Source of the DNA: Thermoproteota archaeon
Lineage (GTDB): Archaea; Korarchaeota; Korarchaeia; Korarchaeales; Korarchaeaceae
Assembly: GCA_027491435.1 (NCBI GenBank)
Contig: JAOZFG010000009.1
Location: forward strand, 1-33,708
Length of the DNA: 33,708 nucleotides
Direction of reading: 5' to 3'
How positions within the stretch are numbered: the first letter of the stretch is position 1; every line of letters begins with the position of its first letter. Below the pieces are notes generated by a model, which was not told the DNA's origin, made no database searches, and saw only the letters and a list, made by a program, of their open reading frames with translations. The translations under genes and the position numbers were made by a program. This document shows, piece after piece, positions 1 through 33,708 of the stretch.

Positions 1-149
1 AAACCTGTGAACTCGCTTCCTTACGCATCATGGCTCCTCCTGACACCTAGCAAGGCCAAGTTGGCTGACATGCTCAGCTAGGCCCGAAAGTAAGAACAAG
101 GCATAGGCTATACAGCAGGGGTCAGCTCTCTAACGGAGTTGAAAAGGTT

Positions 150-857
150 CCCCCTTTCATCTTCTTAGTCGGGATAAAGCTGGGGAAGATATCGGCGATA
201 CACAGGGATAAGCTTCCCGACCACATAGCCAGGGTTCTGGCCATAGTAGGGTGGTCCCTGCCCACCTTCTGGTCAGCTATCATATTGCTGGCCATATTTT
301 ACGGCTGGCTGGGTTGGTTCCCCCCTGGCAGGTTAAGCCCAGAGGCTCAGGCCATAGTTAGGTCGGAGTCCTGGGTCACTTACACCGGCTTATACACTAT
401 AGATGCCCTGCTCAACGGGAACCTGTTCGTCTTCGTCGATGCCTTGAGGCACCTCTTCCTCCCAGTGTTAAACTTAGTGATAGTGGGCAACACCGGGATA
501 ATGAGGGTTATGAGGTCCAGCATGTTGGAAGAGCTTAACAAGGAGTACGTTTTGGCGGCTAGGTCTAAGGGAGTTGAGGAAAAGGTCATAATAAATAAGC
601 ACGTCACCAGAAACGCTCTGATCCCTGTAGTCACCATGGCTGGAGTTTTGGTGGCTGGGCTGATGACAGGCCTTGTGATAACTGAGACGGTATTCGAGCT
701 AAAGGGGCTAGGGTATTGGGCAGCCCATGCAGCTGAGCAGTTAGACATACCCGCCGTGCTCGCCTTCGCCCTCTTTACCGGCACGGTGTTCGTCATAGCC
801 AATTTGATCGTAGACGTGCTTTACGCCTACATAGACCCGAGGGTCAGGCTCCAGTGA
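150..857 (+). pseudogene. dppB: Peptide ABC transporter permease DppB/OppB, 5'-truncated
   Basis: EAA-loop region (KEYVLAARSKGV...H.TRNALIP) and terminal DVLYAYIDPRVR. The frame stays DppB-like upstream of the track start, back to about 150 (PFIFLVGIKLGKISAIHRDKLPDHIARVLAIVGWSLPTFW). Further upstream it is unrelated, with an in-frame TGA at 66-68. Confidence 0.75.
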
Positions 858-866
858 GGTGGTTGA

Positions 867-1796
867 ATGGCGACTGAGATTAAGAAGGTTCCGATCAGGG
901 AGAGGATCTGGTACAAGGAGCTTAGGTTTATGGTCAAGAGGATAAGGGAAAGTCCTCTCTCCCTAATAGGACTTGGGATAATAGCCTTTTACGTTGTAAT
1001 TGCGATACTCGCCCCTTATCTGGCTCCGCCAAGGCCAGGAAGGGATCCTTTCGAGATACCCAGATATGGTTATACTGTTACGCCCTCCCCTCCCTCGCCT
1101 GAGCACCCCTTCGGTTTGACCCAGGGCCAGTACGACCTGTTCTACGGATGCATATGGGGAACCGTCACAGCTTTTAGGGTAGGGTTGCTGGGCGTCTCTG
1201 GCTCCATCTTGATAGGGCTCACGGTAGGGGCTATAGCCGGCTACTTCGGAGGGCTGGTTGACGAGATACTTATGAGGATAGTCGACGTGGTCTACGCCAT
1301 ACCCGGCCTCATACTTGCCATGGCCTTCGTATTGGCTTTAGGACAGAGCTTGGATAACGTGATCATAGCCCTCATGCTGGTGGGCTGGGCCACATACGCC
1401 AGGCTAACCAGGGCTGGCGTCCTTCAGGTTAAGCAGGAGGATTACGTAGAGGCCGCCAGGGCCATAGGCTCCTCCCACCTCAGGATACTGCTGAGACACA
1501 TCCTGCCGAACAGCATATTCCCCGTGTTCGTGGTGGCTACCCTTGATATAGGCTCCATGGTTCTGACAGCTTCAGCCCTCAGCTTCCTGGGAATAGGGGC
1601 TCCTTTAGGCTACGCCGACTGGGGTCAGCTCATAGCCCTGTCCAGGAACTGGTTGATAGGCACGCCGGAGAATCCCTTTGAGTACTGGTACACCTACACT
1701 TACCCAGGGCTGTTCATCTTCACCTTCGTCCTGGGATGGAACCTGCTGGGAGACGCCTTCAGGGACATACTGGACCCGACTTTGAGGAGGAGGTAA
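867..1796 (+). CDS. dppC: Peptide ABC transporter permease DppC/OppC
   Basis: PPSPEHPFG, EDYVEAARAIG..HILPN and GDAFRDILDP motifs; GAGGTGG RBS. Confidence 0.95.
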   Translation: MATEIKKVPIRERIWYKELRFMVKRIRESPLSLIGLGIIAFYVVIAILAPYLAPPRPGRDPFEIPRYGYTVTPSPPSPEHPFGLTQGQYDLFYGCIWGTVTAFRVGLLGVSGSILIGLTVGAIAGYFGGLVDEILMRIVDVVYAIPGLILAMAFVLALGQSLDNVIIALMLVGWATYARLTRAGVLQVKQEDYVEAARAIGSSHLRILLRHILPNSIFPVFVVATLDIGSMVLTASALSFLGIGAPLGYADWGQLIALSRNWLIGTPENPFEYWYTYTYPGLFIFTFVLGWNLLGDAFRDILDPTLRRR

Positions 1797-1798
1797 GT

Positions 1799-2941
1799 AT
1801 GCCGGATAAGATAATGGAGGTGAAGGACCTCTATGTGAGGTTCTACACTTACGAGGGGGTAGTCAAGGCCGTCGATGGCGTTAACCTGGACGTCTTCAGG
1901 GGCGAAACTCTGGGAATAGTCGGGGAGACTGGCAGCGGGAAGTCAGTCACCACTTACGCTATGATGAACATGGTACCTCCTCCAGGCAAGATTACCAAGG
2001 GAACGGTGATTTACCGGAAGGATGGAAAGGAGTACGTGCTCACTGAGATGCCCGAAAGCGAAATAAGAAAGCTCAGGGGCTCGGACATTTCCAGAATATT
2101 TCAGGAGCCTAAAGCCGCTTTAAACCCAGTTTACAAGGTTGGTGATCAGGTTGCTGAGGCCATACTCATACACAGGAGGAGGGAGATGCTCGAGAGGGCC
2201 CTTGAGTCTCTTCAAGGATCCTTGGTTGGCCTTAAGAGAGCTGTGCTCGAGAGGGCCCTGAAGTCTGAGGACGACCTCTTGGTCAGGATCGTCAAGAGGT
2301 TGCCCCTAGTGAGGCGCCTCTACTGGAGCCCGGTGAAGGCTGAGGCGAGGAAGGAAGTAGTGAAGATACTCAGCTTGATGGGCATACCCGACCCTGACAG
2401 GGTTTATGACATGTACCCTCACGAGCTGAGCGGAGGCATGCAGCAGAGGATAGTAATAGCCATAGCCCTATCCTGTAACCCTCAGCTGTTGATAGCCGAC
2501 GAGCCTACCACTAACCTGGACGTTACGGTGGAGGCCCAAATATTGGAGTTGATGAAGGAGCTTAGGGAGAAGTTCGGCATGACCCTAGTGTACATAACCC
2601 ACGATATGGGCGTGATAGCGGAGATGTCCCAGAGAGTTGCGGTAATGTACGCTGGTAACATAGTGGAGATAGCCGACGTTTACACGATATTCAAGAAGCC
2701 CATGCACCCCTACACCAAGGGGCTCCTGGAGGCAATTCCCATGCCCGGGCGCCCCCTGAAGGACATCCCGGGAACCGTGCCTAACCTGATAAACCCGCCA
2801 TCAGGGTGTCGCTTTCACCCCAGGTGCGAGCACGCCATGGAGAAGTGCAAGTCCAGCAGACCCAAGCTGGTGGAGGTGGAACCGGGGCACTGGGTCGCGT
2901 GCTTCCTCTATCACGATGAGGCAGAGGTGAGTGAAGAGTGA
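1799..2941 (+). CDS. dppD: Peptide ABC transporter ATPase DppD with C-terminal Cys-rich domain
   Basis: GETGSGKS Walker A, LSGGMQQR, IADEPTT, CRFHPRC..C..C. The likely start is the ATG at 1799 after GGAGG, not 1736. Confidence 0.95.
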   Translation: MPDKIMEVKDLYVRFYTYEGVVKAVDGVNLDVFRGETLGIVGETGSGKSVTTYAMMNMVPPPGKITKGTVIYRKDGKEYVLTEMPESEIRKLRGSDISRIFQEPKAALNPVYKVGDQVAEAILIHRRREMLERALESLQGSLVGLKRAVLERALKSEDDLLVRIVKRLPLVRRLYWSPVKAEARKEVVKILSLMGIPDPDRVYDMYPHELSGGMQQRIVIAIALSCNPQLLIADEPTTNLDVTVEAQILELMKELREKFGMTLVYITHDMGVIAEMSQRVAVMYAGNIVEIADVYTIFKKPMHPYTKGLLEAIPMPGRPLKDIPGTVPNLINPPSGCRFHPRCEHAMEKCKSSRPKLVEVEPGHWVACFLYHDEAEVSEE

Positions 2942-4011
2942 TCTCGTTAGAGCATGATGATTGGCTTGCCAAGACCAGGGGCTCCCTGATCAGGACCTAT
3001 AGGTTGAAGAAGCACTTCCCCGTCCTGGGAGGCGTGTTGAAGAGGCCCGTAGCCTGGGTCAAGGCGGTGGACGGCGTTGATATGTGGATAAGAAGGGGGG
3101 AGACTTTAGGGCTAGTTGGTGAGTCGGGCTGCGGGAAGACCACGCTGGGAAAGACCATGATAAGGTTGCTCGACCCGACAAGCGGTCACATATTCTACGA
3201 CGCCCCCGAAGATGTGATCAAGAGGATAATTGAGGGGGACACAAGCAAGGAGCTGAAGGAGCTCAGGAGGAAGTACGACCTGGCCTTCATGAAGGGAAGG
3301 GACTTGAAGAGGTTCAGGAGGAAGATGCAGATAGTCTTCCAGAACCCGTTGACCGCGCTTAACCCGAGGATGATGGTGAAGGACATAGTCGCCGAGCCCC
3401 TGGTGGTTCAGGGGATAGCCAAGGGTGAGGAGGCTTACGAGATGGCCCTCAAAGCCTTGGAAGACGTAGGCCTAGGCAAGGAGCACATGTGGCGTTATCC
3501 TCACGAGTTCTCTGGCGGACAAAGGCAGAGGATTGCCATAGCTAGGGCTCTAGTCCTCAAGCCAGAGTTCATAGTGCTGGACGAGCCAACCTCGGCTGTA
3601 GACGTCTCTGTTAGGGCCAGGCTCCTGAAGCTCTTTAAGGAACTTCAGGAGAAGTATGGGTTGACCTACCTCTTCATAAGCCACGACCTGTCCCAGGTTC
3701 AGGTGATAAGCGACAGGGTTGCAGTCATGTACCTGGGCAGGATAGTGGAGCTGGCCGACGCTGAGGAGATTTTTGAGAAGCCCCTGCACCCGTACACTCA
3801 GGCGCTGTTCTCCGCCAAACCCGTGCCGGATCCCACAGTTAAAAAGGAGAGGATAGTGTTAAAGGGGGACGTGCCCAGCCCCGTCAACCCGCCCTCAGGT
3901 TGTCGCTTCCACCCAAGGTGTTTCAGGAGATTCGAGCCCTGCGATAAGGAAGAGCCTCCCTTGGTGGAGGTGGAACCGGGGCACTGGGTTGCATGTCACC
4001 TTTACAGGTGA
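2938..4011 (+). CDS. dppF: Peptide ABC transporter ATPase DppF
   Basis: [30 protein letters not shown]; GTGA overlap with dppD. Confidence 0.95.
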
Positions 4012-4015
4012 TTCC

Positions 4016-4564
4016 ATGAGCCTTAAGTCCATCGTGGCCGCTCTGGCCCTCCTACTAATTTCTTCCACAGCAAGCTACCTCTTCTTCACCAGCCTGAAGT
4101 CATCTGAGCTCCCTGTACCTCCAGATGACTACTACATAACCAGGCTTCCAGAAGACTTCAGGTGCGAGCCCCTTGAGGTGAAGGGGAGCATGCCCATAAG
4201 GACGACCCCTGAAGGGCTATCCCTGAGGGGGGGTTTAGGAGTCCAGCTGCTCTGCAGGTACAACCCCCCTGAGAAGGTCCTGGTTTACTTGGCTTTCATG
4301 AAGCTGCCTGATAGGGAGACAGCCAGGAGGGTCGCTGAGGACATAGTGAAGTACGTGAACACTTCTAGGGAGAAGTATAATGTGTGGAGCTACCGCTTGG
4401 GTTCTGATGAGGGCAGAGCTTACTTTGACTACCCTGGCTTGAGGTGGGAGATGTGGTACAGAGGAAGGTGGATAGTGGAGGTGGGCGTGGGGAAGTCGGG
4501 TCAACCAGGGGCGGAAATAATAAAGAGGGTTAAGGAGTGCATCTCTAGGCTTGGGAGGCCTTAG
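4016..4564 (+). CDS. Hypothetical protein with N-terminal signal or membrane anchor
   Basis: ATG at 4016 after AGGTGA; hydrophobic N-terminus; host-like codon usage; directly follows dppF. Confidence 0.75.
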   Translation: MSLKSIVAALALLLISSTASYLFFTSLKSSELPVPPDDYYITRLPEDFRCEPLEVKGSMPIRTTPEGLSLRGGLGVQLLCRYNPPEKVLVYLAFMKLPDRETARRVAEDIVKYVNTSREKYNVWSYRLGSDEGRAYFDYPGLRWEMWYRGRWIVEVGVGKSGQPGAEIIKRVKECISRLGRP

Positions 4565-4580
4565 TTATTACCCCTGGCGG

Positions 4581-4946
4581 TCAGTATTTAACCCCCACCT
4601 GTGGTACCTCCACCTGCTTCGCCACCAAGTAACCCCCCTCGTCTGAGACCTCCATGACCACTTGATAGCCCACGAACTTCCTCAAATCGTCCAGCACCTC
4701 GTACCACTTCAAGTCGTGATTTCCGTACCACCCCCTCAGGTAGATCCTGTACTCTCCACGATCCGCTGAGACCACCACGTAGTAATCCCCAACTTCCTTC
4801 AGGACTCCAGTTATCTTGAGCTCTACCTCTCCCTCCTCGCTGAAGAGCTTTGTTTCTACTCCTGTGGTCAAGGGGTACCAGAAAGGGAAGGTCGCTATGG
4901 CTAAGGCTGCTATGAGCGCTAAGGCGAACTTGTACTCTTCCCTCAT
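4581..4946 (-). CDS. Hypothetical membrane-anchored beta-rich protein (OB-fold-like)
   Basis: N-terminal TM segment followed by alternating beta-strand patterns; 4 bp downstream of the DUF4405 gene. Confidence 0.7.
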   Translation of the reverse strand: MREEYKFALALIAALAIATFPFWYPLTTGVETKLFSEEGEVELKITGVLKEVGDYYVVVSADRGEYRIYLRGWYGNHDLKWYEVLDDLRKFVGYQVVMEVSDEGGYLVAKQVEVPQVGVKY

Positions 4947-4950
4947 AATA

Positions 4951-5220
4951 TCACCCCGCCAACCTCTTCCACAGAACCTTGAGGGCCCTGAAGTTCAGAT
5001 CTACGTGTATCAGCGCAGTCCCTGCCATTAAGAAGCCTATTATCGTGTGCCAGTACTCCCAATCTGCCTTGGTCATCATGAGGAGCCATGCCTCCGAGCT
5101 ACCCCTCCCGTGAGGGGCTACGTACAGCATGATCCCGCTTAGTAGCAAGAAGGCTCCCATGAACAGCTGGGATATGCTGACCACCGACCTTACCTTCAAC
5201 TTGAACTCGTTGAAGTTCAT
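4951..5220 (-). CDS. DUF4405-family small membrane protein
   Basis: LLLSGIMLY...W..WH...GFLM....H pattern; GGAGGTGA RBS. Confidence 0.8.
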   Translation of the reverse strand: MNFNEFKLKVRSVVSISQLFMGAFLLLSGIMLYVAPHGRGSSEAWLLMMTKADWEYWHTIIGFLMAGTALIHVDLNFRALKVLWKRLAG

Positions 5221-5508
5221 CACATCACCTCCAAGGCGTTCTCGCTATAATCGCTTAAATGGGATATGAACGAATTGTCCTGGTTCAGCTAAATTGGTTT
5301 TAAGGGTTTAACGAGGGAATTTATCAGGGAGTTAGCGAACAGGCTGTGCTGAACCTGTGGGATGGAGGCCTTTATGCTCCCGTAATGAAACTGTACAGTC
5401 ACGTGTTGAGGGCAGGCTGCGTTCACAGCGGTGCACACCCTGAGGTGCTCTAAATGTAAAGGCTGCCTGAATCCAAGGTGGATGAGCAACGGAGCTCCTA
5501 GACTTCGT

Positions 5509-5883
5509 CTAGCTCCTTCTGTTTAACCACCTCCAGGACAGCCAAGTTAAGAAGGCTCCACCTAGGGCTGACAGTGGGAATAGGAGCAAGCTCATCCTCT
5601 CGCTCTCGAGGTAGCAAGCGCTTAGGCAGGGGTTCTGAACCACTCCAAGTAAGCCTAGAATTCCCCAAAGGGAGACGGCCAGCACCCAGATAGATAAAGC
5701 TAGAGAGAGCTTCCTAGCCCTAATCAGGAAGGTTAAGGCCAGTACAGCGTAAGAGTACCTGAGCACCAGGCATGTTAGGCAGGGCATGACGTTAAGGACG
5801 TGTTCGACGAACAGGCTAAGGGCTAAGCCGGATGCCGCGACCGAAGCGCCCAAGTACCTCTCATCTAACATATGAAAATTCAT
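5509..5883 (-). CDS. DsbB-like disulfide bond formation membrane protein
   Basis: Four TM segments; E..L...PCLTC...R motif after TM1; second Cys pair CLSAC. Confidence 0.75.
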   Translation of the reverse strand: MNFHMLDERYLGASVAASGLALSLFVEHVLNVMPCLTCLVLRYSYAVLALTFLIRARKLSLALSIWVLAVSLWGILGLLGVVQNPCLSACYLESERMSLLLFPLSALGGAFLTWLSWRWLNRRS

Positions 5884-6008
5884 TTAGATAAAAAATAAAA
5901 ACGTAGTTGTGCGACGCCCTCAGTCAAGGGCCCTTTATTTCACATTTACCTCCCTCAGGAGGATTTTTGGGATGACAAGCTTTTCAACTCCTGAACATCG
6001 TTCACCTT

Positions 6009-6764
6009 ATGAGGGAAACGCACGTAATCACCTGTGGGGTGAGCCTCCTAGTTAACACCGCCAGGGCCCTTAAGGGTAAGGGGATTCTAGACGACGAGAA
6101 GCTGAACTCTTTGAGCAACTATGCCAAGATGGAAGAGGTCTTGAACTCTCTATCGCCTGAGGAGAGGAAGGAGCTAAAGGATCAGATGCTGTCTTTCCTC
6201 AGACAGGATCCTAGGAAAGCTAGCGCCGAGATGAACGCTCTCCTGGGTTACTTGAAGGAAGCGGTAGGGGTTGAGGTGGAGAAGGTCCACCTGCTAGTCT
6301 CGGACACTCAGGCCGGTAAGATCACGGCAGACGCCCTGCTCAGTTATCTGGAAGAGGACATGGGCATTGACACCGACAGGCATGTGGTTCAGGGGTTCGG
6401 CTCCGAGGACTTCAAGAGGGCCCTTAAGAACCTGACTAACACGGTCAGGGGGGTAGTGAAATCCTCGAAGAACGTGGTCCTCAACCTGACTGGAGGTTTT
6501 AAGGCTGAGATAGCTGCCCTATCGGCTTTAGCTGCTGAAAGCGGGTTGAGAGCCTATTACATCCACGAGAAGTCCAAGAGAGTGGTTATGCTGCCCACGG
6601 CCGAGGAGCTTAAGGTTAGGGTGACGAGGTGGGAGAAAATAGGCGGAATCTTAGCCCTCCTGCTGGGTTTACCCTATGATTCCCTCTTGGGGTCGCCTGC
6701 TTTCATACCAATAACCGCGGCCTTGGCTGTGGTGACGCTTTGGATCATGTGGACCAAAGCCTGA
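6009..6764 (+). CDS. CARF-domain protein (APE2256/Crn1-like) with C-terminal hydrophobic helices
   Basis: HVITCGVSLL.N, SAEMNAL, VHLLVSDT..G, VVLNLTGGFKAE and YYIHE...V.LP motifs, followed by two hydrophobic segments. Confidence 0.85.
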   Translation: MRETHVITCGVSLLVNTARALKGKGILDDEKLNSLSNYAKMEEVLNSLSPEERKELKDQMLSFLRQDPRKASAEMNALLGYLKEAVGVEVEKVHLLVSDTQAGKITADALLSYLEEDMGIDTDRHVVQGFGSEDFKRALKNLTNTVRGVVKSSKNVVLNLTGGFKAEIAALSALAAESGLRAYYIHEKSKRVVMLPTAEELKVRVTRWEKIGGILALLLGLPYDSLLGSPAFIPITAALAVVTLWIMWTKA

Positions 6765-6846
6765 TCAGGTCACGGCCACTATTTCCCAAAAATTTTTTAT
6801 GATCGGCGCGAGCCCATTACTTGAATAACATTTTAAGTGACCTGAA

Positions 6847-7857
6847 ATGACAGCTGAAGCCTTAGTCAAGGTTGAGGGGGTGAAGAAGAAGTACGAAACT
6901 TACCTGAGGAAGGGCTTGAAGCGAGAGAAGAGGGTAGTGGAGGCTTTAAAGGGCATATCCTTCAAGGTGTATTCCGGAGAGGTCTTCGGGCTTCTAGGCC
7001 CTAACGGAGCTGGGAAGACAACCACCGTCAAGGTGATCAGCACACTACTTATCCCCGATGAGGGAAGGGCTGAAGTCATGGGTTACGATACGGTAAAGGA
7101 AGCGGTAAAGGTTAGACAGAATATAGGCGTGTCTCTGAGCGTCGAGAGGGGTTTCTTCTGGAAGCTTACTGGAAGAGAGAACCTGACCTACTTCGGGATG
7201 CTTTACGGGCTCGATGGCGAACGGCTTAGGGAGAGGGTAAACGAGTTGTTGGAGCTCGTCGGTTTGAGCGAGATGGACGCCGCCGATAAGCTTTACGAGG
7301 AGTACTCCTTGGGCATGAAGGCAAGGCTCAGCTTGGCCAGGGCCCTGATCACAGACCCTCCTGTGATAATACTTGACGAGCCCACTTTGGGGCTAGACCC
7401 TCCCTCGGCCAGGAGGCTTAGGGAGATATTGGTGGACCTAGCCCACAACCAGGGGAAGGCCGTCATAGTCACCACCCACAACATGTTCGAAGCCGAGATC
7501 ATGTGCGACAGGGTGGCAATAATTAACGAGGGGAGGATTGTGGCCTTAGACACGGTGCCAGGGCTTAAATCTAGAGTTGCTGACTCCATAACGCTTGAGA
7601 TCCTCGCTAGAGTGCCGGCTAACGTGTCTGTGGAGGAGCTGGTTAACGAGTTGAACGGTTACGAGGCGATAACGGCCAAGCCCGAGGGAGAGGGAGTGTC
7701 CATCAAGATAATGATAAGGCCTCAGGAGAAAGAGGCTGTCACAGCTGAAGCCCTGAAGGCCCTGCACTCTAGGGGAGTTGACGTCAGGAGAGTTGAGGTG
7801 AAGGAGCCCACCCTGGAGGAGGTGTTCGTCAAGCTCACTGGGAGGAGGGGGTTCTGA
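6847..7857 (+). CDS. ABC exporter ATP-binding protein (DrrA/NodI-like)
   Basis: GPNGAGKT, YSLGM signature, ILDEPT, EPTLEEVF terminus. Confidence 0.95.
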   Translation: MTAEALVKVEGVKKKYETYLRKGLKREKRVVEALKGISFKVYSGEVFGLLGPNGAGKTTTVKVISTLLIPDEGRAEVMGYDTVKEAVKVRQNIGVSLSVERGFFWKLTGRENLTYFGMLYGLDGERLRERVNELLELVGLSEMDAADKLYEEYSLGMKARLSLARALITDPPVIILDEPTLGLDPPSARRLREILVDLAHNQGKAVIVTTHNMFEAEIMCDRVAIINEGRIVALDTVPGLKSRVADSITLEILARVPANVSVEELVNELNGYEAITAKPEGEGVSIKIMIRPQEKEAVTAEALKALHSRGVDVRRVEVKEPTLEEVFVKLTGRRGF

Positions 7858-8675
7858 TGGGGGCTCTAACTCTTGTGAAGGCTGGGCTCTACTCCGAAAT
7901 CAATTTCATGAAGAACAACAGGGCTTCCTTTATCGCCGGTCTCGTGTGGCCCTACCTGTTGCTGGGCTTCATGGTTGGGGCTGGCCTCCTGTTAGGGAGC
8001 GAGCATAACTTCAAGGTCAACCTGAAGGTGGACGCTAACCCCTTGCTCTTCTTCGTCGCCTCCACTTTCGTAGCCTCGATCTCACTTAACGTGATGTGGC
8101 AGGTTGGCGGGAGTGTCCTCTTTTACAGGTGGGTTGGCGTGCTTCCTTACGTGCTCCTGGCTCCCCACAGGCCCTCCACCATAATAGTGCTGGAGTACTT
8201 GCCAAAGTACTTCCTTAACTCCCTCATCATGCTCTCAGAATTCTTACCTTTAATCTTCCTGACTGAGGGCTTAGTTGAGGGCGTCCTAGACGTGTCAATC
8301 CTGTTGCTGGCCATGGTACTGGGGATGCTTCCCCTAATAGGCTTTTCAGCTATACTAGCCTCATTCCTGCTCACCACTGAGGAGGAGTCCAACTTCATGA
8401 GCTGGTTGAACCCGCTCATCCTAATACTTTCTGGAGCTTACTACCCGGCTTACCTCTTCCCCCAGTGGATGCAGATGGTATCCCAGATCCTCCCGACCAC
8501 AGTAACCCTTGAGATAGCTAGGCTAATAGCCCTGATGAACACGGAGTTCAGTCACGTTATCTTCTTGGCCGGGGTACTTCTGGGCATGGCTATGTTTTAC
8601 AACGGCCTTTCCCTGCCCATGATAGAGAGAGCGGAGAGGAAGGCCTTGAGGGAGGGAGTTATAGATGTCTACTAA
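7857..8675 (+). CDS. ABC-2 type permease
   Basis: About six TM segments; LSGAYYP..FP.WMQ..S..LP motif; TGATG coupling. Confidence 0.9.
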   Translation: MGALTLVKAGLYSEINFMKNNRASFIAGLVWPYLLLGFMVGAGLLLGSEHNFKVNLKVDANPLLFFVASTFVASISLNVMWQVGGSVLFYRWVGVLPYVLLAPHRPSTIIVLEYLPKYFLNSLIMLSEFLPLIFLTEGLVEGVLDVSILLLAMVLGMLPLIGFSAILASFLLTTEEESNFMSWLNPLILILSGAYYPAYLFPQWMQMVSQILPTTVTLEIARLIALMNTEFSHVIFLAGVLLGMAMFYNGLSLPMIERAERKALREGVIDVY

Positions 8676-9450
8676 GGTTAAGGCCGTGGTCTGGCTACAC
8701 CTGATAAGGCTCTACAGGTACAGGCTCTCCTTCCTGGGGTTGGTGCTTAGCAACATAATGTGGGTTCTCATGGCCCTCCTGGGAGTGCTCCTGTTCATAT
8801 CGCCGGAGCAGTTCAACGAGGCCACTAAAGCAGCCTTCTGGTCCATAGTAGGGTGGATCTTCCTGGCAGACTTCTCCAACCTGGTGGGCGGGTGGACCAA
8901 CTTCTTCATATCCATACACATGGTGGAGGAGCACATCCTCAGGAACACTTCCCCCTTCCTAGCCCTGCTTGGTAGGGGGATAACCGCTCTAATAGTGACC
9001 GTGGCCTCTTCCGCTGCCATGGGGCTGGTGTTTGGGTCTCTATTCTCTGTGGATATACTCTGGCTGTCTAATCCTGCCCTGTTCCTGGTTGCAGCTTTAC
9101 TACTGGTGGTGGAGGCCCTCTCCTACGGACTGATAATAGCCTCACTTGCCATGAGGACGACTATATCCTATAACTTCCTTGAGATAGCTTCCTTCGTGCT
9201 GGTAGGTCTGTTCATAGTCCCGCTAGATTCGATACCCCCGGAAACCAGGACTGTATTCCTGGCCGTGCCCTTTGTGGCCCCTGTTCACCTGATGAAGGTA
9301 GCAGCTGGCGTCTCTTCGGGTTACTTGCTGGAGTCGTTGGCGATTAGTTTGCTCGAGGCTTTGATCTTCGTTGTCTTAACAGTTCACTCGGCTGTAAAGA
9401 CCATGAAATACGTGATGAAGCAGGGAGTGAAGGCAGTAGGGGCGTGGTGA
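8665..9450 (+). CDS. ABC-2 type permease (second subunit)
   Basis: About six TM segments; GLF.VP...P motif; overlaps the upstream permease. Confidence 0.85.
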   Translation: MSTKVKAVVWLHLIRLYRYRLSFLGLVLSNIMWVLMALLGVLLFISPEQFNEATKAAFWSIVGWIFLADFSNLVGGWTNFFISIHMVEEHILRNTSPFLALLGRGITALIVTVASSAAMGLVFGSLFSVDILWLSNPALFLVAALLLVVEALSYGLIIASLAMRTTISYNFLEIASFVLVGLFIVPLDSIPPETRTVFLAVPFVAPVHLMKVAAGVSSGYLLESLAISLLEALIFVVLTVHSAVKTMKYVMKQGVKAVGAW

Positions 9451-10493
9451 TGAGAGTTATCCAAGTAGCTCACAGGTTCCCGCCCCACCCAGGGGGGATA
9501 GAGTATCACGTGATGGAGCTCTCTGAGTTTTTAGTTGAACGAGGGGTAGAAGTGTTGGTACTTACTACCACCCCCGAACCGTACCCCGGAAATCTTCCCT
9601 TTAGGGTCTACAGGTTCAAGCCATTAGCTGAACCATTGAGAAATCCCATCTCCTTTAAACTGGTCCTCCAATTTAGAAAATTAGCTAGGGAGAGTATAGC
9701 ACATTTGCACTCTCCTTATACCTTCTCCACGCTTTTAACCTACCCGTTTGCAGAGAAGGCAGTTATAACCCTCCATGGGAGGCCTTATTACGGAGGAGTC
9801 TTCAGATACTTAGCCAAGGTCCATGAAAAGGTCTCGATAACTCTCACCAAGGGGGCTCATTTCATATCCTTGACTGAGTTAGGCGCCTCCTACCTAAAAG
9901 CTATGGGCATCCCTGAGGAGAGGATACACGTTATACCAAACTTCGTGAACATCGAAAGGCTTCAATCACTGGCTAAGGGAGTTGAAGGGGGACATGCCTA
10001 CGATCTTCTGTACGTAGGGGGGCTGGTTGAGGCCAAAGGGTTAGATCAACTAGTTAGGGATCTAAGCGAGCTAGAGATGAGTCTAGCGATAATTGGGAAA
10101 GGTCCCCTTAGAGAGAAGCTTGAGGAGCTCGCTAAGGGGCTTGGGGTTAGAGTTCACTTCTTGGGAGCCCTACCCAGGGAAAAGGTTATTCGAGCTTATC
10201 TGTCTGCCCGAGCTGTGATACTGCCTTCTAGAAGTGAGGGCTTCCCTACAGTTGTACTAGAGGCTCTATCTCTTGGAAGGCCGGTGATTTTGTCTGATAT
10301 AGAGGTTCACAGGAGGCTCTTTAAGGACGTGGCCCTCTTATATAGGCCAGGGAATCCCTCGTCTCTGAAAGAGGCCATCCTTTCGCTGGACAGCTTTTCC
10401 CCGGAGAAGGCCGTCAAGTTTGTCAAAGAGAATTACGACATACGGGTAGTTGGCTCCAGGGTACTCTCCCTGTACAAGTCAATCTGGGAGTAA
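9450..10493 (+). CDS. Glycosyltransferase family 4 (GT-B)
   Basis: FPPHPGGIE, KG.D.L and PSRSEGFPTVVLEAL motifs; TGATG coupling to the permease. Confidence 0.93.
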   Translation: MRVIQVAHRFPPHPGGIEYHVMELSEFLVERGVEVLVLTTTPEPYPGNLPFRVYRFKPLAEPLRNPISFKLVLQFRKLARESIAHLHSPYTFSTLLTYPFAEKAVITLHGRPYYGGVFRYLAKVHEKVSITLTKGAHFISLTELGASYLKAMGIPEERIHVIPNFVNIERLQSLAKGVEGGHAYDLLYVGGLVEAKGLDQLVRDLSELEMSLAIIGKGPLREKLEELAKGLGVRVHFLGALPREKVIRAYLSARAVILPSRSEGFPTVVLEALSLGRPVILSDIEVHRRLFKDVALLYRPGNPSSLKEAILSLDSFSPEKAVKFVKENYDIRVVGSRVLSLYKSIWE

Positions 10494-10597
10494 CCGTGGG
10501 CCCCAGAGGGACCCGCGGGAGTCAGGTCATCGCCCTACCCTTGCGGGAGGGAAAACGCAGCATATGGCTACCTTTCCTTTCTAGGGCTCATCCGACC
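10494..10597 (-). ncRNA. Candidate structured small RNA with K-turn-like motif
   Basis: GC-rich and non-coding. Stems GGUCGG/CUGACU and GCCCUA/UAGGGC flank AUGA/GAUGA; CCC-GCAA-GGG tetraloop; TTTAAATA box upstream at about 10617-10624. Confidence 0.55.
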
Positions 10598-10754
10598 GAT
10601 TAATAAAAGCTAGCGATATTTAAAAGACTTTATAGGGTTGAGGGCAGTTTGTCTCACATTGTCATGTACACAAGGGCCTGCTGTAGAACGAAGTAAAGGA
10701 TGATAATTAAAGTGTCTCCAGTGATCTTTAAAAGAGCTCGCTTCAACCTTCCCT

Positions 10755-11651
10755 ATGAAAGTTCGGTATCTACTTCCCATGATCCTGCTCTTCACCGCAA
10801 TCGTTGGACAGGGCGTTCAGGCCAGGATTGAGCCGACACATCTGAGTACATTTCCAGGCGAGAAGGTTGAGTTGACCCTCTACGTGAGGAACCTGGGAAA
10901 AACTCCAATAGAGGTTAGGGCTCTCAGGGTTAAGGTGACCTCAATCAGGCTTTTCTCGCTTCCCATCTCCCTATATCTGGGAGAGTATGAGATACCGTTT
11001 GACGAACCAGTTAAGGTTGATCCTGGGTCCGAGGAGCCCATAAAGAAGGTTATAAGAGTACCCGACGTCCCCCTAGCTGGAGACTTTTCCCTAGAGGTTC
11101 AGGTGGTGACCAACGGAGGGGCTGCATCAACTTCGCTGAGCCTGAGGTTGGGCTTAACCCCAGTAACTGCCGGCTTCATGTTCCTCATACTGCTGGTGAT
11201 ACTCGGCATAATCTACGGGATCTACAGGTACGTAAAGGGGAAGATCTCCAAGGAGGGAAGGCTTAAGAGAAAGATAAGCAGAATTGATAGCCTGCTAGTT
11301 GAGAGGGAGAGGATTCTCGGCCTCAAGATGAGGCTGGAGGAGAGGAGATCTGAAGGCAGGATAGGAGAAGAGGAGTACAAGAAGCTGAAGGAAGAGTACG
11401 ACTCCTCTCTGGAGAGAGTACAGGGACAGCTGGACCAGTTCGTACCCGAGCTTGAAAGGGAGGCCTCTAAAGTTAGAGAGAAAATAGAGGAGTTGGAGAG
11501 GGAGATAAGGGAAATAGAGGCTAGGATAGAAGTCGGGGAGATTAAGAAGGGAGCCGGCAAGTCCATGATCAAGGACAGGAGAAAGAGGCTGGAAAAACTG
11601 CAGAAAAAGCTGAGCGATTTGGAGGCTAGGATCAAGGCCATTAAAAGTTAG
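10755..11651 (+). CDS. Membrane protein: signal peptide, Ig-like beta domain, TM helix, CdvA-like coiled coil
   Basis: PGEKVELTLYVRNLG beta-sandwich pattern; TM FMFLILLVILGIIYGIY; G.I.EEEY and EIEARIEVGEI coiled-coil motifs. Confidence 0.75.
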   Translation: MKVRYLLPMILLFTAIVGQGVQARIEPTHLSTFPGEKVELTLYVRNLGKTPIEVRALRVKVTSIRLFSLPISLYLGEYEIPFDEPVKVDPGSEEPIKKVIRVPDVPLAGDFSLEVQVVTNGGAASTSLSLRLGLTPVTAGFMFLILLVILGIIYGIYRYVKGKISKEGRLKRKISRIDSLLVERERILGLKMRLEERRSEGRIGEEEYKKLKEEYDSSLERVQGQLDQFVPELEREASKVREKIEELEREIREIEARIEVGEIKKGAGKSMIKDRRKRLEKLQKKLSDLEARIKAIKS

Positions 11652-12669
11652 CTCTAAATTCCTCTAACCTTATAACTTTTTCATCCACTTTCAGCGTGGG
11701 CTTGGGAATCACGAAGTCCACGTGCATGTCAGCGCTAACCCTGCCCCCGAAGTGGGAGTTGTCCCCTATAGCCACGTGAACTGTCCCTAGTATCTTCTCA
11801 GCCTCTAAGACGTTATCTGGCCTTTTGGCGTTGGGATTGGTTCCGACGCCAAGCTCAGCCACGTTCCTCCTGTGGAGCTCAACCTCTGAGGGTTCCCTCC
11901 CTATGGCCAGCAGCTCCCTGAACTTGTCTCCAACGTCCCCTCCACCCTTGACGTCCACCACTAACCCCTTCTCCACTTCCAACACCATGTCCTCCTTTAG
12001 GTTGGGGAACCAACCCCTCTGAACTACCACCCTGCCCTCTGCAGTCCCCTCAACTGGAGCTATGAAGACCTCACCGGCCGGTAGGTTGCCGAAGCTACCT
12101 GGTGAGGTTAATAATCCGGTGTCCAGGTTCCAGACCCTCCCTTCAATTGATAAGGTTAGCCTTGTGCCGTTCTCACTCTCTACAATAACCTTCGAGCCAG
12201 TCAGCTCTTTAGCTAGTCTCTCGCACAGCTCTGCTACCTTCCTATAGTCAACGTCCATAGGACCACCGGGCATGAACATGTCAGCTGTGAAGGTGGGCAT
12301 GCTGGCCACCCTGACGCCTTTTGAGGTTGCCTTCTCCCTAGCCTCTGTGTGGGAGATGGAGTAAGTGGTTATTGCTACTACCACGTCGAAGTCCAGCATG
12401 GCCTTCCCAACGTAGTCGGGAGGCTCGGCTCCATGCCTTCCTGTGGCCGGATAAGCCAGGAAGTTCGCCTTATATCTCTCTGAGATGATCTCATGCACTG
12501 CCTTAGCTAGCAAGGAGCGTTCGGCCATGTCCTTCAACGTATAGTAATCCAGGTTGCACCACTGATCCTGATCAGGGTAGTCAGTCAGTACTAGGACCTT
12601 CTCTCTAGGGCCTGCCCCCAGGTTGACTTCCATCATCCTGAGCACCGATTCCCTAATGTCCTCCTTCAT
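11641..12669 (-). CDS. M29-type (aminopeptidase T-like) metallopeptidase family protein
   Basis: GNLPAGEVFIAP, AELGVGTNP, EAEKILGTVHVAIGDN and H.D motifs. Confidence 0.88.
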   Translation of the reverse strand: MKEDIRESVLRMMEVNLGAGPREKVLVLTDYPDQDQWCNLDYYTLKDMAERSLLAKAVHEIISERYKANFLAYPATGRHGAEPPDYVGKAMLDFDVVVAITTYSISHTEAREKATSKGVRVASMPTFTADMFMPGGPMDVDYRKVAELCERLAKELTGSKVIVESENGTRLTLSIEGRVWNLDTGLLTSPGSFGNLPAGEVFIAPVEGTAEGRVVVQRGWFPNLKEDMVLEVEKGLVVDVKGGGDVGDKFRELLAIGREPSEVELHRRNVAELGVGTNPNAKRPDNVLEAEKILGTVHVAIGDNSHFGGRVSADMHVDFVIPKPTLKVDEKVIRLEEFRANF

Positions 12670-13361
12670 ATCACCTGCACCGCCCGGGCCTCCTCCTGAG
12701 AGAGGGCCACCTCTACTCCATCAACTTCGACTATAACCTTTCCTTTGATCCTTTTCACCCTGACGGTCACGCCTGGAATTATCCCTTTGTCCAACACGGA
12801 CTCCCTGACATTGGGCTCCCCTAGCACCCTAACCACTTTGACTACGGCACCTTCCTCTGCCCTGTCCAAGGTGCTCATGTTGACGATCACTGCGTTTGTC
12901 TCGCTGAAGCAGTATATTGGCCTTTTGCCGTGTTTAAGGAAGTAGTGAAAGCTAGTCAGCCATAAAGGCTCTCCCCTAGGACACCCCTCCATGAACTCAA
13001 TGAACTTTATCAGCCTTTCGTAGGTCTCGGGGCTCATGTGGTGCTCCATTCCGCAGGCGTCCCTCTCGGCTATCTCGGGGTCTATGTTCAAGTATTTTAT
13101 CAAGAACTTCTTCAGGAGCTGGTGTCTCTCGTAAAGTTTTTTTGCTATCTTAGCTCCCTGTTCGGTGAGCCTTATCAGACCGTGGTTCCCGTATTTGAGC
13201 AGCCCGGCCTCTTCAAGAGACCTGAGCATTTGTATAGCTGAGGGCATCTTGACTCCCAACTGCCTGGCCAGTTCGCTAAGCCTAACTGTTGACTTCTCCC
13301 TAGAAAGCTTGTAAATTGTTTTCAGATAGTCCTCAGCCCTGGGAGAGAGTTCAACTTCCAT
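12666..13361 (-). CDS. DtxR/MntR-family metal-dependent regulator with C-terminal FeoA domain
   Basis: EDYLKTIY, RHQLLKKFL and DACGMEH motifs; FeoA tail (GIIPG). The likely start is the ATG at 13361. Confidence 0.93.
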   Translation of the reverse strand: MEVELSPRAEDYLKTIYKLSREKSTVRLSELARQLGVKMPSAIQMLRSLEEAGLLKYGNHGLIRLTEQGAKIAKKLYERHQLLKKFLIKYLNIDPEIAERDACGMEHHMSPETYERLIKFIEFMEGCPRGEPLWLTSFHYFLKHGKRPIYCFSETNAVIVNMSTLDRAEEGAVVKVVRVLGEPNVRESVLDKGIIPGVTVRVKRIKGKVIVEVDGVEVALSQEEARAVQVI

Positions 13362-13669
13362 CTTTCCCCATACTTCCAGAAGAACGGCTATAAAAAGATT
13401 GGGGGAATCCCCATGACGCTTTATAAATGTGGAAAGCACCTTTATGGTGGCTAACCCCTAAGAGTCGAGAGGGCCTTCTCTCAGTAAGTAAAGGGTTTCA
13501 AATAGCTCAGATAGAATATTTTATCGTCTGGAGGGATAGTCTGAGGAAGCTAAAGGACATAAAGTCATAGTTACCTTGGGTGGCCTAATTACATAGATCA
13601 GAGATCTACTTAACGTATCGACTCTCATAACCAAAATTTCTTTATAATTCTAGCTAGATCCTATAAGAA

Positions 13670-14005
13670 GTATGAGTATAACTCCGCTGAGAGTTGGTTA
13701 ACTTAAGTTTTTATAAGATGGCTCGCTAACGCTATAGCTGGAAGGATAGCCCCGTTAGAGAACAAGCCCTTGTAGTCATAGCCCGCTGGCAAAGATCTAA
13801 CCCCTGAAGTTGGCTAGAGCCCTAATCTAAATTAAACTCAGCAACGGTGATTAGAACAAGCTGACCATCTAAGAAGGTCAATAGGGAGTTAGCAGTTACC
13901 ATGGCAACCTTGTACAGCGTATTGCAGCCTCTCCTTAACCAATGCTGATGAACATAAAAACTCTTTAATAATAATTAGACATTAAGACAGCTGGGTTGAC
14001 AACAC
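13670..14005. mobile_element. Degraded IS-end remnants
   Basis: 13748-13782 (minus strand) resembles 106-140; related motif at 13681-13695; GTTGACAACAC near 13995. No ORF. Confidence 0.4.
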
Positions 14006-14029
14006 ATCAATCTGAGCTGCAAACTCAAG

Positions 14030-14437
14030 CTAGAAGACCCTCCTCAACGGACCTCTATCGAAGTCCCTGTCATTGCTTATGATCTCATCAGCCTTCATCC
14101 TCATAGCAACTGCCAGGTGGAGGGCATCCTCTAGATCATATTTGTCGACGAAACTGGCCGCTTTAACGTAATCATTCCAAGTTAGAGGGACGACTTTCAA
14201 CCCTCTAATCGATCTAATTGCTTCTAGGATGTCTCTGATGAAGTGAGCATCCTTGATCGACTTATCAGTTATACTAGCCAGTACGACGGCCACCTCGTAG
14301 GGAGTCAGGGATGAGGTGTAGGCCCTACCTAATTCAGCTTCTCCGATCCACTTCTTGGCCCTTTCGCCGTACTCTGGATGGCCCCCCAGCCAATATACGA
14401 AGACGTTCACGTCGTAATAACGTCTCAATCGCTCCAC
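14030..14437 (-). CDS. vapC: VapC PIN-domain toxin
   Basis: YYDVNVF, YE, EDALHLAVA and SNDRDFD acidic tetrad. Confidence 0.93.
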   Translation of the reverse strand: MERLRRYYDVNVFVYWLGGHPEYGERAKKWIGEAELGRAYTSSLTPYEVAVVLASITDKSIKDAHFIRDILEAIRSIRGLKVVPLTWNDYVKAASFVDKYDLEDALHLAVAMRMKADEIISNDRDFDRGPLRRVF

Positions 14438-14655
14438 CTGATTACTTCCTTCTCTATCACTTCATCCAAGTCCCTAGGCCACCTCTTAACCTTGAACTTG
14501 CCATAATACCTGTCAGCAGCGGATTCAGCTCTCTTTATGATGATAGAGTCTCCCTCAACGTTTATGGAGACCAGGGTGCCCTCTGAAAGGTTCATGGAAT
14601 CCCTGACTTTCTTGGGTATGAGGATCCTGCCCTTCTCATCCACCTTGGAGATCAT
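14425..14655 (-). CDS. vapB: VapB AbrB/MazE-type antitoxin
   Basis: KVDEKGRILIPKKVR AbrB motif; overlaps vapC. Confidence 0.93.
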   Translation of the reverse strand: MISKVDEKGRILIPKKVRDSMNLSEGTLVSINVEGDSIIIKRAESAADRYYGKFKVKRWPRDLDEVIEKEVIRWSD

Positions 14656-14676
14656 CGCCTATTAGTTACCCACCTA

Positions 14677-14707
14677 ATATATAAGTCCCACTATGAGAAT
14701 GGTGGGA
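14677..14707 (-). promoter_or_regulatory. vapBC TATA box and probable autoregulatory operator
   Basis: TTATATAT about 22 nt upstream of the ATG. Adjacent inverted repeat TCCCACTAT-N4-ATGGTGGGA at 14686-14707 (one mismatch). Confidence 0.6.
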
Positions 14708-14712
14708 AAGAT

Positions 14713-15433
14713 GCTGCCAACTTAAGCTTGTTATAACAGGAGGTCCGCTGATGTCATAAGGAACGAAAGAGAGCCTACTCAACCCCGTCAGATAGGTTAG
14801 GAACTATACAATATTATCTTTTATGGATAAGCTATATGTAAAAAGAGACGTTGTTAGCTTAAGGGCTGATATAAGTAGAGAGTCCGTTAATGCATGGAAA
14901 AAGGTATATTACACTCAACAGATAACGAGCTTCTGCAGTTATAGTAAAACCACTAACTTAAAGGTCTAAGGCGTATCAGCTAGTCATATTTGGGTTAAGA
15001 GGGCAAAGTAGTGAGGAAGGTGACAAGTTCATGTTTGGATGAGTCGCTTACCTCTAAGAGTAGAGAGTGGCTGCTGTAGACGAAACTGAGAACTTCACGT
15101 AAACTTTTTACTGGGCTCTGGGTTTGTAGGGCCTTAATCTTTTGAGCTCAGTGATGAAAGGAGCTGAATAGAAGCTGACCTTCCTAAAATAAAGTAAGAT
15201 AATGGAAAGAATCGTTATAACCGATGGCACTAGTTCACGTTTGTTACTATGCCTCTCATAAGTAACCAGTACAGTTGGCAGCTTATAGCTGAAAACTCCT
15301 AACTTCGATCAAAGCGTATGGATTTGACAGCGTTCCCTGTATAGTTTAATATATGGAAATAATTAAGACTTGATACTGAAAAGCTCAATTATTAACGCAT
15401 GCAGGTGCACAGACATCTTCTAAGTTAACAGTG
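14713..15433 (+). mobile_element. Decayed IS6-family element
   Basis: Residual peptides RVAAVDET (15064-15087) and IVITDG (15211-15228). TIR-like ends GCTGCCAACTTAAG (14713), TTGACAGCG (15324) and CTAAGTTAACAGTG (15420). Many stops. Confidence 0.6.
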
Positions 15434-15455
15434 ACCTCTCCCTAATAAAGATCGT

Positions 15456-15905
15456 TTATATTGAAGGGTTAACTTTCTTTCTCAGATATAGTATGTCCAC
15501 TCTCACTTCATATCCCAAGCTAGAGAATAGGGCCAAGCTAGGTTCATTTCTAGAGTATACGAGCGCTGATACTACTCTAGCCCCTTTTCCGACAAGCATA
15601 CTTTCGGCCTCCCTAATTAAGGCCTTTGCGATGCCCCTTCTCCTGTACTCAGGCCTAACCGCCAACCTGTTAATCCAGCCCCTCCTTCCGTCATAAGAGG
15701 CTATGAGTGCTCCCACCAAAGTTTTCCCGTGAAAGGCCCCCAGAAATCCATCTGAGTTGAGCTCCATCTCCCTAAGCAAGGATTCAGGAGAGTCCCTTCC
15801 TCTTGGCTCGTGAGGTAGGCCAGCCAACCTCCAAAGTTCGAGAAGAGCTGGAATATCATCAGGAGTTAGCTTCCTTATCAAAAAGGGAAGGGAGGGTTTT
15901 ACCAT
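15456..15905 (-). CDS. GNAT acetyltransferase (YpeA-like)
   Basis: GRRGWINRLAVRPEYRRRGIA and N..S..LF..LGY motifs. The start is likely at 15905, overlapping the Ldh_2 stop. Confidence 0.9.
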   Translation of the reverse strand: MVKPSLPFLIRKLTPDDIPALLELWRLAGLPHEPRGRDSPESLLREMELNSDGFLGAFHGKTLVGALIASYDGRRGWINRLAVRPEYRRRGIAKALIREAESMLVGKGARVVSALVYSRNEPSLALFSSLGYEVRVDILYLRKKVNPSI

Positions 15906-17011
15906 GGAAGCTCCCACGGGAACTCCACGCCCACCTGCTCGGCCACCTCTTTCATCATTTGAGCCGTCTTCTTGTATATTGGTATGCCATGTTTCATCCT
16001 GTGCTGGGTGGTAAGCCAGGATTTCTCGCCGTGTATCCAAATTCTCTTGAAGTCGGGGTGCAACGGAGCGCTTTTCAGCGTCTTTATCATATAGTCCATC
16101 CTTTCTTTAAACTCCTCTAAGGGCATGAACGCTTCGACGTTGATCGCCATGAAGAAATGACCCACGTTGCTGGGACCTGGTCCCTGAGTTTGACCCACGT
16201 CCCTGAGCATGGCCGCCCCGCTCAGCGCTGCAGTTAGTATCTCAACCATGACCGCTAACCCGTAACCCTTGTGACCTCCAAACAATTCTCCAAGGCCACC
16301 GAGTGGCAGTAAGGCTCCCTCTTTTCTTATCACCATAGGATCATCTGTTAACTTGCCTTCCTTGTCTATCCCCCATCCCAGCGGGGCCTTCTTGCCCTTC
16401 CTAGAGTAAACTTCCATCTTCCCTATAGGCACTATGCTAGTGGCCATGTCCAAGACGAACGGGGGCGGCGTCTTGGTGGGGGCAGCTAATGATATTGGAT
16501 TCGTCCCTATCCACTTACCCAAGGCCCCCGTGTGGGCTACAAGAGGCCTAGCGTTAGTTAAGCTGAAACCGATCATATCGTGCTCCAATATCTTGAGGGC
16601 GTAATAGCCAGCTATCCCGTAGTGGTTACTCATCCTAACAGTGACTACCCCTATCCCAGTCTCCTTAGCCTTCTTAACCGCTATATCCACGGCCCTTATG
16701 CCGACTACCTGTCCTAAGCCTGAATCTCCGTCTATAAGGGCGTAGCTGGGCCCTTCCTTGACGACCTTTATGTTAGGGTTTATCTTGACGGCGCCGTTTA
16801 TTATGCCATCGGTATACCTCTTGAGCCTAGCCACCCCGTGGGATTCTATCCCTCTGAGGTCAGCCGTCACGAGATTCTCTGCAACGTAAAAGGCGTCCTG
16901 ATCTGGGACGCCAAGTTTGATAAAGACTGACTTAACGAAGTTCATTAAGTCATCATACTTAACAATTAAGTAGTCTTCGGGAGGGACAGGTTCGCTCTTG
17001 TCAAACTCCAT
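15899..17011 (-). CDS. Ldh_2 family (malate/L-sulfolactate-type) NAD(P)-dependent dehydrogenase
   Basis: ADLRGIESHG, SNHYG, GTNPI, LDMATS and GHKGYGL motifs. Confidence 0.93.
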   Translation of the reverse strand: MEFDKSEPVPPEDYLIVKYDDLMNFVKSVFIKLGVPDQDAFYVAENLVTADLRGIESHGVARLKRYTDGIINGAVKINPNIKVVKEGPSYALIDGDSGLGQVVGIRAVDIAVKKAKETGIGVVTVRMSNHYGIAGYYALKILEHDMIGFSLTNARPLVAHTGALGKWIGTNPISLAAPTKTPPPFVLDMATSIVPIGKMEVYSRKGKKAPLGWGIDKEGKLTDDPMVIRKEGALLPLGGLGELFGGHKGYGLAVMVEILTAALSGAAMLRDVGQTQGPGPSNVGHFFMAINVEAFMPLEEFKERMDYMIKTLKSAPLHPDFKRIWIHGEKSWLTTQHRMKHGIPIYKKTAQMMKEVAEQVGVEFPWELPW

Positions 17012-17202
17012 GGGTAACCCCGGTTACGTCAGTTCAAAAACTTAAAATCTTGATCTTCGGTCGAGGACGCCCCTGGTATATTTGTTAAAAAAGTTAACGA
17101 CAATTGGCGGACTTAAGCTTCCCTGGTAAATGAATTAAATTAATTTATTATCTTACTTTCAATTGAACTTTTTAGGTAAACTACCTCCGAGGCTCTGGGA
17201 AG

Positions 17203-17664
17203 ATGCCCTGGCTGATAGCTGTCATAGGCCCAAGTAAGAGCGGTAAGACGCTACTAAGTAAGGAGTGTGCCAGTAGAATTGGTGGAGTGGTCAGAGCGTC
17301 CATTAAAGATATGAGGGATATGCTATTCAACGGAAAGAGAATCGATGAGGATCTAGTGCTGTCCTTAGTTAAGGGGACTGTCCAGGTCTTGCTCAAGGCA
17401 GGTTATAACGTTATATTCGATTTAGATCCGGTGGATCTAGTCTACCTAAATGAAATACTTAGGTTGGGAGAGAAGAGAGCTTTAATAGTGTTGAGGGCTG
17501 AGGGGAAGACTCTTAGAGGCCGGGGAGCTGCTCAGGAAGACGTGGAATCCTGGATTTGGGAGGAGCCAGAAGTTGACATAAATTACGTTCTAGAGCTGGA
17601 AAGCGAGGTTGAGGAGGATCTGGAGGAGATCGTGGGGATTGTGGAGGAACTCGTGTCAAAGTGA
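17203..17664 (+). CDS. Small P-loop kinase-like protein
   Basis: N-terminal GPSKSGKT; G.NVIFD Walker-B-like segment. Confidence 0.7.
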   Translation: MPWLIAVIGPSKSGKTLLSKECASRIGGVVRASIKDMRDMLFNGKRIDEDLVLSLVKGTVQVLLKAGYNVIFDLDPVDLVYLNEILRLGEKRALIVLRAEGKTLRGRGAAQEDVESWIWEEPEVDINYVLELESEVEEDLEEIVGIVEELVSK

Positions 17665-17814
17665 CCTTTTTCATCTTAACATTAACCGTGTTATATATAA
17701 ACTGGCTTCACATATGATGCCGGACACCCTTTTCTACTAAATCAGTATAATTATAGCGTTAATTTTGTTTAAATAGAAATTGTTTTATTAGTTATATTGC
17801 TAATTTAGTAAGTG

Positions 17815-18342
17815 ATGGCCATGACCGGGAGCAGGTTAGCGATCAAGGTGAGCCTGTTAGCTATGTTCTCCGTGCTGGCCTTCTTAGCGGCCATCATAGT
17901 TAAGCTAACCGTGAGTTATGGGGCCATAGTTTACGCTATAGTTTTGTTAGTGGGTGTATTGACACTCAAGGAGCCCTACGGCGCTACAGCGATATCGCTG
18001 ATAGCCGGCTTGCTGTACAGCTTTCAGTCCGCCCTTTTCCTGTTCATACTTGGGGCCTTCCTAGTTAGAGGACTTAGTATAGACGTTCTTTTTAACGCCC
18101 TAGGAGTCTACAAGACGAGGGATTACAGAATCTGGGCTATAGTGCTTACCATGACCGTCTCCAGCTTCCTGGCTGGAGTTTACCAGTACTTCTTCCTGGT
18201 CCTGTTCCTGAAGAAGCTCATCGATTTCGGAGCCTTCATAGTGTCGACAATATTCTTGGTGGCCTTAGTCTCCAACGCCTTAGCTGGATACTTGGTGCCC
18301 AAGTACGTGATGCCCAAGGTTGAGAAGGCCTTAAAGCTATGA
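17815..18342 (+). CDS. Five-to-six TM membrane protein, ECF S-component-like
   Basis: About 175 aa, almost entirely hydrophobic; LLAMFSVL N-terminal pattern; heads the radical SAM operon. Confidence 0.65.
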   Translation: MAMTGSRLAIKVSLLAMFSVLAFLAAIIVKLTVSYGAIVYAIVLLVGVLTLKEPYGATAISLIAGLLYSFQSALFLFILGAFLVRGLSIDVLFNALGVYKTRDYRIWAIVLTMTVSSFLAGVYQYFFLVLFLKKLIDFGAFIVSTIFLVALVSNALAGYLVPKYVMPKVEKALKL

Positions 18343-18351
18343 GGTGATCTA

Positions 18352-19455
18352 ATGACGCATTTAAGGGCCTTATTCACGCCTAAAGATCCTTTAGAAGATG
18401 CAGAGAGGGCGGCTATGGCTTCTTTGAGGAGAGGAGGTGTTAGCAGCGTTATCTGGGTGGTAACCGAGAGGTGCAATCTCAGGTGTGTCCACTGCTACGA
18501 AGGGGGCAGAGAGCTACCCAAGGAGCTCGGCAAGGAGGAAGCTTTGAAAGTCGTAGATAAGCTATATGAAGCCGGAAAACCGCTTACCTTCATATCCGGA
18601 GGGGAACCTCTGCTTAGAGACGATATAATGGAGATACTGGGCAGGCTGAAAGATCTGGGATTTAGGGTGATTCTTAGCACTAACGGAACCTTAGTTACAC
18701 GTGAAGTGGCCAAAGAGCTGTCTAGAATAGGGGTGGACAACGTGGCAATACCCCTTTACGGGCCTAGGGAGTTCCACGACAGCTTCACAAGGGTGCCTGG
18801 ATCGCACGATAAGGTGATTAACTCGCTGAAACTCCTGAGCGATTTGGGGGTTGGATTAACCGTTAAGACGGTAGTCGCCAAGAGCGTGATGCCTCACATC
18901 AACTACATATTCGACGTGGCCGAGCAATATGGTGCTAGAGCTGTGTACCTCTGTGATTTCATTCCTATAGGGAGGGGGGCTTATCTCAAGCACGAGGTTC
19001 CGACTAAGGATCAATGGAGGAGCCTCCTAGACTCATTTATAGAGAAGATGATCCTGGGGAACGAATACGACGGCGTGGAGATAGATATAGGGCTTCACCC
19101 CTCCACGGCCATATACGTCATGAGGAGGTTGGAGGAGCTGGGATATGACGTGTCTCAGGCCAGGAGTAAAATGGAGAGAAGAAGGCTTTCTGTGGAGGGT
19201 AGAGGTTTCCTATCCATATCCCCTCAGGGAGACGTTCTTTTAAGCAATTACCTGCCGATAAAACTGGGCAACGTGCTTGAGGACGACTTGAAGGAGATCC
19301 TCGAGAACCCCATATACAGGGATGCCGGCGATTCGAGTAAGTTGAAGGGGAAGTGTGGTTCTTGCCCTTACAAGGAGCTCTGTGGAGGGTCCAGGGTAAA
19401 GGCCTTCGTCTACACTGGAGATCTGCTCGGGGAGGATCCGACTTGCGTCATATGA
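18352..19455 (+). CDS. Radical SAM/SPASM protein, Ahb/NirJ-like
   Basis: VIWVVTERCNLRCVHCY, SGGEPL and KGKC..C.Y...CGGSR...EDP.C motifs. Confidence 0.88.
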   Translation: MTHLRALFTPKDPLEDAERAAMASLRRGGVSSVIWVVTERCNLRCVHCYEGGRELPKELGKEEALKVVDKLYEAGKPLTFISGGEPLLRDDIMEILGRLKDLGFRVILSTNGTLVTREVAKELSRIGVDNVAIPLYGPREFHDSFTRVPGSHDKVINSLKLLSDLGVGLTVKTVVAKSVMPHINYIFDVAEQYGARAVYLCDFIPIGRGAYLKHEVPTKDQWRSLLDSFIEKMILGNEYDGVEIDIGLHPSTAIYVMRRLEELGYDVSQARSKMERRRLSVEGRGFLSISPQGDVLLSNYLPIKLGNVLEDDLKEILENPIYRDAGDSSKLKGKCGSCPYKELCGGSRVKAFVYTGDLLGEDPTCVI

Positions 19456-20546
19456 ACTTCAACGAGAGGCCCATCCTGGTCTTCTGGGAGACCACCAAGG
19501 CGTGTAAGTTGAAGTGCAAACACTGCAGGGCAGAGGCGATACCTGAGCCGCTGCCTGGTGAGCTGACCACTGAAGAGGGCTTCAAACTCATCGAGGAGCT
19601 GACTAAGTTCGGGAAGCCTTATCCGATCCTCATATTAACTGGAGGCGATCCTATGCTCAGGCCCGACCTTGAAGAGCTGCTGACCTATGCTGAAAGTAAG
19701 GGCGTAAAGGTGGGAGTGGCCCCTGCCGTAACGGAGCTTCTGAAGGAGAGGTTAAACCTACTCAGAAAGCATGGAGTTAGGTACATATCAATAAGCCTGG
19801 ACGGCATGAAGGAGACCCATGAGAGGATAAGAGGTGTAGATGGCCACTTTAAAGAAACGGTAGAGCTGCTCAAATCGCTAAAGGGGGATTGGATGCTGCA
19901 GGTCAACACGCTCGTCTCCAAGGAGACGGTAAACGACCTTCCCAAGGTGGCCAAACTGTTAAAGGACTTGGGTATAAACGTGTGGGAGCTCTTCTTCCTG
20001 GTTAAAGTCGGAAGAGGGACTGAGCTTGAAGAGCTCACCCCCGAGGAGAATAGAGACGTCTCTCACTTCCTATTCGAGGTTTCTAGGTATGGATTCGAGG
20101 TAAGGACCGTAGAAGCTCCTTTCTTCAGGAGGGTCTACTTGACCAGGTTAAGAGATGGGCTTAGCGACTTGAAGGAGGTTGTTGAGCGTTATAGCCTAGG
20201 AGAGCTGTACGTAAAATTAACAAAAGAGCTTATTAGTTTGCTAGGTGAGCCAGGCAAGCCCAAAGAGCTTAAATCGGCCTTCACGAGGGATGGATATGGT
20301 GTAATATTCGTATCTTATGATGGCAACGTCTATCCAAGCGGATTCGCCCCTTATAGCTTGGGAAACGTCAAAGAGGATAGCCTGGTCAGTATATACAGGA
20401 GCCATCCCGTACTGATTAAGATAAGGGCTGGGGAATTCAAAGGGAAGTGTGGAACCTGTGAGTACAGGGAGGTATGTGGGGGAAGCAGAGCTAGGGCCCT
20501 GGCCGCAGGAGACATACTCGGGGAGGACCCTGGCTGCCCATTTTAG
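19452..20546 (+). CDS. Radical SAM protein, TIGR04053/AhbD-like
   Basis: P.LVFWETTKACKLKCKHCRAEA, TGGDP, RTVEAPFFRR and VYPSGF motifs. Starts at 19452 by ATGA overlap. Confidence 0.9.
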   Translation: MNFNERPILVFWETTKACKLKCKHCRAEAIPEPLPGELTTEEGFKLIEELTKFGKPYPILILTGGDPMLRPDLEELLTYAESKGVKVGVAPAVTELLKERLNLLRKHGVRYISISLDGMKETHERIRGVDGHFKETVELLKSLKGDWMLQVNTLVSKETVNDLPKVAKLLKDLGINVWELFFLVKVGRGTELEELTPEENRDVSHFLFEVSRYGFEVRTVEAPFFRRVYLTRLRDGLSDLKEVVERYSLGELYVKLTKELISLLGEPGKPKELKSAFTRDGYGVIFVSYDGNVYPSGFAPYSLGNVKEDSLVSIYRSHPVLIKIRAGEFKGKCGTCEYREVCGGSRARALAAGDILGEDPGCPF

Positions 20547-20718
20547 TGAGAGAGCTAATACATCCAGTCAATTGATAACATCCAGGTCCTCCAACACTAT
20601 TATCTCATAAAAACCCACTTTTATTATATTCATTTAACTACAACTTGGATCGTATTAGAACTTTCGAAATCAGAGGGAAAGTTTATTTTGTAGGAGACCC
20701 CTTAGTCCAGGTGCATTG

Positions 20719-22179
20719 ATGAATCGTATCTACGTATACATATTAATTATTTCACTCGTAATGCCCCTAACCCTAATATGGGTGGGCGGCGTTCCCCCAA
20801 CTGAAGTCAAGTTGATCCCCCTGGACGTAAGGGAGAGGTCGGGGAGGGACCTGCATAACTACACGGTAAGCGTATACTTAAGGAATTGCGATAATTATGA
20901 GGCGATAGATGAAGAGGGTAACGTCCTCAACACTTTCTGTGACCATGGAAGGCTCTGGATTAAAGTTCCATGGATACCGGCCAACGGCAACGTCACGGTT
21001 TACCTGAGGAAGGGCAAGCCGGGAAGGGCTCAGGACGTATTCCTGCATTACGACGGGTTCGACACCTTGCCAGATTACAGATTAGTTGATTACGCCTTCG
21101 TTATTCAGGGAAAGACCTATTACTGGTATCCATACGTGGTGGGCAATGAGAAGACGTCCCCTAGCCTCAAGGTGTGTAAGAAAGTCAAAGTGTTCACTTA
21201 TAACGGAGAGCTTAGGGCCACCAGGTATGACATATGCGAGCTCGAAATACTGCTTAGGATATTAAAGGTTCCTGATGATGCCGGCATAAGGGTAGACTTC
21301 AGGGGCACCATCATGAGTAAAAGCAAGGACAAGGATCTGTCCTTGGGACTGTTCGGGTTTTCCGGGCCGACGAGTATGGAAAACGTCACCTCAGATGTGA
21401 TAAACAGGTGGCTGGGCTTCTACCATTACTACCACTATAGTTATACACAGAGCGGCGATAGCGGTTGGAGGTTTGCCCTTTACAAGGAAATCTATAGAAA
21501 GGGCTTCTCTACCTACAACACGCTTAAGATTAAGAGGACTCGCCTGGCCATAGACTCACCTCACGTTTACGGGGTAGCCTATTTCAACCAAAAGGTGTAC
21601 GGATTTGTTGATGAGAAGCTGGTTATATCAGCTGAATCAGGTAAATTTGATAACGAATACGTGGGAGTTTTCATAGGGTTTGATCTAGACTTAACAGGAG
21701 CCGAATACGAGTTGGGGATTAGGCCTGACATAATAGGGTCCGCTGATTGGATAATGGTCAGAAAGTTCGTGGATCCCGAGCCTAGGGTTACTATTAAGGA
21801 GCCCATACTGCCGCAAACTCCCAGCCAGACCCAAACAACGCAAACTCAGACGGAAGAGCAGATAGAAGAGATGACGAAAAGCTTTACGGTGATAACAGAG
21901 ACCGTGACTGAGGGGAGCACTCAATGGACCCCCAAGACCGAGGCTCAAGAAACTACAACTACGCAGCCCACAGTTAAACAGCAAGAGGAGCAGAGCTCTC
22001 CTCTTGAGACCACAGTTAAGGAGACGTCCCAAGTTAAGGAGACTCCCTCCGAGGTGACCATTACTACTACGGAACAGGCGGAAGGCGTCCCTGGGGCTGA
22101 ACTGGCGATGCCCGTAATGCTGATAATACTGATAGTGACCGCCTTGCTGCTCCTAGGTAGGGGGAGGAGGGGCTTCTAA
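20719..22179 (+). CDS. DUF2341-type secreted surface protein with Thr/Gln/Glu-rich stalk and C-terminal anchor
   Basis: Signal peptide; WIKVP.IPA.G..TVYL, VF..YD.F and DWI.VRK...PEP motifs; low-complexity linker; TM followed by an Arg-rich tail. Confidence 0.85.
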   Translation: MNRIYVYILIISLVMPLTLIWVGGVPPTEVKLIPLDVRERSGRDLHNYTVSVYLRNCDNYEAIDEEGNVLNTFCDHGRLWIKVPWIPANGNVTVYLRKGKPGRAQDVFLHYDGFDTLPDYRLVDYAFVIQGKTYYWYPYVVGNEKTSPSLKVCKKVKVFTYNGELRATRYDICELEILLRILKVPDDAGIRVDFRGTIMSKSKDKDLSLGLFGFSGPTSMENVTSDVINRWLGFYHYYHYSYTQSGDSGWRFALYKEIYRKGFSTYNTLKIKRTRLAIDSPHVYGVAYFNQKVYGFVDEKLVISAESGKFDNEYVGVFIGFDLDLTGAEYELGIRPDIIGSADWIMVRKFVDPEPRVTIKEPILPQTPSQTQTTQTQTEEQIEEMTKSFTVITETVTEGSTQWTPKTEAQETTTTQPTVKQQEEQSSPLETTVKETSQVKETPSEVTITTTEQAEGVPGAELAMPVMLIILIVTALLLLGRGRRGF

Positions 22180-22249
22180 CCTTTTTTCTGCTCGCTCGAT
22201 GAAGGTGGAAACATCAAATAGGATCAACGCTTTGTTTAAGGGGGGCTAA

Positions 22250-23968
22250 TTGAAACTTAAGCCCAGAGATTACCAGAGAGAAGCGGTTGATTGGGCGTTG
22301 AATGAAGGGAGAGCCGTTGTCGTAATGCCTACTGGAACTGGGAAGACGTTAGTGGCTTCCATGTGGGTAGATGAACTTATGAGAAGTGGTAAAGTGAGAA
22401 AAGCCTTATTTCTAGAGCCTACTCGTTTTTTAGTAGAGCAGAGCGCCAGATTTCTTAGGGAACAAGGGCTGGACGCATCTCCTGTTCATGGAAGCCTACC
22501 TAAAAGTCTGAGACGTGAGGGGTGGGCCAGCAAGGTGGTAGTAGCTACCCCGGAAGTTGTTCTTTCTGATTGGGACAGGTTCAAGAGCGAGAAGTTTGAC
22601 GCAGTGGTGGTGGACGAGTGCCACCACACGACTGGGAAGGACGCCTACCTTAAGGTAGTGAAACATGGGAGGTTCGAATACAGGCTAGGGTTAAGCGCTT
22701 ACGTCCCTCCCTCCAGGAGGAAAGAAATTGAGGAGAACATAGGTAAGATAAGGAGTTGGAGCTGGAGCGATCCCAGGATAGCTCCATACATACCGGAGTG
22801 GGAAGCCGAGGTTTACGAAGCCCCTTTAAACCCGGAGGAGTTCTCCCTCTACGAGGCCATGGAATCCTTATGGGAGTCCCATCACGGACCTGACAGGGCG
22901 CTCTTGGGCAACGCCATAAGGTGGTTCGTTAGGGATGGAGCCTTAGCCTTGCTCGAGTCCATAGAGAACAGCGAGAGGCTGGCTGACCTGCTAAAAGACC
23001 TGAGAAGGGATGTCATGACCGTTAGACCACTCCACAAGCTGGGTTCATTGATGAGAGTCCTGAATGATCACGAGGGGTTTGAAAAGTCGATAATATTTGT
23101 GGAAAGGGTGTCTGTGGCTGAGGCCTTGGCTGAGAAGTTAAGCACGGACGTCCTTATACTGGGGAGGAGGAAGGTGAACCCTAAAGAGGCCATAGCCAAG
23201 GCAAAAATGCCGGAAAACAGGATTATAATTTCCACTAGCGCCGGGGAGGAGGGCATAGACCTCCCTGAAGCTGACCTGCTAATTATCTGGAGCAACGTTG
23301 CCAGCCCCTTAAGGTTCATACAGAGGATTGGGAGGGTGCTTAGGGCCGGCTTAGAGAGGAGGTACAAGTGGGTAGTTTTCCTGGTCACCCCAGATACCGT
23401 TGACGTGGATAGCCTTATAGACGGCCTCCTACAGGCTAAGATGGCAGGAGTATCAGTCAACATAAGCGAGGAGGTCGTAGAATACGTCTGGAGTTTAAGC
23501 AGGAGGAGGAAGTTCTTAGACGCTTTAGACGAGGAGCCTATGCCAGCGGACGTTTTATCAAAGGCTCTGGGGGCCCCGATCAGCAGGACAAGGGAGGCGT
23601 TAAGGTGGCTATGCTCTAGGGGACTAGCCTTCTACATTTTTACGCCTGTCGGCAAGGTATACTTTACAAAGAATTCCTTGAAAAAGTTAAAGGTTAAGTT
23701 TAGGGAGTACCTAGAACCTGACCAGATAGAAGCTAAAGTTAGGGTGAGAAACGATAGGGAATTATCTGTAAGGGGAGGTTACGAGAGAGTTAAAAGGAGG
23801 TTAGCCAAGGTAGGGGCCGTGAGCTGGTTGCACTTCTCAACTGCGCTCATGAGCGGAGGAGTTGAGAGGCTGGTAAACTTAACCTATAACTTTAGGGTTG
23901 AAGACAGAGAGATCCTAGATATTATCCTCAGGAACGCTTACAGTGTCAAGAAGTTTTACCTGTCTTGA
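22250..23968 (+). CDS. SF2 helicase, Hef/Mph1-like, with C-terminal wHTH-like region
   Basis: PRDYQ, MPTGTGKT, DECHH, STSAGEEGIDLP and FIQRIGR motifs; TTG start. Confidence 0.9.
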   Translation: MKLKPRDYQREAVDWALNEGRAVVVMPTGTGKTLVASMWVDELMRSGKVRKALFLEPTRFLVEQSARFLREQGLDASPVHGSLPKSLRREGWASKVVVATPEVVLSDWDRFKSEKFDAVVVDECHHTTGKDAYLKVVKHGRFEYRLGLSAYVPPSRRKEIEENIGKIRSWSWSDPRIAPYIPEWEAEVYEAPLNPEEFSLYEAMESLWESHHGPDRALLGNAIRWFVRDGALALLESIENSERLADLLKDLRRDVMTVRPLHKLGSLMRVLNDHEGFEKSIIFVERVSVAEALAEKLSTDVLILGRRKVNPKEAIAKAKMPENRIIISTSAGEEGIDLPEADLLIIWSNVASPLRFIQRIGRVLRAGLERRYKWVVFLVTPDTVDVDSLIDGLLQAKMAGVSVNISEEVVEYVWSLSRRRKFLDALDEEPMPADVLSKALGAPISRTREALRWLCSRGLAFYIFTPVGKVYFTKNSLKKLKVKFREYLEPDQIEAKVRVRNDRELSVRGGYERVKRRLAKVGAVSWLHFSTALMSGGVERLVNLTYNFRVEDREILDIILRNAYSVKKFYLS

Positions 23969-24009
23969 GGGTGATCAAAGCTTACCTTAAGCTGACAGCA
24001 CCTTAAGGC

Positions 24010-24259
24010 ACTCCCATAGCTAGGTGGTTGTCTGTCCTCTGTCTCAACTAGTATTGCTTTGATGAGAGCCTCTCTAATCCTGGGGTCTCTCCAGAACTTT
24101 TGGTCTGCCTCTAATGCCTCCCAAAGCCACTATCCCTAGCCTCAAACCATTTCCTGCCGAGCTTTCGAACCATCTCTGCCTCCCATCGGGCGTGACGCAC
24201 AACGTCCTCCAAGTTACGGAGCCTATCTTTTCTAACTCTTCAAGTAATTCCTCACTCAC
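24010..24259 (-). pseudogene. Frameshifted small protein (partner of the nucleotidyltransferase-like gene)
   Basis: Joining frames gives MSEELLEELE / KDRLRNLEDVVRHARWEAEMVRKLGRKWFEARD / WLWEALEADQKFWRDPRIREALIKAIL. Confidence 0.5.
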
Positions 24260-24265
24260 TCGAAC

Positions 24266-24533
24266 TCACCTCTCTACCATGTTACAATCAACTTCAAATC
24301 TTCTACACCAAATTAAGAGCTCTTAAAGTCTTATAACTTCCCTAAACAAAGTGTATAGGAAGACTGCATCCCCAACGTCCGTATCGGAGTTGAGATAAAG
24401 CTCATACACTATCTGGAGCTCTAGAGACGAGACCCTAACGACAGGTTCATCGTTTACAATGACCCTGAAACTATTGCTCATAGCGCGTCTATGGATGCCT
24501 GTCTTCGCCAGCCTTAGCTTCCACGCTAGGTAC
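24266..24533 (-). pseudogene. C-terminal remnant of an archaeal nucleotidyltransferase-like protein
   Basis: Reads RVIVNDEPVVRVSSLELQIVYELYLNSDTDVGDAVFLYTLF with an in-frame TAA at 24323-24325. Resembles the recalled archaeal motif SPLELQIAYKLYLGS.KD.EDA. The 5' half is missing. Confidence 0.6.
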
Positions 24534-24577
24534 TATTATATCTCCACACATAAACCTCACATTATAGCCCTCCGCAA

Positions 24578-24755
24578 GGAGGCTTAAGAGGTAAAGGGGG
24601 TTCGACTTCTTTTACAGAAGCGTATTAACAGCTGGAAAGGCTTTACAGGTTCGGTCTCTACAACCCCTTTGTCACCTAGGGGGGTTGGAGCACTTGGCAG
24701 CCTGTAGCTGAAGATGCTCATGCTAGTGACAAAGTTAGCCTCAAGTTGACAGCGC
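24578..24755 (+). mobile_element. IS6-like 3' end remnant
   Basis: 24692-24712 matches 15273-15293 at 18 of 21 nt; the segment ends in CTCAAGTTGACAGCGC. Confidence 0.55.
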
Positions 24756-24922
24756 CTATTGAGCTAATGTGCTAGCCACCAGAGGTTCTTCAAGGGCTTT
24801 GAAGCTGCTTAATACCTATTGTAACAGGAGCTAGCGTTGAAGGCGACTGGTTTACAGCCCGTCTTAACTATTCAACGTGGGCTGACTAGAAACTTTTTTC
24901 TTTAGCCCGTCGGTAAGGCAGG

Positions 24923-25591
24923 ATGCTCGGAACCTTAATCAATGCCTTAACTGTCCTGCTAGGAAGCGCTGCTGGGCTGCTTGTTAGGAAGAAGGTGAAG
25001 ACTGGCTTCGTGTTCGATGTTGTAGGCTTATTCACTTTTTACTTAGGGGTAGACATGGCCCTCAAGACCTCTAACCCAGTTGGGCTCATATTGGGGCTGC
25101 TTTTAGGAACTGCCGTCGGGGAAAAGCTCTCTCTAGACACTAGAGTAAAGAACTGGGCTGAAAACCTAAGAAGGAAAGTTGGAGGTGACTCCCTGTTCGT
25201 TGAGGGCATGATGACAGCCTTCATAACCTTCTGCGTGGGCCCTATGACCGTAGTCGGGGCTTTAAAGGACGGGATGGGTGACCCTTCCATAATAATGGCG
25301 AAGGCCGTGATGGACGGCTTCACTTCAGCGGCCTACGCATCTGCGATGGGAATAGGGGTTCTGTTCTCAGTTATCCCCCTGCTGATCTTTCAGGGAGGTT
25401 TAGCTCTAGTGGGCTCTTTAATCGGCCTCTCCCTACCTGTTAGCGCTGTAGCTGATCTAACGGGTGCTGGGGGGGTTATCTTGCTGGGGCTGGCCTTGGA
25501 CCTACTCAAGGTTAAGGAAGTTAGGGTTACCAACATGCTGCCCTCCTTGATCACCGTGCCTCTAACCTCTGCCATCCTCGCGTTATGGTAA
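24923..25591 (+). CDS. DUF554-family membrane protein
   Basis: MLGTLIN, FCVGPMTVVG, KAVMDG and NMLPSL motifs. Confidence 0.92.
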   Translation: MLGTLINALTVLLGSAAGLLVRKKVKTGFVFDVVGLFTFYLGVDMALKTSNPVGLILGLLLGTAVGEKLSLDTRVKNWAENLRRKVGGDSLFVEGMMTAFITFCVGPMTVVGALKDGMGDPSIIMAKAVMDGFTSAAYASAMGIGVLFSVIPLLIFQGGLALVGSLIGLSLPVSAVADLTGAGGVILLGLALDLLKVKEVRVTNMLPSLITVPLTSAILALW

Positions 25592-25624
25592 TAAATTGTC
25601 ATCGCTTCCAATGATGGAATCTAA

Positions 25625-27370
25625 ATGATCGTCCCTGAGAGAAGGGAGGACAGGTGGAAGAAGCTTAAGAGAGTGGCTGGCAGGTACGGCAAGATAGAGG
25701 TCCTCTCCGTATTCGTGGGGCTGATCTCCGGGATCTCGGCGGTGGCCTTGGACGCTGCCATCTCCGAGTTCAGGGACTTTCTGGAGTACCTAGAGAGCAC
25801 CTTCACGTTGGGCCCTGTGGACGTTGGGCTCCTGCTGGCTCCGGCAGTAGGTGGGTTAGTGTCGGGGATAATAGTTTGGAGGATAGCTCCAGAGGTTAAG
25901 GGGCACGGGATTCCCAGCGTCCTGGAGGCGTTCCTGTTCAGGAGGGGGATCATAAGGCTCAGAGTGCCCGTAACTAGGATACTAGCCTCGGGAGCCCTGA
26001 TAGGAATGGGAGGGAGCGCCGGAAGGGAGGGACCTATTGGACAGGTGGGCGCGGGAGTTGGATCGGCTGTAGCGCAGTTGTTTAAACTCCCTGAGAGGGC
26101 TAGGAAAATACTGCTGATGTCAGGCCTCTCAGCGGGTATATCAGCGGCCTTCGACACACCGCTAGGCGGAGTACTGTTCGGGGTGGAAGTTATAACCGGA
26201 GCCATATATCCCCTGGAGCTCATACCTATATTCCTAGCTTCAATATCCGCAGTTTCCCTGTCCTGGACCCTTAGGGGAGAGGAACCCATAATTAAAGTTC
26301 CCAAGATGGGGATACCGACCACAGCGGAGGTTTTGGCCCTCCTGGCTCTGGGATCTGTGGTAGCGCTGGTGGCTAAGCTCTGGGTTGATTCCCTCTACTG
26401 GGCCGAGGACTCCTTCAACAAAGTTAAGTTGCCGACCTGGGTCAAACCAGCCATAGGCGGGTTAGGAACTGGAGCTATAGCCTTCTGGTCCTTGGGTTGG
26501 GGGATAATGGGGCCTGGCTTCGATGGGTTGAACAGGATAATAAACGACGAAGTTTACCTACTCTTCCTCCTGCTGTTGGCCTCCATGAAGATAGTTGCCA
26601 CCTCCCTATCTATAGGGTCAGGCGGATCTGGTGGCATTTTTACCCCTACCCTCTTCATAGGGGCTGCCGTAGGGTCTGCTTTTGGTCACCTTCTAAACCA
26701 CTTGAGCCCGGGGACGTTCCCCAGGCCTGAGCTCTTCGCAGTCGCCGGCATGGCCGCGCACTTCTCGGCGGCCGCTAGGGCGCCCCTGACTGCGGTCGTG
26801 CTGACGATGGAGTTGGGCAGGGATTACGCCTTGATACCCTCCCTACTAGCCGCATGCTCTACCTCTTACTTCCTCTCCCTCATATTGATGGATTACACGA
26901 TGTACACCAGGGAGCTTGAGGAGAAGGGCGAGAGGGTGCCAATAGCCGGGCTTGAGGTGCTTGATCACGTTAAGGTGGAGGAGATAATGGCCAGGGATGT
27001 GGTGACGGTTTCGCCAGAAGATACCCTGGATAAGGTGCACGACCTAATAATGAAGACCCACCATCAGGGCTTCCCTGTGGTGGAGGGTAAAGACCTCAGG
27101 GGCATGATAGCCTTCTCAGATATAATGATGGTGCACAGGAAGCTCTGGCCTAGGGTGAAGGTGAAGGACGTCATGAGGAAGAACGTCATAAAGGTTAGCC
27201 CGGATGAGACGGCTCATTCAGCTGCACTTAAAATGCTTAGATGTGACGTGGGGAGGCTTCCAGTAGTAAAGGACGGGAAGCTCGTTGGAATAGTGACTAG
27301 AAGTGACGTTCTGAGGGCCTATAGTAAGGCGGTACACCTCAAGGACTCCGAGGAGGCGGCTGAGCTCTAA
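25625..27370 (+). CDS. ClC chloride channel/antiporter with tandem CBS domains
   Basis: GHGIP, GREGP and GGIFTP signatures; two CBS repeats. Confidence 0.95.
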   Translation: MIVPERREDRWKKLKRVAGRYGKIEVLSVFVGLISGISAVALDAAISEFRDFLEYLESTFTLGPVDVGLLLAPAVGGLVSGIIVWRIAPEVKGHGIPSVLEAFLFRRGIIRLRVPVTRILASGALIGMGGSAGREGPIGQVGAGVGSAVAQLFKLPERARKILLMSGLSAGISAAFDTPLGGVLFGVEVITGAIYPLELIPIFLASISAVSLSWTLRGEEPIIKVPKMGIPTTAEVLALLALGSVVALVAKLWVDSLYWAEDSFNKVKLPTWVKPAIGGLGTGAIAFWSLGWGIMGPGFDGLNRIINDEVYLLFLLLLASMKIVATSLSIGSGGSGGIFTPTLFIGAAVGSAFGHLLNHLSPGTFPRPELFAVAGMAAHFSAAARAPLTAVVLTMELGRDYALIPSLLAACSTSYFLSLILMDYTMYTRELEEKGERVPIAGLEVLDHVKVEEIMARDVVTVSPEDTLDKVHDLIMKTHHQGFPVVEGKDLRGMIAFSDIMMVHRKLWPRVKVKDVMRKNVIKVSPDETAHSAALKMLRCDVGRLPVVKDGKLVGIVTRSDVLRAYSKAVHLKDSEEAAEL

Positions 27371-27431
27371 CTTTATATATACCTACCTCCACCTTACGGA
27401 GGGCGGGCGAATACGGGTAGGGACTTCACAT

Positions 27432-28253
27432 ATGAACACACCACACCTTCCCACCGATCCAACCGCCCGCCCCCCCATCACCAGGAGGGCATTTCTCAAA
27501 TCTCTCATGTTGGTTGGGCTCTCAACTCTGCCCATTTCAACCCATGACACCCTAAGCTTGGAAGTTAATCACGTTAAGATTAGGCTAAACCTAGGCCGGA
27601 GGCTGAGGATAGGAATAGTAACAGACGCTCACCTCCACACCTGGGGACCCTGGGAGAGCAGGCTCAAGTCCTTACTGGATTCGGTGGCTAAATCAGTTGA
27701 CTTGATGGTGGTTTTAGGGGACATGTACGACTCGGCCACCCCAGACCTCGACCTGTTACCTAAACTTCTCAGTTTGAAGGTCCCTTCAATGGGAGTTCTC
27801 GGTAACCACGAGATTTGGGCTGATAAGCAGGGCTTTCACAGTCTCTCCCATGGTCTAGAAGTTTATGAGGAGGCGGGGGTTACGGTACTGAGGAATGAGG
27901 TGGTGAGCTTTAAAGGGGTTAAAGTAGGTGGAGTAGGTTGGCTCTACTCCATAGATCCAAAATTAATAGACGAGTTAGGCGAGGTGGACGTGCTCCTATC
28001 GCATACCCCGGACATAGTTGCTTTCTCTCCAAGAGCTAAGCTGATCCTTTCGGGACACACCCATGGAGGACAGATATGCCTTCCCTTCGAGGTTCCTTTG
28101 TTCGTCCCGAGCAGGTTCGGCACCAAGTACTCCAAGGGACTTCATAGAGTAGGTCCCTCCCACCTGTACGTCAGTAAGGGGGTTGGGGAGAGCTACGTCC
28201 TTCCAATGAGGACTTTCTGTCGCAGGGAGCTAACCGTAATAGAGCTGAGTTAG
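27432..28253 (+). CDS. Tat-exported calcineurin-like metallophosphoesterase (YkuE-like)
   Basis: TRRAFLK Tat motif; D.H, GD.YD, GNHE, SHTPD and GHTHGGQ motifs. Confidence 0.92.
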   Translation: MNTPHLPTDPTARPPITRRAFLKSLMLVGLSTLPISTHDTLSLEVNHVKIRLNLGRRLRIGIVTDAHLHTWGPWESRLKSLLDSVAKSVDLMVVLGDMYDSATPDLDLLPKLLSLKVPSMGVLGNHEIWADKQGFHSLSHGLEVYEEAGVTVLRNEVVSFKGVKVGGVGWLYSIDPKLIDELGEVDVLLSHTPDIVAFSPRAKLILSGHTHGGQICLPFEVPLFVPSRFGTKYSKGLHRVGPSHLYVSKGVGESYVLPMRTFCRRELTVIELS

Positions 28254-28284
28254 TTTTTAAGTTGAAACTTCCTTTGAGGGGTGG

Positions 28285-28770
28285 ATGACCATTGGCAGGT
28301 TTCAAGTGATGGCCCTGCTACAGGCGGCCAGGTACTACCTGTTGAAGGGGGATCTGGAGAGGGCTAAATCGTTCGGTTTAAACAGGGCCATATTTTATGC
28401 CTGGGCCAAAAGGACCGGTGGTAGGAGGCATAGGTCAGCGGGAGCTAGCCACTACTCTAGGGTGCCCTCTAAAAGCGAGAGGGTTGAAAGTCTGGGGGAT
28501 GAGAGGGCGTACGTGTCGCCAACAGGCCTCTTCGTGATAGGAGATCAGGTGCAGAGGCCTCAAGACTACGACAGGCAGGTTGTCAGGAGGATAGAAAAGT
28601 ACGTTCCATATGAGGTGGCTTGGGAGGCCGCCCTGAAGTACTTGTCAACCTTCCCCAAGTCCGTGCTGCTCAGTCAGAGGGAGTTTTATGAGAAGGTGTA
28701 CAAACCGGTTAGGGACAACTTCGAAGAGGTGATAAGGAGGTACTCCAGGCAATCGAGCCTCCCTAGTTAA
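28285..28770 (+). CDS. Conserved archaeal hypothetical protein
   Basis: GRFQVMALLQAAR...AKSFGLNRAIFYAWAK motif recalled from thermophilic archaea; RBS present. Confidence 0.8.
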   Translation: MTIGRFQVMALLQAARYYLLKGDLERAKSFGLNRAIFYAWAKRTGGRRHRSAGASHYSRVPSKSERVESLGDERAYVSPTGLFVIGDQVQRPQDYDRQVVRRIEKYVPYEVAWEAALKYLSTFPKSVLLSQREFYEKVYKPVRDNFEEVIRRYSRQSSLPS

Positions 28771-28809
28771 AGAATTTATTATGTACGGGTACCAGCTCAG
28801 GGGGTCGCT

Positions 28810-29061
28810 ATGAAGGTTAGGAAGAGGGACGGAAGTGAGGAGGACTTCAACCCGGTTAAGATAGTGGCTGCAGTAGTTAGGGCTGGAGCTAGCGTGGAGT
28901 TGGCTGATAAGATCTCCAAGGAGGTAGAGGAGAAGTTCAAGGGGGTTGAAACTGTTAACAGCTCTGAGATAAGGGAGTTCGTGCTAACCAGGTTGAAGGA
29001 GAGTGAGCCTTCAGCCTATGAGAGCTGGCTTAGGTACGATAAAAATGTCAAGGGGATCTGA
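28810..29061 (+). CDS. Stand-alone ATP-cone domain protein
   Basis: MKVRKRDG.EEDF...KI and SSEIRE.V motifs. Confidence 0.9.
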   Translation: MKVRKRDGSEEDFNPVKIVAAVVRAGASVELADKISKEVEEKFKGVETVNSSEIREFVLTRLKESEPSAYESWLRYDKNVKGI

Positions 29062-29828
29062 TGCTAGATGATCTGGTAAAGCTCGCCCTTCGGATCAGGG
29101 AGAAGGCCTTATCCTATGTAGGGATGGACTCTGAGGAGGAGAGACGGAGCTTCGGGGGGGACACTGTAAGGGCTGTCGACGAAGCTGCTGAAGAGGTCCT
29201 GAGCTCCTGGGTTAGAGGGGGTAAGAGGCCCACCGTAATAAGCGAGGAATCTGGGGTCTTGAAGGGGGAGCTTCCGGGCTTCATCATAGTGGATCCTGTA
29301 GATGGAAGCGTCAACGCGGATAGGGGCATACCTTTCGCGTCGGTTTCAATAGCCTACACGTTGGATGGCAGGCTCTCGGGGATGAAATATGGGGTCATCT
29401 TAGACATCTTCAGCGGAGACCTTTACGTGGCTGAGGAAGGGGGCGCTAGGTATAACGGAAAGAGAATCAGGGTAAGGAGATTTAGAGGAACCCCTCTTAT
29501 ATACTCCCCCTGCGAAGGAAGATTTGTAAGCATAAAAGAGCTACTTAAGGTTAACAAAGTGGCTAGAAGAGATTTCGGCTCGGTGGCCTTGGGGCTGGCC
29601 CTCGTGTCTAGAGGAGTCATGGATGGAGTAATTGACCTAAGGGGCGAGTTGAGGGGGGTGGACATAGCTGCAGGCCTTTACATGGTTAAGAAGGCAGGAG
29701 GTAGGGTGGCCATGAACTCAGATGAACTAGTTAAGCGGGCCTTTGACAGGTCCATATCTTTAGTGGCGTTATCTCCAGAGATATTCAGCAGGTTGGACCT
29801 GAGAAGCCTAGGTCTAAATGAAGTTTAA
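29061..29828 (+). CDS. suhB: Inositol monophosphatase/FBPase family protein
   Basis: ISEESG, VDPVDGS.N and DIAAG motifs. Confidence 0.88.
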   Translation: MLDDLVKLALRIREKALSYVGMDSEEERRSFGGDTVRAVDEAAEEVLSSWVRGGKRPTVISEESGVLKGELPGFIIVDPVDGSVNADRGIPFASVSIAYTLDGRLSGMKYGVILDIFSGDLYVAEEGGARYNGKRIRVRRFRGTPLIYSPCEGRFVSIKELLKVNKVARRDFGSVALGLALVSRGVMDGVIDLRGELRGVDIAAGLYMVKKAGGRVAMNSDELVKRAFDRSISLVALSPEIFSRLDLRSLGLNEV

Positions 29829-29840
29829 ACAGAGAGTTTA

Positions 29841-29913
29841 AGCCCCGGGGGGGCTTCGAACCCCCGACCTGCCGCTTACAAGGCGGCCGCTCTGCCAGCT
29901 GAGCTACCGGGGC
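29841..29913 (-). tRNA. tRNA-Thr (TGT), no intron, no encoded CCA
   Basis: GCCCCGG/CCGGGGC acceptor stem, TAGCTCAGCTGG D arm, GCCGC-CTTGTAA-GCGGC anticodon arm, GGTTCGAA T arm. Confidence 0.97.
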
Positions 29914-30224
29914 CAGCTATCCTAGAAGTCTACAAAAATAAATGTTACTAAAGGTGTAGGCATGGGGCCCTTGAGACAGGATTAGACTTGGCAGCCTACA
30001 GATATTATCATTATGTCTCTGGCCCCTATTCAAAGATAAATACTATAAAGTTTCCATATATCCCCGATTAACGCTAAATATTAAAGGATCATGTCAACTT
30101 TAATGGCGTCACTAAAGCTTGTAGTTATATTAAGCTGAGAGCTTTCTAGAACTTAAGATATGGGCGCGATGTTAGCAACTAGACCTGTTCAGCGGGAAGG
30201 AGAGCGCTTGACTTCAATTTTTAA

Positions 30225-30704
30225 ATGAGTAGAGTGGAGATTCCATGGGGTCATGGCTCTATGGAAAGAGAGGAAGTCCTGATTAAGTTAATCAGCGCTT
30301 TAGAGAAGACTCTATGGAAGGTTTTAGGGGATAAAGCAATAGTCACAGCCTCTGTAATAGGAGAGAGCTTCTATGATTCCTTGGTCAAAAAGGGCTTAAT
30401 GGAGATGGAAGAGGGGCCTGCCTTAGAGGTTATCTCTAAGTTCCTCACAGAAGACCTAAAAGTAGCTGAGTCTGTATCGATAAGAAGGGATGGAAAGGAA
30501 ATAAACATGGAGGTTAAGGGGTGTATCCTACTGAAGGCTGAAGAAGAGCTTATCAAGGAGGGAGTGAAGCCCTTCATTTGTCCCTTTATGAACCTAACTG
30601 CCTACGTCATGAGGAAGAGGGACAAAACCCTCACAAGAATTAAAGATATAGACGTAAATCTCGATCAAAGAGTCTGCCATCTTAAGTTTGAAGAGTTTTC
30701 TTGA
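30225..30704 (+). CDS. V4R/methanogen-output-domain-like small ligand-binding protein
   Basis: IG helix followed by V.GC.L, CPF and a terminal C.L.F pattern. Confidence 0.65.
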   Translation: MSRVEIPWGHGSMEREEVLIKLISALEKTLWKVLGDKAIVTASVIGESFYDSLVKKGLMEMEEGPALEVISKFLTEDLKVAESVSIRRDGKEINMEVKGCILLKAEEELIKEGVKPFICPFMNLTAYVMRKRDKTLTRIKDIDVNLDQRVCHLKFEEFS

Positions 30705-31248
30705 GCTCTATCTTAACTAATTTCTTTATAAGAGTCCTAGGAACCCCCTTACTTATGCTCAGCCCTTCTATGGTGGATTCGTGATAAGCGTTGGCTAAGG
30801 TAGCCATTATCCACCACATTACCTTGTTGAGGGACGTGAATAGGTCTTCCTGGGATATCCTCTTCTGATATTCAATTAATATAAGGCCGACCGTTGGCAT
30901 GAGCATCCATAGGGGAGTGCCTAGTTTTAGGTGAATTGCTCCTGACCTAAGTATGGCCTTCAAGGAGGACTCAAAATCGAAGATCATACCTATTATCATG
31001 CCCATGTACCTAGGCAAGGCCTCCTCTGGGACCACAGAAGTTACTGCCTCCCTGAACCTGTCATTAGATAAGAGGGCCCTTGAAACCTCCCTTGAGACTT
31101 CATCCTTGTAAGCTTTTATTAGCTCCTCAGCTTCTTTCACCCTCTTAAGGTCATCATCGCTTATTCCGAGTATTTCCTTATAAAGTAATGCTTGTTCATA
31201 TAAGAATTGTTTAAAGGATTTATTATTAACCCCGGAACTTGATGACAT
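30682..31248 (-). CDS. Protoglobin/sensor-globin-like protein
   Basis: LGISDDDL N-terminal motif, GAIHLKLG.P proximal His motif, L.K........AY helix H. Confidence 0.75.
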   Translation of the reverse strand: MSSSSGVNNKSFKQFLYEQALLYKEILGISDDDLKRVKEAEELIKAYKDEVSREVSRALLSNDRFREAVTSVVPEEALPRYMGMIIGMIFDFESSLKAILRSGAIHLKLGTPLWMLMPTVGLILIEYQKRISQEDLFTSLNKVMWWIMATLANAYHESTIEGLSISKGVPRTLIKKLVKIELKKTLQT

Positions 31249-31297
31249 ATCATTGTGTCACAAATAATACTTAAAAAGATTTCTGGATTAAGGAGTT

Positions 31298-32107
31298 ATG
31301 TCCATGAGTGGTAAGGTTTACCTAGGGTTGGCCGCTTTCCTCTGGGGAACTCTAGGCCTAGCTGCAAGCATAGCCATGAGAGAGGGCATGAGCCCTGAGT
31401 CCATAAGTTTCTTCAGGGCTTTCATAGGTTCGTTAGTCGGGATCCCGTTGGTGGGCAAGAAGTTCTTAGATAGAAAGCTTATCCTGTTGGGATTGGCGTT
31501 TACCGGGCCTCTCTACCTGAGCTACGTCTACAGCGTCAGGTACTCTGGGATAGGGGTGGCCGCTGCCCTACTCTACTTGGCCCCTTCGATAGTAGTGCTG
31601 CTCTCCCCCAAGCTCTTGGGGGAGAGGATAACTCCTAGGAAGGGGCTGGCCGTATCCCTAGCCACTATAGGGGCGGTGATCACCCAAGTGAGGGGAGGGG
31701 AGTTCAGTCCCAACCCTGTTGGAATTGCCTTCGGCCTTATTACCGCCTTCTCCTATGCTGGAATAATAATGTACGTCAGAAAGTTAGTTTCCACGGGCTA
31801 TGAGCCCATACACGTGGGGATAGCCCCTCAGCTATGGGCCTCCCTCGAGCTACTTCCTTTCTCGTTCAGGGGGGAGATCACCCTAGCTGGGTTAGGAGCC
31901 GTCCTTTACTTGGGAGTCTTCACAGCAGCCTTAGCTTACGTCCTTCAAGCTAAAGGGCTGGAGTTAATGGATGCAGGAAGCGCCAGCGTGATGTCCACCT
32001 TGGAGCCCCTTGTAGCTCTCATTATAGGGCTGTTGATCGGGGAGGACGTGGGACTAGGGGGGATTCTGGGATCCCTCATGATAATATTGGCGTCAGCTAT
32101 CATTTAG
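31298..32107 (+). CDS. EamA/DMT transporter
   Basis: LWG, FFR, LLYLAP, LLGER and TLEP motifs; about ten TM segments. Confidence 0.92.
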   Translation: MSMSGKVYLGLAAFLWGTLGLAASIAMREGMSPESISFFRAFIGSLVGIPLVGKKFLDRKLILLGLAFTGPLYLSYVYSVRYSGIGVAAALLYLAPSIVVLLSPKLLGERITPRKGLAVSLATIGAVITQVRGGEFSPNPVGIAFGLITAFSYAGIIMYVRKLVSTGYEPIHVGIAPQLWASLELLPFSFRGEITLAGLGAVLYLGVFTAALAYVLQAKGLELMDAGSASVMSTLEPLVALIIGLLIGEDVGLGGILGSLMIILASAII

Positions 32108-33187
32108 GCTGTAAAGTGCCACTTTTCTTCTTCCCCTCATGACGTGCCTTACCCTAACTTTGCGCTCCGACACTAGCCTGTTCAAAGCCAGATACACCCC
32201 TTGCAGGGTTGCCCCCTTGAGCTCCTTCCATATCTGGTAGGCGGTCTTTTCCCCCTCGGATAGGGACTTAATTACCTCCTCTTGCAGGTGGCTAGATTTC
32301 TCCCTTAATTTGGGAACCTTCCTCATCCCTGTTGCGGTTAGGACTGCCACGTACCCAGTTGACTTGGAGACGTGATACGCCATGGCCGACACCGGCTTTA
32401 CCACTACTCCGACCCTGGATAAGGAGAGAAGGGCATACAAGGCGTCTCTAGCCTTAACCCTGACCACCTTAGCCCCTAGCCCTTCCACGAAGTCCAGCAT
32501 GGGGTGGTTAGCCTCCTCGTGGGCAGCCAACACCACTTGAGGTGAGTTAAGGAGGCCCAGTTCCTCGAGCTCCTGAAATCCCCTAACTACGCTGTAACCC
32601 AGGAACCCGGTCTCCGCTGGCAGCACTACTCCCCTAGGACTTAACTGCTCGTACAGCTCATATGCCAATGTTTTAAATCCTTCCAGCATTAAAGGGTTAT
32701 GATATGAGAGAGATGGATCAATTTTATCAAAAGTTATGTCAACTCCTGTGTTCGCTAAGTAAAGCAGCTCCGTCAGGTCCACGTCTTCAGGATCGACGCT
32801 CACCCTTACTCTAGAGCCTAAGGCCAGGAGGTACTCCGAGATAGAGAGAGTCAGGTCCTTCTCAAACCTGAGGCTAACTTCGGAAGGCCTAAGAACGTTT
32901 GCCAGTACAGCTGAGCCCCTGTCAGCGTAAGATCCAGTGGGATTCCTCGTCTCATCTTTGACCTGAACTCCAAGGACCTTTCTGACTGGAGTTACCCCCT
33001 CTCCCAGGCTTACCCCCTTATCTCCGGGCAACATCCCCCTGTAACGCCATATGCTGGCCTCCTTCTCATCGACCTCCCACCTCTTATCCAGCATGAGCTC
33101 CGTGTAGAAGCCACATCGGGGGCACCTATCCTTAAGCCCGGAGAACTCAGCCCCGCACTTGATGCACCTGACCCTCAGCTCGGGCAC
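32093..33187 (-). CDS. Threonine-synthase-like PLP-fold protein, catalytic Lys absent, with N-terminal Zn ribbon and C-terminal wHTH
   Basis: CxxC..CxxC, SIWRY, SLGEG.TP, NPTGSYADR and EG.KTLAYE motifs; tail KTAYQIW...TLQGVY.AL..L. Confidence 0.85.
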   Translation of the reverse strand: MPELRVRCIKCGAEFSGLKDRCPRCGFYTELMLDKRWEVDEKEASIWRYRGMLPGDKGVSLGEGVTPVRKVLGVQVKDETRNPTGSYADRGSAVLANVLRPSEVSLRFEKDLTLSISEYLLALGSRVRVSVDPEDVDLTELLYLANTGVDITFDKIDPSLSYHNPLMLEGFKTLAYELYEQLSPRGVVLPAETGFLGYSVVRGFQELEELGLLNSPQVVLAAHEEANHPMLDFVEGLGAKVVRVKARDALYALLSLSRVGVVVKPVSAMAYHVSKSTGYVAVLTATGMRKVPKLREKSSHLQEEVIKSLSEGEKTAYQIWKELKGATLQGVYLALNRLVSERKVRVRHVMRGRRKVALYSLNDS

Positions 33188-33708
33188 CTTCCCTTCCTCT
33201 AAGCCTCTTGGTCTCCTCCCAGTCTAACTCGTACCCGCCGTCCTTAACCTTCACCTTGACCCTATAGTACTTAAGGGCAGACTCCGGCGAGACTTTTCCG
33301 TCCATCACATCCTCTAAAACTAGCTTCGGATCCCTGTTTGCGGGATTTCCGTATCCCCCGCCTCCCGGGGTGTTTATGCTCACAACGTCCCCCTTCCTCA
33401 GCTCCACCGTGTCCTTAGCTGAAAGCCTGATCACAGAGCCGTCTGACCTTACGACTAGATGCTCTCCACTCGCCCCTTCCATTCCCCCTCTAAGGCCCCA
33501 GGGCCTGAGCTTGACCCTCTCACAGGCTATTGACAGGGTAGCCCTCTCCGACAAGACCTTGAACTTCCTGGTTATGCCCAGACCTCCTCTGTATTGACCT
33601 GGACCCCCTGAGTCCTCCCTCAGGCTGTACTCCACGATGAGTTTGGGATACTCGCGCTCTATTACCTCTATAGGGGTGTTCATCGTGTTTGTCATATGGG
33701 TGTGAACG
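33147..33708 (-). CDS. Hydantoinase B/oxoprolinase family protein, C-terminal part (runs off the window)
   Basis: HTHMTNT.NTPIE, DSGG.G.YRGG and TPGGGGYG.P motifs. Confidence 0.93.
   Translation of the reverse strand, partial: VHTHMTNTMNTPIEVIEREYPKLIVEYSLREDSGGPGQYRGGLGITRKFKVLSERATLSIACERVKLRPWGLRGGMEGASGEHLVVRSDGSVIRLSAKDTVELRKGDVVSINTPGGGGYGNPANRDPKLVLEDVMDGKVSPESALKYYRVKVKVKDGGYELDWEETKRLRGREGARAEGQVHQVRG

Follow-up and report, generated by a model that had tools for sequence, protein, structure and literature searches.

Cam1, Csx23 and Cap1 are membrane effectors activated by cA4 whose transmembrane (TM) helices lie at the N-terminus, and fusions of CARF domains to TM segments are widely predicted as a class. 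In the published work on which we drew, all characterized proteins that join a cyclic-nucleotide sensor to TM helices are effectors. Cam1 is thought to be without ring-nuclease activity, and 81% of its loci also encode a ring nuclease (Hoikkala 2025). The same source describes loci with two ring nucleases as rare (10 of 242) and reports that ring nucleases can act in trans, with 31 cases found in loci lacking a known effector. The type II Panoptes effector instead joins an N-terminal CARF to two C-terminal TM helices (CARF-2TM; PMC13577387, PMC12657218). It is described as being held inactive by cA3 from mCpol (PMC13577387), and truncation after residue 207 or 212 was used to remove its TM part (PMC13577387, PMC12657218).

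Closer still, in their sensor domain, are two groups of proteins related to the one studied here. The CARF domain of the Crn1 ring nucleases Sis0811 and Sso1393 terminates in VVFLPS or VVILPS, ahead of a wHTH, and catalytic roles have been described for S12 and K169 of Sis0811 (Molina et al., PMC9638899). Cami1, a CARF7-RelE fusion, is reported to be a self-limiting effector that also degrades cA4. Here we describe a Crn1-type CARF7 protein with a likely membrane hairpin at its C-terminus. This combination is what is new, as the CARF-2TM layout itself is already known from the published descriptions of Panoptes.

The gene (6009..6764 on the forward strand; 251 aa plus stop in the ORF list) lies in a stretch of 33,708 nucleotides that we refer to as the window. 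Its residues 1-197 (6009..6599, +) form a CARF domain of the Crn1 large-ring-nuclease type (CARF7/Cas_APE2256), as judged by profile matches, Foldseek and an AF2 model. A first-pass annotation had proposed an APE2256-type CARF over the first ~195 aa on the strength of its TCGVS and NLTGGFK motifs, and profile matches above cut-off bear this out: Pfam Cas_APE2256 scored 106.6 bits (cut-off 24.8; 1.2e-30) over residues 69-197, TIGR02619 scored 78.6 bits (cut-off 37.45; 4.1e-22), and PADLOC CARF7--CARF matched residues 3-197 at 1.3e-41. The full-length ring-nuclease equivalog NF040951 gave only 43.1 bits against a cut-off of 600, with the match confined to positions 1-203 of 322, and a search of the ESM Atlas returned generic Cas_APE2256 clusters only, with scores of at most 0.87. 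We collected 22 homologues at E <= 6e-38. Searched against solved structures in the PDB, the family profile found Sis0811 (7pq2) at 2.6e-20 and Sso1393 (3qyf) at 3.6e-18, followed by Cami1 (8phb) at 1e-7. An AF2 model built from a 23-row alignment (A1) had a mean pLDDT of 88.9, mostly at or above 90 in the CARF domain, and its top Foldseek matches were again Sis0811, Sso1393 and Cami1 (8phb, 3.9e-9).

The resemblance to Crn1 extends to a helical insert with an ASAE-LN motif, the catalytic Ser and Lys, and a domain end of the form VV-LP. Motif I (T8-C9-G10-V11-S12) and motif II (N159-L-T-G-G-F-K165) both retain their catalytic residue in the alignment with S12 and K169 of Sis0811. The Ser codon (AGC, 6042..6044, +) was placed by HMM alignment, as was the Lys codon (AAG, 6501..6503, +) within LNLTGGFK, whose position was counted by hand. 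K165 is an invariant column of A1, and the Ser at S12 is kept in each A1 row that covers the N-terminus. This aligned pair suggests that the CARF domain may be competent as a ring nuclease. The first pass had offered two explanations for such a protein: that it is a ring nuclease tethered to the membrane, or that it is a self-limiting, cOA-gated membrane effector working in trans with a type III system encoded elsewhere. After testing, these are still the two leading readings. Under both, a CARF dimer on the cytoplasmic face of the membrane is predicted to bind and cleave cyclic oligoadenylate.

If the protein is an anchored ring nuclease, the hairpin standing in the place of the wHTH would only tether it, and the enzyme would degrade cA4 and so silence the regulator Csa3 and any other effectors while being non-toxic itself. 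The best sequence and fold matches, Sis0811 and Sso1393, and the conserved S12 and K165 all favor this, as do the precedents for ring nucleases that act in trans or, in 31 cases, sit in loci where no effector is known (Hoikkala 2025). We regard it as a serious candidate that is on balance doubtful, for reasons given with the evidence below, one being that we found no membrane-anchored ring nuclease in the literature we searched. The closest relatives of the protein being dedicated ring nucleases with an intact catalytic pair is also a point against an effector, given that an anchored enzyme would look alike.

The two families part company after the CARF domain. Where Sis0811 and Sso1393 continue into a wHTH, the domain end VVMLPT is followed here by a basic linker, AEELKVRVTRWEK, then by ~38 apolar residues broken by P-Y-D-S-L-L-G-S-P, and finally by T-K-A. 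Residues 198-251 thus comprise, by hydropathy and AF2, a linker and a hydrophobic hairpin in place of the wHTH. The linker (residues 198-210; 6600..6638, +) was delimited by its conservation in the alignment. The predicted hairpin (residues 211-248; 6639..6752, +), defined by hydropathy and the AF2 helices, consists of helix 1, a turn of the form P-x-D-S-x-L-G-x-P-x-F, and helix 2 with W245. Within it, the family alignment marks an acidic and polar pair, D224-S225 (GAT TCC, 6678..6683, +). Column counts show that homologues of the C-terminal T-K-A (6753..6761, +) usually end basic, as [RK][RK]x, and three distant members (P0027, P0028 and the G004 copy) carry a long C-terminal extension rich in Lys and Arg.

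The two hydrophobic segments that the first pass had seen after VVMLP fall at about nt 6639-6752 and are flanked by basic residues at both ends of the tail. In a 19-residue window their Kyte-Doolittle (KD) maxima are 1.46 (residues 211-229), which lies below the classical TM threshold, and 1.94 (residues 226-244). AF2 places helices at residues 207-219, 223-227 and 232-250, and it is on hydropathy and this model that the membrane assignment rests. By the positive-inside rule both ends of the tail are expected to be cytoplasmic. As this is also the side on which the CARF domain must be, the tail would fold back on itself as a helical hairpin whose outer turn is very short. We conclude that a two-helix hairpin is the likely form of the tail, the first segment being marginal when taken alone.

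We next consider whether the tail is retained by selection. Every full-length row of A1 (19 in all, with identities as low as 46%) carries it, as do the three distant copies P0027, P0028 and G004, and it occurs in three lineages of the class at family level. When the tail was compared with its two nearest relatives at the DNA level, dN/dS was ~0.17 (L056), and pN and pS were 0.12 and 0.84 (L055); the tail is under purifying selection. The first pass had asked whether homologues share the tail or stop after VVMLP, which would make it a strain-specific read-through. Among the homologues we found no clean close relative stopping there. The short relatives are either N-terminally cut fragments with the tail intact (P0004, P0013, P0023 and P0030) or pieces that run off frame (P0026 and P0029). 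Presence in all full-length and distant homologues, together with purifying selection, shows that the tail is not a read-through product.

The same observations make it very unlikely that the tail lies outside the membrane, whether as an accidental fusion or read-through or as a hydrophobic element through which a soluble protein oligomerizes. In favor of this, the first hydrophobic segment is short and under the usual TM threshold. However, this explanation has to contend with a tail that is kept in every full-length homologue and in three family-level lineages and is under purifying selection, with a second segment reaching a KD of 1.94 over 19 residues, with basic residues flanking both of the tail's ends, and with a run of ~38 near-uninterrupted apolar residues that would not be soluble.

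Conservation is unevenly distributed along the tail. The linker and the loop motif, with mean pairwise identities of 61% and 54%, are about as conserved as the CARF core (60%), whereas the value falls to 37% for helix 1 and to 31% for helix 2. Linker columns L201, K202, R204, T206, E209 and K210 are nearly invariant. The D-S pair is retained in 18 of 22 aligned family members from both sub-clades, including P0027, P0028 and G004, and three of the four rows without it have a Glu a few residues downstream of its position. A passive anchor would be expected to keep only its hydrophobicity, so the conservation of linker, turn and acidic residue favors a specific role for the tail. This pattern, in which only the helices drift, also favors an effector. 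Mere tethering gives no obvious reason to conserve the linker, the P-x-D-S-x-L-G-x-P motif or a buried acidic residue, although the shortness of the tail and the variability of its helices speak for an anchor. Counting against an effector are the small size of the hydrophobic part (~38 residues), its first half lying under the TM threshold, and the poor conservation of the helices.

To place the family among its relatives, we compared its profile with 1.84 billion representative proteins and found 1897 relatives at E <= 1e-3, 13 of them at E <= 1e-30. Among the 150 relatives listed of these 1897, 11 reach profile position 240 or beyond, and 9 of the 11 have a hydrophobic tail. The fetched loci held 64 motif-bearing CARF7 ORFs. 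Ten, all members of the Korarchaeal family (two being duplicates from the same contigs), have their hydrophobic maximum 46-66 residues past the motif; in the remaining 54 the maximum is either a helix within the domain or at most 1.56. In a quick maximum-likelihood tree (IQ-TREE, 93 rows), the 20 family rows formed one clade with an SH-aLRT of 97, in an alignment whose tail columns favor that clade. Two rows, P0016 and P0018, fell under the hydropathy threshold used for labeling the tree; their tails are visible in A1. From the single clade we conclude that the fusion of CARF7 to the hairpin arose once. Named host records are Korarchaeota, Korarchaeum, or unclassified Thermoproteota or Crenarchaeota, and, in contrast to Crn1, the tail-bearing family is confined to one archaeal class, Korarchaeia. 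The literature we covered, a body that excludes the CARF census of Makarova et al. 2020 and the supplements of papers, contains no account of it.

The surroundings of the gene bear on what it could work with. As the first pass had noted, the 33 kb hold no spaced repeat array and no cas genes, the latter being 0 of 20 further window ORFs in a Pfam scan (~12 ORFs of at least 100 aa lay outside the scan). The neighbors are an Opp-type ABC transporter, small membrane proteins (DUF4405 and DsbB-like), an ABC-2 exporter, a glycosyltransferase, an iron repressor, radical-SAM enzymes, an XPB-like helicase and a CLC channel. None of the ORFs flanking homologues in six compared loci (L019-L024) matches window ORFs near the gene. 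The downstream ABC operon, a core gene, sits elsewhere in relatives, so the position of the gene in the window is unique to the source genome.

The description of the gene as an orphan holds within the window but not genome-wide. The source genome (1.64 Mb, 99.5% complete) has two Cmr2-type Cas10 genes with adjoining RAMP genes, at C43:30340-33489 and C25:4272-7628; its Cas1 genes lie elsewhere than these two loci, and all Cas10, RAMP and Cas1 matches are on contigs other than that of the window. The search for cas10 that the first pass had called for thus ended with two Cmr-type genes, and both of their products have an N-terminal HD and, by simple pattern match, a GGDD or GGDE cyclase motif. 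The Csa3 regulator is encoded at C43:11281-11928 (Csa3_N 3.4e-29 plus HTH). In a genome-wide k-mer scan we found one short CRISPR array, at the end of contig C4, and arrays in this genome probably break the assembly.

Csa3 and the tail-bearing CARF7 protein are the only CARF proteins recognized in the source genome. Profile searches of it found no Csx1_HEPN, Cas02710, Cas_NE0113, Csx1-type CARF or CARF4 nuclease. Nor did they find Csm6_HEPN or SAVED, a weak negative as both profiles were silent in all control genomes too; the absence of other CARF and SAVED families refers to a limited profile set. With the other effector families not found, the CARF7-hairpin protein is the only recognizable candidate in this genome for an effector that arrests growth. 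An anchored ring nuclease would accordingly have no recognized toxic effector there to restrain. The Cmr operon on C43 ends with an ORF of 666 aa (C43:24271-26274) that matches no family and could be an unrecognized effector; that it may be one is a point against assigning the role to the CARF7 protein.

Across the class, the family occurs in 10 of 40 genomes, the copy in G002 being disrupted by four stops. Evidence for Cas10 (TIGR02577) or RAMP genes was found in 6 of the 10 family-positive and 15 of the 30 family-negative genomes, so there is no enrichment with type III systems. In the other four family-positive MAGs (80-96% complete) we found no type III genes. Both the lack of enrichment and these four MAGs speak against an effector that serves type III immunity.

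In individual genomes the gene does lie near cas genes. In G028 it closes a block of Cas10, RAMP genes and a type I cas cluster, ~17 kb from Cas10, and TRF found no tandem repeats in the gap between the cas clusters (L146). In G025 (L023) it is directly upstream of Csa2-, Cas5- and Cas3-like genes, and in G002 it is 3 kb from RAMP genes. The only recurrent neighbor is a 253-aa CARF5/Cas_NE0113 protein, which adjoins the gene in three of the ten family-positive genomes (G017, G023 and G002). Among solved structures, its best relative is Sso2081, a small ring nuclease (5e-7), and the Ser and Lys motifs LG-SP and GGRK align and are kept.

Judged by its layout, the pair looks like an effector with its own ring nuclease, and the presence of this ring-nuclease-like CARF5 partner in three genomes favors the effector explanation. 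Were the CARF7 protein itself an anchored ring nuclease, these genomes would have two such enzymes side by side, an arrangement that Hoikkala (2025) reports as rare. Csx1 was found in 8 of the 40 genomes; it co-occurs with the family in G025 and, weakly, in G028, which counts for an anchored ring nuclease. That these are only 2 of the 10 family-positive genomes we count as a point for an effector. Also favoring an effector is the absence of any other recognizable toxic effector from the source genome. The same holds, with Csx1 as the family looked for, in G017, a genome with Cas10 and RAMP genes.

The neighborhoods also bear on an improbable third explanation, in which the protein is a membrane sensor or adaptor. 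Its CARF dimer would bind the signal, and its hairpin would move that signal to another place or act on a second membrane protein, by recruiting or regulating it; the protein would be neither a leak nor mainly a nuclease. The conserved linker and loop could serve as a protein-protein interface. Yet we found no conserved partner gene, the sole recurrent neighbor is the soluble CARF5 protein, and the literature we searched offered no known precedent. As the gene is without fixed neighbors, the partner would need to be a core membrane protein.

The first pass had described the architecture as reversed. This is correct relative to Cam1, in which the order of the parts is the opposite one and whose CARF matches weakly (Foldseek 2e-3), but it is not unprecedented, since the published descriptions of type II Panoptes give the same order of CARF and TM helices (PMC13577387, PMC12657218). 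The protein shares with Panoptes CARF-2TM an N-terminal CARF of ~200 aa, a C-terminal two-helix membrane segment and a similar size. It differs in that the Panoptes tail is longer (~55 aa) and in that the CARF7-hairpin protein keeps its ring-nuclease residues. For a direct comparison we searched 301 cyanobacterial genomes, in which 16 mCpol matches led to six linked CARF-2TM genes encoding proteins of 257-261 aa with TM segments at ~200-260. These proteins belong to PADLOC CARF_m9--CARF_TM (PDLC01992, 1e-62 or better). The A1 HMM matched 0 of 48 ORFs from the 16 mCpol loci, and hhalign of A1 with an alignment of the cyanobacterial proteins (A2) gave a probability of 0.35%. Lacking HMM or profile similarity, the two layouts are convergent and not homologous.

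Could the protein nevertheless be a guard of the Panoptes kind, silenced by a constitutive cyclic nucleotide and toxic once a virus removes that nucleotide? Its architecture and size match those of the mCpol-linked CARF-2TM proteins for which this mechanism is described (PMC13577387), and the four family-positive MAGs in which we found no type III genes also speak for it. No stand-alone mCpol was found in the source genome, where PF18182 gave a weak match inside Cas10 only, or in the 40 genomes of the class, which makes the Panoptes logic unlikely here. The Panoptes proteins moreover fall in a CARF family that hhalign does not connect to ours, and a protein with ring-nuclease activity would break down the very ligand that keeps it silent. 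We consider such a guard highly improbable.

Taking these lines together, our preferred reading, to which we give not quite an even chance, is that the CARF7-hairpin protein is a cA4-gated, self-limiting membrane effector of type III immunity that acts in trans with the two Cmr loci. That every characterized sensor-TM fusion in the published work we drew on is an effector favors it. We also count for this reading that CARF7, the clade shared with Cami1, already includes an effector with intrinsic ring-nuclease activity; in Cami1 the output is a ribosome-dependent RelE RNase and not a membrane hairpin.

Under the preferred reading, we picture the following sequence of events. Binding of target RNA would activate Cas10, which, judging by its GGDD and GGDE motifs, would make cyclic oligoadenylate. 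The two-fold pocket of a cytoplasmic CARF dimer would then bind cA4, as homology with Sis0811 and Sso1393 suggests. The conserved linker, ELKVRxTxWEK, could transmit closure of the dimer to the hairpins, whose ends would be cytoplasmic and whose Asp-Ser pair would sit in or near the turn. A shift in hairpin packing or oligomeric state may then open a membrane leak or cause depolarization, leading to growth arrest by analogy with Cam1, Csx23, Cap1 and Panoptes CARF-2TM. S12 and K165 would eventually cleave cA4 and reset the switch.

With Cam1, Csx23 and Cap1 the protein would have in common a cyclic-oligoadenylate sensor joined to a small TM module, and the expected outcome of depolarization and growth arrest. 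Those effectors differ from it in having N-terminal TM helices, in being tetramers and in drawing their sensor domains from other families. We therefore put forward, as a tentative and more specific proposal about which there is considerable doubt, that a Crn1 CARF7 domain, a conserved linker and a minimal hairpin with an intramembrane Asp together make a self-resetting, cA4-gated leak. In this proposal the hairpin replaced the wHTH, the origin was separate from those of Cam1, Csx23, Cap1 and Panoptes CARF-2TM, and the protein would be the first type III membrane effector with a built-in timer.

The layout of a CARF followed by two C-terminal TM helices has arisen at least twice: once among mCpol-bearing bacteria, and once from a Crn1 enzyme in hyperthermophilic archaea. 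Should the protein prove to be no more than an anchored enzyme, it would still supply the first case of signal removal localized at the membrane, as we found none in the literature we searched. Membrane effectors of cyclic-oligoadenylate signaling are still poorly understood, and Cam1 is thought, in the account available, to be without a means of switching itself off. A protein of 251 aa that combines the best-understood ring-nuclease fold with a membrane module of ~40 residues would be a very small and tractable model, in which both the coupling of a bound ligand to an event in the membrane and the timing of this event could be studied.

The CARF7-TM gene (Crn1-type CARF7 domain followed by a hydrophobic hairpin) is immediately adjoined by a CARF5/Cas_NE0113 gene in three genomes representing two family-level lineages. 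This neighbor encodes a stand-alone protein of 253 amino acids (L148:5564-6322 and L020:8932-9690, both minus strand, and G002:C62:6367-6897) that is similar to the ring nuclease Sso2081 (5e-7), with the Ser and Lys motifs retained. In G002, the CARF7-TM gene itself is disrupted (locus L144, G002:C62:7170-7715, minus strand) by four stops that apparently come from two frame changes, and we regard this copy as a pseudogene or else as misassembled. Its tail is still hydrophobic as read, with Glu replacing Asp. In the window, an AGGAGG motif and a subsequent ATG (5957-5974, plus strand) lie 37 nt upstream of the CARF7-TM start in a different reading frame. We retained the start at ATG 6009, as this is where the homolog alignment begins.

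Elsewhere on the plus strand of the window, two tandem radical-SAM/SPASM proteins are encoded at 18352-20543, and homologous pairs also lie near the CARF7-TM family gene at another homolog locus, L022. A 487-residue ORF (20716-22176), which matched no family in a Pfam scan, sits directly upstream of an XPB/ResIII-type helicase (22250-23965) and may be its nuclease partner.

Outside the archaea, we found mCpol matches in ORFs of 122-130 amino acids at six cyanobacterial loci (L164, L166, L167, L169, L170 and L171), each paired with a CARF_m9--CARF_TM protein of 257-261 amino acids. These loci look like Panoptes type II systems, which combine an mCpol cyclase with a CARF-2TM effector.

Paralogs combining a coiled-coil DUF3782 with a PDDEXK_10 nuclease adjoin CRISPR genes in the window's own genome (G000:C43:12033-12644, C43:21607-22521 and, on contig C18, L153:1492-2142); one adjoins the CARF regulator Csa3, and one, close to the Cmr operon, matches the PADLOC profile 'C3a181'. 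In G025, the gene immediately preceding CARF7-TM encodes a homolog with 52% identity (L023:9096-9809). The sole CRISPR array found in the assembly, with six repeats, adjoins a Cas1 gene at a contig end (G000:C4:10202-10518), and further arrays were probably left unassembled. The Cmr operon on C43 closes downstream with a minus-strand ORF of 666 amino acids (G000:C43:24271-26274, equivalent to L017:4271-6271) with no family match in PADLOC or Pfam, which may encode an as yet unrecognized type III accessory protein or effector.
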